A stretch of 34,084 bases of DNA, from NCBI GenBank assembly GCA_008632985.1, contig QPGO01000180.1, forward strand, positions 1 through 34,084. Reading direction: 5' to 3'. The translations under genes and the position numbers were made by a program. The notes under the pieces are model-generated. The model was not told the origin of the DNA. It made no database searches and was given only the letters and a program-made list of their open reading frames with translations. Numbering within the stretch: the stretch's first letter is position 1; the number at the start of each line of letters is the position of its first letter. This document shows, piece by piece, positions 1-34,084 of this stretch. Source of the stretch: Psammoneis japonica (lineage: Eukaryota).

Positions 1-1072
1 AACAATCATACGACGGATATCACCGGTAAGTAGATCGCAAAAATGCATGCCCAAAGCATCTCACATCATCATTGTCGTCCGCACATATTCTGCACACATT
101 GACAATTCCAAAACTTACTTGTAACACCCCCGAGTAGAGCAATCTTGCCACCCTCGACAAGCTCTTCGCCAGCCCTCTCTACGATTCGTCCCATCATCGC
201 ATCCTGTGCATCATAGAGAGCGAGGGGAAGCTCAATAGTCGAATCCTCAGCCTTGTCAATACGGTCGGTGAGGGGCAGGATCTCTTGCACACCCACGTTT
301 CCTGCGATTCAATAATGTCCTTGGGATACTCCGCCTCGGCTCGTTCGCCCGACTTGACCATGCGGCAAAAGTCAAGCGCGAGCAAAGCGGGGCCGCAGCA
401 TTCATTCGATGTCCCATGGGTTTGGCCGGGCCTATTGACTCTTTTCCCAACTCTTGATTCCAATCGATACCAATGTGAGGGCCGTACACAACGAGGCAAT
501 TGCCCTGCTCTGGACAATGATGAAGCATGTTGCCAAATCCAACGACGCCTCCGAAACAGAAACCGGCCAATCCTCCGAGATTGTAAGCGGGACCAAAGTG
601 CTCCGACATTTCCTGTTCGAGACCGCGATTTAGCTCATCACAGCAGAGGCTGGTGGCAACGAGTGTGTTTTCCATAGAGTACCCGCCATGATCAGCGAGT
701 AGCTTGGCGGCTTCCTTCGCCATGCGATGCGCCGGTAGAGCTCCAGCATAGGCGGCTTCAACTTTTGCCATTACTCCTTGGACGGAATTCCTGGTCAAGG
801 TTTCTGTTTCCTTTTTCTGTGCAATGCAAACGGGAATTTTTGTAAGACAGGAGTGGGCGAGAGAGGTAGACAACAAGACAAGTGCATCGCACGTGTCAAA
901 TCTGGACACTCACATCGCCGCTGTGCATCCACTTCATCATGGTCTTGAAGGACAAGTCCATGCCCGATCGACGGAAGTCACTGTCGTCCGACCTATTCAT
1001 CATGTCATCGGGAACATAGTCGGGATCTTTGGGATCCTTCTTTGCATCTGAAGAGCCGCCAAACACCCCCAT
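1..1072 (-). CDS. LCIB/LCIC-family theta-type carbonic anhydrase-like protein (probably continues past the window edge; two apparent frameshifts)
   Basis: Motifs NTLVATSLCCDELNR, YNLGGLAGFCFGGVVGFG, VYGPHIGI and ECCG match my recollection of the LCIB/theta-CA family. ATG at 1072 (MGVFGGSS), phase-0 GT-AG intron 817-913. Frame shifts near 443 and 288 across three overlapping ORFs. Confidence 0.85.
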
Positions 1073-1360
1073 GGTTGATGTCTATGTCAATAATATTATG
1101 TGCTGTCCTTCGGATTCCGCGGTTTATTTTGTGAGGTGCCAAACGCAAGTTTCAAGTTGAAGGTGACGGACGAGGAAGCGAAGCGCGCGATGTTCCACGG
1201 AAACTTTGGCGCGGAGGTCGCACGCACGCGATCGACATTTGCGCGACCGCGACCTGTCCGTCGACACACGACACGCACGCACGCGCACGCAGATCAGAAC
1301 ACAAAAATCACAAGCGCCTTTTTTGTTTTTGTTTTAGAGCTTCTATGGCAACTGGCAACC

Positions 1361-2149
1361 ATGGCCGAGGCGGACGGCGGCGATCGGTTCTGCTACTTGC
1401 GGATATCCATTGCAGGTGCTGAACCCGAAACAGTAGTGATTTCCCTGTATTCCAAGCAATGCCCAAAGACGTGTCGGAACTTTGAGCAAATCTGCTCATC
1501 CACGGCGACAGCAAAGAAAGACAACTCAAAGCCAGAACCGACCTATCGCGGCACCGAGTTTCATCGCGTTATGCCTGGATTCATGGTACAAGGGGGTGAT
1601 TTTGAAAATTTTGATGGTACAGGGGGGTACAGCCATGATGGTGGAACGTTTGAGGATGAATCGTTTGTCGTGCAGCATGACCGAGAGGGTGTCGTCAGCA
1701 TGGCAAACAGAGGCCCAAACACAAACACCAGTCAGTTCTTCATCACACTAGCAAAGACGCCACATTTAAATGGAAAGCACGTTGCGTTTGGTCAAGTAGT
1801 AGAAGGAATGAGCACTGTTAGAAGAATAGCACACGTTGAAACAGAAGGAACACGTCCCGTTCCAATGCAGCGGGTGATTATAATCGACTGTGGATTGGGC
1901 AAAGGAAGCATAGCAAAGTACACCTCGTCCGACGAATCTTCAGATGCTTCGCGCAAGCATAAGAAAAACTTCAAAAAGAAAAAGACTAAAAAGAGGCGAA
2001 AACAACACAAGGATGACTCGTCGTCCGCATCGTCCGATGGAAGCAGTCGAAAACGCAAGAAACGATCTCGCTCCGAGAAACGACATTCACGCAAACACCG
2101 GCGCCACTCCAAAGAGTCGTCAAAGAAGCGACACAAAAAAGATCGTTAA
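1361..2149 (+). CDS. Cyclophilin-type peptidyl-prolyl isomerase with Lys/Arg/Ser-rich C-terminal tail (nuclear, PPIG-like)
   Basis: CPKTCRNF, YRGTEFHRVMPGFMVQGGDF, SMANRGPNTNTSQFFIT and HLNGKHVAFGQV motifs, followed by a basic low-complexity tail. Likely start is the ATG at 1361. Confidence 0.95.
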   Translation: MAEADGGDRFCYLRISIAGAEPETVVISLYSKQCPKTCRNFEQICSSTATAKKDNSKPEPTYRGTEFHRVMPGFMVQGGDFENFDGTGGYSHDGGTFEDESFVVQHDREGVVSMANRGPNTNTSQFFITLAKTPHLNGKHVAFGQVVEGMSTVRRIAHVETEGTRPVPMQRVIIIDCGLGKGSIAKYTSSDESSDASRKHKKNFKKKKTKKRRKQHKDDSSSASSDGSSRKRKKRSRSEKRHSRKHRRHSKESSKKRHKKDR

Positions 2150-2297
2150 TTTTCTGATATGTCGAAAGCTCTGTGCTCATGTTGCAAGAGCGAGTAGCGC
2201 CGCTGTTCGGTACGAATGAGTCTATCAACGGAAAGGTCTCGCTCGGTTTCTCGAGACCAAGAGGCAGGAGGAAGCGAAAATGTACGTTTTCATACGA

Positions 2298-3093
2298 TTA
2301 CTTCACTAACGATCCGTCGCCTGGGAAGGTGGCAATGGATATTGTTTCTCCGCAGTTGGCTTCTCTCTGAACAACGTCGGGGCATGGTATACGGGTTGTA
2401 GGATCGCCATTCTTTTGCAAGGCTAAACATGCGCGTACTTCCTCGAGAAATCTGCCGCCAGAGCACACCAACACGACTCCACCTCCATAGGCATCTAATA
2501 AATCCTGCCTTGAAACGGTTTTACCGTAGTTCTCCATAACAATCGATGGTGTATCCACAAACTCACGCAAGGCAGCTTTGAAGTAGTCATCCTGCGACAA
2601 TCCGGAACAAGTTCCGTGTTTGGACCATTCGTGCGACCAAAAGTCGTAGTATTCCTCGTTGTCTTTTTCAACCTTGACGTTTGGCCACAACTTTTCTAGA
2701 TCAGGTCCAACATCGATAACTGTTGACTTTTTGAATGGTTCTTTCGAACAAGTTGATGGCCAAGAACCGTCTGAATACTGCAGCACACGTCATTAGCGCT
2801 TTTTGAGTACATTCAAACAAAAGCAAAAATTCTAATCGTACTACATGAACTCACTTCTGGCCACATTCCATGAATGGTCAAGTGCGACTTCCAAAAGTCA
2901 AGAAAATTGTGACAACCAACGAAATTCTCGTGCCGATGTCGGAAGCAGAATTCAGGCTGATAACTCATGGCCATTACGTAGAGCTGAAAATCACACTATT
3001 TTTCTGGTACAGAATCCAAGTCAAACATGACATCAAGGCCACTAACGCCAAAATATGAACAAGGATATTCTTTCTTTGCATGACGGCCGCCAT
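2298..3093 (-). CDS. Ribonuclease T2 family protein with N-terminal hydrophobic signal/anchor
   Basis: CAS I motif TIHGMWP in exon 1 and CAS II motif FWSHEWSKHGTCS in exon 2. GT-AG intron 2778-2854. One apparent 1-nt frameshift near 2998 between the signal segment and CDFQLYVMAMSYQPEFC. Confidence 0.9.
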
Positions 3094-3560
3094 GGTTTTG
3101 TAAAGCGCTCTCCGCTCTCCGTTATTGTTGCCAGTTTGCCACTCCGTCACATGCACCATGCACTGGGCACGAAAACATTCATCTCATCTCCACTCCCCAG
3201 CGTTCGGGAGTGTAGAGTTCTAGTGTCTGATCATTTTATTTCCTTCGAACGCTGAGGAATGATCTCATCTCAACCAATCGGATTTTGGGGCGTCTGGCCG
3301 GATACACGTCTGCCTTTTCGGCGGCAAAAACACCAAAACGATGGATTCTTTCATTTCATCTGCATCTTTCCCAACGCAAGACGTAGCCTCTCTATCGTGC
3401 CGGTATAGGCCGTGTACCGTTTACCTCTCCCCTGTCCATATCCAGTGTTATACACCACTTCTTCGACATTGGAAGGTCATGCTCGCAGAGCCGTTGCTCT
3501 CATGGAATTCTGTCAAATCATTGTCTGTGGTCGGGACAAACGGGATGCATTGTTGATTTC

Positions 3561-4331
3561 TCATCTAGCAGACAAAAGTCGCGACTGAACATTCTGCCTT
3601 TGTTCTTTAGTAGAAATTGCTTCCTGTGTACTCCGAGTACAAATCTTACACGTTGGACTCTTTCTAGATGCTCCCTTTTCTGACCATTGCAAACCTTCAA
3701 TGAGATCAGCAACGCAACGATGGAAATGAATCTCATCTCCGAGTTCATTTGAGATGCCACAAAGCCCGCGGAAGGATTTCACAAAACTCTTTTTATATCT
3801 CCCGTACTCAAAGAATGACTTTGACATTTCTAGTTTTTGCATTGGTTTTTTGTTCACAAAGTCGTGGAATTCGGTGTGAGACAAAATGTCAGCCATGTCT
3901 TGCAACAGTCCCACTGTACACATGGTCAGTGTTTTTCTTGCTTCAGTAAAGTAATCTTCTACCTCTTTATTGTCTTTCTCGGCAGCCTCATTTGCCATGT
4001 GATGAATGTGACGGTCGGCGAGCCTGAGCTTGGTGCGGACCAAGGACAACCTGGCGCCATCTTCCATGTGTCCTTTCGCCTCACGAAGATGAAAGCCGAC
4101 TGTGCGTTTGAAATTTACACCAAATTGATTCACTTTGTCGAGCCAGGCATCATTGAATGGTTCACTCTCGATGCTGCACAGAACACTGTCAAGACAATCC
4201 ATGAAGTTGCACGCGGGCATGTCAATCTTTTCAGAGGATGGAGCGGCATTGCCAGACAGTTTTCTTTGTTTTTTTTCTACAGCAGAGGCCGCCGCTCCCA
4301 AAGAAAGAGACAACAAGCACAAATGCTTCAT
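3561..4331 (-). CDS. Hypothetical secreted protein (256 aa)
   Basis: Uninterrupted ORF with signal-peptide-like start MKHLCLLSLSLGAAASA. No family recognised. Confidence 0.6.
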   Translation of the reverse strand: MKHLCLLSLSLGAAASAVEKKQRKLSGNAAPSSEKIDMPACNFMDCLDSVLCSIESEPFNDAWLDKVNQFGVNFKRTVGFHLREAKGHMEDGARLSLVRTKLRLADRHIHHMANEAAEKDNKEVEDYFTEARKTLTMCTVGLLQDMADILSHTEFHDFVNKKPMQKLEMSKSFFEYGRYKKSFVKSFRGLCGISNELGDEIHFHRCVADLIEGLQWSEKGASRKSPTCKICTRSTQEAISTKEQRQNVQSRLLSAR

Positions 4332-4429
4332 GCTGTTTCGTCAAAAGAGGCAACCTCTGGAGTGGGCTGTCTTTGATCAGATGCGGCACTCGGCAAAAGT
4401 GAGAACCACGGTGCTGATGACACCCACGA

Positions 4430-4793
4430 CTGATCCTCGAACTCGAAGCAAACCGACACAGGCCGGCAACGAAGTTACGTTGATTTCTGCACAAGCAAAA
4501 AAGGATTCGCGCGGCATTTGACCAAGACGAATCTTTTTCCTTTCACTGCTTTCACGCATCAATTTGCCGGAGACCTGAAATGTTTCAAATTGGATGCTTC
4601 TCCATTTTGTTTTTGTATCTGATCCTCGAACTCAAAGCGAACCGACACAGTGACGAAGTCATGTTGATTTCCACAGCAAAAAAGGATTTGCGCGGCATTT
4701 GACCAAGACGAGTCTTTTTCCTTTCGCCGCTTTCATGCACTTGTTTGCCTGAGACCTGGAACAGTTCAACTTAAAAATGCTTCTCCATTTTGT
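4430..4793. repeat. Degenerate tandem duplication of about 180 bp (copies begin at 4430 and 4619)
   Basis: Both copies start CTGATCCTCGAACTC, share GCGCGGCATTTGACCAAGACG and end ATGCTTCTCCATTTTGT. Confidence 0.9.
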
Positions 4794-5883
4794 CACTTTT
4801 GTGTGCTGCTGAGCTGCCAGCATGAGAAAAGCATGCTTGTCAATCAAGCAAAAAGCTTTGTCCACTCAAGCATCTACTGGCACTGCTCCACTTGATGCGC
4901 AGCGCTCCCGGACCCCGGACCTGCCCAAAAGAAGAATTTCGCCATGCTCAAGCACAGAGGGCCTGGGCAAAAAGATGAACAATCAAGCTGACTCCAATGT
5001 TGTGTTGATCAGTGCATGATGCAGTGTGCCAAATGACATCTGCTCTGTTGCTGCAGATGACTCATCCCCAGCAGCGCCTCTCTTGCACCACATGCTGCTG
5101 CGCGTGTGAGCAGTGCGACGAACTGCAGGACGAGGATGAGCACGAGTCAAAAATTTGACTGCAGCATGGCAGCAAGAATTGGGCATGTTGATGATGCATT
5201 TTTTGATGTGCTTCAAGTGACTGTGTTGCCAAAAAGCAGAAAAAAATCTCTCTTGTTGATGCGCAACAAACAAAAAAAGTGCAGTGCGCCACTTGACTGA
5301 AAACGAAAATGAGGGTGGGCGTTGAACCAACAAGTCAACGTTGCCAAAGGGAATCCTCTGAGGCTTCCTGCGCTGCTCGCTGCACTTGTCCTGGTTGCCA
5401 TGGTCGTCCTGATTTGCCCAGAAGCTCTCAACAAACTTCAAGGTTGGTGAGATCGGGCAAAATGAGCGAGAGCGCTCATTTTTGCAAGGTGTCGCCAGAC
5501 TCGCTGCATCAGGATCCGAGACATCTTCTCTTCAATGGCTCTGCTTCCAGGTTTCTCACATTCCTGCTCATTCTAGATGCTCCAACAGTGGGAGCAAAAC
5601 CATCTGTCAATCACAGAGTGCAGCTGTCTGTCCTTTTCCCACAAGCACATCAGCAGCGTCGTTTCTCCCACCTCCTCTTTTTTCTTGTCAGCTTCACCAC
5701 AATGCACAGAGCAACAACAGCACATGCAAAACATTTCATTCTCCATGACAACCTTTTCCAAACTGAATCACAACATCAGTGGATGGGCCGGTGCTGGAGC
5801 AGCAGCCGAAGGAGGAGGTTGAGCAAAAGCTGGAGCCGATCAATTTGAATTGAGATTTCGAAATTTTTGGTTTCCCTCCAACA
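4620..5883. other. TpA-depleted, TG/CA-rich island; probable hypermutated repeat relic of unknown origin
   Basis: Only three TA seen by eye (about 4772, 4875, 5574) in about 1.26 kb. Overlapping Cys/His-rich, Tyr-free ORFs in many frames. Confidence 0.75.
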
Positions 5884-6129
5884 TACATCCGGGTTTTTAA
5901 AGTAGAGCTTGTGTAGATTTCTACGTGCCTGAATTGGAATCGTCGTGACGCACTCCACGCGCGACAACGAAAATAACTGAAGCGAGCTTGTCTCGAGACT
6001 GACTCGTGAGTCACAAGAAACAAGAAGCCCCCGCCGCAAGCCGCAACATCGCAGAAGTCTCAAAAGTCAACAACAGCAAAACAAATTGGAGCCCACGATT
6101 GCAAGCTTTACCGTTTAACTTTGAACAAA

Positions 6130-7506
6130 ATGGGTGATGGCGACGGCGTAGTGAGAAATGAAGAAACACCTCTTCAAAGCAACACTGGGTCGAATACTCT
6201 TGCCATCTGTGGTCGTGTCCTCAACGTTGGAGCGATTGGGTGTCTGTCGATTTGTGTCGTGTTTTTGTTTGTTCAATTGCAAGCGGTGACGTATAAGGTT
6301 GCCGCTGATCACCAACAAGTAGAGCAACAAATAAAGCAACTGCAGGATCAAATATCGAATGAAGAGACACAAACGCAAGAAATCGAAGAAGACGTACAAA
6401 CACAACACAATCTGACCGTCTATCACATGGCTGGGACCTTTTCGCTCTTGACGTGTCTTATAACCATGTTTCACATGTCGGCGCACCTTCGAAATTTCCA
6501 TCAACCCATTATTCAACGCAAAATTTTAGCCATTCTCTGGCTGTCGCCAATTTACAGCGTCACCTCTTGGCTGAGTTTGGTGTTCCCCGCTGCCGATGGG
6601 TATTTGGGAATCATTAAGGATTTTTACGAGGCCTACGTGATTTATCAATTCCTTTCGTTCCTCATTGCCGTTCTGGGGAAAGGAGATCGGGACGTGGTTG
6701 TGGAAGTACTTGCCCAGCATGCGGACCATTTAGACAAGCCCTATCGATGCTTAAACTGCCTGTACCATCCACCACCGAACGAGGGCGATCGAGCCATGGC
6801 GAACGCAGTGTTGCTGCAATGTCAAGTATTGACCATGCAGTTCGTACTCTTTCGCCCACTCACGTCTATCCTTCGGTTCATCCTGGATATAATTGAAGAT
6901 TACCACGACAATGATACAGGCTCTGACACGTCAGGTTACGCTTTCTTCATGTCTGCCAAATTCATCATTGCCATGATTCAGAATGTGTCTGTCTTTTTGG
7001 CGTTTGCGGGTCTACTCAAGTTCTACCATGCCGTCCGAGAAGATCTGGCGTGGTGTCAGCCCTTTTCCAAGTTTTTAACCATCAAGGGTATTGTCTTCAT
7101 GACGTTTTGGCAAGGCCTTGTGATTATGATTGTGTTCAACATTCACCAAGGTGGAAGTGACACAGAGGACGACAACGACAGCAACAATCCCATCGAGTCG
7201 CCTATGTCTATTCAGAATGTGCTCATTTGCATCGAGATGCTTTTGTTTTCCATAGCTCACTGGTGTGTATTTCCAACGGAAGAGTGGGAAGACAACTACC
7301 GTATAAAATACTACGAGAAACCAGGTTTTGGTTTCAAAGATTTTGCACATGATGTAGGAATGATTGTCAGTCATGGTAAAAAGGCCAGAGCAACAAGAAG
7401 TAAGAAGCGAGAGGGGTTGGAACGAATTCCAACGGACGAAGACAATGGCCCGACCTTGGATAACGAAGGTCTTGACAATGACGATCTCGTCGAACGATAT
7501 GCCTGA
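6130..7506 (+). CDS. TMEM184 / organic solute transporter OST-alpha family membrane protein
   Basis: QRKILAILWLSPIYSVTSWLSL, DFYEAYVIYQFLSFL, QFVLFRP, KFLTIKGIVFMTFWQG and QNVLICIEML motifs. Multiple transmembrane segments. Confidence 0.92.
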   Translation: MGDGDGVVRNEETPLQSNTGSNTLAICGRVLNVGAIGCLSICVVFLFVQLQAVTYKVAADHQQVEQQIKQLQDQISNEETQTQEIEEDVQTQHNLTVYHMAGTFSLLTCLITMFHMSAHLRNFHQPIIQRKILAILWLSPIYSVTSWLSLVFPAADGYLGIIKDFYEAYVIYQFLSFLIAVLGKGDRDVVVEVLAQHADHLDKPYRCLNCLYHPPPNEGDRAMANAVLLQCQVLTMQFVLFRPLTSILRFILDIIEDYHDNDTGSDTSGYAFFMSAKFIIAMIQNVSVFLAFAGLLKFYHAVREDLAWCQPFSKFLTIKGIVFMTFWQGLVIMIVFNIHQGGSDTEDDNDSNNPIESPMSIQNVLICIEMLLFSIAHWCVFPTEEWEDNYRIKYYEKPGFGFKDFAHDVGMIVSHGKKARATRSKKREGLERIPTDEDNGPTLDNEGLDNDDLVERYA

Positions 7507-7618
7507 GGCGCCCTACTCATAATTCGATTATTGCACATTCAATAACTAATTAGACTCCATGATATAAACTAAGCGCCCAATATACCACTGCTACTCGAAA
7601 GGTGTCACAACGTCGCGT

Positions 7619-9205
7619 TTAGGCGGTAAGAAGCTGCCAAGCCTTCTTCAGCTTGCTGCCTGCGGACGAGAGGCCCCTTTTCTGGTCATAGTCGGGAACA
7701 AGGAGTTGCGATGCATCCGTAACAGGTTTGAAGCCCTCCGGGAAAACATCGCTTTGGGCAAGAACGCTGCACTCGGTCGGACTGGCACAATAGACTGCCT
7801 GAACAATTTCCTGAAATGCCACCCATCGGTTCTCTTCTGCTGACTTGTCGGCGGCAATCACCATGATGAGAGCCACGAGACCATCTTCTCCGGTGCATGG
7901 GACAGGCGTATCGTTAACAAGCGATTCACAAAAGGCCACAGTCTCTGTGACATAGGCCTCATTGTATCGAGAGAGGAAGAAGTCATACGGCATATCGGCG
8001 TTTCCAGTGAAATCTGTGGGCCATCGCGGGACGAAGCAGAATAGAAATGAGTAACACTACAGGCAACGACACAGTTGTAGGGCAGCAAAACTGTGACTTA
8101 CCGCTCTTGAACACTTTGGCGGTATTTGGGTAAACATTGTCAGTTTGGATCATTCCTTTGGTTCCAAGTACCTCGGCACGCTGGTCGTAGCCATATGAAG
8201 ACTGGCGGCACACATCGACCATTGCTGTCACGCCGTCCGGATAACGAACAACGCATGATGCCGTATCATATTTCTCAGACCCATCCAAAACTTCGATAGA
8301 CTTGTCAATATGAGTGGATCCAACAGCAAGGATCTCAACGGGATCAGTTCCCGCAAGGAATCGAGACATATCCTGCAAAGAGAAAAAATCCATTGAGTGA
8401 TATGAGTCCCACAAAAGTATGAAACATGGACATAAAGCGAGTGATTCCAAACCTACCAAATCGTGTACAGCCATGTCTGCAAATATGCCTCCGCCGCCTT
8501 TGACATATTCAAACGGAGGAGGTGCGGGATCACGGGAGCACAACTTAATCATGATGTTTTTTCCAACCTCATCATGTTCGATGGCGGTTTTGACACGTTG
8601 AAAGTTCTGATCAAAGCGTCTCTGCAAACCAATCATAAGTTTGACACCAGCTTCGTTACAGGCGTTAATGGCCTCAACAGTTTCAGGCAAGTCTGTAGCG
8701 ATTGGCTTTTCACAAAAGACGTGCTTCCCATTTTCAGCACAAGCCTTGATTTGATCGGCGTGGTATTGAGACGGAGAGCAAATCCAAACAGCGTCCACTT
8801 CCTCATCGGTAATGACATCCATTGCGTCATCACTGAACCTGGGAACACCAAAATCAGCAGCGGCTGGAAAGAAAAACAAAGAGTGTGGGTGAGGTTCTGG
8901 CTTGTCTTCGTCCCCTACTTCGCATATCGGGGTTGACAATACATCAGACGCAACACACCTTTCTCGGCCTTCGAAATTGTGGGATTAGAGACAATTACGG
9001 GAGTGACGTTTGGAGCTTTTGTAATGGCCCCAAGATGCACCAAACCGATTCGACCACATCCAATAACGCCGACCTTGATGTTCTTTTCGGCGGAAGATGC
9101 CTCAACATTCATTTTGAGAGCTGATCGTCGGATACCCGCATTTGTGAGGGTAAAAGCCTCAACTCCAGGAGCGAGAATCGCGAGGAAAAGAGCAAATACC
9201 CTCAT
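7619..9205 (-). CDS. Myo-inositol 2-dehydrogenase-like Gfo/Idh/MocA oxidoreductase, copy 1, probably plastid-targeted
   Basis: Rossmann VGVIGCGRIG, HVFCEKP, QRRFD, SRDP, DMAVHDLD and YGYDQRAEV motifs. Four exons with GT-AG introns 8864-8958, 8373-8456 and 8014-8101. Signal peptide ending VEA-F, resembling the diatom ASAFAP motif. Confidence 0.92.
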
Positions 9206-11419
9206 TTTTGACTGCTTCGCAATCTCCTCCGATTGGCAATTCCTTCGACAAGACGTGTCAACAGCCGTCGGGGGCTTCTTTGTCTCGCTTCGGTGTGTCT
9301 CAAAATCTTGTGGGAGTTGGGAGTTCAAAAAACGCGCACGTCAGTGGTTTCGAGCACCCCTGAGCGGGGAATCTGGATACGAGAACTGCGGGGTTCGTTG
9401 ATTGAGTGAGTCGTATCGTCGTCTATGTTTCGAAAACACATTCATCATTCATCGCCACAATGAACATTTCATACCCGCATTGACATCCACTCGGCGGTTG
9501 TCAATTTTTTTCGATGTCCTCCCCTTGAATGGCTTGGAGAAACATCCGAATGGTGGCTCTGCCCACCTTGGCCACTCTTTGTTCTTTGTCAGCCACATTT
9601 GATGGACAAAATCGGCTGCTGTGCCAACTTTGTAGTTCACTCATTTGAGAGAGGGCGAGAGAGAGTGTGTGTGTTGAGCTGACAAAGTCAATGTCGCCAA
9701 AAGGGAGTCCTGTGAGGCAGGTTTGCTGTGCTGCTTGCCACACTTGCCCTGGTTGCTGTGGCAGCTGCAGCTTGCCTGGAAGCCCTCAATGAACTTTGAC
9801 TTTGCAGCATGACAGGCACCCACTGATGTCACAGTGCAGTTTGTGTGAGCCAGATGATTCGCTCCAAAGAGTGAGACAAAAAAAAGGTTGGCAAGATCTC
9901 TGGCAGGTGCACATTCACACGTGCAAGGTCACCAGATCCACCACATCAGGAGTCAAAGTGCCCTCTCTTCAACAGCTCCGGGGTTCTGACATCTCCTGCT
10001 CATTCCAGATGCTCCAACACACTTCTGCCACTCTTGTTGATGTTCAGAGTGCTTGCTCTTCACACACCAGAGTGGCCCCAACAGGGATCTCTGCAACAAA
10101 TCTGCTGGCCCAATCTTCTTGGTCATCGCTGTCATCATCTTCCACTTTGGCGCACTGCCAGTCAGCACGTCACTTTTCGTCAGCAAAATTCAACATCTCA
10201 TTGAGCGCATCATCTGTGACATCTCGTGTGCACTCCACAAACTTGACAATGCAACCACAATGACTCCACTCCACTGAGCTCATCACATGCTGAAGGTCAA
10301 GGAGCAATCAATCCATGACCCAGCCATTGACCACTTTGGGGCCCAACACAAAGAATCCTGTTTTCTGACAAGTCCATTTTGTTCCGGGTCTTGCATTGTT
10401 GATGTTGGGACCAAAAAACAGCACCGACTTCTGTGCATCAAAGAAAAGTCCATTCTTGTCTCACACCATCCCATGATGGACCTTGCCATGCTCACAGACT
10501 CTCAGACTCTCAGACTGAGCTTCACGAGTGGCCCACAAACCCCCTTGTCATCCATGCCATGTGCTGGACAGCTGACTGTTGACACATTCAGAAGCACAAG
10601 AGCATCTTGTCTGTCCAGCACAAGCTGAAGATTCCTGTTCCTGGATCCAGCAATGCATTGGTCCCAAGAGTGTTTTTCTTGGACCTGCTGTGCTCTTTGT
10701 GATTTCAACAACATGCCTTGCCCTGCAACTTGACGTCAAAGCCAGTCATCTGCCAGAGTCCACTGGCCTTGTGCACATTCATTCCATGCATCTTGGTGTC
10801 ATTCATTGCACTCCTGGCATCATGCAAGGAGAACATTGGTGCAGTGGTGGACACACACCTCAATTGATTTGGCGTCCAATGTCTCACAGTGTCATCATGC
10901 AACTCTCTCATGGCACCGTGTCTTTGCTTCCACAGCTCTGCCCACATTGGCTTGAGCAAAATTGCTGGTGTCTTTTCACAAGTGTGGGTTGATCATTGGT
11001 GATGTCCCATTGCTTGCAAGCCATTGCATGAGTTCTTCTTTTGCATGCACAAAATGCACTGTTGCCTCCCTGCCACATGTTCTGGGACAATGTCCGCTTC
11101 ACTCCTCTTTCTTTTGCTCATTGTTTTGGTTGCATGTTGCTCTGTGGAACAATGAATCCAGACCATCAAACCACACCCAACAATTGCTTGGCTGCTCTGA
11201 TGTGATTGGTTCAAAAAATGATGCAACACCCAAAGTTGCAGTGGTGTTGTCACTCACAACTGTCACTTGCTGTCACAAACCATGTGCACATTCTTTGAGG
11301 CTCTTCACTCACCTCATGTTTGCACTGAACATTGAACTTTCAAGGATCTTTCACTCACTTCTTGCATCAGAATTCTTGTCTGACATCACAAAAATCATGA
11401 TCCGCTCTGGACGTGCTTT

Positions 11420-14400
11420 TGTCCAACTGCCCACAAAGGCTTGTTGGAACTTTTGAAACTTCTTGCCCTGTGATGGCTTTGTCATGAAGTCTCAGTGTTG
11501 TCAGCAGGACAACACTGTGCTTGTGAGCTGTCCTTCTTCTCAATTTGAGCAGCAACAAAGAAAAAATGCAGAATGTTGAGTGCTTGTGACTGCTTGCCGG
11601 CACTCTTGCACCCATCAGCTTCCAGCAGGATGGTGCTCTTGTTGTCCTGGCATGGGATGTTCTTGTCAATTGGGTGCTTTTGGTGCTCCATGAATGACTT
11701 TTGTCCATGGCATCATGGTCACAGCATCATCAACTCCAACAAGCTCAGCTTCCATGCTGCTTCAGGTGTTGAGCTTCTGGTGCTTCAAAGCAGCCTGCAC
11801 TTCTCCATTGCTCGTTGTCACAACACCTTCAGCGTGGCTCTTGAAATTGAAATGTGCTGCAAATGATGTGCCCGCATGCCACTTGACAACTTGGAGGTCC
11901 TCATGCTTCATGATTGATGCAGCAACTTTGTTTCTTGTCTGGTTCAAACACTTGAGACAATGGACTGGCTTCCCCCCAATCTTGTTGGCAGGAGATCTTG
12001 CCCACATGCATGATGTGGTGACAGTGGGGCGCACATCCATTTGGCCTCTCTTGGACACACAAGTGTTCCCTTGGCCACTGACATCAAAGGTTTGAGCCTT
12101 CTCATCTGACAATCTTGTTGCAGCGTGCATGCAGACAAAAGGTTGTTTTTGTCATGACATTTGTGACTTTTAAAGGCTGCAACACATCACCGTGATGCAT
12201 CAACTCTTGCAAGCAGCTGGGTGTTGCATGATGCATGGGGAGGAGTGCAACATCCAGCTGCACGTGAGAGTCAATGCATCATGGCGACATGTTGCAGCCT
12301 TTAAAAGTCACAAAGGTCGTGACAAAAACAACCTTTTGTCTGCATGCATGCTGCATTGTTGTCAGGTGTCAAATGTCTTCTCTCTCTGCATGGTGTCATG
12401 GCAAAATCTGCACTCTTTAACTTTTCCAGAACAAGTTGATTGATCATCTTGCAAACATGGTCTGCCATGTTGACTTTCACTTTGCCCTTTTGGCTGAAGT
12501 TCAGGGTCATGCCAAGATGGTCATGTCTCCTCCTTTGTGCAGCAATGACTTCACCATGATGGCTTCCACACATCTCATTTAGCCAGCCCAAAAATTTGTC
12601 ATTTGCTTTTGGGTTCTTGTGGTTTGATGACAACAGGTCATCAACATGGAATTAAATCATGTGCTGCTTGCCATTGACAGTTTGATTGGCAATGCACAGA
12701 TCATGTGGGTTGAATTTAGACCCTGTCTTCTCCAAGTCTTGGTGCAACCAAACATGCCACAGCGAAGTCGTGTGACCAACATGCCACAGATGGCTCTGAT
12801 GACTTTAATGCAAAGGACTCTCTTGCCTTTCTCTGGGGCCAAACAAGGTCTGTGCAGGTTGGCATCAATGCTTTCTGGCATGTCCACTGGCACTCCTGTG
12901 ATCTTCATTGCCAGGAACATGAGCACTCGTTTCACATTGCAGCCTTTGTGGGCATGAACAATTTCAAATTGCCGTCATTTACATCCCCACAAGGCATGCA
13001 GCAAGGCTGGCTGACTTGTCTTTGTCCGGCCATTCTCAGGTCACTTTGCCACCACAAATCATTCACCTTTTTGTGCAATTGTTTTAATTCTTGGTGCTGA
13101 CACACTGGTGCAAAGCACACTCAGTCATGCAACTGTTTGTTGATTGCTTTCTCTGAGGCATCACACCCCTTCTGCCAAATGCTTCAAGGCCTTCATGGAG
13201 CAAATGTTGCTGGCAAAACATGCACCCTCTCCACTTTGGAGTTGGCCATCAATCTCACACAGCAAGTGTGCGGCCATTGCTGTCTCTGCTTCATGTTCAA
13301 TGTCATCCTCTGGATTGGGACTTGTGTTGGGCTTGTGTTGCTCCTTCACCACTTTTCCGGCATCTGCCACTCCTTCAAATTGAGCTTTCTTCTCTTGGTG
13401 TTTGTGTGACGCCATGTTGAAGGATGCCCTGAGTGTTTTGCCACTTCTTGCAGCTCTGCTTGACACAGCTGTTGTTTCTTCCTCCAGTCATTCACCTTCC
13501 CATCTTGTTTTTTCCTGGGATTCTTTGTCCTCTTTGGACTCTTCACTCTCACAGTGTTCATCTTCTGGGTCATCGTTGACCTCTTGCTCTTCTTGAGCTT
13601 TGCATTGTCAATCAGGGCTGGTCCTTTTGTCAGCCATTGTGTGTTGTCTGCTTCATCACATTCATCATCTGAGAGACAGGTTCATCTTGACAGTCTTCAT
13701 CTTCTGACTCAGTTGCACAGCTTGCACCACATTTGCTTTCTTTGCTTTTGTCATCCCTGTTGTGGTTGCTTTTGGTTTTGTTGTTGTCCACTCCTGCAGT
13801 CCAATCAGCATTGCCTAAATTGTCTCCACATTTTCCCACAAATTTGAACTCCTGCTTGATGCCTTGTCCAATGGTCACATCCTTGACAGCTGCAACATGC
13901 TTGTTGGTCAAGGAAATCTCATGGAGGTGCACTTGCAGGGATTCAATGACTTGTTGCCCATGTGCACCAGGTTCATGGCATGGTGTCTGCGCCTTTTGGC
14001 AAACCAAAATGTGGTCACAGGCAGATGCTGCCAACACCATGTGCTTCTGCAGCATTTGTTTTCTCACTCTTGATGTGGGAAATGACAAGTTCCCCAAACT
14101 CAAGCTGAAAGTGTTTGTTGCAGTCAAGGTCACTTGACAGTGTGTGTGGACTGCGTTGGAAATCCCTTCCTTTTGCAGGCACACATTAAACATGGCAGTG
14201 TTCTTTATCTTGGCTTGCTCGCACATCAGCTTGGGTGTCATCTTTTGTGGCACATGATTGCAGTGGCTCTGGTTTGCTCCCTGATGGTTTGAATGTTCTG
14301 CTCAACCTCCAGAATGTGGTCCTTGGCATTTGCAGATGTGAGTTCTAGAGTCATGCCATCCACAACTTGGAGCCACACTTGACAAAGTCAATCTTGAACA

Positions 14401-16280
14401 GGGCCACATTGTGCTGTCAGAGAATCATGTCCAAGGCTTTGCAAATGTGATCATGCTTCTTGGACCTCAGCATCACACTCAATTGACATTTGATTGTCTT
14501 GTCAACTGCGCGCAGCAACTCAGCACCTCATTCTTCCATGACATCAATGCAGAGGGTCACACCTTCTCTTTGCTTCTCATGAATTTCAGGTGAAATGTCA
14601 ACAATGTCATTCCTCTCACAGGAACAACATGCACACTTGGTCTTGCCTTTCAGTGCATCTGTTGGTGGACCCCAAATGGCTGTCATTCTGTCCACATCTT
14701 CAGGGATGATGGGTGGGTTCTGCACCTGATTGGACTGCAAAAGCAGCTTGAGATCCCTTGCACTGGGCATTCCAGCCTTGCAGTGCAGTCTGAGTGCTTC
14801 CTCATTGCCCACCACTTCTCATTCTTTAGTGCAGCTTTTCACATTCTGTTTCACAGCAGTGACAATTGCTCCTGATGAACTCCTGTGCTTCTTGTCCATC
14901 TTCTTCATGACCTTCTTGTCCTTTGACAGCATGCTCACATGAAACTCATCTTTTTGGAGCTCTTTTGCATGGTTGAGGAATCGCTGGCTTGGTGCAAATG
15001 CATGCAGTCTGATGTCATTGACTTTAAAGACCATGACTTGTTTTCCACAGTCTTCTCATCTGGTGGATGGAGCTCACCTGCTGCCTTGTTGTCATGTGCA
15101 ACATGGTGCTTGCTCTTCACATCTTTTAGACTCAGGATTTTTGCCATCATGCTCTGTGACCCAAGCTTCACATCACTCTGTCCTGGCATTGTGCAGCATT
15201 CATCCAAATCCTTTGTTGGTGGACAGATTGATTTTGATCATTGCTGGTCACACATTGTGCACTGGTTTCCAGCTTGCCGCCATGCTGAGGGCAGAGCCAT
15301 TGTCAAGGATGATCTCATCTGACTTGATGCCCCTGTTGGCTTGGCTCAAACTCATCTGTGACCTTTCATTGGCCTGTTCATCTGCTTGGAACCCATGTCA
15401 AACAAGATTTCTCTTGCTCTTGCCAGAGCTTGCTGATTGACTGGATCTGTGGTGGGTGCCCACACTGATGTTGTGTGGCTGCTCACTGATTCAAACAGTC
15501 TTCATCTTTTTGTGCATGACTGTGTCCCCTGGCAACCGGTTTCCCGCCGATGTCTTCTTGTGCCATCCTTCTGCAGGATCTCATCCCTGTGCTTGCAGTC
15601 TGGGGCTTGTGGTTTGGCACACTCAGGGCATGACCATGGTCTTGTGGGTTCCTGGACTTGTTGTCAGCCCTGTTTCCATTCTTGTTGCTGGGACAATCAT
15701 TGTTCTTTTTGTTGTGATGCTTGCAAGGGTCGTTGTTTTTTAGATCATTCAGTGGCACATCCATTGCCTTCTCAAGGGTCTTCAGATGTGGGTCAATTCC
15801 TGGACCACAATCTCTCACAAGGCTTTGCTTGAGGCTCTTGCAGCATCGGTCATCACTGCTCTCCATGAACAGAGGCATGTGGTCCACCATGTCTCATGTG
15901 CTGGCATCATTTGGCACCTGCTGTGCTGTGCCAATGCTGTTCTTGCACTCCTTGGCATTATCAACAAAGCCATCTGGCATTCTGCTGCCAAGACCATTGC
16001 TTGTGGCATCTTGTTGACTCATAAATCTTGATGGGCAGCCAATCAGTGATTCACCCTCTTGTTGTTGCATGTCCGACATGTGCTTGAGAGACTTGGCAAG
16101 TGTGCAGAATGGATGTTGACCTCTCTCACAGAGTCAAACATTGGTGGCTGGATCAGCTTCAACAGCTTGACAGGGTCATCTCTGAAGCTCTTGCATTTGT
16201 GATCGGCTGGCACTCTTTGACTCATGAGCTTGGTGTGCAGCAATCATCTGGGATCACTGCACACCACCCAGAAAATCCAC
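11420..16280 (-). mobile_element. Degenerate Ty1/copia LTR-retrotransposon internal region (diatom CoDi-like): gag-PR-INT-RT-RNaseH
   Basis: Gag DDPVKLLKLIQ and PHLKTLEKAMDV (about 15700-16275). Protease IILDNGSALS (about 15300). Integrase IWGPPTDALKGKT, VTLCIDVM and DHILEVEQNIQTIRE (about 13900-14830). RT RAICGML, FHVDDLLSS and DHLGMTLNFS (about 12000-13100). RNase H QKLNT*SSMEAELVGVDD, QDNKSTILLE and MTKPSQGKKF (about 11420-11910). Many stops and frameshifts. No LTR pair found. Confidence 0.93.
12119..12355. mobile_element. Foldback/MITE-like element: about 110-bp inverted arms around a 17-bp spacer, inserted in the copia RT
   Basis: The left arm TGCAGCGTGCATGCAGACAAAAGGTTGTTTTTGTC matches the reverse complement of the right arm, which ends ...GACAAAAACAACCTTTTGTCTGCATGCATGCTGCA. 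Flanked by direct repeats TTGT at 12115-12118 and 12356-12359. Confidence 0.85.
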
Positions 16281-17640
16281 AACAATGGCTGGCCTCCCAG
16301 CACAGAAGGAGCAAGCTCAAAGTGAGCAATGGACAAACAAGAGTGACAGAGCATGGCTGCACATGGGTGAGCAACATGCTGGCAAAGTCATGCACACAGA
16401 GCACCAAACAAAAAAATGTCAAGCATGGCACCACCACATGTGTGGCCCACACCAAAGACAAAAGACAAGCGCAGTCAATCAAATTTTCTCTGTGTGCAGG
16501 GTCATCAGAAAACACAATGCCAGCCTTTTTGTTGTGCTGTTTCCAGTGCTGCATCACTGGAACCTGCTTGCCACCCAGCAGGGAGGAGCACAGTCAAAGG
16601 CCAGGGGGAGGCAGCTCAAAGCTGTGGCATTGCACAGACTCCTGGTCTGTGGCAAGAGTGGCGGCACTTTTGGTCTCATCTTGCTCAAGCAGGTTTTGAC
16701 AAGACATGCCAAAACACATGAGCAACGCAACAGAATTTGGGGCATTTTTGCTGATTTGCAGAGAGGAGGTGCAAAGTCTTGCATGTGTCCACCACAGCTG
16801 TGCCAGAAAGAGTTGTCTCTGGGCTTCCAGAGAAGAGCTTCACAAACAAACAGAGTGTTTTTCATGTGACAACTGGGGTTTGGTTGCCCCAATGACTGGA
16901 GAGGCTGACCATCTTTTTGCTGCCCAATGGCACCCACCCACAAGAACAACTCTTGGATTTAGAAAGAAATTGCAAGGGAGTTGCACAAATGAAGACACAC
17001 CTGAAACTGTGCAGCATGCTGCAGCACAAGCATCTGAACCTGCATCACTGCCCCAGGTTTCATTTTTGAAGCACTGAAAAATGTGACATCTTGTGTGACA
17101 GAACAACTTTTTCAACCATGACACTCTTCCAACTTCTTGTCAAACACACAATGTGGTGCAACTCTTTCCCTGTGACAAAGTCAGGGCATGGGCCAGATCT
17201 CTCATGGCTGTGACCTGGCAGCCAGGTGTGCATCAACTCAATGTTTGGCACACAGTGTTGCCAAAGCAAACAAGTCAGCCACATGATGGCTGACTTGCAA
17301 CATTTTGGAGATTGGAACCAAAAGAGGCAGACTTCAGGTGGCCTCTCAGGCCTCAGAGTTGGGGAGACAATGTTAGCCTTGAGTTGTGAATTTCTCGTCT
17401 TTAGAGCACGGCAGGTGTGTGTCTTTCTCTGTTTCCAAATGCTTGGAAAACTACGATATTTCATAAACTCTGTAAGATGTCGTTTGTTTGCTCTACGTAA
17501 TCCAGCATATTATCACGATTCGAGTCCAGGAAATCACCGTTTCCGTCAAATCATTCGTCAATGACTATTGGGCGCCTTTGTACACGAAAATTCCTTAAAC
17601 AAGCCAATCCAACCATTGCTACTTAGTCTCAAACCAACAG

Positions 17641-19235
17641 TTAGGCAGTAAGGAGCTGCCAAGCTTGCATCCACTTATTTCCTGCTGATGAGGTGCTTTT
17701 CCGTTGGTCATAATCGGGAACAAGAAGATCCGATGCATCCGTAACAGGTTTGAAGCCCTCAGGGAAAACATCGCTTTGGGCAAGAGTGCTGCATTCGGTT
17801 GGAGTGGCGCAATAGACTGCTTGTACAATTTCCTGAAAGGTCACCCATCGGTTCTCTGCAGCTGACTTGTCCGCAGCAATCGCCATGATGAGAGCCACGA
17901 GACCATCTTCTCCAGTGCACGGGACAGGCGTGTCGTTCACGAGAGAATCACAAAAGGCAACCGTCTCCATGACATAGGCCTCATTGTATCGAGAGAGGAA
18001 GAAGTCATAAGGCATGTCGGCGTTTCCAGTGAACTCTGTATGTCGATCGTGCTGGTGAGCCAGATGTGACAATGAATAACTCCAATGTCAACCGCAAATT
18101 TGTAGGAAAGCAATTGTGACTTACCGCTCTTGAAAACTTTGGCAGTATTTGGGTAAACATTGTCTGTTTGGATCATTCCTTTGGTTCCAAGTACCTCGGC
18201 ACGTTGGTCGTAGCCATACGAAGATTGGCGGCACACATCAACCATTGCCGTCACGCCGTCCGGGTAACGAACAACGCAGGATGCCGTATCGTATTTCTCG
18301 GACCCTTCCAAGACTTCGATAGACTTATCAATATGAGTGGATCCAACAGCAAAGATCTCAACTGGATCAGTTCCCGCAAGGAATCGAGACATGTCCTACG
18401 AAAACGCCAAATAATCAATTGCTGTGAACCTTAGTCCCAATAGCATAAAAACTTTACAAACAACAAGTGATCAAGACCTACCAAATCGTGAACAGCCATG
18501 TCTGCAAATATGCCTCCGCCACCCTTGACGTACTCAAACGGAGGAGGTGCAGGATCACGGGAGCACAATTTAATCATGATGTTTTTCCCAACTTCGTTAC
18601 CTTCGATGGCAGTTTTGACGCGTCGAAAGTTCTGATCAAAACGTCTCTGCAAACCAATCATTAGTTTGACACCAGCTTCGTTACAGGCGTTAATGGCCTC
18701 AACGGTCTCCGGCAAGTCTGTAGCGATTGGCTTTTCACAAAAAACGTGCTTTCCATGTTCGGCGCAAGCCTTGATTTGATCGGCGTGGTATTGAGACGGA
18801 GAGCAAATCCAAACAGCGTCCACTTCCTCATCGGTAATGACATCCATTGCGTCATCACTGAACCTGGGAACACCAAAATCAGCAGCGGCTGGAAAGAAAA
18901 ACAAAGAGTGTGGGTGAGGTTCTGGCTTGTCTTCTTCCCCTACTTCGCAATCGGGGTTGACAATACATCAGCCGCAACATACCTTTCTCGGCCTTCGAAA
19001 TTGTGGGATTGGAGACAATTACGGGAGTGACGTTTGGAGCTTTTGTAATGGCCCCAAGATGCACCAAACCGATTCGTCCACACCCAATGACGCCGACCTT
19101 GATGTTCTTTTCGGCGGAAGATGCTTCGACATTCATCTTGAGAGCCGATAGTCGGGTCCCGGGACTATTATTTGTGAATGCAAAACCCTCAACTTCAGGA
19201 GCAAGAATCGCGAGAAAAACGGCAGCTATCCTCAT
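17641..19235 (-). CDS. Myo-inositol 2-dehydrogenase-like Gfo/Idh/MocA oxidoreductase, copy 2, probably plastid-targeted
   Basis: Near-identical protein to copy 1 with the same intron positions (18889-18982, 18396-18481, 18036-18124). Signal peptide MRIAAVFLAILAPEVEG-F. Confidence 0.92.
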
Positions 19236-20075
19236 TTTCCGGCTGCGTACAATTTCAACCACTTGTCCTTAGAGTAGAAGCTTGGACAACGAGTTGTGAA
19301 GAAATGAAACAACCGATGACTTCTTCGTCTGCGGACCTTATGTTCGACATACGACACCAGTTTTCCGCGTCGTTGCACGTCGAACAATTCTTCGGGTTCC
19401 ACCCACGCACGTCAGTTCTTTTTGGCGCACCCTTGGCGGTTTTGAAAATTTGACATCACATCATGGACAATTTCTCCACGAAATCCACAGTATCAGATAT
19501 ACATACGGCCCATTCAAATAAAATCACTACTTGTATTTGTATGAGACATCTGTTCGCTGGTCAGACAGTTTCCTGGAATGACGTGGAGTCGGCGGGAACT
19601 TCCTCTTGACATACAGTACATCCTTTTTTTCTTCTTCTCCAGGAGAGCGTTGCCGACATGTTTTGAATGAATTTAGATGCGTCCGTGTCAATTGCAGCAC
19701 CTCGTGTTGTCCGCTAAGCAAACGTCATGCTTGACAGCAATTTACTGTACCTCTTTGTGAGTATTGGTGGTATTTTCTCTCGGTTACTTTGACGCCGCGG
19801 AAACAGGGTCTTCTGCGGGCGGCCTTGCGTGCTCGATTCACTCGATTGGCCATCATCGGTTGACTGAAACTCTCGTGATGAAATACGGCTTTCGATTGAT
19901 ATCCCAAAGATACTCTTGCTGAGCTAGTTTGAGTAGGCGTATTTGTGATGCAAAGTTCCTAGTGTTGTCACAATTGTGGCACAACGCCAAAGTGCACGTG
20001 TTTTACCTTCCCACTACGGTACGAGGAGATTCAAGCGGACAAAGTCCGTGCTCCCATTTCTTGGTAGCAGGTACA

Positions 20076-20993
20076 CTATGATTCAGTCCACCAGTTTTGT
20101 TCATAGCAGGCATGTGGTTGCTGCCCTTCGAGACAGTGACTGCATTTTCGAATGCTCCTGACGCTCGGCGCGTCCGCTGGCTCCAAGACGGCTTCAATGT
20201 ATCGCTGAATATCAGCAAACGTTGTGTCCTCGATCAAGCTTCCTCGATACGTGGGTACATATATTGCATTACCATAATTGTAGCGACAGTTCTGCGGCGT
20301 GTTTTCAACCAACAAGGTCGTGTCTGGTTTGAAATCTTTCGTCGCTGAATCAGAACTGTACCAGACCTTACGAAGATCCTTGACGTGACGGCACGGACAG
20401 TTCATAAAGTAGTTACTTTCGCAGGCGCATCGGCTGCATCTTTTGCTGTAGAATTCACACCAGCGACAGTGCCTGCCCTCCAATGTATCGGGGCGTGCGT
20501 GTTTGTTTGCATTCCATCTCTCTTTCCGCATCTGGTCCCCGTCCCACACAAAGTCAAAGAGTCTGTGGCAGTGCCTTCCTTGGCAGCTTTCCTGATGGCT
20601 CTTTTTAGTATTGCTTTCTTCCTGCAATGATGCCTTGGTACATATTTTTCGGGCAACGGTGTCGGCCCAGGACGAATGGGCTGCCGTCCACAAAGCCAAG
20701 CGGTGACCACGTGCCCTGCACCACAGAAGGAATTCAACACCATGCGGCCGCATCACAATGCCTCGCATAAATGACGCTCCGTCACGACTGAATTCTGCAA
20801 TCAAAGTCCCGTCAATGTCCAAAACGATTCCCAAGGAACGTCGTTCACGGGTGATGGTGTTGGTTGGTGGTGACATTGCTTCGTCGTTCCCGGCAGCAGT
20901 TCCAGCTGTTCTCGGCTCGTTTGCGGACCGGAGAGTTCCCTCTCCCCCCTCGTTATGTGCCTCTCCTTCTTTGCGTTTTTCTGCTTTCTTCAT
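20076..20993 (-). CDS. NIF/FCP1-like HAD-superfamily phosphatase with Cys/His-rich inserts
   Basis: IVLDIDGTL (DxDxT), RPHGVEFL, LWTAA, KDLRKVW and TLLVENTPQN...NYGNAIYVPTY motifs. Confidence 0.8.
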   Translation of the reverse strand: MKKAEKRKEGEAHNEGGEGTLRSANEPRTAGTAAGNDEAMSPPTNTITRERRSLGIVLDIDGTLIAEFSRDGASFMRGIVMRPHGVEFLLWCRARGHRLALWTAAHSSWADTVARKICTKASLQEESNTKKSHQESCQGRHCHRLFDFVWDGDQMRKERWNANKHARPDTLEGRHCRWCEFYSKRCSRCACESNYFMNCPCRHVKDLRKVWYSSDSATKDFKPDTTLLVENTPQNCRYNYGNAIYVPTYRGSLIEDTTFADIQRYIEAVLEPADAPSVRSIRKCSHCLEGQQPHACYEQNWWTES

Positions 20994-21282
20994 TTCTTTT
21001 GGTATGATGTATGATGCTTGTTGACGAGGCTGAGGGCGAGCGAAATACTGTCGGCATGTTGTGTAAAATAAAAAAAAAGTTCAGACGTGCGTTGAAACGT
21101 GCGATGACCTAATTTGAATAGCACCGTGAATCCCGGAAGCACGGACAGGCGACGTTGTGATTTTTTGGTTTTTTGATTTCTTCTCAACCGCAAGATGACA
21201 GAAGATATGACGGCGACAACGCTTTGATGTCTTTTGTCTTTTCCCTCGTTGTAATTTTCGGCAAGCTTTACATGTATCAATA

Positions 21283-24209
21283 ATGGAAAATACGTCAGCG
21301 TCAACTTGGGTTACAGTTTCGAGCATTCCCTGGGAAGGAATACACAGTACTTCTGCTGCGTTTCATGTTGTTCCGTTGAGTGTCTTGGCGTCGGTATGGA
21401 TCGTTGTGATTTCTGCGTATCATTGGCAGAAATCTAGAAAAAGACAAACCGACGAAATGGAGCTTGACCAAGCCACTGCAGCTGCTTTGGATCGAAAGAG
21501 TGACTTTCTTTCCCGTGCGGGAGACGCTTATGGTTATTCGTCTTCGCCTTGTGGCCACATTGATTCGTGGAGGAAAAAGGAACACCCCAGCTTGATCGGC
21601 GCACTCAATGCAAACCAGACAACGAATAATTTCGATGACAGCAGCGAAGTCTATATAGATTATGCTGGAGCTTCCTTGCCAACACAATCCCACCTCAAGA
21701 ACATTTGGAAGGTATCCCAGACACAGATCTTGGCAAATCCTCATTCAACGGGACCAGCAGCTAATCGAACAAAACTACTTATCGAGAAGGCCAAGAAGGT
21801 GGTGATGGATCATTTTGATTGTCATCCAGGTAGGAACTACGGGTTAAAGGCAAATGATGGGACCTCTGATACACATCCCGGCTATGAGGTTATATTCACA
21901 TCGGGTACCACAGAGTCGCTTCGAATCGTAGCTGAACGTTTTCCGTGGTCTCGCTGCGACACGTGCTCGACCAAGTCAGTCTTTGTATATCCTCGAAGCT
22001 CCCATACTTCTGTGGTTGGTATACGAGGGCCTGCTCTTGCTAATGGTGCTACCTTTCTCTGTAAATCCGCTGCGTCGATAGCTGAGTCCAATACTGAGAC
22101 GTTTCGTGATTGGGTCATGTGTAGCAACAACACAGCAAGATTGAAATGTGACAGCTGCGCTTGTTCAGGCAAGATAGTGCATCACCTCTTGGCCGTTCCT
22201 GCCGAGTGCAACTTTGGAGGAACGCGTCTGGACGTCAGATCAATTGTGTCAAAGGCGAGGGCTGCATGTGGACCTGACCATCACTGCCTCACGCTGGTTG
22301 ACGTCGCAAAAGCATCCAGTACTGGGCCTGTGCATTTGCGAGATCTGACCCTGATTTTGCATGCGTGTCGTTTACAAAATGTTGGCGAACCAACTGGCCT
22401 TGGGGCTCTCTTTGTGAAGAGGACTGCAATCGATATCATCATGGGACAAGAAGCTGTTCCAGATGCAGTCGGCGACGCAGAAAAAGGACGCGAGCTGTCA
22501 ATGAACGCCCACCACGATACTTTGGAGGCGGTTCAGTTGATTCTATGCTTCCAATGATTGACTTTGTTGTACCACGATCTGAGCCATCATTGCTACACTC
22601 GCTTGTAAATGGTACCGTTCATTTTCGCGGCATTGCAAGTCTACCTTATGGATTCAAAGAATTAGAGCGTCTGGGTGGCATGCCAAAGGTACGTTCCCCT
22701 CATTTGCTTGGTAACATGATGCAGTGCAGGGGTTCACATTTCTTCACTCTATTTACAGATTTTCGAACACTCGACATCTCTTTCAGCGGAACTTGCAAGG
22801 CGCTTATCGAACCTGAAACACAGAAACGGAAATGCAGCAATCCAGCTTTACGGCGCATGGTCCGACCAGCCCAACAAGACAAGTTATGAACGCCCGGGCC
22901 CTACCGTCACGTTTAATGTCCTTCGCTCGGACGGTTCCTTTGTTGGGTACAATGAAGTGTCAAAGCTGGCTGCAATCAACAAGCCGCCAATTCAGCTGCG
23001 CACCGGGTGTTTCTGTAATCCAGGCGCCTGTCAAGAAGCTCTTGATATCAGCGACAAGCAAGTTCTTGATAACTACTTTACTGCAGGGCACGTCTGTGGT
23101 GATCAGATTGATCTTGTGAACGAAAAGCCAACCGGGGCAGTACGTGCGAGCTTTGGAAAGGATAGCATATGGGAGGATATGGACGCCCTGGTACTGTTTC
23201 TTGAGAAAATGTTTGTCAACGGTCATGAAACACTGTCGGGGCTTCCTAGGCCCACCGTTGGTACAGAATGCGGTCCTGAGACCCTCCCGTCTAAGATGAT
23301 GCTCTCTGAATTGTACATATTCCCGATCAAAAGTTGTGCTGCGCAACGTGTGGCGGAGTGGAAATGACTCGATGCGGTCGTTTGGCGTTTGACAGAGAGT
23401 TTGCCCTAGTTGACTCGTTGGGTCACGCCATGCGGTTACAGGCGTATCCAAAAATGGGGCTCCTTTCACCATCTATTGATCCTTTACACAAGACACTGAC
23501 CGTCTCTGCTCCAGGTTGTGAAGACCTTATCCTGAAACTTGACACCAACTCCAGCGATTGTGATGAAAGCGATTCGAACGGGTGCCTTCGCGATGCCGTA
23601 GTCAAGGTCTGCGGAAACCGATGCGGTGGAAGACTATGGGGTGATGCGTCTGTCTCGGAGTGGTTCAGCTCCTTTCTTGGTGTTCAGTGCTGGTTGGCTA
23701 GGCATTCCAATGGGCACTACATTGTTCCTGAGGACGCTGCTGCACCGTCACCCTACCTCCCGCGCCACCGAGATTTGGGGTTTGCCAATGAGCAACCGCT
23801 GCTATTGATATCTGATCATGCTGTAGGTGCTCTGAATGACATTCTACAATCCCAGGGCCAACGGCTCGTGAGTACTCGTCACTTCCGACCGAATTTTGTA
23901 GTCAAGTCGCCTAGTGGAGGAAAAGGGTTCGAGGGTACGAATCCAGAAGATGATTGGTCACAGCTCTTGTTGCACGACAAGCAAGTCAAACTGAATATGG
24001 TGGGTCATTGTGCTCGGTGCTCCATGGTCGATGTGGATCCAACCAGTGGCATGAAGGGTAAGACGTTGCGAGCCTTGGCAGACTATCGACGTCGAAACGG
24101 ACAGATTACGTTTGGAATATTCCTCCGCGGCGATCAAGACGAAACACACGACGCCGAAACGCAAGCTGAAATTTTTTTGAAAGAAGGAGACATTTTCGAT
24201 TGTTTATAG
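21283..24209 (+). CDS. MOCOS: Molybdenum cofactor sulfurase (NifS-like PLP domain plus MOSC domains); several apparent 1-nt frameshifts
   Basis: VYIDYAGASLP, ANPHS, VIFTSGTT, ECNFGG, GEPTGLGALFVK, YFGGGSV, QLRTGCFCNPGACQ, LYIFPIKSC, DREFALV, FANEQPLLLI, FRPNFVV and CARCSMVDVDP motifs. GT-AG intron 22689-22758. Confidence 0.93.
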
Positions 24210-24251
24210 ACATTGATGGATCCACTCTTTCAATTACTTGCGCGGTGTCGC

Positions 24252-25119
24252 TCAGAAGGCTCCCGGTATGGGAGGTCGCGGAGGAGGTGCGCCGGTGCCT
24301 GGCGTGTCGTCGTCTATGCAACGCTGTTCCTCCTCCAAAACTGTAAGAGTCATCCAAGCAACCCGCAAGCTTTGAGAAGCAATGGCCTTTTCCATTGGAA
24401 CATCATCAAGGTTTGAAGGAAAGCTATTCGCGTGCTCTTGTAGTAATGCTTCCAATGGAAAGACATCGCCTCGTTCTTTGGTCGCGACGAGCTGTGGCAG
24501 CATTGGGCTGTATGTATTGCGCACCCCTTCATCAAGCTCCATCTTCTTTTCAGCGTTATTGGTATATTCTAAAACCAGATAGACAACATTCATCCATGAT
24601 CTTCGGAGTCGAAGTTCTTCTTCCATCAAATCTCGTCCTGCAGACTGAACGGGGCAAGCAATTACTCTCTCGTCAAGCTCCGAAATTTCAATGTCCATGT
24701 TGAAAGCTGCTTGCACAGCAACAATAAACAGCTTCAAAACATCAATGTAACTATGACAAGCGAAATTAAAGGTGTACCGCTGTAAGAATGTCGGAACAAA
24801 GTCGAACCTTGAATACAAGCGCGACTAGTAGGCCTTACCCCGTTGAAAGTTGAAGGCACGCATTGACAAAAGCCACCTCTATCATCTCTGCCACTTTTTC
24901 CGGAGTAAGTTCTTCCTTCTCTTTCTCAGTTTTCCCAGTGGATGCCGGTATTCTAGTGGATGATGGTAGCAATCCATATTGAACTTCCCCCAGAATTCTA
25001 TTTGCTTTTGCAGGAACAACGCTTCGTGATGTGATGTGGGGGCAAAACGCCAACAGTAGTTGTTCGGTAGAATTGGCGAAAACACAGAACAAAATTAGAG
25101 AAATTTGTAAACGATTCAT
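24252..25119 (-). CDS. Hypothetical protein with signal peptide, possibly plastid-targeted
   Basis: Two ORF pieces join in frame through GT-AG intron 24751-24838 (LSTG/YIDVLKLF). N-terminus MNRLQISLILFCVFA...LLAF. Confidence 0.7.
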
Positions 25120-25405
25120 GCTGTTTAAGTCAGGTTTTTGAATAAGGGCGACTCGTGTCGGTGTAGATATGTGTGGATATGGTGCCCAAACTGTCGAGCG
25201 ACGGCACCAAGCGCCATTGTGCACACATGCTGAATGCATTCTGCGCCTCGACATTTCCAACTTTTCAACACGTCATCGTGGGTGACGGCCAGGCACAACG
25301 CAGCGCTGGAGACGCGACGCGGACGACGGCGGACGGCGAGGTCGCAGAGCAAAAAAATTTGACGAAGAGGCAAAAAAGAAATAACAGCGGCAGCGAAGGT
25401 GAACC

Positions 25406-26119
25406 ATGATGACCGAGGAGGAAACAAATGCGCCGCAAATACTGCTTCCTGATCCATTGAGTGCATCGGATCTCTTATTTTCGAATGCCCCTGAAAAGAA
25501 TTTGTACTGGGATCGATCTCACTATGATTCCCCGGAAACGCAAAAGCAAGCCCTGGCGAAAAGCAAGACGTTGTACGTTGGTAACTTGGCCTTTTCCACG
25601 CGATCACAACACGTGGTGGCACTGTTCTCCATGGTGGGACCGGTGGTAAAGGTACATATGGGACTTGATCGGTTCAGAAAGACTCCGTGTGGGTTTTGTT
25701 TCGTGGAATACAAGGAGAGAAGGCATGCTTTGGAAGCAGTGGCGTCGCTCAGTGAATGCTTGTTGGACGGCCGTGCTATTCGAGCAGAGTTGGATGCTGG
25801 CTTTTTTCCTGGACGCCAGTACGGACGTGGAGCATCAGGTGGACAGGTTCGTGATGAACGAAGAAAGATGGCCGATCCAGCACGTGCGGCAGCAGGAAAG
25901 AGACCCGCAGGCAGCGATTCTAACTTTTATGGACGCCAGCAACAGCCACGGGGAGGAGGAGATAGGCGGCGCCAAAGTAGTGATGACTCTAGTTCTTATT
26001 ATGGGAGGCAACAACCAAGACCGTATCCAGGAGCTGGGGACAAGCGAGATCGGGACGAAGATGACACGATGGATCGCGCTTCGAAGAACCCGAGGTTCCG
26101 AGAAGACGAAGACAACTGA
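25406..26119 (+). CDS. NCBP2: Nuclear cap-binding protein subunit 2 (CBP20)
   Basis: RRM KSKTLYVGNLAFST, MGLDRFRKTPCGFCFVEY and GRQYGRGASGGQVRDE. Confidence 0.95.
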   Translation: MMTEEETNAPQILLPDPLSASDLLFSNAPEKNLYWDRSHYDSPETQKQALAKSKTLYVGNLAFSTRSQHVVALFSMVGPVVKVHMGLDRFRKTPCGFCFVEYKERRHALEAVASLSECLLDGRAIRAELDAGFFPGRQYGRGASGGQVRDERRKMADPARAAAGKRPAGSDSNFYGRQQQPRGGGDRRRQSSDDSSSYYGRQQPRPYPGAGDKRDRDEDDTMDRASKNPRFREDEDN

Positions 26120-26652
26120 AGTGGCTCGATGGCAATATTGCAGCTACCTCTTAACAACTATAATGAAAAATTACTTAAATGATTCATGGAAGAATGAACC
26201 AGATCATGCCTGGAACATGCAGGTTGGAGCCCCAATGCGCATGTACTAGCCTTGAGAAGTACCGTATGTTCCAAAGACCACGTAGGTCTCTTCTAAAAAC
26301 TAAAAAGGTCTTTACACTCATTTCATTGTATACCGGTCGAGGGCTGTGTATCGTGCTCTGTTCGCTGTGGATTAAGAGCTTTAGAAGTGCGAGAAAGCTG
26401 ATTTGGGAAGTTCAGTGTGTGTTGGAGTGTGTGTGTCTGAAATGTCGTGTTGAATTCTGGTGTCACGTAGATTTTGTACCAGAATCTACACACCAGCGTT
26501 GTGCTCCTCGTTCGTAGTTTGCATGCAGCAACGAACCTCATTTCAACAGAACAAAGCTTGCAACCACAAGAACTAGCATCAGTTATGGCCCTACTGACGT
26601 TCTAAAAAGCTCTCTCCATCTCTCGCCGTCAAAACCTTTTCAAATAAGCAAC

Positions 26653-27744
26653 ATGTCTCTCTTGGATTTAGTGCTCCGCCTCAAATGGTCTAGCATCGCC
26701 GAGCGAAGCACAACGCACCCACACGAGATTTCACAACAAGATGCCGACGGCATGACCGTGCTTCATTGGGCGTGCTGCAACGACCCTCCTGTGCACACGA
26801 TACGGGTATTGCTATGTCAAAATCAACGAATTTCTCCATGTGCGGCCATGTTGAGAGATGTCAATGGCATGACACCGCTTCAGAATGCGTGTGCTTGCCG
26901 TGCGTCTCCAGAGGTGATTTCTGCCATGATTAAAGCAGTCCCCGAGTCCGTGCCTATAACCGATAATGAAGGATGGACGGCCTTGCACTACATCTGTTGT
27001 AATGCTCTTAATCTTGGATTATCATATTCAATCGACGTTACCCGAGAGCTGTTGTCTGCCGATGCCACCAGTGTACTCAAAGAGGACGAGCACGGACGAA
27101 CGCCGCTGTTTTTGCTGTGCCACATGATTGAGGAGGAACTCCAGCCGTGTATTATGCAAGCTGAACGACGTCGACACTTGGCGAGACGTGACTCAAATAT
27201 TGAATTGGATGAGATTTATTGTCCGTTGGCTAAGGACATGCCCTCGATCGCGAATCAATTCTGGGAACTAGCATCCATGATGGTCATGAGATCCGCTAGC
27301 TCCGCCCGAAGACTGGCATCACGAATGCACTGCATTGCTTCCTTATCAGATTGTCCACCAATCCTGAGACAAGTATCACTGACGTATTGTTCTCGACTAC
27401 TTCGACAACAAGATGATGAAGGAAATACATCTCTGCATATAGCCGCTGAAAGAATCGGTGAGCCATCTTCGTGTACCTTGTTGAGCGAAATGGCCTTTAT
27501 CGACCCAGATGCATCCAAGATTCGGAACAATCGTGGTGATTGCCCATTCACAATAGTTCTTCGGACCAACAGTGGCTGGACCAATGCACACACGCAGCTC
27601 TTGCGTGCCCACCCAGAGGCGCTAGAATCATCCGCTCACCTCAAAGAGAAGTTCTACCCGCATGTTTTGGCAAGAACGACCACGTCTCCCTCAACCATCT
27701 TTCAACTGCTCCAGATCAAACCGAGTCTCATACCAAAGTCATAA
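26653..27744 (+). CDS. Ankyrin-repeat protein
   Basis: Repeated DADGMTVLHWAC, DVNGMTPLQNAC, DNEGWTALHYIC, DEHGRTPLFLLC and DDEGNTSLHIAA. Confidence 0.88.
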   Translation: MSLLDLVLRLKWSSIAERSTTHPHEISQQDADGMTVLHWACCNDPPVHTIRVLLCQNQRISPCAAMLRDVNGMTPLQNACACRASPEVISAMIKAVPESVPITDNEGWTALHYICCNALNLGLSYSIDVTRELLSADATSVLKEDEHGRTPLFLLCHMIEEELQPCIMQAERRRHLARRDSNIELDEIYCPLAKDMPSIANQFWELASMMVMRSASSARRLASRMHCIASLSDCPPILRQVSLTYCSRLLRQQDDEGNTSLHIAAERIGEPSSCTLLSEMAFIDPDASKIRNNRGDCPFTIVLRTNSGWTNAHTQLLRAHPEALESSAHLKEKFYPHVLARTTTSPSTIFQLLQIKPSLIPKS

Positions 27745-27813
27745 AATGAAACTATGTATATTATGAACCCTGTGTGTCTCGTATCGTCACTTCCCCTTGA
27801 TTTCGCAACATAC

Positions 27814-28281
27814 TCATGTGTTTCCAGAAACGGCATCTCGTAGTAAATTCTTCTCCGGTGGTTTCTTAGATTTGGAGGGACTGGATCTGCGAGTAGGTGT
27901 CGACGACGCCACATCCACGTTCTTTTCTTTACCGATACTTTGTTCTACTACTTCTTTCGAGGTCTCGGAAGCTTGCAATTTTCGAGCTAAATCAGTTGGT
28001 GATTTCACATCTGGAGCATCGTCAGCAAAAAGTCTCCGCGGTGACAACGAAGAATCATCCGAAAAAGCAGAATTCTTGGCCGCAGAAGGGCTCTCAAATT
28101 CATCTACGACCTCGACTCTTTGTTTTGTTGGTTCGCTTAGCGCAATGTCATGAGGCTCATATTCCTCGGCGGATCGATAATGTCGAGGACGAACTTTTCG
28201 CTTCACAGGAGCCCCCGGGCATTGAAGCTTCTCACTTGACAGTATTGAATCTCGAGGTGGCGACTCAGCCATGACAGACAT
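27814..28281 (-). CDS. Hypothetical Ser/Pro-rich, probably disordered protein
   Basis: 155-aa ORF with many SP/TP sites and plausible protein composition. No domain recognised. Confidence 0.55.
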   Translation of the reverse strand: MSVMAESPPRDSILSSEKLQCPGAPVKRKVRPRHYRSAEEYEPHDIALSEPTKQRVEVVDEFESPSAAKNSAFSDDSSLSPRRLFADDAPDVKSPTDLARKLQASETSKEVVEQSIGKEKNVDVASSTPTRRSSPSKSKKPPEKNLLRDAVSGNT

Positions 28282-29087
28282 GTCTGGAGCGCAGTCAAGC
28301 AGTCAGTCGACAGAAAAGATACTCGCAAATCTCCTATGTAAGATACTTTAGAAAACAGACGTGGTTTGCCACACAAAGCCGACTGTGCTTTCTTGTTTCT
28401 TGGATATGTGGGCTTTTCTTACCGACTTGTTTTCAGAGTTGTTATTCTTCAACGAGAGCGCAACTACAAATCTCAAGACGACTCAACGTCGTAGGTATCG
28501 TTCCTCTCAAATAAAATCTTGAATCCCACAAGAACGACAGCGACGGCGACGTCGGCCATTGGCGATCGGCTTCGACATAAAACTTCAACCTTTTTCGTGA
28601 GAACTTGAACACACAGTGCGCGCGTGTGCGCGACGAGCGGTCGAATGTGAATTGGCTTAAAACGCGCAACGGCAACCTAGTAGGCCTACTGTAGCCCTGC
28701 TGCACCGGTACGGCACTGGGTACCACATCGGTGCTCTTTTAAGAGTAGAGAGGCTATTAGAGTACTAGTTACCTACCACTAGTAGCAGACATCTCCTCCC
28801 AACCTTGGGAGTGTCATAGAAGATGTCTTGAAACTGGGGGGCTCTAGCTGGAGCAGTGGGTGCCGGCAGAGAGTCTTGAACAGGAGAAGAGTTGCCACAA
28901 AAGTTCGCAGTGCCAACTGCATCCGCCTTCTGTTCTGCTTGAAGACGCGTCGGGAATGAAACCGAGACAGTCCACCTCAAAAAATTCAAAGTCTACAGGG
29001 TTGACCCAGCTAAACTGCTTTGCGACTGCTTCTGCCAAACTTCCAAAAGAAAGATCGTGTCAGGCCTTGACGCCACAAGCTTCTCTG

Positions 29088-30278
29088 TTAAAACTTGCGA
29101 ACCTGTTCTTTGGAAAAGCCGAGTTCCTTCAGGACGCCACCAACTTCGCCTTGCTTGTAGTCTTTGGTTTTTGGTCCAGCCACGGCCGCCGTCATGCCGG
29201 GGCGTCCACAAACACACACCATGACTTTGCCTTCATGATCTGTCGGCTTGGGCAAAAGCTTTCGCAAGAGTTCTAGATTAGGAGTGGCTTCGAACTCGAA
29301 CGTCAAATCCTTAAAAAATTCCTTATTCGCGTGCTCCACAAATGGCTTGTGCACCAAACGACCACGATACTTCAACATGAGCTGCATCAACGTCGACCCC
29401 AATAGGAGATCTTCTTGGGTCTTGTTGAAGGTATACAACGAGACCTTGGCGTCCTTATCATTCTCCAAGATGAATTCAGTAGCCTGATAAATGGGAGTGA
29501 TGCCTGTTCCACCAGCAATCATGACGTATTCCTTAATCTTACCGGGTTCTGGGATAGTCCACTGCTTGTTGGGTCCCTTGACCTCAACCACATCTCCCTC
29601 TTTGAGACTGCGCAGCTTGGAACCCATTTTTGCGGATTCGCCGTAGCGCTTGACGAGCAGAGTTACCCGATTTCCAGAGGTAGCCGAGAGCGGATTGTAT
29701 GGCCTGGCCACCATCGAGGACTCGCCCTCAGCACCACTGGTAGCTGGTGCCTCCACCTTGGTACAGGAGCAAGTCCCATCACACTTGCAGCAGGAGCAAC
29801 ATCCGTTCGCGTTCTTGCGACAAGTGCATGTTCCAGGATCACACTTACAACACGAACAGCATCCAGTATTGACTGCTGCTGCTGCTTTCGTCGGTGCCAC
29901 CTGTTTGGGGCAATCGCAAGTTCCCTTACAGCTGCAGCAAGCACAGCATCCCGTTTCTGTCTTGGGGCAGCTGCAAGATCCAGGCGGACATTTGCAGCAA
30001 GCACAGCATCCACTTTCTTCACTTTGTACTCCCGAAACTTCAGCTCGAACCAAAACGTTTGCTACAGCGCCTTTTTCGTTCCAGTTGGATGGCAACTGCA
30101 AAGTAATCAGACGAGTGTCATGTGTATGTCGAACAGCGCCGATGCATTTTGCTTCCTGAAAGGTTGGCTTTTCGCATTTTGTGCAAACACTGCTGTCGCT
30201 GTTCAAACTCCACGAAGATGCCACAACTAGAGGGAGTGAGCGAACCGCTACGGAACGAGCAAACTGAGAGCTTGCCAT
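29088..30278 (-). CDS. NADH-cytochrome b5 reductase-like flavoprotein with internal Cys-rich repeat insertion
   Basis: HTHDTRLITLQLP, RPYNP (RxY flavin motif), LLVKRY...KMGS, VEVKGP, MIAGGTGITPIYQ, VCVCGRPGM and GEVGGVLKELGFSKEQVRKF. N-terminus resembles a mitochondrial presequence. Confidence 0.92.
   Translation of the reverse strand: MASSQFARSVAVRSLPLVVASSWSLNSDSSVCTKCEKPTFQEAKCIGAVRHTHDTRLITLQLPSNWNEKGAVANVLVRAEVSGVQSEESGCCACCKCPPGSCSCPKTETGCCACCSCKGTCDCPKQVAPTKAAAAVNTGCCSCCKCDPGTCTCRKNANGCCSCCKCDGTCSCTKVEAPATSGAEGESSMVARPYNPLSATSGNRVTLLVKRYGESAKMGSKLRSLKEGDVVEVKGPNKQWTIPEPGKIKEYVMIAGGTGITPIYQATEFILENDKDAKVSLYTFNKTQEDLLLGSTLMQLMLKYRGRLVHKPFVEHANKEFFKDLTFEFEATPNLELLRKLLPKPTDHEGKVMVCVCGRPGMTAAVAGPKTKDYKQGEVGGVLKELGFSKEQVRKF
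29763..30011 (-). repeat. Four in-frame GCCxCCxC-x(1-2)-GxCxC repeats (28 Cys)
   Basis: GCCACCKCPPGSCSC, GCCACCSCKGTCDC, GCCSCCKCDPGTCTC and GCCSCCKCDGTCSC. Confidence 0.95.
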
Positions 30279-30426
30279 TGTCTGCGAAGGATATGTTTTG
30301 TCTGCGAAGTGTCAGCGATGAGGCGATAACCGATAACTAAGATCCATCTTTATTCTGCCTTGTACGTTTGACCATAGATACTCGTTGAAATGGTGACCAT
30401 CCGTAACCCATCTTTGTTGCTTTTTC

Positions 30427-31134
30427 ATGGCTGTGCGTGCGAGGTGCGTCACTGCCACGTCATCGGCTCGTGGATGGCTACATAGGCTGGCTGAAGGAAT
30501 GAATTCGAGCATGAGAGGCCATGGCCATAGGATCGTCGTCGCGTCGTCTGTGGTATTCACCGTTGCTATATACCTCTGTTGCTACCAAACACTAGTTGTG
30601 CCAATGCTTCTAAAGTCGTTATTACCGTCCGTCACAAAGCGTCATACGGAACGCAAGCTGTTACAGACAGATCCGCGACATTTGTACCGCATCATTCAGG
30701 ATGTAGATTCCTACCAAGACTTCTTGCCGCTTTGCAGCAGCTCCAAAATTCTGAGACGGTCCAACTGCGGAAATTACTTTGATGCAACTCTGACGGTTGG
30801 AATGCCATCCGTCTTTACGGAAACATACACGTCTCGAGTATCTCTTGTCGAGAAACCGAGTTTTCTCTCTGTCGAAACGACAAGCATTCAAAGCTCGCTG
30901 TTTGATTCACTTCGCAGTAAATGGGTCTTGCGAGACGTCAGCCAAAGCAACGAGGCTGACGACGCATTCTGTGATGTAGACTTTGAAGTGGAAATGACCG
31001 TCAGTGATCCGGTTGTAGCAAGTGTTTTGGATAAGGTGTTGCGCGAAGTGGCGGGTCGCCAAGTGGAGGCCTTTGAAATGAGATGTCAACAGTTGTCTAG
31101 CAAACAGAGCAGGGGCAAGCTGATGAGTCAATGA
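30427..31134 (+). CDS. COQ10-like START/polyketide-cyclase domain protein (start uncertain; 30604 is an alternative)
   Basis: LYRIIQDVDSYQDFLPLCSSS, ATLTVG, ETYTSRV, LFDSLRSKW, CDVDFEVEM and VEAFEMRC. Confidence 0.85.
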   Translation: MAVRARCVTATSSARGWLHRLAEGMNSSMRGHGHRIVVASSVVFTVAIYLCCYQTLVVPMLLKSLLPSVTKRHTERKLLQTDPRHLYRIIQDVDSYQDFLPLCSSSKILRRSNCGNYFDATLTVGMPSVFTETYTSRVSLVEKPSFLSVETTSIQSSLFDSLRSKWVLRDVSQSNEADDAFCDVDFEVEMTVSDPVVASVLDKVLREVAGRQVEAFEMRCQQLSSKQSRGKLMSQ

Positions 31135-31650
31135 TGTTGCAGTGCTGAGGACTTTTTTCCAAAGTATTCTTAGTACTGAGGAAGATAGTATCGCAGCAAT
31201 ATGGTGCGTCTTGGGGGTCGAGACCCCGTCCACATAATATTAGCAGGAAATCGTGTGCCTGGTGACAGTTGAGGAGGCAAAGACCTCCTCTGTGGCGGTA
31301 GTAAGATTGTATGCAGGTGAGGTTAGGTGCCGACAAATCGACCCACATGCATAGAATCGAAACTATGAAGAATTGTATGGGGTATGATTGGTATCAGAGC
31401 TTTGTTGCAGTAAAGAGAATCTTTTTGGTCTTTCTTTCTTTCTCTGGACACTTCCTGCTTCCTGACCTTATAAGAGGGGAGAAAATGATAATCTATGTGA
31501 AATCTCTTTTTTGCTGCTGAAGAGGGACAGATGCGAGTACAGGCAGCGGGCATATCTAGCTAAGACACGGCTAGAATCAAATTTTTGATCATATACTTTC
31601 GTCTTTTAGGCAGAGGCACGATGCAATTTTACTGTTTCTGTTTTGTTATT

Positions 31651-31855
31651 AAGATAATCACAAGTAAACTGGCGAAGCTTGGGATCGATGAAACGCGACA
31701 CGTGTTCGAGGCTGTCATGCATCGCAGCGGGATTAAGCAATATAAGACAATCACAAGCAAACTACTTTGCTTTCCGTTTTGACGGGCAAAGGCGAAGCCT
31801 CGAATCAATAAAACGAGACACGTTTTCGACGCTTTCATTCATCGCATCGGGGTTC
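31651..31855. repeat. Degenerate duplication of the 3' end of the FIST gene
   Basis: 31671-31735 (GGCGAAGCTTGGGATCGATGAAACGCGACACG...) resembles 31791-31855 (GGCGAAGCCTCGAATCAATAAAACGAGACACG...). 31651-31670 resembles 31743-31762. Confidence 0.7.
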
Positions 31856-33290
31856 GGGCATTCTTTGTTTTTGGGAGAGACAAAAATGCCAAAGACTGCT
31901 GTGAATGCCTGGACGGTCGCATCGCCTGTTCGAAAGACGTCCTCTGAGCTGTTTGACGCAAACGCCTTTGGACCAATCTCCCCTCCGGCGTAAAACCCAA
32001 GGCAAGGGACATGTGGAAAGTACTTGTGAAACTTGTTAGCATCTGCCATTCTTTTTCCTAGTAGAGAGCGGCCAGCAGTTGGTCCTCGACCGTTGCAACT
32101 AAACATGATTGCACCCAACACGTCAAGGCTCTCACGCGACGCATCAGCGGCCACACCCTTGATGCACTTGTCTACATCATCTACACACGATTTCCCTTTA
32201 AGCGCAAACAAGGCAATCTCGGTTCCCTCGGACAAAGTGATGTGGTCAAGATCTCCAAAAAGATTGATTTCGTTGTCAAGGACCTCAAAGTCATCAACCA
32301 GCTGGAAGTTATCATCGGGACTACTTCGCACACCTAGGTACGTCATGTCGTTCGCTACAAGGTTTCCTAGAGAAGAGAATGGTACTGCCAACCCTTCCTC
32401 GTCTCGTACAGACCTAATTGCAAGGGTGGCGTCTTCATTGAGCATGTGTCCGGCTTCCTCTGCACGGTGAGGAGGTGCGGCAATCGAACCAACAAACAAG
32501 CGTTGCTGGGATAAATTGCCCAGCCCTCGAGATACAACACTTCGTAATGGCACATTTCCACCCATGGCCACCCCAAATACACCTCCAGTCACCTCGAAAA
32601 TGTGTGTATTGGATTCTTGTGGCGAACTGATATGGCCACTGTCGCACACGCCTCCTATAACTATGAGTCCGGAAACTGTCGTTGCAGCTGGTCAACAAAA
32701 TCATCAATGTCGTCAGGAAGGTCAAAACAGCAGTACACAACAAATGCCTTCCAGTACGACCTAACGCTTGATTTTTCTGCAAGAGGAGTTGCGCCTTGAA
32801 GGCTCTGTACCAGATTAGCTATATTCAGCTCGCCTTGCTGGCTGAAGGTAAGAAACTGAGTATCCGGACACGACGCCAACATGAGCGACACGCCACTCGA
32901 CGACTCTACGGTCTCTCCAATGTTGACTTGAATATCAGCTGATGTCACGCTTAGCATGGCTGTATCACGTGGCAGGCGCTCTCCCCAATCCATCAAAGAC
33001 TCCACATGCCTTTGGTGCTGCAAAGATCCGTCTTGACAAAATGCCAGGGCCAGATTCGGGGGGCCACGAATCTTTTCAAGAGCTTCGAGAAGCATGACCG
33101 ATTCCGGAACATGACGACGTGTGTGGGGATCCCAGCTTGCGGCTGCACTAAACTCGGGTCCAATCATCAATCGAGGGTACTCCTTGGTGACATAATACAT
33201 ACGACGACACGAGGTACCGAATCGCGATGAATCTTTCACGTTGAAGAAAGATACAACATTCATAATCACGTCACAAGGAATCGAATCCAT
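31762..33290 (-). CDS. F-box plus FIST-domain protein (FBXO22-like architecture); one apparent frameshift near 32665
   Basis: F-box-like MDSIPCDVIMNVVSFFNVKDSSRFGTSCRRMY. FIST-C motifs GAIMFSCNGRG, CLGFYAGGEIGP and FTAVFGIF. A frame change restores FPD-IVIGGVCDSG. Confidence 0.82.
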
Positions 33291-33847
33291 GGTTTCTTTT
33301 TGCATTGGCAGAGAGCAGCGACAGAGTGAGGAGTGAATGAGGAGTGAGGAGACAGCAAACAGCAACGCGCTGAACGCGCTGGCAAAAATTCCAAAATACG
33401 AAATACAGCAAAGCGGGAGCGGTGATAGGCGTCTGAGCTTCTAAACTTCAACATGGGCGTTAGTTATGTTACTTATGTTATTTTATGTTCGTGAAGCTCT
33501 TCATTCAAAGCAACCGATAGTGAAATTTTTGTATGTTCTAATGGATGTAGATGTTGATTTGAAGCAACGGGATTCGCTTTTGAAGTTTTGATGTTCGCTG
33601 TTCTTCGCGCCAAAATGACTGCGAGACCAGCAATCTTTTCCCTCAACGCGTTTTGGCGAATGAATAGGGCCCCTAATGTTTGCTTGGGTGGTAGGTTGGC
33701 AATTGGCAAGAGCATCCCACCCCTTCCATCACCATAGAACCCTAACACTTATAACAACATCGTCGGTATCGTAGGTTCTCCGTGTCGTACAAAGCCAAAA
33801 GGAAACTGAAAACAGCAACGGAAAAGTGCGTCGTCGCTTAAGACATC

Positions 33848-34084
33848 ATGTGGCGCAAGGCAAGAGAGAAGCGCTCCAAGCGCACAACGACGGTGATCCG
33901 TGATCAAACTAGCCGATGCAAAAACGAACGAATCATTGAAGAAGTGTCGGAACAGGAGAACTTACAAAAAGACTGCTCTAATAGGACAACGCTATCTGGT
34001 ACCACAGAACCTCTCTCTCCGTCTGATGATGAGGCAGAGGGTGATTCGGAGAGTGAACCCGAAGAGCGTTGCATCTTTGAGCAG
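33848..34084 (+). CDS. 5' end of a hypothetical protein, open to the window edge
   Basis: ATG at 33848 (MWRKAREKRSKR...) with no stop before the window end and an acidic tract SDDEAEGDSESEPEE. Confidence 0.45.
   Translation, partial: MWRKAREKRSKRTTTVIRDQTSRCKNERIIEEVSEQENLQKDCSNRTTLSGTTEPLSPSDDEAEGDSESEPEERCIFEQ

Follow-up and report, generated by a model that had tools for sequence, protein, structure and literature searches.

Known systems of directed hypermutation

To our knowledge, no cellular process directed specifically at the destruction of TpA in invading DNA was known before the appearance of a 2026 preprint on the chlorarachniophyte Bigelowiella natans. In that study, two integrated viral regions received 231 of 302 new mutations, and 230 of these 231 were A>G/T>C changes, all of them at TpA (Mettrop et al., bioRxiv 10.64898/2026.01.13.699255). 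The preprint reports these mutations from mutation-accumulation lines at approximately 1e-7 to 1e-6 per site per generation, in a hypermutation that is not constitutive and is directed at giant-virus or virophage inserts, with adjoining host genes unaffected. Its genome survey couples TpA depletion to CpA+TpG enrichment in clustered windows, and reverse transcriptase (RT) and DDE endonuclease are over-represented among its TpA-poor coding sequences.

Fungal RIP likewise wrecks mobile DNA copy by copy through transition hypermutation, with sharp domains and a heavy mutational load at low divergence; it acts on duplicated DNA, makes TpA from CpA and lowers GC content. APOBEC3 and ADAR leave deaminase-type transition hypermutation in the relics of animal retroelements, and both are strand-specific (acting on the cDNA minus strand or on RNA) and produce strand-coordinated tracts, with APOBEC targeting C and ADAR editing ApA as well. 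The TadA/ADAT2 tRNA deaminases, together with the adenine base editors derived from them, convert A to G where the A follows T or U, and we know of no demonstration that any natural enzyme of this family works on the chromosomal DNA of algae. Deamination of 5-methylcytosine at CpG, in turn, cannot remove TA. In diatoms, methylation is described as mainly CpG, concentrated on repeats and binary in pattern (PMC5124317).

Here we describe a window of 34,084 nucleotides from the diatom Psammoneis japonica (contig QPGO01000180.1), in which TpA has been erased from a nest of mobile DNA. The initial annotation of this window knew of no published description of such a process; one exists, in the B. 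natans preprint, which was the only report of the signature in diatoms or elsewhere found by a literature search that covered few subscription journals. The two hosts belong to distant groups, a stramenopile here and a rhizarian in B. natans, and the target here is a retrotransposon/MITE nest instead of a viral insert.

A block with erased TpA and CpG

The following features of the window are referred to below.

3969..5883, unstranded: second patch, TA erased and CG mostly retained; 7 TA, TA fraction 0.0037, CG fraction 0.039
4423..4794, plus strand: two tandem units of ~190 nt within the second patch, differing mostly by transitions
5289..5587, plus strand: segment of the second patch that is a transition-diverged copy of 9641-10019; 66-69% nucleotide identity, 96-98% identity in purine/pyrimidine code
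7619..9208, minus strand: left GFO/IDH/MocA oxidoreductase gene, copy 1 (Pfam PF01408 and PF22725; spliced contig of run X2); normal composition, control
9635..17395, unstranded: main block by composition, TA and CG erased, TG/CA doubled; a patchwork of repeated DNA flanked by two tandem genes
11399..12118, minus strand: putative continuation of the pol gene by tblastn, downstream of the RT and separated from it by the hairpin insertion
12119..12355, unstranded: MITE-like hairpin of 237 nt in the RT, with two 110-nt inverted arms and a 17-nt spacer
12356..13230, minus strand: putative decayed Ty1/Copia-type RT, read in frames -2 and -0 (frameshift near 12655)
13970..15046, minus strand: putative upstream part of the same or a similar pol gene (tblastn, 20 loci, best E 2e-19, L025)
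17641..19238, minus strand: right GFO/IDH/MocA oxidoreductase gene, copy 2 (Pfam), 88% identical to 7619..9208; normal composition

A dinucleotide position scan placed the longest TA-free gap of the window between 9633 and 12171 (2,538 nt), a length whose probability at the flank TA frequency is, by simple arithmetic, approximately e^-90. Altogether, 20 TA occur in 9634-17373 and 22 in 9640-17440, and 58 CG are found between 9635 and ~17400; at the right edge, dense TA resumes at 17374 and CG at 17396. In 15 consecutive 500-nt bins (9501-17000), the observed/expected ratio was 0.00-0.14 for TA, 0.04-0.30 for CG, 1.6-2.1 for TG and 1.7-2.5 for CA, compared with ~0.4-0.75 for TA and ~0.8-1.3 for CG in the flanks, and both edges of the block are sharp. 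Expressed as dinucleotide fractions (9635-17450), TA and CG amount to 0.0028 and 0.0074, against ~0.035 and ~0.057 in the flanks. These values reproduce the main compositional observations of the initial annotation, namely ~2.5 kb without TA, roughly 20 TA in 7.8 kb, flanks with ordinary TA content, sharp boundaries and TG/CA enrichment (observed/expected 1.6-2.5). The loss of CG is as strong as that of TA, a feature that the annotation had underrated.

The total of pyrimidine-purine steps is essentially preserved (0.2458 in the block versus 0.242-0.244 in the flanks), and the purine-pyrimidine steps GC, AT, GT and AC are the same in the block as in the flanks, matching the prediction for transitions from CG and TA to TG and CA. 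ApA shows no depletion (AA observed/expected ~0.8-1.5). GC content remains at 0.44-0.51 in block and flanks alike, whereas RIP lowers it; with TpA lost and CpA/TpG doubled, the direction of change is also opposite to that of RIP, which does not fit on these grounds. The TA, TG and CA values of the block are more extreme than the cut-offs of 0.43 and 1.52 used in the B. natans preprint, and saturation is more advanced (TA observed/expected ~0.03, compared with 0.45 reported there for the NCLDV region). CpG is erased here too, and is absent from the main text of that preprint. Sites of the form Y-TA-R are relatively spared, accounting for 16 of the 20 remaining TA in the block versus 15.6% in the flanks (P 3e-10), a sparing of which the preprint's Results and Discussion make no mention.

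Repeat content and flanking genes

The DNA of the window was found in a single public run, X1, in the form of short-read-type k-mer contigs with a single-copy depth of ~57-66. X1 depth over 9237-16040 is 200-1,100, and X1 contigs of other copies break off at 9850, 12117, 12355, 13811, 14636 and 15319. The block is repeated DNA that comprises a putative decayed minus-strand Ty1/Copia-type retrotransposon, a MITE-like hairpin and further repeat fragments. A phmmer search with the read-through RT protein (P0121) against 1.84 billion proteins gave 5 matches at E<=1e-3, the top one of which (P0122) bears Pfam RVT_2 and is matched by BLASTP at E 1e-10. A profile search collected 77 RT homologues, many with PF07727 (RVT_2), and tblastn of 12334-13230 (minus strand) against 72 loci reached a best E of 2e-34. 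The homology of the window RT to RVT_2 (PF07727) runs through these intermediate proteins, a direct Pfam match being absent even at E<=10; Pfam searches of 59 stop-to-stop ORFs, six read-through frames and selected ORFs at the same threshold returned nothing credible in the block. The predicted continuation of the pol gene is matched in 54 loci (tblastn of 11399-12175, minus strand; best E 4e-29, L016), and for its predicted upstream part, purine/pyrimidine codon periodicity keeps frame -1 across 14251-15750. An ORF at 14943-15437 (plus strand) lies on the non-coding strand, and a word-indexed protein search with it gave no match. BLASTN and purine/pyrimidine-coded BLAST found no direct repeat pair inside the block that could represent LTRs, and the Copia relic may be truncated or nested.

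The hairpin is short and bears terminal inverted repeats, its arms being 87% complementary at the nucleotide level and 98% in purine/pyrimidine code. Its copy number is high, with an X1 depth of 23,257 in bin 12072-12638 (~400 times single copy), and X1 contigs with joints at 12119>12365/12366 represent empty sites, in which the host element lacks the hairpin. All of these are MITE properties. A search of metagenome contigs for an exact 21-nt stretch of the hairpin arm gave 0 matches.

The block lies between two tandem diatom oxidoreductase genes, into which the erasure does not leak (TA 51 versus 51 and CG 86 versus 88 in copies 1 and 2). Erasure is limited to mobile DNA, as is reported for foreign or mobile DNA in B. 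natans, and the presence of RT in the erased DNA recalls the TpA-poor coding sequences of that alga.

Direction of change

Within the window, the direction of change is read from 17 Tyr and 22 Arg columns of the alignment with TA-normal relatives. At the 17 Tyr columns the window has CAY in 8, TGY in 5, another codon in 4 and Tyr in 0, and at the 22 Arg columns it has CAN/TGN in 13, with AGR kept in 4 and CGN in 0; the remaining residues are retained in 40-75% of columns. TA was converted to CA or TG, and CG likewise, rather than the reverse. The 13 of 17 Tyr columns with CAY or TGY correspond to the outcome in B. natans, where only TpA>TpG and TpA>CpA are described. The initial annotation had considered that intact copies might be equally TA-free; among the RVT_2 homologues, 62 of 80 have at least 3% Tyr, so that TA-normal relatives are the majority. 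A protein-level replicate comes from 13 Tyr columns in 8 Tyr-poor homologues (H 22, C 21, Y 4, other 5), and the same columns in the window ORFs read C 4, H 3 and F 1.

Transition-diverged copies and a second patch

Repeat copies within the window share 66-86% nucleotide identity and 95-98% identity in purine/pyrimidine code, differing almost solely by transitions. Of the 113 pyrimidine-purine steps that four repeat pairs have in common, 17 show a double difference of the CA/TG type; for the duplicated flanking gene the figure is 2 of 341. The tandem units at 4423..4794 differ by 28 transitions and 5 transversions, with 4 CA/TG double differences among them. The patch in which they lie was overlooked in the initial annotation. 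Its CG fraction of 0.039 stands against 0.057 in the flanks, its pyrimidine-purine total is 0.233, and CG is retained there at positions where the main block carries TG or CA. X1 contigs of other copies connect 5398 to 9851. Segments shared by the patch and the block were counted where purine/pyrimidine-coded BLAST backed them, as transition-tolerant local alignment overran past 5590/10020.

Mutation spectrum in related copies

Substitutions by context were tabulated in 23 copies from metagenome contigs, which come from outside the window's own genome and are related to the window only via the RT; changes were polarised by the column-majority consensus, and at least two rows (L022 and L023) are not independent, having a mutation pattern in common. 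At 74 TA sites (957 cells), TA was present in 64.4%, TG in 17.8% and CA in 15.6%. A>G changes at TpA reached 321 of 1915 (0.168), compared with 0.016-0.033 at ApA, CpA and GpA, and transversions at TpA were not raised; this 5-10-fold excess over other contexts settles for these copies a point on which the initial annotation had made its proposal depend, and demonstrates that the change is specific to TpA. C>T changes at CpG were similarly specific, at 223 of 1613 (0.138) versus 0.021-0.025 in other contexts.

Loss of TA per copy ranges from 3 to 70%, and is uncorrelated with both CG loss (rho 0.22) and background transitions (rho -0.07), reaching 70% of sites at ~1% background divergence. Such variation among the metagenome copies parallels the non-constitutive hypermutation described for B. 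natans and does not point to a dependence on duplication as in RIP. Since copies of one family range so widely, repetition alone is not the trigger. The two losses are also separated between loci: a TA-only locus (L067) has 1 TA in 1,387 nt at a CG observed/expected of 0.62, a CG-only locus (L025) has 3 CG in 3,852 nt at a TA observed/expected of 0.85, and loci with both losses are also present. The processes acting on TpA and CpG are independent of each other.

In any one copy, TA>TG is as frequent as TA>CA, with no strand bias and no tracts, and the two outcomes are randomly interleaved (142 runs versus 137.8 expected). Both strands are acted upon, in contrast to the strand-coordinated tracts of APOBEC3 and ADAR, and ApA, which ADAR also edits, is undepleted. 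ADAR-type RNA hyper-editing fits neither the interleaved runs nor the AA ratio of the block. Sparing of Y-TA-R recurs in this family, where 26% of such sites are lost versus 53% of R-TA-Y sites; split by outcome, this influence of context reaches significance for TA>CA (P 1.8e-5) and not for TA>TG (P 0.24).

Proposed mechanism and alternative explanations

Taken together, a nest of silenced mobile DNA was probably hit by two separate transition processes, methyl-CpG decay and a targeted conversion of TpA to TpG/CpA. The first would be deamination of 5-methylcytosine, turning CpG into TpG/CpA. With CG observed/expected at 0.04-0.30, no CGN in the Arg columns and elevated C>T at CpG, the CG half of the signature is attributed to such decay on the basis of predicted methylation. 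As known from vertebrates, plants and diatoms, methyl-CpG decay accounts for the CG>TG/CA half and for the sharp edges (PMC5124317). It fails on its own, as TA is lost with CG retained in the second patch and in L067 and the per-copy losses are uncorrelated. The second process would change the A of TpA to G, whichever strand carries it; it would target certain copies or regions, proceed in bursts and not at a clock-like pace, and be saturated in the block. A conversion of TA to TG/CA apart from methyl-CpG decay, as proposed in the initial annotation, is borne out by the Tyr columns, the TpA spectrum and the X1 contigs, whereas its description as repeat-confined was too narrow. The process may be carried out by an enzyme, steered by the silenced state and employed in genome defence. 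Among enzymes, a DNA-acting adenine deaminase of the TadA/ADAT2 type is the leading candidate; its A>G change after T corresponds to that seen here, and the pyrimidine favoured next to the A is reminiscent of U-A-C in the tRNA anticodon loop.

A DNA adenine deaminase might also be dispensable. A mutagenic base modification at TpA in silenced DNA, such as a modified adenine or a thymine that a TET/JBP-type enzyme has oxidised to 5hmU/5fU and that mispairs with G, or else biased repair, could cause TA to drift to CA/TG, and we regard this as unlikely. Palindromic TpA was hit equally and independently on both strands, as expected for a symmetric mark like CpG methylation, the edges of the TA-loss domain coincide with those of CG loss, and thymine modification prefers TpA in other protists. 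However, TA and CG are lost independently of each other from copy to copy and from locus to locus, bursts that take as much as 70% of sites at ~1% background divergence look more like an episodic enzyme than a standing mark, and we know of no such modification in diatoms. RNA-level A-to-I editing at UpA by ADAR- or ADAT-like enzymes, with edited retrotransposon transcripts fixed via reverse transcription, is very unlikely, even though the main element is a retrotransposon and such enzymes favour U before the edited A (bioRxiv 10.64898/2026.01.13.699255). It is opposed by the equal and interleaved TA>TG and TA>CA changes, by the intact AA content, and by the erased domain, which stops at the edges of the whole nest instead of one element and includes the hairpin, non-coding and low-copy parts alike; the B. 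natans events, as the preprint describes them, arose in resident integrated DNA (bioRxiv 10.64898/2026.01.13.699255).

It is highly improbable that the elements were born or selected TA- and CG-free, for example in escape from a nuclease or RNA decay. Some 200 nt from other copies in the same genome likewise lack TA and CG, but TA-normal relatives predominate, the Tyr and Arg columns bear the mark of conversion rather than avoidance, one copy may have TG where another has CA at the same site, and pyrimidine-purine steps are as numerous in total as in ordinary DNA; with the frames broken, there is also no protein under selection. An artefact that sequencing, base calling or polishing would produce on modified DNA has a negligible probability. 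The initial annotation had raised the possibility that independent short reads show TA at the erased sites, and the X1 contigs, which cover 9071-9777, 9753-11486, 13213-13805 and 15753-17905 with 1, 3, 0 and 11 differences and cross both block edges, give the TA-free sequence. The sequence was found in one study only, and because X1 may be the sample from which the window itself was assembled, this support is not fully independent. Nevertheless, X1 yields the same block from k-mer contigs at depth ~60 in records up to 315 kb, allelic or copy differences in them also sit at TG/CG/CA/TA steps, the signature is present in unrelated assemblies and metagenomes, and strand-specific miscalls at CG would be expected to create TA as well, of which none is seen. 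Contigs of another run, X2, taken as RNA-like because one of them is spliced, give no cover over 9237-19442 and have no bearing on expression.

Returning to the targeted conversion of TpA, a wider proposal is that diatoms and chlorarachniophytes share an old TpA-editing genome defence acting on double-stranded chromosomal DNA. In this defence, a natural TadA/ADAT2-like DNA adenine deaminase with a preference for T-A-pyrimidine would attack individual silenced transposon or virus copies. Its bursts would hit either strand, would not depend on CpG methylation and would go on until no susceptible TA is left. We advance this tentatively, as a possibility that falls short of an even chance; if true, such a defence would be the mirror image of fungal RIP and the natural counterpart of laboratory adenine base editors.

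Implications

The window preserves a long-term footprint alone, in contrast to the new mutations followed in B. natans, yet it is the same footprint, gone to completion, in a diatom, a different major lineage of ecological weight with transformable model species. RT homologues drawn from several unrelated assemblies and from metagenomes carry it too, which suggests that the TpA process is widespread rather than the curiosity of one alga. Any mechanism is constrained by independence from CpG decay, copy-by-copy bursts, interleaved two-strand action and Y-TA-R sparing. Genomes can be screened for Tyr-free, Cys/His-rich RT relics and for repeats that match only in purine/pyrimidine code. As TA-erased relics evade Pfam and ordinary repeat finders, transposons in such genomes are probably under-annotated. 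If an enzyme is responsible, it would be a natural DNA adenine editor.

Composition of the erased block

Across the 34,084-nt window, 890 TA and 1,534 CG dinucleotides were counted, with just 20 TA from 9634 to 17373 and a longest TA-free gap of 2,538 nt, from 9633 to 12171. In 15 consecutive 500-nt bins (9501-17000) of the TA- and CG-erased block (9635..17395), observed/expected (o/e) ratios are 0.00-0.14 for TA, 0.04-0.30 for CG, 1.6-2.1 for TG and 1.7-2.5 for CA, at a steady GC content of 0.44-0.51; flank values are about 0.4-0.75 for TA and about 0.8-1.3 for CG. Dense TA and CG resume on the right at 17374-17396, and the edges of the erased domain lie no more than tens of bases from the flanks. 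The TA-free run of about 2.5 kb, the roughly 20 TA in 7.8 kb, the TG/CA enrichment and the sharp boundaries against ordinary flanks described in the initial annotation are thus all borne out. The pyrimidine-purine share of dinucleotides is 0.2458 in the block vs. 0.242-0.244 in the flanks, block TG+CA equals the sum of flank TG+CA, CG and TA, and the four purine-pyrimidine steps are the same in both, as predicted by transitions of CG and TA to TG/CA. A second TA-poor patch (3969-5883) contains 7 TA only and mostly retains CG (0.039 vs. 0.057).

The block is flanked by two copies of an oxidoreductase gene:

7619-9208, minus strand: GFO/IDH/MocA oxidoreductase gene copy 1, in tandem with copy 2
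17641-19238, minus strand: GFO/IDH/MocA oxidoreductase gene copy 2, 88% identical to copy 1

These duplicates lie 10,022 nt apart, the space between them being filled by a repeat nest, and they are equal in TA (51 and 51) and CG (86 and 88), with symmetric differences (115 transitions, 69 transversions). The erasure makes no distinction between the putative Copia relic, a hairpin, repeats that are non-coding and the low-copy DNA at 16600-17400. Genes around the block have an algal look (LCIB-type carbonic anhydrase, cyclophilin and others), and the best named matches of an Ostalpha-like neighbour gene are diatoms, at 50-60% identity only; the host is accordingly a diatom with no close sequenced relative, and not Bigelowiella. 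In X2, a public run behaving like RNA, a spliced contig (6024-8863) is unbroken from 6024 to 8013, then passes over three introns (88, 84 and 95 nt; minus-strand GT..AG), covering the plus-strand Ostalpha-like gene and the minus-strand oxidoreductase gene; it may represent either convergent transcripts that overlap or an extended 3' UTR.

The window DNA occurs in one public study. Contigs of its run X1, which has a single-copy depth of about 57-66 and records as long as 315 kb, match 9071-9777, 9753-11486, 13213-13805 and 15753-17905 with 1, 3, 0 and 11 differences and span both block edges, which rules out assembly and polishing errors; X1 is not an independent sample, because it may be the assembly's own source. 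Most of the differences shown in TA-poor parts fall at TG/CG/CA/TA steps (window vs. contig: TG vs. CG 4, CA vs. CG 2, CG vs. TG 2, TA vs. CA 1, TG vs. TA 1, TG/CA double changes 2).

Constitution of the block

Depth over 9237-16040 is 200-1,100, vs. about 57-66 for single-copy DNA, and 1,184 contigs show at least 80% likeness; the block is repeated DNA. Other copies end, as contig ends, at 9850, 12117, 12355, 13811, 14636 and 15319. Its recognizable parts are as follows:

12119-12355: MITE-like hairpin, 237 nt, 110-nt arms, 17-nt loop
11399-12175, minus strand: tblastn-matched part, best E 4e-29 against 80 fetched loci
12334-13230, minus strand: tblastn-matched part, best E 2e-34 against the same loci
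13970-15046, minus strand: tblastn-matched part, best E 2e-19 against the same loci

The bin containing the hairpin reaches a depth of 23,257, about 400 times single copy. The hairpin behaves like a MITE, since it is missing from other copies of the element that hosts it (joints 12119>12365/12366). Both arms keep TTTAAA, which holds the first TA beyond the 2.5-kb TA-free stretch, and 5 CG remain, so that the hairpin looks younger than its host.

No Pfam match was found in any frame of the block. A purine/pyrimidine codon model trained on 12 flank genes (in leave-one-out tests, the true frame ranked first for 11 of the 12) detected traces of coding periodicity in the minus strand, where 8 of 53 block windows exceed the 99% null, in the frames of the longest minus-strand ORFs. 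P0121, translated from 12657-13802(-) straight through the stops, each entered as X, had five matches at E<=1e-3 among 1.84 billion proteins; the best, P0122 (BLASTP E 1e-10), carries Pfam RVT_2, and a profile search yielded 77 homologues, many with PF07727; the diatom Cylindrotheca is the named source of one. Together with the tblastn matches, these similarities point to a Ty1/Copia-type pol gene, now dead and interrupted by the hairpin, as the core of the block. An LTR pair was sought in the block and not found. The plus strand of 9635-17450 is pyrimidine-rich (YY 0.31 vs. RR 0.20; T 0.298, A 0.224), which fits the minus strand as the relic's coding strand.

The TA-poor, CG-retaining patch also bears a 259-aa ORF at 3561-4340 (-), with no Pfam match and no match to Copia loci, which may be a hypermutated gene; frame -2 periodicity extends over 12 consecutive windows at 3601-5250 (score up to 15.8, null 99% = 9.9).

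Direction of change within the window

Recoding to purine/pyrimidine reveals repeats nearly invisible to ordinary comparison. Transitions account for almost all differences between their copies.

Repeat pairs before and after recoding
5361-5441 vs. 9719-9799: nucleotide identity 69%, recoded 96%
5491-5543 vs. 9928-9980: nucleotide identity 66%, recoded 98%
Hairpin arms: nucleotide identity 86%, recoded 98%
Tandem units of about 190 nt in the second patch, 4423-4794: nucleotide identity 78% with recoded 95%, or 81% with 92%

In these four pairs, TG in one copy faces CA in the other at 17 of 113 shared pyrimidine-purine steps, and such double differences occur at 2 of 341 steps in the flanking gene duplicate; they are expected if each copy independently lost a hypermutable CG or TA. 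CG sites kept by the second patch are TG or CA in the block.

Polarity was assessed at 39 codon columns (17 Tyr, 22 Arg) in which the window codon aligned to at least four of 39 TA-normal loci (TA o/e >=0.6) with at least 60% residue agreement among aligned loci. Tyr is kept at 0 of 17 Tyr columns (CAT/CAC 8, TGT/TGC 5, TTT 2, TGG 1, TCA 1), and the 13 CAY or TGY codons follow the TA to TG/CA direction initially proposed. CGN is kept at 0 of 22 Arg columns (CAA/CAG 6, CAT 2, TGA 2, TGG 1, TGT/TGC 2, kept AGA/AGG 4, others 5). Other residues are kept at 40-75% of columns, with Leu>TCA/CCA, Ile>ACA/ATG, Val>GCA and Thr>ATG as the usual side products.

A protein-level replicate used 82 aligned sequences and 13 columns with Tyr in at least half of 62 Tyr-normal homologues. 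Here eight Tyr-poor homologues have H 22, C 21, Y 4 and other 5, and the window ORFs C 4, H 3 and F 1. Other residues change less: 33 of 46 Phe cells and 47 of 60 Asp cells are still Phe and Asp. The eight Tyr-poor proteins, from several sources, contain 0-1 Tyr each and 7-11% Cys+His, vs. mostly 2-6% in Tyr-normal homologues. P0147 and P0161, near-identical RT proteins from one source, differ mainly at Y/H, Y/C, R/C and C/H, which suggests ongoing TA and CG decay between recent copies in a sequenced organism.

Mutation spectrum and sequence context in related copies

The 80 loci, fetched from metagenome contigs with protein P0141 as query, range in whole-locus o/e from 0.01 to 0.90 for TA and from 0.03 to 1.18 for CG. 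L067, with 1 TA in 1,387 nt and CG o/e 0.43-0.74, is a pure TA-erasure state in another assembly; L025 (3 CG in 3,852 nt, TA o/e 0.68-1.01) and L043, Copia-type like L025, with CG almost absent and TA normal or mildly low, represent the pure methyl-CpG-decay state.

Twenty-four loci at least 85% identical to L002 gave 23 copies after removal of L010 (identical to L004), L022 and L023 being non-independent rows because they share a mutation pattern. Over 2,457 columns, a majority consensus from at least six copies was assumed as the starting state. The polarised context spectrum envisaged in the initial annotation was thereby obtained on relatives, from metagenome organisms other than the window's and related to it through RT alone: A>G occurs at 321 of 1915 TpA (0.168) vs. 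0.021 at ApA, 0.033 at CpA and 0.016 at GpA, A>C/T at TpA (0.011) is the same as in other contexts, and C>T occurs at 223 of 1613 CpG (0.138) vs. 0.021-0.025 elsewhere. The 74 consensus TA sites (957 cells) read TA 64.4%, TG 17.8%, CA 15.6% and other about 2%, and the 66 consensus CG sites (806 cells) CG 68.9%, CA 15.3% and TG 12.3%. TA loss per copy ranges from 3% (L064) and 5% (L002) to 66-70% (L001, L005, L014), and across the family correlates neither with CG loss (rho 0.22, P 0.33) nor with transitions at other sites (rho -0.07); L014 lost 70% of its TA with background transitions of just 1.1%. In two further contig series (pairs L018/L024 and L033/L036), TA/TG plus TA/CA is the commonest difference class.

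Among the 20 residual TA of the window, 17 are TTA and 16 have a pyrimidine before and a purine after (Y-TA-R), a context comprising 15.6% of flank TA sites (excess P 3e-10). In the 23-copy family, 53% of R-TA-Y are lost vs. 26% of Y-TA-R, and A>G at TpA by next base is 0.22 for C, 0.21 for T, 0.09 for A and 0.10 for G. At site level, the context effect is significant for TA>CA (0.23 vs. 0.08, P 1.8e-5) and not for TA>TG (0.18 vs. 0.14, P 0.24).

Mechanism and significance

Diatom methylation is mainly CpG, repeat-concentrated, binary and sharply bounded (PMC5124317), and CG loss in the block is probably explained by established biology, methyl-CpG decay. TA loss needs a second process, as the initial annotation had argued and as its independence from CG loss upholds. 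According to the data, this process is specific to TpA, makes transitions only and strikes either strand, and it does not depend on CG decay; in the related copies it also singles out particular copies and comes in bursts. A process of exactly this kind, there caught as new mutations, is described for Bigelowiella natans in a preprint by Mettrop et al. (bioRxiv 10.64898/2026.01.13.699255): 231 of 302 new mutations fell in two integrated viral regions, 230 of these 231 being A>G/T>C, all at TpA, in 11 of 15 lines and at about 6e-7 per site per generation. The preprint also counts 124 clusters of windows poor in TpA and rich in CpA+TpG, and puts forward an ADAT2-like enzyme as candidate.

Given the TpA-specific data and these new mutations, the window is probably the saturated long-term footprint of a B. 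natans-type process in a diatom, with TpA erasure superimposed on methyl-CpG decay and a DNA adenine deaminase as the candidate agent. The deaminase is the leading but unproven agent; its chief mechanistic rival is either a mutagenic modification of the TpA bases or a bias in repair. Editing of RNA, with the edits then fixed through reverse transcription, is disfavoured by the random interleaving of TG and CA outcomes within copies (142 runs vs. 137.8 expected).

The initial annotation knew of no published description; a literature search mainly of openly readable papers yielded none for diatoms and, for other organisms, only the 2026 preprint on B. natans. The window is a further case of a very recently described kind of TpA hypermutation. 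It extends this kind to another major lineage and to a transposon/MITE target, and it adds saturation, the sparing of Y-TA-R and TpA loss that coexists with and yet is independent of CpG decay. Several unrelated assemblies also show signs of this footprint.

Follow-up and report, generated by a model that had tools for sequence, protein, structure and literature searches.

To our knowledge, the hypermutation systems described so far in transposons (RIP, APOBEC/AID and CpG decay) all change C to T, and ADAR, which changes A to G, acts on RNA only. RIP in ascomycete fungi introduces dinucleotide-specific transitions on both strands, limited to repeats or transposons and ending at fairly sharp borders, and scatters amino-acid changes through coding frames; it converts CpA to TpA, so that TA is enriched and CA and TG are depleted, yields TAA and TAG, acts on duplicated DNA only, and requires a RID/DNMT4-type enzyme as well as a sexual cycle. 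ADARs favour a U before the edited A, and we know of none in diatoms. In Phaeodactylum, transposons are the methylated fraction, and diatom DNMT4 enzymes, of unknown function, cluster with RID, the RIP factor of fungi (PMC9998398). Dinoflagellates are reported to possess a TET/JBP-type enzyme that oxidises thymine and aids transposon silencing, thymine in TA and TC being preferred for replacement (PMC11572971).

We analyzed a window of 34,084 nucleotides from the diatom Psammoneis japonica (contig QPGO01000180.1), together with contigs from a DNA sequencing run, X1. Our reading, to which we assign a probability of roughly 0.8, is that the window carries an island of dead transposon DNA with a copia core, which would have been altered in place by two dinucleotide-specific transition processes. 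The regions concerned are as follows:

4000-5800, no strand: domain 2, in which TA is lost and most CG kept (7 TA, 63 expected; 71 CG, 104 expected); it holds the repeat copy 5280-5587
9631-10019, plus strand: repeat unit beginning where domain 1 begins on the left, with its second copy at 5280-5587 in domain 2
9634-17373, no strand: domain 1, the TA/CG-poor island (TA/CG counts, 1-kb observed/expected profile, X1 contigs)

Domain 1 (7.74 kb) is nearly devoid of TA and CG, with CA and TG doubled. Twenty TA were counted where the flanks predict 272 (Poisson P 1e-88) and 56 CG where they predict 448 (Poisson P 1e-121), and the observed/expected (o/e) ratios are 0.04 for TA, 0.13 for CG, 2.04 for CA and 1.81 for TG. 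With the flanks as reference, the combined deficit of TA and CG, 83.2 per kb, is close to the combined excess of CA and TG, 86.0 per kb; when 79 loci of related elements serve as reference, the values are 80.2 and 85.7 per kb. Both strands are equally affected (904 CA versus 925 TG), and no strand-specific runs or patches of CA or TG were found in domain 1, where chi2/df values of 1.1-1.4 correspond to a random mixture. TC is not depleted (o/e 1.12). The borders are sharp: on the right, a single TA in 17200-17399 is followed by 12 in 17400-17599, and on the left the border is no more than 3 bases away from the start of the repeat unit.

An ordinary neutral spectrum favouring the change of TA and CG to CA and TG could in principle leave a similar composition, if an old element had drifted passively while selection maintained both dinucleotides in the flanks, which are dense in genes. 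Indeed, TA is under-represented window-wide (o/e ~0.5 in the flanks), the random mixture of CA and TG is what many independent events would give, and versions of the same locus still differ at sites. Nevertheless, we consider such decay quite unlikely, in view of the abrupt borders and of intergenic flank stretches that likewise keep TA at an o/e of ~0.5 and CG at ~1. The neighbouring duplicated host gene, GFO_IDH_MocA, also argues against it, since at 12% divergence it displays 94 transitions to 74 transversions and a single CA/TG flip in 1581 positions, as do the arms of a foldback insertion within the island, where all but 3 of the 14 differences fall on TA/CG sites. The latter proportion indicates that TA and CG sites mutate tens of times more rapidly than other positions.

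The island resembles RIP-affected DNA in its dinucleotide-specific transitions on both strands, in their confinement to transposon DNA within fairly sharp borders and in the amino-acid changes that result, but the products differ. RIP raises TA, whereas here TA is erased and CA and TG are doubled, and the RIP-type signature of TpA excess and CpA/TpG deficit is thus not found. Half of the changes in the window run from A:T to G:C, which is beyond any cytosine deaminase or methyltransferase; RIP makes TAA and TAG stops, whereas TA loss cannot create any, and no strand runs were found. As regards duplication, the family is multi-copy in X1 and both strands are affected, at this one locus. Decay of CpG in methylated transposons, in which CG changes to TG or CA on both strands and adjoining genes are spared, accounts for the CG half of the pattern only, TA being lost more fully than CG in both domains.

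The copia core was identified by tblastn with the full-length relatives P0004, P0009 and P0011 and the shorter P0002 and P0001, and comprises the following parts:

11426-16234, minus strand: remains of a Ty1/copia-type polyprotein, from gag through RNase H
11426-12112, minus strand: RNase H part and polyprotein C-terminus (three frames match P0002 residues 269-494 at E 1e-41)
12382-13227, minus strand: reverse transcriptase of RVT_2 type (P0004 residues 1218-1527, E 2e-32; relatives carry PF07727)
14018-15010, minus strand: block between gag and reverse transcriptase, at the position of the copia integrase (profile alignment 14869-14018, score 117; P0004 residues 598-822 to 15010-14366, E 5e-16)
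15639-16234, minus strand: gag-like part (P0004 residues 154-347, joint E 1.4e-8, 23-41% identity)

Full-length relatives are colinear with the window from 16234 down to 11426, and P0002 and P0004 align over the reverse transcriptase-RNase H span at E values of ~1e-32 to 1e-41. The fragment 12301-12651 matches relatives bearing PF07727 (RVT_2) at E 8e-21 and 59% identity, so that assignment to the Ty1/copia class by reverse transcriptase is made, at the sequence level, through these relatives. They encode gag-to-RNase H polyproteins of ~1650-1800 residues and are present in diatom genomes such as that of Cylindrotheca closterium; with its copia-type reverse transcriptase, polyprotein layout and diatom relatives, the element is of the kind that we take to be called CoDi, but unlike such elements this copy is dead and its LTRs are not detectable. 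The putative integrase block was placed by position, no Pfam call for rve being obtained even in the intact relatives. A search of a protein collection for short relatives gave one match, which was uninformative.

A direct Pfam scan of 22 single minus-strand fragments of the window gave no match to reverse transcriptase, RNase H or integrase at E 0.1, because even intact relatives barely pass the RVT_2 model (35-45 bits for a cut-off of 31.6). Neither blastn self-comparison, nor purine/pyrimidine seed diagonals, nor an alignment of the two arms that tolerates transitions (score 36, null 38-46) recovered an LTR pair. The copia copy is truncated, or its ends are unrecognisable; the island may comprise several elements. 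The depletion extends past the polyprotein by 1.8 kb on one side and 1.1 kb on the other, up to the sharp borders. A second run, X2, is RNA-like, with a spliced contig over the neighbouring gene; its zero cover over 9237-19442 is not taken to bear on expression.

A preliminary description of this DNA had proposed that conserved Tyr residues of copia proteins are read here as Cys or His. In order to score such columns we required that at least 50% of relatives share the residue, the ancestral state being the protein consensus of relatives that are only 40-60% identical. None of the 18 conserved Tyr columns keeps Tyr (8 read His, 5 Cys, 2 Gln, and one each Trp, Leu and Phe), compared with 149 of 315 for all conserved residues (Fisher P 7e-6 for Tyr against all others), and a separate tblastn-based recount again gave 18 Tyr positions, none kept, with 8 His and 5 Cys, a few of these positions being one stretch read in two frames. 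Relatives do not carry these residues as a rule: of the 1416 cells that 109 of them contribute to conserved Tyr columns, 72 hold Cys or His, whereas 13 of 18 do in the window's own sequence (P 3e-13). The absence of Tyr follows automatically from DNA almost without TA; the informative part is that aligned relatives have Tyr at these positions and that Cys and His replace it.

Seven of the nine motifs quoted in that description fall in well-aligned columns with Tyr in the relatives, namely IRAICGML (LRALYG), RVLCIKV (VLYV), HDHLGMTL (HDYLGMTL), MADHV (MVDYV), VKWHA (KWYV), NIPCQDNKS (NILYQDNKS) and NILHFF (NIRYFF). For the other two the correspondence is looser: KHHVAHDNK aligns weakly with KYRIVYDNK (E 0.031), and DPHLKT against DQYPKT is not significant by itself (E 1.2) but colinear with the tblastn match. 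A strict model in which only TAY is targeted was ruled out, as Tyr-to-His changes follow pyrimidines as well as purines.

Arginine is affected in the same manner, with 3 of 24 conserved columns kept and replacements, from CGN codons, that are mostly Gln or His. This loss of CG and Arg had escaped the earlier reading, which was too narrow also in that the depletion spans 7.7 kb and exceeds the coding part. Among 106 single-step changes, TA>TG accounts for 10, TA>CA for 15, CG>TG for 7.5 and CG>CA for 22 (sum 54.5), while 51.5, together with all 60 of 60 multi-step changes, fall outside both processes. The CG transitions expected of CpG decay are therefore present, and the two products of TA correspond to TAY>TGY and TAY>CAY, as had been suggested on grounds of strand symmetry. 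Context is marked: a T stands to the left in 10 of 16 A>G changes, an A to the right in 15 of 18 T>C changes and a C to the left in 22 of 29 G>A changes. Thus 25 of 34 single-step A>G or T>C changes occur in a TA context and, together with the Tyr columns and with a TA o/e of 0.40-1.04 in the DNA of the relatives (79 loci, in which CG is ordinary too), support the proposal that TA was ancestral.

These comparisons also bear on the idea that the family natively avoids TA and CG, or that base calling or assembly failed at modified bases, which could find some comfort in the empty Pfam scan and in the fact that X1, the sole DNA run containing the sequence, may stem from the assembly's own sample and is not fully independent. 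We regard it as barely credible: relatives with ordinary TA and CG show conserved Tyr and Arg at positions that read Cys or His and Gln or His in the window, the polyprotein frame is broken by 7 frameshifts and 8 stops over two segments in a frameshift-aware profile alignment (the stops being TGA), and the weak RVT_2 scores of intact relatives explain the Pfam result. In addition, accurate X1 contigs with a word depth of ~60 repeat the depleted sequence with 0-11 differences each; in domain 1 they match 9753-11486 with 3 differences, 13213-13805 with none and 15753-17905 with 11.

The case for alteration in place comes from sequence pairs that arose internally, two of which are:

4430-4802, no strand given: tandem repeat in domain 2, copies compared
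12119-12355, no strand: foldback insertion in the reverse transcriptase-RNase H linker, two 110-nt arms 87% complementary around a 17-nt loop

Over four sequence pairs inside depleted DNA, we counted 15 CA/TG flips in 538 identical-or-transition positions. The foldback is missing from other X1 copies, in which 12119 is joined to 12366 or 12391, and between its arms there are 14 differences, 12 of them transitions and 2 transversions; 11 transitions correspond either to a CA/TG flip or to a CG loss in one arm, 5 CG having been lost in this way. The tandem copies differ by 19 transitions, which include 2 flips (4 transitions), 7 one-copy CG losses and 1 one-copy TA loss. The repeat pair that links the two domains (transition-tolerant score 190, versus 38-46 for 10 shuffles) aligns in two blocks, where 196 positions are identical and 59 differ by a transition, and 9 CG of the domain-2 copy are CA or TG in the domain 1 copy.

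Versions of the same locus within X1 behave likewise. The family is multi-copy there (982 contigs placed, summed depth up to hundreds), and differences to other X1 copies comprise 248 transitions and 86 transversions. Contigs that reach the unique flanks show flips relative to the window at 4488-89 and 16278-79, as well as CG in one version only, among the 40 differences listed of 335; a third flip, at 13984-85, lies in a short contig that ends before the flanks. Because internally arisen pairs and same-locus versions differ mainly by flips at these dinucleotides, and because the left border sits at the start of a repeat unit and both strands are equally affected (also at the Tyr columns, with 8 His versus 5 Cys), we conclude that the changes arose in place, after insertion, as the preliminary description had supposed for TA. 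Part of the mutation load could be inherited from an already mutated source copy.

Editing during retrotransposition, in which the RNA genome or first cDNA strand is deaminated before integration (ADAR-like A-to-I, APOBEC-like C-to-U) and the copy arrives mutated, would suit an element that is a retrotransposon, the preference of ADARs for a preceding U, which matches the TA context, and the predominance of transitions between X1 copies. It would, however, be strand-specific, whereas CA and TG are balanced and the changes include 15 TA>CA versus 10 TA>TG and 22 CG>CA versus 7.5 CG>TG; read along the coding strand, TA sites changed by T>C 15 times and by A>G 10 times, contrary to one-strand A-to-G hyperediting. 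Strand runs are absent, the depletion continues beyond the polyprotein to the borders, and independent events account for the differences between foldback arms, between tandem copies and between same-locus versions, with independent changes at the same ancestral site in two versions of one insertion partly seen. We thus hold pre-integration editing to be highly unlikely.

Beyond the observed direction, dinucleotide context, strand symmetry, confinement to the island and in-place origin of the changes, alteration by two processes can be pictured as follows. The island would be dead transposon DNA in a diatom nuclear chromosome, its core a minus-strand Ty1/copia-type retrotransposon on which both processes acted after insertion, on both strands of double-stranded DNA, sparing neighbouring genes. 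One would convert CG, and the other TA, to TG or CA, such that each lost TA or CG is now CA or TG. In coding terms, Tyr (TAY) would become Cys or His, CGN Arg would become Gln, His, Cys, Trp or a TGA stop, xTA codons for Leu and Val would yield Pro, Ser or Ala, and ACG Thr would yield Met. The CG loss fits deamination of 5-methylcytosine, presumably in methylated transposon DNA. The TA half may reflect a separate process on silenced or repeated DNA, A:T to G:C at TpA, probably at least as fast as CpG decay; candidate chemistries are deamination of adenine to hypoxanthine, or thymine oxidation of the 5hmU/5fU type with subsequent mispairing or erroneous repair, between which we do not choose. 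The dinoflagellate 5hmU system offers a precedent, from a related group of protists, for a DNA modification that is directed at TpA and linked to transposons; it differs in that it is reported as a mark and not as a mutation process, in that TC is not depleted here, and in that 5hmU in diatoms would be hypothetical.

A non-exhaustive literature search, in which subscription journals were sparsely covered, returned no described mechanism for TA-loss hypermutation of transposons. Since known hypermutation systems change C to T, and ADAR acts on RNA only, a loss of TpA that is limited to transposons and affects both strands of chromosomal DNA alike points to a pathway of mutagenesis or modification, as yet undescribed, in a major marine algal group. 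Tentatively, and at somewhat less than even odds, we suggest that this diatom, or diatoms in general, possess a DNA-level genome defence that converts A:T to G:C at TpA in silenced or repeated DNA on both strands, faster than CpG decay. It would erase all Tyr codons as well as TAA and TAG and never create a stop, and would involve a chemistry new to eukaryotic chromosomes (a DNA adenine deaminase or mutagenic thymine oxidation); a natural TpA-specific A:T-to-G:C enzyme acting on DNA would matter for base editing. In copies of this kind long open frames would survive, as only one of the three stop codons is left; all Tyr and most Arg would be gone, such copies would evade domain searches, and the content and age of transposons in diatom genomes may thus be misjudged. 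The signature can readily be scanned for: almost no TA or CG, twice the usual CA and TG, and a deficit equal to the excess. In the 79 loci of relatives, one 1-kb window had a TA o/e below 0.2 (L068), corresponding to a 500-base GC-rich spot; the peptide patterns used in the metagenome scan for relatives contain Tyr and are blind to Tyr-less copies, so that rarity elsewhere is not implied.

The two losses can be told apart within the window. In domain 1, 93% of TA and 87% of CG are lost, versus 89% and 32% in domain 2, and the sequence context of the residual TA sites differs between the two domains. TA loss is therefore separable from CG loss, and a metagenomic relative, P0024, displays a comparable dissociation at the protein level, in that 7 of its 13 Tyr columns read Cys or His, yet Arg is kept at 11 of 15.

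Across most of the window, the observed/expected (o/e) ratios in 1-kb steps are 0.46–0.62 for TA and 0.8–1.26 for CG, whereas at ~9.6–17.4 kb they are 0–0.11 and 0.08–0.21, respectively, with CA and TG up to 1.7–2.3. This transposon island (domain 1, 9634–17373) has sharp borders. On the left, the final TA before the gap is at 9633 and the next one at 12171. On the right, TA sites at 16960 and 17374 are followed by 12 TA within 17400–17599, and a CG site at 16726 by dense CG starting at 17396. Using expectations from the flanks, domain 1 contains 20 TA versus 272 expected and 56 CG versus 448 expected, along with 904 CA and 925 TG. The TA+CG deficit (83.2 per kb) is close to the CA+TG excess (86.0 per kb), as it is with 79 relatives as reference (80.2 versus 85.7 per kb), indicating that one CA or TG accounts for every lost TA or CG. 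G+C content is unchanged (47.8%), since TA and CG conversions offset one another. CA equals TG overall, and no patches were detected at scales of 100–400 bases (chi2/df 1.1–1.4, P = 0.13–0.26). A second region (domain 2, 4000–5800) carries 7 TA versus 63 expected and 71 CG versus 104 expected. An open frame (3561–4340) extends into domain 2, and no protein family was found in domain 2 left of 5280.

A Pfam scan of single window fragments gave no match. A 116-residue frame at 12301–12651, however, matches proteins with an RT domain of the copia type (PF07727; best E = 8e-21, 59% identity), among them proteins of the diatom Cylindrotheca closterium, and full-length relatives of 1650–1800 residues are colinear with the minus strand of the window, as follows:

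16234–15639, minus strand, gag-like part
15010–14366, minus strand, middle block between gag and RT
13227–12382, minus strand, RT
12112–11426, minus strand, RNase H to C-terminus

The middle block is a putative integrase, a label that rests on its position. Intact relatives barely passed Pfam RVT_2 and gave no rve call, and the element belongs to a divergent copia lineage; three methods found no LTRs. By employing one relative, P0002, as query against 1.84 billion representatives, we obtained 150 further relatives, and window DNA was compared to the relatives' profiles by frameshift-tolerant alignment. The well-aligned segments (14869–14018 and 12854–11429) include 7 frameshifts and 8 stops in total.

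The preliminary description had proposed that conserved copia tyrosines are read as Cys or His in this element. Seven of the nine motifs it quoted fall in well-aligned columns where relatives carry Tyr; the eighth is weakly aligned (E = 0.031) and the ninth lacks significance by itself (E = 1.2). Counting as conserved every column with one residue shared by half or more of the relatives, none of 18 Tyr is kept (replaced by His 8, Cys 5, Gln 2, Trp 1, Leu 1, Phe 1), versus 149 of 315 residues over all conserved columns; Tyr loss is above the background of all other residues (Fisher P = 7e-6). Raising the consensus threshold to 80% leaves 6 Tyr columns, with none kept, and a tblastn-based recount with all relatives again gave 18 positions, none kept, with His at 8 and Cys at 5, a few of these positions being one stretch counted in two frames. 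Among 109 relatives, median Tyr retention is 77% at 13 conserved Tyr columns, and Cys or His occurs in 72 of 1416 cells, versus 13 of 18 in the window (P = 3e-13). Arg loss, absent from the preliminary description, is as severe (Fisher P = 8e-5), with 3 of 24 kept (Gln 10, His 4, Lys 2, and Glu, Leu, Cys, Ala and Trp 1 each), and Thr>Met, Val>Ala, Leu>Ser/Pro and Val>Ile changes follow the same logic. FHVDD resembles a mutated YVDD box, a point that the preliminary description had not raised, but it is native to the family, as relatives also read FHVDD.

For each changed conserved column, we enumerated the single base changes that restore the consensus residue. More than one step was needed in 60 of 166 columns; transitions account for 72.8 of the 106 single-step cases, and 54.5 of the 106 fall into four classes (TA>TG 10, TA>CA 15, CG>TG 7.5, CG>CA 22). 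Neighboring bases provided an internal control for dinucleotide context: the left neighbor is T in 10/16 A>G and C in 22/29 G>A changes, and the right neighbor is A in 15/18 T>C and G in 7.5/9.8 C>T changes. Editing at the RNA or cDNA level is an unlikely source of these changes, since it would be one-sided. A strict 'TAY' target is unsupported, because Tyr>His changes follow pyrimidines and purines alike.

Four sequence pairs inside depleted DNA allowed a direct view of change in place. In such pairs a flip, CA in one copy and TG at the same site in the other, consists of two adjacent transitions and is expected when copies resolve one ancestral TA or CG independently. The repeat pairs and a control are:

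9631–9799 and 9911–10019 versus 5280–5441 and 5472–5587, left-border repeat and its domain-2 copy, in two blocks: 196 identical, 59 transitions, 10 flips
12119–12228 versus 12246–12355, foldback arms: 96 identical, 12 transitions, 2 transversions, 3 flips
4430–4616 versus 4619–4802, tandem copies: 156 identical, 19 transitions, 2 flips
7619–9208 versus 17641–19238, duplicated host gene (control): 1413 identical, 94 transitions, 74 transversions, 1 flip

Flips thus number 15 per 538 identical-or-transition positions in depleted DNA versus 1 per 1581 in the control. In the left-border pair, whose alignment scores 190 versus 38–46 in shuffles, 9 sites that are CG in the domain-2 copy are CA or TG in its domain-1 counterpart. 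The foldback arms retain 5 CG in just one arm, and the tandem copies show 7 one-sided CG and 1 one-sided TA. In X1, a DNA sequencing run, depth points to many copies of this copia family. The depleted sequence recurs there in contigs with a word depth of ~60, some of which extend into unique flanking DNA. Among the 31 window-to-X1 differences listed from 4097 onward (295 lie beyond these), there are at least 3 flips (4488–89, 13984–85 and 16278–79), at least 9 sites with CG in one version only and at least 1 with TA versus CA (4875). TA and CG were ancestral, and were changed in place, according to dinucleotide context, on both strands and within the confines of the island. This direction, context, strand symmetry, confinement and in-place origin contradict a native composition or a base-calling error, both of which are ruled out, and support the earlier proposal that TA was lost after insertion.

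The foldback (12119–12355; 237 bases, arms of 110 nt, loop of 17 nt) is inserted in the RT–RNase H linker, possibly flanked on either side by a TTGT duplication, and is missing from other copies in X1. Summed X1 contig depth in the bin 12072–12638 is ~23000, far exceeding the rest of the element; a MITE-like element of very high copy number is one possible identity of the foldback. The tandem duplication (4430–4802, unit of ~185 bases) lies within domain 2.

DNA of 79 metagenome loci encoding relatives has TA o/e of 0.40–1.04 (median 0.65) and CG o/e of 0.18–1.30 (median 0.84), versus 0.04 and 0.13 in domain 1. A single 1-kb window of these loci, a small GC-rich spot, has TA o/e below 0.2; the scan was biased to intact copies because its peptide patterns contained Tyr. 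Two metagenome protein outliers, P0024 and P0097, read Cys or His at 7/13 and 5/13 Tyr columns. Both are open copia proteins with normal Arg (11/15 kept in P0024, which also displays Thr>Ala and Val>Ala). They may be partly TA-mutated elements of other organisms, a hint that other elements, too, can lose TA while keeping CG.

A general neutral bias behind TA loss fits poorly, as TA loss exceeds CG loss in both domains, is separable from it in domain 2 and ends at the island edge. We file the pattern as repeat- or transposon-targeted point mutation. Cytosine methylation of transposons would produce such CG loss, and in another diatom transposons are described as the methylated fraction (PMC9998398). 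TA loss is the unexpected half, and could arise through adenine deamination, or through oxidation of thymine with subsequent mispairing or faulty repair. In dinoflagellates, 5hmU is described as preferentially replacing thymine in TA and TC, and the responsible enzyme as helping to silence transposons, which offers a precedent for TpA-directed, transposon-linked modification (PMC11572971). Diatom DNMT4 enzymes are reported to cluster with RID, a RIP factor of fungi, and to have no known function (PMC9998398). A:T to G:C changes cannot come from a cytosine enzyme, and the dinucleotide outcome of fungal RIP is opposite to the pattern in the window. A full-text search of literature that includes few subscription journals returned no paper describing hypermutation of transposons through TA loss. 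The TA half has a substantial chance of reflecting a new kind of DNA chemistry.

In the genetic code, TA loss never makes a stop and abolishes TAA and TAG. Stops in the element cannot be TAA or TAG, since TA is almost absent there; outside the foldback insertion, 2 of 5 align with Arg of the closest relatives. Removal of TAA and TAG also explains the long open frames in all six frames of domain 1, which gene finders could mistake for genes. Both strands of 9634–17373 together hold 36 TAA+TAG versus 445 TGA, and every frame has stop-to-stop open frames of 100–220 codons. The 20 surviving TA of domain 1 all lie within 12171–16960, with none in 9634–12170. They are preceded by T in 17/20 cases versus 21% in the flank, nearly all being TTA or TAA, and 16/20 have a pyrimidine-TA-purine setting; the context of the 7 survivors in domain 2 is different.

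The window is nuclear diatom DNA, and its flanks carry ordinary genes (cyclophilin, Ostalpha/TMEM184, two GFO_IDH_MocA paralogs, MOSC, ankyrin, LCIB-type carbonic anhydrase and others). The top matches of the Ostalpha protein span many diatom genera at only 56–60% identity. The GFO_IDH_MocA oxidoreductase paralogs (7619–9208 and 17641–19238) bracket the island in direct orientation, 88% identical and 10.02 kb apart, and the left copy, on the minus strand, has three short GT..AG introns (88, 84 and 95 bases) that are spliced in X2, a second run that behaves like RNA.

Follow-up and report, generated by a model that had tools for sequence, protein, structure and literature searches.

TpA-to-TpG/CpA hypermutation of repeats in the diatom Psammoneis japonica: a decayed Copia retrotransposon and the flanking bases of its remaining TpA steps

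Introduction

Hypermutation of TpA steps was reported in Bigelowiella natans, where it affects integrated sequences of NCLDV and virophage origin (Mettrop et al., bioRxiv 10.64898/2026.01.13.699255). In the same preprint an ADAT2-type deaminase was proposed, as a candidate only, the de novo rate was found to be raised about 1000-fold in a subset of lines, the TpA-poor genes included transposon domains, and an Asn residue was described as pivotal for DNA editing (bioRxiv 10.64898/2026.01.13.699255). Its main text contains no flank analysis, the words "context", "flank", "trinucleotide" and "diatom" occurring 0 times; our literature search, with most subscription journals outside its reach, retrieved no diatom report and no flank rule, and this 2026 preprint was the sole report of the phenomenon that it retrieved.

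The locus described here is a block consisting of a decayed Copia retrotransposon and a MITE, in a genome with TpA>TpG/CpA hypermutation of its repeats. As in B. natans, T/A>C/G transitions occur almost solely at TpA, give TpG or CpA on both strands, and are local to foreign-derived DNA, the diatom host genes being spared. In contrast to B. natans, the targets are Copia elements and MITEs rather than NCLDV or virophage sequences, and the erasure is near-complete, with CpG loss trailing behind; moreover, de novo rates were measured in the B. natans study, whereas the diatom process is known from evolutionary comparisons only.

Fungal RIP, which is characterised by a trigger in sequence duplication as such, a RID-type methyltransferase and premeiotic timing, converts C to T at CpA and thereby creates TpA. 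The diatom process resembles the RIP of ascomycetes in being a repeat-confined, two-strand and context-biased series of transitions that inactivates transposons, but its chemistry is opposite: TpA is lost rather than gained, and hot segments show no excess of CA>TA (6/3816 vs 6/2281 in cold ones).

Among enzymes that act on adenine, TadA-based editors prefer T before A, and their activity is raised by a following C and lowered by a following A (PMC8989541). E. coli TadA edits UACG, and values of 22-35% versus 60-69% are given for TadA8.20 on RNA (both PMC12265680). The diatom preferences agree in direction with those of TadA/ADAT2 (5' T preferred, following C favoured, following A disfavoured), with a far sharper magnitude; side targets in the diatom are at about 1-3% of the TA level, unlike the 22-35% versus 60-69% of TadA8.20. 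Natural TadA and ADAT2 edit tRNA, their DNA activity being engineered and requiring exposed single strands, whereas the diatom enzyme is putative.

Results

The window, i.e., the whole stretch of 34,084 nt that was analysed (contig QPGO01000180.1 of assembly GCA_008632985.1), contains a TpA- and CpG-erased island with sharp borders, placed approximately at 9480..17440 (no strand assigned). Per 500 bp, the observed/expected ratio is about 0.00-0.14 for TA, 0.04-0.30 for CG and about 2 for TG/CA. For TA it is about 0.04 in the island against about 0.4-0.7 in the flanks, and the erasure is thus restricted to the inserted DNA. An earlier note on this sequence had delimited the block as 12171..17375, which is indeed TA-depleted, but the depleted island begins near 9480. 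The pol region of a decayed Ty1/Copia-type retrotransposon extends over 10600..15400 (minus strand), a range taken from alignments to 29 other old copies. Positions 12415-12651 share 58% identity with another frame of the genome (L158), which bears RVT_2; the RT fragment of the window alone matched no Pfam family and no phage record. Inserted in the RT region at 12119..12355 (no strand assigned) is an internally shortened MITE of a high-copy family with 110-bp terminal inverted repeats, which covers 8 family TA sites and retains only the 2 in TTTAAA. A second island at 4000..5900 (no strand assigned) represents a younger stage, with TA at 0.00-0.20 of expectation and CG largely retained (0.62-0.86); here, as in copies of a young family, TA loss precedes CG loss by far. 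Contigs from a public run are nearly letter-identical to the island (3 differences in 9753-11486 and 11 in 15753-17800), though this run, of unrecorded platform, may represent the same sample.

On either side of the island lie the two copies of a tandemly duplicated host gene for a GFO/IDH/MocA oxidoreductase, copy 1 at 7619..9208, taken as a control, and copy 2 at 17641..19238 (both on the minus strand). TA is not erased in either; they have 35 TA in common, and TG/CA differences number 8 each way. With regard to duplication as such, this pair, 88% identical and 10 kb apart, is untouched, and a multicopy element has several 98-99% identical copies with hardly any change.

In 12171-17375, 21 TA steps remain: 17 YTAR, 4 mixed and 0 RTAY. 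The probability of 0 RTAY is 2e-4 under host-flank proportions and 2.4e-3 under the flanks of the block's own TG/CA steps; for at least 16 YTAR (the threshold was 16, the actual count 17) the respective values are 1e-9 and 1.6e-7. A further 28 old copies (89.5 kb) of this element show the same pattern, their 215 TA comprising 136 YTAR, 79 mixed and 0 RTAY. Thus the claim of the earlier note that the surviving TA steps share a context holds, and the sites on which it was based are correctly quoted: TTTAAA at 12171, 12302 and 15025, TTTAGA at 12717, 15127, 15741 and 16960, TCTAGA at 14346, and also TTTAAT, TTTAGC, TTTAGT, ATTAAA, CCTAAA and CATAAA. GTAC, ATAT, GTAT and ATAC, stated to be absent, have 0 occurrences in 12171-17375, and the described abutment on T- or A-runs is confirmed by TT or AA adjoining 18/21 TA steps, compared with 170/1227 TG/CA steps of the same stretch.

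Context-specific rates, which the earlier note had proposed to derive from transposon family alignments, were estimated from another family, a young one (240 sites, 14 copies, 3222 observations; LTRs excluded; site bootstrap with 60 resamples), and revealed a strong flank dependence; they rest on one family, some copies of which have a common history (same-state fraction up to 0.76). The main determinant is the base that follows the mutated A on its 3' side, with relative rates of 1 for T, 1.05 for C, 0.39 for G and 0.22 for A. A 5' G (0.57) is slower than a 5' A (1.0), and at the outer positions the change is slowed by A at +2 (0.5), T at -3 (0.34) and C, G or T at -2 (about 0.6). Effects at -4, -5 and +3 (2dLL 20-35) are not claimed, because they were obtained without bootstrap on pseudo-replicated observations. 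The fitted hexamer rates span about 50-fold, AATATT being the fastest and TTTAAA the slowest, and the model places 17/21 of the window TA steps within the slowest 26 of 256 hexamers.

TCTAGA (14346..14347, no strand assigned; TA in 2/5 relatives), previously regarded as the main exception to the rule, is tract-free yet predicted to be the sixth-slowest of the 256 hexamers, and therefore is not an exception. RTAY, which had been suggested to be hit hardest, does go first, but the role ascribed to its 5' purine is largely the rule for the 3' base (Y > G > A) seen from the opposite strand. Protection by A-tracts is only half borne out and, in the form proposed, is not supported: TTTAAA is indeed the slowest hexamer, but explicit TTTA/TAAA terms gain little beyond single-position terms (nll 2130.3 vs 2132.3), TTTTA gains no protection over VTTTA (ratios 0.79 and 1.34; p 0.8 and 0.11), and AATA, which has an A-run on its 5' side, belongs to the contexts erased most thoroughly (0/277 in the window, 4/3157 in other copies).

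The rates predict TA retention outside the family on which they were fitted. In the window TA is found at 10/98 sites of the slowest bin versus 1/875 sites with a predicted rate of at least 0.45, and in other old copies at 76/1017 versus 9/9864, while in host DNA the slope is reversed (32/352 in the slowest bin vs 458/2729 at fast sites). In a second family (L091 compared with L092/L100) TA was kept at 23/54 slow and 7/163 faster sites. Copies of the young family form a dose series in which the kept fraction rises from RTAY through mixed to YTAR (6/73, 27/94 and 15/27 in L079, with CG kept at 246/255). Direct tracking of ancestral TA sites gave the same order, 2/64 for RTAY, 11/90 for mixed and 12/29 for YTAR. 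Across 16 sites of the MITE family, rate and survival were weakly rank-correlated (rho -0.40, p 0.12), and a second MITE family (L102-L120) is too lightly mutated to inform on the flank rule. L026, which overlaps L003, was excluded from the flank counts, the rate prediction and the relative-by-site comparison, and eight loci duplicating earlier ones were skipped in the last of these.

Mutation products are present on both strands (TG 1156, CA 913), with a strand factor of 0.89 [0.76-1.04] over the whole element and of 0.66 in its 3' part alone, where L069 and L077 (common history with L066 and L080) were excluded and the split pieces of two elements were counted once each. The strand is set by the inner flank: YTAY gave TG at 82/96 sites and RTAR gave CA at 16/18. 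Symmetric inner flanks, if imposed on the model, cost 117 nll units, whereas symmetric outer flanks cost 11.6, the outer flanks acting about equally on both strands. Neighbouring mutated sites form no strand-coordinated runs (all |z| < 2), and strand-coordinated bursts were accordingly rejected. In hot segments the changes are TA>G 799/2026, CA>G 42/3829, AA>G 26/2887 and GA>G 13/3876. Relative to cold segments, whose location within the element is different too, there is a weak side activity on CA (2/2280 in cold segments) and AA (5/2205) that keeps the 3'-pyrimidine bias (65:26 for CA, 49:26 for AA), and CG>TG is likewise raised (81/3249 vs 6/1606). CpG loss is nearly indifferent to the flanks (0.59-0.76 kept). 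Selection on the reading frame was discarded as a cause, since TA is kept equally at the three codon positions (0.17, 0.18, 0.19) and the rule also applies to the non-coding MITE.

Discussion

To our knowledge, no natural enzyme has been firmly linked to targeted A>G changes in nuclear DNA. That a context-dependent mutator acts on the repeats of this genome is nearly certain from the counts described above. The best overall explanation, to which we assign a probability of roughly 0.58, is a repeat-targeted, flank-dependent TpA mutator, putatively a DNA adenine deaminase with a TadA/ADAT-like preference. Repeats would be attacked after insertion by this mutator, which would convert the A of TpA to G, working on either strand at single sites in turn, so that TA becomes TG or CA at a rate set by the flanks, chiefly by the base 3' of A. 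In old relics the residual TA steps would then be slow-context survivors together with new TA steps that had survived the same filter. The chemistry might be the conversion of dA to dI, with a TadA/ADAT-type enzyme deaminating chromosomal DNA and possibly being directed to repeats that are silenced by CpG methylation. Since an A>G change is indistinguishable in sequence from T>C on the opposite strand, the chemistry is not fixed by such data; we regard adenine deamination as somewhat more likely than not.

One alternative is that the lesion falls on T, the T of R-T-A being modified, e.g., to 5-hydroxymethyl- or 5-formyluracil, which pairs with G and gives T>C. 5-Hydroxymethyluracil occurs in dinoflagellate repeats. 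This mirror reading matches all counts equally well, and a coding-strand T>C excess in the 3' subset would agree with it; nevertheless the excess is gone over the whole element, and the side activity retains the A-centred 3'-pyrimidine rule with the 5' T relaxed, as is natural for a deaminase pocket, so we consider a lesion on T unlikely. A search for Tet_JBP gave no match, but neither did its control, and it carries no weight. Error-prone patch repair, in which T:G mismatches from 5mC deamination draw a polymerase eta-like enzyme that mutates nearby WA steps, appears quite unlikely. Polymerase eta has WA hotspots in mismatch-repair patches, with TA counting on both strands, and in somatic hypermutation makes TA>TG transitions close to deaminated cytosines (PMC7884765), and in the diatom both CG>TG and AA>AG are raised in hot segments. 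Yet the WA rule does not describe the diatom: TA>G (0.39, near saturation) exceeds AA>G (0.009) about 40-fold, AA>G is not above CA>G (0.011), neighbouring sites lack strand coordination, and TA is gone long before CG.

A flank-blind TA mutator combined with shielding by stiff A-tract DNA or nucleosome exclusion could account for the excess of TTTA over VTTA (8.0-fold in the window and 3.3-fold in other copies, with no such enrichment in young or host DNA) and for the near-symmetry of the outer positions. As a sole cause it is disfavoured and improbable, given the cost of symmetric inner flanks, the idle tract terms, the lack of extra shelter in longer tracts, and the protection of TCTA but not AATA; DNA shape may still have a share in the rule, given the rank of TTTAAA as slowest hexamer and the strand-equal action of the outer flanks. 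There is very little to recommend the proposal that residual TA steps mirror ancestral NTAN frequencies, the outcome named in the earlier note as speaking against a mutational signature, or were all newly made with a biased origin. The latter part draws on the new TA steps in the heaviest copies and on several window sites that differ in most relatives (see below), but young copies are rich in RTAY (207/556, with 283/848 in host flanks) and poor in YTAR (83/556), and the ancestral part is refuted by this composition together with the site tracking, the dose series and the fitted rates. Equally hard to credit is ADAR-like editing of transposon transcripts prior to reverse transcription. The genome has two A_deamin loci, and ADARs prefer a 5' U (bioRxiv 10.64898/2026.01.13.699255). 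However, ADAR would be expected to leave A>G in runs on the transcript strand only, whereas both strands are changed about equally without runs, and a non-retro MITE is also affected; the two-strand pattern refutes this reading unless edits of sense and antisense transcripts alike were returned to DNA.

Returning to the putative deaminase, a more specific version is offered tentatively: a repeat-guided diatom enzyme attacking A in T-A-pyrimidine on both strands with near-absolute TA specificity, with onset just downstream of the retrotransposon 5' LTR and spread in the 3' direction, might constitute an inverse-RIP defence shared or convergent with Bigelowiella. In dead transposon DNA, where the few TA steps left lie in the slowest contexts, A in T-A-pyrimidine is the fingerprint of a putative mutating defence. 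The strand-resolved hexamer rule provides a test, as any candidate enzyme must give TAY > TAG > TAA with penalties for A at +2 and T at -3, and must also reproduce the weak CAY/AAY side activity. The rule could also be scored on the 231 B. natans de novo mutations, which would tell whether the machinery is common to both. Besides the A_deamin loci, the genome encodes a TadA-like (L141) and an ADAT2-like (L145) protein, which by their sequences look like ordinary housekeeping tRNA-editing genes; in our residue matching, L141 has Asp where the pivotal Asn of the B. natans paper aligns. These features, together with a TA specificity far sharper than that of TadA8.20 on RNA, count against the deaminase reading.

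The remaining TA steps are a mixture of survivors and newly arisen sites, which matters for the dating of repeats. In the six heaviest copies 31/74 TA are new, many derived from CA or TG beside T; a CG origin was found for only 2 of the 31, and the idea that all residual TA arose via double CpG transitions was discarded. For the individual window sites (no strand assigned to any) such calls are tentative, because alignments are at 62-77% and the search for a close, unmutated copy of the window's own element turned up none, the best matches having 66-84% identity. The TA in TTTAAA at 12171..12172, the slowest predicted hexamer, is a true survivor, with TA in 28/31 family copies; its counterpart in the second arm, 12302..12303 (TA in 25/31), is not independent of it, being the same site in two arms of one MITE. 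TTTAGA at 12717..12718 is a survivor (35 relatives: 14 TA, 13 TG, 8 CA), and TTTAGC at 12580..12581 a probable one (44 relatives: 7 TA, 13 TG, 13 CA, 11 other). Most relatives carry other dinucleotides at 12418, 12806, 12980, 14187, 14206 and 15959, 3/4 less-mutated relatives have CG at 12653, and 9633, 16960 and 17374 are without an aligned relative. The sole fast-context site, ATTATC at 15959..15960 (rank 210 of 256), was probably newly made, judging from C at 15960 in the public-run contig and TA in 0/3 relatives. Finally, the TA in CATAAA at 16022..16023 is CA in the public-run contig, a difference which suggests ongoing erosion between alleles or copies.

Results

The context pattern of the residual TA steps is real, non-random and informative on the mechanism. 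The stretch 12171..17375 retains 21 such steps, all of whose coordinates quoted in the earlier note are correct: 17 lie between a 5' pyrimidine and a 3' purine (YTAR), four have mixed flanks, and none has the reverse arrangement, RTAY. TT or AA adjoins 18 of the 21, as against 170 of the 1,227 TG/CA steps of the same stretch. The chance of finding no RTAY is 2e-4 to 2e-3 and that of the YTAR excess below 2e-7, the latter calculated with 16 YTAR steps instead of the true 17. RTAY is also absent from the 215 TA steps of 28 other old copies (89.5 kb), while it accounts for 207/556 in young copies and 283/848 in host DNA. Thus the proposal that RTAY is lost first is upheld, and survivors do not simply reflect ancestral frequencies. 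Not every remaining TA is a survivor, the 74 TAs of the six heaviest copies comprising 43 ancestral and 31 new ones. In the window, from relatives of 62-77% identity, we tentatively regard 12171, 12302, 12580, 12717 and 14346 as ancestral-looking, and 12418, 12653, 12806, 12980, 14187, 14206 and 15959 as new-looking.

Rates taken directly from alignments of transposable element families likewise differ by flank. Between two copies of one family (L031 and L057, 88-90% identical), TA was kept at 2/64 RTAY, 11/90 mixed and 12/29 YTAR sites; a dose series was obtained from a second family. The rate fit used one real copy (L121) as reference, 240 TA sites defined by five near-unmutated copies, and 14 test copies (3,222 observations), with a separate intensity for each copy and 600-bp bin; intervals are from 60 site resamples. 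For the A that becomes G, the strongest relative rate differences are at +1: T 1, C 1.05 (0.78-1.28), G 0.39 (0.25-0.54) and A 0.22 (0.14-0.27). The rate with A at +2 is 0.50 (0.33-0.67); at -2 the rates are A 1, C 0.65, G 0.57 and T 0.56, and at -3 A 1, G 0.78, C 0.54 and T 0.34 (0.23-0.45). The strand factor is 0.89 (0.76-1.04); an earlier fit restricted to the 3' part (163 sites) agreed on the +1 order and put the factor at 0.66. Sites mutated in two copies had the identical product in 0.47-0.76 of cases, and events in different copies are mostly independent.

This rate matrix, fitted on a family other than the window's, places 17 of the 21 window TAs within the slowest 26 of the 256 hexamers. 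TTTAAA ranks first and TCTAGA sixth, so that the latter is not the exception it had been taken for. TA density falls from 10/98 in the slowest bin to 1/875 at predicted rates of at least 0.45 in the window, and from 76/1017 to 9/9864 in other old copies; in host DNA the slope is opposite. The sole fast-context TA, 15959, is missing in the public-run contig and in 3/3 relatives. The MITE at 12119-12355 retained two TTTAAA sites and lost the six other covered TA sites of its family.

The suggested protection by adjacent A-tracts stands only in part. Relative to VTTA, the enrichment of TTTA is 8.0-fold in the window and 3.3-fold among the other old copies; however, TTTTA shows no enrichment over VTTTA in either set, TCTA is likewise protected (6/223 and 68/2604, respectively), and AATA is nearly gone (0/277 and 4/3157). 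Position terms for T at -3 and A at +2 lower the nll of the inner-flank model from 2226.4 to 2164.8, tract terms only to 2217.1; on top of the full model, tract terms change it from 2132.3 to 2130.3. Imposing symmetry between strands costs 11.6 nll units at outer positions versus 117 at inner ones, and hence the inner rule is strand-specific and the outer rule roughly duplex-level. DNA shape may contribute to the outer rule; tract length does not.

Discussion

We infer that a TadA/ADAT-type enzyme would deaminate adenines in the DNA of silenced repeats. In the parts of PMC8989541 and PMC12265680 used here, TadA-based editors have a flank preference in the same direction. A lesion on the T side instead fits the counts equally well, as sequence cannot separate the two sides. 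Mutation affects both strands, with no strand coordination seen between neighbouring mutated sites, and TA loss is equal across all codon positions; RNA editing as its source fits poorly, as does polymerase eta-type WA mutagenesis as outlined in PMC7884765. TA loss precedes CG loss. In the same hot segments, which also differ from cold ones in position, CG>TG is elevated and weak CA>CG and AA>AG changes share the 3'-pyrimidine bias.

TadA-like and ADAT2-like loci are present in the genome together with two distinct A_deamin (ADAT1/ADAR-type) loci (L171 on C40, L172/L173 on C79); none of them is marked as responsible. Another locus (L144:316-1791, minus strand; G000:C79:87000-90170) fuses a nucleoside/nucleobase deaminase domain to a 2OG-Fe(II) dioxygenase (DIOX_N + 2OG-FeII_Oxy), with a predicted role probably in base catabolism.

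The process works like its closest counterpart, the TpA hypermutation described for Bigelowiella natans (bioRxiv 10.64898/2026.01.13.699255), and may belong to it; RIP differs by chemistry. Titles and abstract openings yielded neither a diatom report nor a flank rule, and at that level the diatom case is a variant of a phenomenon so far found in this one preprint, whose mutation table could affect how new the rule is.

In partly mutated copies of the young Copia family (L121-L140, e.g., G000:C37:567997-574574), TA loss is near-complete just 3' of the 5' LTR and fades 3'-ward, the 3' LTR being affected last. Products vary between copies, and so the polarity recurs independently; this points to a start close to the promoter or 5' UTR, with subsequent spread. 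TA>TG/CA cannot turn a sense codon into a stop, and proteins are therefore degraded solely by missense change (Tyr loss). Many Copia copies (L032-L060) retain open frames of 500-2200 codons at a TA observed/expected ratio of 0.14-0.3. In contrast to the family of the window's MITE, that of a high-copy MITE of 330 bp, which lies in the RT of a young Copia element (L091 ~2078-2405, G000:C160), is rich in TA and barely mutated.

Within the 91-Mb genome containing the window (G000:C182:1-34084), the island extends from about 9480 to 17440, with per-500-bp ratios of 0.00-0.14 for TA, 0.04-0.30 for CG and near 2 for TG and CA; its flanks have about 0.4-0.7 for TA and about 1 for CG. It holds the MITE at 12119-12355 and, on the minus strand, the decayed remains of a Copia-type element, in which 12415-12651 shares 58% identity with a frame bearing RVT_2. 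Contigs from one public run, possibly of the same sample as the assembly, closely match the island, which argues against an assembly artefact. At 16278-16279 and 13984-13985, CA in the window stands against TG in these contigs or vice versa, one dinucleotide resolved oppositely in two alleles or copies. A tandem duplicate host gene (7619-9208 and 17641-19238, 10 kb spacing) brackets the island and is spared TA erasure; a host gene at 6130-7503 has its named homologues in diatoms (Thalassiosira, Cyclotella, Skeletonema, Seminavis, Epithemia and others). A second island, TA-poor yet CG-rich, lies at 4000-5900; a 181-bp tandem repeat occupies 4430-4793 within it, 43 bp of the island match 9719-9761, and its range overlaps the 5' half of an unassigned 259-aa frame (3561-4340, minus strand).

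Follow-up and report, generated by a model that had tools for sequence, protein, structure and literature searches.

A metallothionein-like 14-cysteine di-module nested in the FAD-binding barrel of a cytochrome b5 reductase-type enzyme from Psammoneis japonica

We report a cysteine-rich module placed in the FAD-binding barrel of a reductase from the diatom Psammoneis japonica. By direct observation, the module is present and coding at a defined position of an intact reductase fold, is conserved in related proteins and is labile in copy number. On balance, its sequence pattern favors a metallothionein (MT)-like metal-thiolate cluster domain, built from 14-Cys di-modules and carried on an Mcr1/CBR2-like, mitochondrial-type reductase. 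Our full-text literature search turned up no paper on b5 reductases with a Cys-rich or MT-like insert, and this pairing of a flavin enzyme with a probable metal-binding module has probably not been described in print.

The gene lies on contig QPGO01000180.1, in the window, by which we mean the whole 34,084-nucleotide stretch analyzed. It is a single-exon, stop-free reading frame on the minus strand (29088..30278, 396 codons plus stop) whose translation of 396 aa reads as a b5 reductase-type FAD/NAD oxidoreductase with a Cys-rich insert. Homologs align with it all the way from N-terminus to C-terminal ...KF and cover up to 100% of the query. Behind an N-terminal extension (residues 1-40, 30159..30278, minus strand as for all features below), the AF2 model places the first three strands of the FAD barrel (residues 41-81, 30036..30158), in the fold of b5 reductases, at residues 41-50, 55-66 and 72-81 with pLDDT of 84-98. 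Pfam PF00970 (FAD_binding_6, E 6.5e-07, 30.1 bits against a cut-off of 21.1) recognized residues 187-240 (29559..29720), which form the C-terminal half of the FAD-binding domain, and its match spans only positions 44-97 of the 99 in the profile; the modeled strands 41-81 together with Foldseek recovered the barrel's first half, giving the six-stranded FAD barrel. Downstream lies a Rossmann-type NAD(H)-binding domain (residues 253-367, 29178..29522; PF00175, NAD_binding_1, E 4.8e-15, 56.6 bits, cut-off 22), marked by the motifs G-G-T-G-I-T-P and C-G-R-P-G-M. The flavin-binding motif R-P-Y-N-P (residues 192-196, 29691..29705) was identified by conservation and falls inside the FAD_binding_6 match; across the whole subfamily alignment its Asn replaces Thr/Ser. 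Among 102 sequences, Y194, P196, G257, G259 and P262 are invariant, while R192, C357 and G358 are conserved in at least 90%.

Structural comparison points the same way. Most of the reductase core is modeled by AF2 with pLDDT above 90, b5 reductases in the PDB match the host by sequence with E down to 2.8e-15, and the best Foldseek matches are all b5 reductase domains (E of about 1e-16 to 1e-17, TM 0.72-0.83 on target). The host is thus, as far as sequence and model can tell, a complete cytochrome b5 reductase-type FAD/NAD enzyme, and Pfam, PDB and Foldseek matches alike bear out an earlier sequence-only reading that had called it an NADH-cytochrome b5 reductase. The PDB and Foldseek matches also include the 2Fe-2S-bearing NqrF, phthalate dioxygenase reductase and benzoate dioxygenase reductase, and a Cyt-b5 domain (PF00173) is present in homologs P0086-P0090. 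With the mitochondrial-branch b5 reductases (fungal Mcr1, the plant 'NADH-cytochrome b5 reductase-like protein') the protein shares the two-domain FNR-like fold, the R-x-Y motif, the G-G-T-G-I-T-P NADH motif, the C-G motif and the C-terminal ...KF; named plant and fungal b5 reductases are 35-41% identical to it over the part C-terminal to the insert. It differs from them in 85 additional residues with 28 Cys, in R-P-Y-N instead of R-P-Y-T/S, and in belonging to a separate algal subfamily, for which a 50%-identity library contained only 12 representatives at E <=1e-30.

The N-terminal extension is basic, includes a moderately hydrophobic 15-mer and continues into C-x2-C-E-K-P. Of its first 25 residues two are basic and none is acidic, hydropathy over 15 residues peaks at 1.36, and AF2 assigns the extension a pLDDT below 50. 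The 37 full-length subfamily rows, defined by a Met start and an HTHDT-type motif, mostly show a similar pattern. Basic residues followed by a hydrophobic stretch also open Mcr1, for which passages of PMC11653698 describe a weak presequence, then a hydrophobic anchor, with an outer-membrane or intermembrane-space location; in the b5 reductase family, according to the same passages, location depends on a lipid or anchor. By analogy, residues 1-40 may form a weak mitochondrial presequence plus anchor, and the reductase would be mitochondrial. Should the protein face the oxidizing intermembrane space, disulfides would compete there with metal thiolates.

The insert occupies the beta3-beta4 hairpin, between model strands 72-81 and 188-194, the latter carrying R192-P-Y-N-P196. 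An N-side linker (residues 82-89, 30012..30035) leads into di-module 1 (residues 90-125, 29904..30011), followed by an Ala-rich linker (residues 126-138, 29865..29903), di-module 2 (residues 139-174, 29757..29864) and a C-side linker (residues 175-187, 29718..29756) that is as short as about 6 residues in homologs P0004 and P0011. Each di-module consists of two 7-Cys units with 14 Cys in total. The four units fit G-C-C-x-C-C-x-C-x(1-2)-G-x-C-x-C, and the Cys block (residues 90-172, window positions 29763-30011) packs 28 Cys into 83-85 residues, while the remaining 311 residues contain just 5 (binomial P of at least 28 Cys at this background rate, 6e-29). The translation thus agrees exactly with the earlier description of four 7-Cys repeats in two pairs around an Ala-rich linker, and the flanking model strands confirm that the block lies in frame between the first FAD strands and RPY. 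At the same site canonical relatives have a short loop, as had been claimed and as outgroup rows P0043 and P0100 and the PDB b5 reductases show. The insert is 33% Cys (28/85), is otherwise rich in K, T, G, A, P and S, and lacks F, Y, W, H, L, I and M; together with its CC, CxC and CCxCC clusters, this composition justifies the term metallothionein-like, with neither aromatic residues nor His. AF2 gives the Cys units a pLDDT of 62-71 and the Ala-rich linker 43-53, and draws a few beta-bridges between paired units, a profile that would be expected for two separately folding, metal-dependent modules.

Across 20 aligned di-modules all 14 Cys are invariant, and P18, G23, P37 and K38 of the di-module are conserved in at least 90%. 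The unit consensus is C-C-x-C-C-x-C-x(3-4)-C-x-C and units always occur in pairs, which identifies the 14-Cys di-module of about 38 residues as the building block. At the DNA level TRF found one 2-copy array with 77% matches; the four DNA units have diverged, so the block is not a recent slippage product. In six pairwise codon comparisons, pN was 0.15-0.25 in the insert versus 0.27-0.35 in the core, with pS saturated at 0.73-0.93. Every aligned Cys remained Cys (28/28 or 42/42), 10-17 of them written with an alternative Cys codon. From these comparisons the insert is a translated module under purifying selection, more constrained than the reductase core.

Of 236 other proteins retrieved by homology search, 10 have the module at this alignment position; so do 5 of 80 metagenome or metatranscriptome loci, all among the close relatives (5/6, L001-L006, versus 0/74 distant ones). 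Besides the window there are thus 15 carriers, either proteins or transcript contigs, with 2, 4 or 6 units and 14 to 42 Cys, always as 14-Cys pairs. The protein of the dinoflagellate Polarella glacialis, known from genome, MMETSP and EukProt transcriptome sources, has 4 units; the other carriers are on contigs of 1.0-2.1 kb, a length consistent with transcripts. Two further expectations of the sequence-only reading were borne out: the same 14-Cys pattern is kept in orthologs from several dinoflagellates, and the segment is retained in transcripts of relatives such as P. glacialis. Its proposal to look for the insert in other diatoms fared differently, since the only named diatom ortholog, that of Odontella aurita, which is also the nearest, is without it, and conservation is therefore not located in other diatoms. 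The closest homolog of the window's protein reaches at most 61% identity, and a collection of 15 billion proteins contained no exact entry for it.

The insert is missing in 33 of 49 subfamily rows. On the tree, insert state must change 13 times, and well-supported branches enforce at least 6 of these changes; an AU test on the core tree rejects a single insert clade (p = 1.95e-05). As insert-bearing forms are not one clade, the insert was repeatedly lost or resized; apparent remnants persist in P0022 (a ...G-C-P-K-Q-E... tail) and P0024 (4 Cys). Sequence comparison thus portrays a dispensable and labile insert, with 0, 1, 2 or 3 di-modules depending on lineage. In only 6 of 17 cases does the nearest di-module belong to the same protein, which precludes a general claim of independent internal duplications. 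Both A-type units of the window share an extra residue that the other 18 A-type units are without, one hint in the sequence of di-module duplication within a protein.

Searches for relatives of the module outside this subfamily came back empty. The insert alone hit 0 Pfam families at E <=10, with no MT family model and no Fer4 or other Fe-S model among them, and the PDB gave 0 matches to the insert sequence or a di-module profile at E <=10. Neither Foldseek nor VIA-align wide found a fold match to the di-module model, and the ESM Atlas gave no match for the module. Among 5.8 billion proteins of 51-165 aa, a search for a stand-alone module yielded 1 candidate, of which 0 scored; against proteins of 217-693 aa the insert region yielded 40 candidates, the sole scorer being P0004, itself a reductase. 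The di-module profile gave 601 pattern matches in prokaryote genomes and 589 in viral contigs, with 0 confirmed by tblastn in either set, blanks that low-complexity masking may weaken. Composition filters of HMMER and BLAST may likewise hide Cys-rich matches, and the blanks of the sequence searches are accordingly weak either way.

The proposed metal-thiolate function draws on likeness to the modular MTs. The insert shares with gastropod AbiMT4, Cryptococcus CnMT1/2 and tunicate MTs a Cys content near 30%, the lack of aromatics and the CC, CxC and CCxCC motifs (PMC11645667, PMC7216689), and with modular MTs generally an organization in tandem, self-contained modules whose number varies by lineage (PMC11645667). 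The same three motifs appear among the MT family motifs listed in the relevant part of PMC7216689, and passages of PMC11645667 present variation in module number as typical of MTs and binding capacity as proportional to repeat number. In contrast to modular MTs, the insert sits inside an enzyme domain and matches no MT model, and its metal binding is predicted from sequence. Nor does it belong to MTs in the strict sense, being nested in a 396-aa enzyme instead of forming a small free protein, and matching no described MT sequence family in Pfam or the PDB. Under the metal-thiolate reading, di-modules would be grafted on the hairpin tip between beta3 and beta4 in the FAD-binding barrel, two of them in the window's protein, and each would fold around soft metal ions, either Zn/Cd or Cu(I). 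The membrane-associated reductase would thereby gain a local metal-binding capacity that rises with di-module number. The sequence-only reading proposed possible roles in metal reduction, buffering or redox/metal sensing, and these stay putative. As close orthologs manage without the insert, the module would be an accessory to the NADH-FAD electron path, which can run without it; a coupling of the module to the flavin is conceivable.

A more ambitious reading, unlikely in our estimation, is that of an NADH-driven metal reductase with a built-in, copy-number-tunable thiolate trap for Cu, Cd, Hg and Ag. The Cys module, tethered only a few residues away from the strand with the flavin-contacting R-P-Y motif, would feed captured soft metal ions to the flavin or keep the reduced product, e.g. 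Cu(I), and the number of di-modules in a lineage would go up or down as trace-metal conditions shift. Flavoreductases with a tethered small module offer a parallel. The mercuric reductase MerA carries an NmerA domain, a flavoreductase linked to a Cys-ligand module, and a flavoreductase is likewise joined covalently to a small acceptor module in Ncb5or and nitrate reductase (cytochrome b5) and in NqrF and phthalate dioxygenase reductase (2Fe-2S). In these enzymes a module of known fold is fused to the N- or C-terminus in fixed copy number, whereas the Psammoneis module is nested in a FAD-barrel hairpin, has no fold match and ranges from 0 to 6 units among relatives. Reduction of metals or metalloids driven by b5 reductase is reported in PMC12746419, in which yeast overexpressing the enzyme makes silver and selenium nanoparticles.

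The same family of tethered enzymes suggests that the module could be a one-electron acceptor, an Fe-S or rubredoxin-like iron center fed by FAD in place of the fused cytochrome b5 or 2Fe-2S domains, a reading that we regard as doubtful. A C-x2-C-x2-C-x3-C spacing, which resembles the 4Fe-4S ferredoxin motif, occurs within 18 of the 20 A-type units, and the obligate pairing of units resembles that of motifs in 2x[4Fe-4S] ferredoxins, which have two. One-electron carriers are the usual partners of this enzyme family, whose members are often fused to an acceptor; moreover, the C-side linker of down to about 6 residues before the RPY strand implies that the module may sit near the flavin. However, an obligatory cofactor is not expected to vary among 0, 2, 4 and 6 units or to vanish at least 6 times, 7 Cys per unit are invariant instead of 4, and the A-type units of the window itself have x4 in place of x3. 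The gap of about 9 residues between paired motifs, in a pair of 38 residues, would be too short for a ferredoxin fold, in keeping with the lack of any Fer4 or Fe-S match in Pfam and of any fold match.

We give a small probability to the block being a multiply S-acylated (palmitoylated) 'cysteine string' that fastens the reductase to a membrane. Adjacent-Cys runs such as those of the insert are classic acylation sites, as in cysteine-string protein and SNAP-25, b5 reductases are membrane-anchored, and a varying number of units would be tolerated. But conservation is as strict for the spacing and for the Pro, Gly and Lys positions as for the Cys, which points to a defined fold, and an N-terminal hydrophobic segment is already present. 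Known acylated Cys strings also differ from this charged insert, which has Lys, Asp and Glu between its Cys and no hydrophobic or aromatic residue. Slimmer still is the chance of a metal-free, disulfide-knotted structural knob or thiol/disulfide redox buffer. Mcr1-like targeting, if correctly inferred, could put the protein in an oxidizing compartment, and the few modeled beta-bridges between paired units would suit such a knot. Against it, vicinal CC pairs without a hydrophobic core, as found in the insert, are unusual in disulfide-rich domains and typical of metal-thiolate clusters; neither by sequence (Pfam) nor by fold (Foldseek, VIA-align) did any disulfide-rich domain match the insert, and an FNR-type flavin site is not known to have a redox-active disulfide that could recycle the block.

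Very little credence remains for a block that is missing from the mature protein as a spliced intron or 'exitron', or that is a neutral low-complexity expansion. Ten in-frame GT..AG pairs can be drawn mechanically around it and 255 nt is an intron-like length, but all 28 Cys codons are kept as Cys while 10-15 of 28 use the alternative Cys codon, pN is lower than in the core at saturated pS, the DNA units have diverged and the homologous block occurs in transcript-derived sequences of relatives. Finally, an origin of the insert Cys from Tyr codons by local TpA-to-TG/CA hypermutation, suggested by low TpA observed/expected ratios in the window (0.39) and the insert (0.30), is refuted by the matching 14-Cys pattern in dinoflagellate orthologs and is further at odds with an intact reading frame under purifying selection that retains 7 Tyr, including the invariant Y194. 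The sequence-only reading was right to reject such an artefact, although the 'normal TA content' that it ascribed to the gene does not hold in absolute terms (observed/expected 0.45).

With the metal-thiolate cluster as the preferred reading, the module is an unusual case of a domain inserted in a beta-hairpin and then repeatedly lost. The natural series of 0, 2, 4 and 6 units would provide a ready dose series for relating capacity to function, and unit counts in metatranscriptomes could mark the metal regime. If the metal-reductase reading were true, it would add a new enzymatic route of metal redox cycling in marine dinoflagellates and diatoms and a eukaryotic, b5 reductase-based counterpart of the tethered Cys ligands of mercuric reductase. 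In the part of PMC7216689 that treats these groups, MTs are predicted in only one dinoflagellate and one diatom. Dinoflagellates and diatoms dominate marine primary production and trace-metal cycling. Its invariant Cys, a constraint above that of its host and its being welded into a flavoreductase make the module a concrete, cloneable metal-binding candidate, which may help these algae, at a membrane surface, to bind Zn, Cd, Cu or Hg and perhaps to reduce them.

The cysteine block lies within a minus-strand gene (29088..30278) consisting of one uninterrupted open reading frame of 396 codons. Pfam recognized an NAD-binding domain (PF00175, residues 253-367, E = 4.8e-15) and the second half of a FAD-binding barrel (PF00970, residues 187-240, profile positions 44-97 of 99, E = 6.5e-07), and the closest solved structures by sequence were NADH-cytochrome b5 reductases and the reductase fragment of nitrate reductase (E from 2.8e-15). 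An AlphaFold2 model computed from 102 aligned relatives reached a mean pLDDT of 80.9, mostly above 90 in the enzyme core, and Foldseek matched it to b5 reductase structures over the whole target (TM-score on target 0.72-0.83, E ~1e-16 to 1e-17). The gene thus encodes an entire enzyme of the b5 reductase type, the family that the sequence-only reading had named. Barrel strands 1-3 occupy residues 41-50, 55-66 and 72-81 of the model, and strand 4 (188-194) carries R192-P-Y-N-P196; the whole algal subfamily has R-P-Y-N-P instead of R-P-Y-T/S-P, together with a conserved H-T-H-D-T-R motif. Many members, insert-bearing or not, also share a cysteine in a C-E/D-x-K-P motif just ahead of the barrel and a further one at the start of the first strand. 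In the window's protein these cysteines are residues 32, 35 and 45 (window about 30144-30185).

Between strands 3 and 4 lie 106 residues, in contrast to the short hairpin of canonical members, so that alignment and model both bear out the earlier placement of the insert between the first FAD-domain strands and the RPY motif. Four 7-Cys units (residues 90-174) form two pairs, di-module 1 (90-125) and di-module 2 (139-174), with an Ala-rich linker (126-138) between them. This is the arrangement first read from the sequence, and the interval given then, 29763-30011, corresponds exactly to G90-C172. The 85 block residues include 28 cysteines, whereas the other 311 residues of the protein have only 5 (P = 6e-29). 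The insert is 33% Cys, followed by K, T, G, A, P and S, and is devoid of aromatics, His and large aliphatics.

Relatives were sought among 5.8 billion proteins (93 matches) and, by exhaustive HMMER search, among 1.84 billion cluster representatives (12 at E up to 1e-30). A Cys-density scan of 237 fetched proteins, the window's own included, detected the module in that protein and 10 others, with four units in P0002, P0004 and P0008 and two in P0003, P0011, P0013, P0023, P0025, P0031 and P0096; alignment placed it at an identical position in all carriers. P0068, also picked by Cys density, has an unrelated N-terminal Cys patch. JGI metagenome records yielded 80 loci, of which 5 of 6 close relatives and none of 74 distant ones carried the module: four units each in L001 and L002, six in L006, at least six in L003 and at least three in L004 (both on contigs missing the 5' end), and none in the close relative L005. 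Units were paired without exception, and across 20 aligned di-modules all 14 cysteines were invariant, with P18, G23, P37 and K38 at least 90% conserved. A search for the insert in other diatoms had been suggested. The named insert-bearing ortholog is that of the dinoflagellate Polarella glacialis (P0002; sources were genome, MMETSP and EukProt transcriptomes); the diatom Odontella aurita (P0010), the only named diatom source, has the insert-free form, as do the dinoflagellates Crypthecodinium cohnii, Gymnodinium smaydae, Yihiella yeosuensis and Heterocapsa triquetra. Another P. glacialis protein (P0243, 1224 aa) opens with the same 371-aa insert-bearing reductase minus its last residue; the ~850 residues that follow are unrelated, which probably reflects either a run-on gene model or a tandem array that includes a second locus.

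An origin of the cysteines from Tyr codons by TpA mutation was rejected, in agreement with the sequence-only reading, because orthologs of other organisms hold the same cysteines and the gene retains 7 Tyr, invariant Y194 among them. The accompanying remark that the gene has normal TA content holds only in relative terms, since its TpA observed/expected ratio (0.45; insert 0.30) exceeds that of the window (0.39) but is low in absolute terms. Window-wide (1-34084), TG (1.35) and CA (1.41) are in excess, CG is at 0.78 and TpA is strongly depleted.

Six pairwise codon comparisons of the window with transcript contigs gave saturated pS (0.73-0.93), and pN was higher in the enzyme core (0.27-0.35) than in the insert (0.15-0.25). 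No aligned cysteine was replaced (28/28 or 42/42 kept), with the alternative Cys codon used at 10-17 of them, so that neither an untranslated intron nor a neutral repeat can account for the block in these lineages. The block can be bracketed by ten in-frame GT..AG pairs, so its alternative removal from mRNA in the window's own organism is formally conceivable, if very unlikely. We regard it as highly probable that the module is real, translated and selected. The four DNA units of the window have diverged from one another, and TRF reports a single 2-copy array (29901-30018, period 60, 77% matches) covering only the two units of di-module 1. Both A-type units of the window, one class of 7-Cys unit, have an extra residue (x4 spacing) absent from 18/18 other aligned di-modules; with the tandem repeat, this hints at internal duplication or concerted evolution within the lineage.

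An unrooted core tree was built from 56 rows after excision of the insert. On it the 16 carriers were scattered and clustered no more than shuffled labels. Their distribution requires 13 state changes, and well-supported branches force at least 6 of these; the Odontella sequence was sister to the window's protein (SH-aLRT 98). A tree grouping all insert-bearing rows was rejected by the AU test (delta lnL 346, p = 1.95e-05). The economical reading of these sequences would be that the module arose once and was then repeatedly lost or resized, since the module is alike in position, pattern and pairing wherever found. Two insert-free proteins have apparent remnants where the insert would lie: P0022 a ...S-G-C-P-K-Q-E... 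tail, and P0024 a 4-Cys stretch, C-P-C-P-Q-C. This would agree with an ancestral module that was later lost. Gains via recombination are possible because the tree is unrooted.

The CC, CxC and CCxCC motifs of the module match those listed for metallothioneins in PMC7216689, as the sequence-only reading had anticipated. Metallothioneins also share its variable repeat number, with metal capacity proportional to the number of self-contained repeats (PMC11645667). No match to the insert was found in Pfam (E up to 10) or, by sequence and profile, to insert or di-module in PDB; a di-module model (mean pLDDT 71) had no fold match, and ESM Atlas returned nothing usable. Likewise, there was no stand-alone copy among proteins of 51-165 aa, no other host among those of 217-693 aa and no confirmed copy in prokaryote genomes or viral contigs, although composition filters blunt all these blank searches. 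The module thus appears to lie outside every described family searched. Full-text literature searches found no description of a b5 reductase with such a module, and the novelty is that a b5 reductase and a metallothionein-like modular Cys domain, each of a known kind, are combined in one protein. Overall, the original observation was confirmed and extended, and its interpretation supported in part, for module, host, conservation and metallothionein-like composition.

In the window's protein and most of 37 tabulated, the N-terminus is basic, without acidic residues, and precedes a moderately hydrophobic stretch. This resembles the "weak presequence plus hydrophobic segment" of yeast Mcr1 (PMC11653698), and the nearest named relatives beyond the subfamily are fungal "NADH-cytochrome b5 reductase 2" and plant "NADH-cytochrome b5 reductase-like protein". 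By analogy, we infer that the enzyme would reside at the outer membrane of mitochondria or in their intermembrane space. Start codons 148 bp apart (intergenic 30279-30426) separate the reductase from a divergent 235-aa ORF (30427-31134, plus strand) with a Polyketide_cyc/START-type domain (PF03364, E = 5.3e-14). That family includes the mitochondrial coenzyme Q-binding protein COQ10; if COQ10-like, the two would form a head-to-head pair of mitochondrial redox/quinone-related genes, which might be regulated together. A 295-aa ORF (31762-32649, minus strand) has a FIST_C domain (PF10442, E = 4e-11).

The last Cys unit is only ~6 residues from the R-P-Y strand in some homologs, so that electron transfer between flavin and module may be within reach. 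Two bolder readings therefore stay open: the module could be a tethered Fe-S-type acceptor, for which the C-x2-C-x2-C-x3-C spacing embedded in each unit also speaks, or the enzyme could be a metal reductase carrying its own thiolate trap. Metal or metalloid reduction driven by b5 reductase is reported for engineered yeast (PMC12746419). We lean slightly toward metal-thiolate buffering. Each di-module would fold around a metal-thiolate cluster, and such metal-dependent folding would explain the middling AlphaFold2 confidence of the units (pLDDT 62-71; low for the linker), as AlphaFold2 sees no metal. In summary, an intact NADH/FAD reductase bears one to three 14-Cys di-modules at its beta3-beta4 hairpin tip, which are under tighter conservation than the enzyme itself although many lineages do without them; the module would be accessory to catalysis, its metal capacity set by the number of di-modules.
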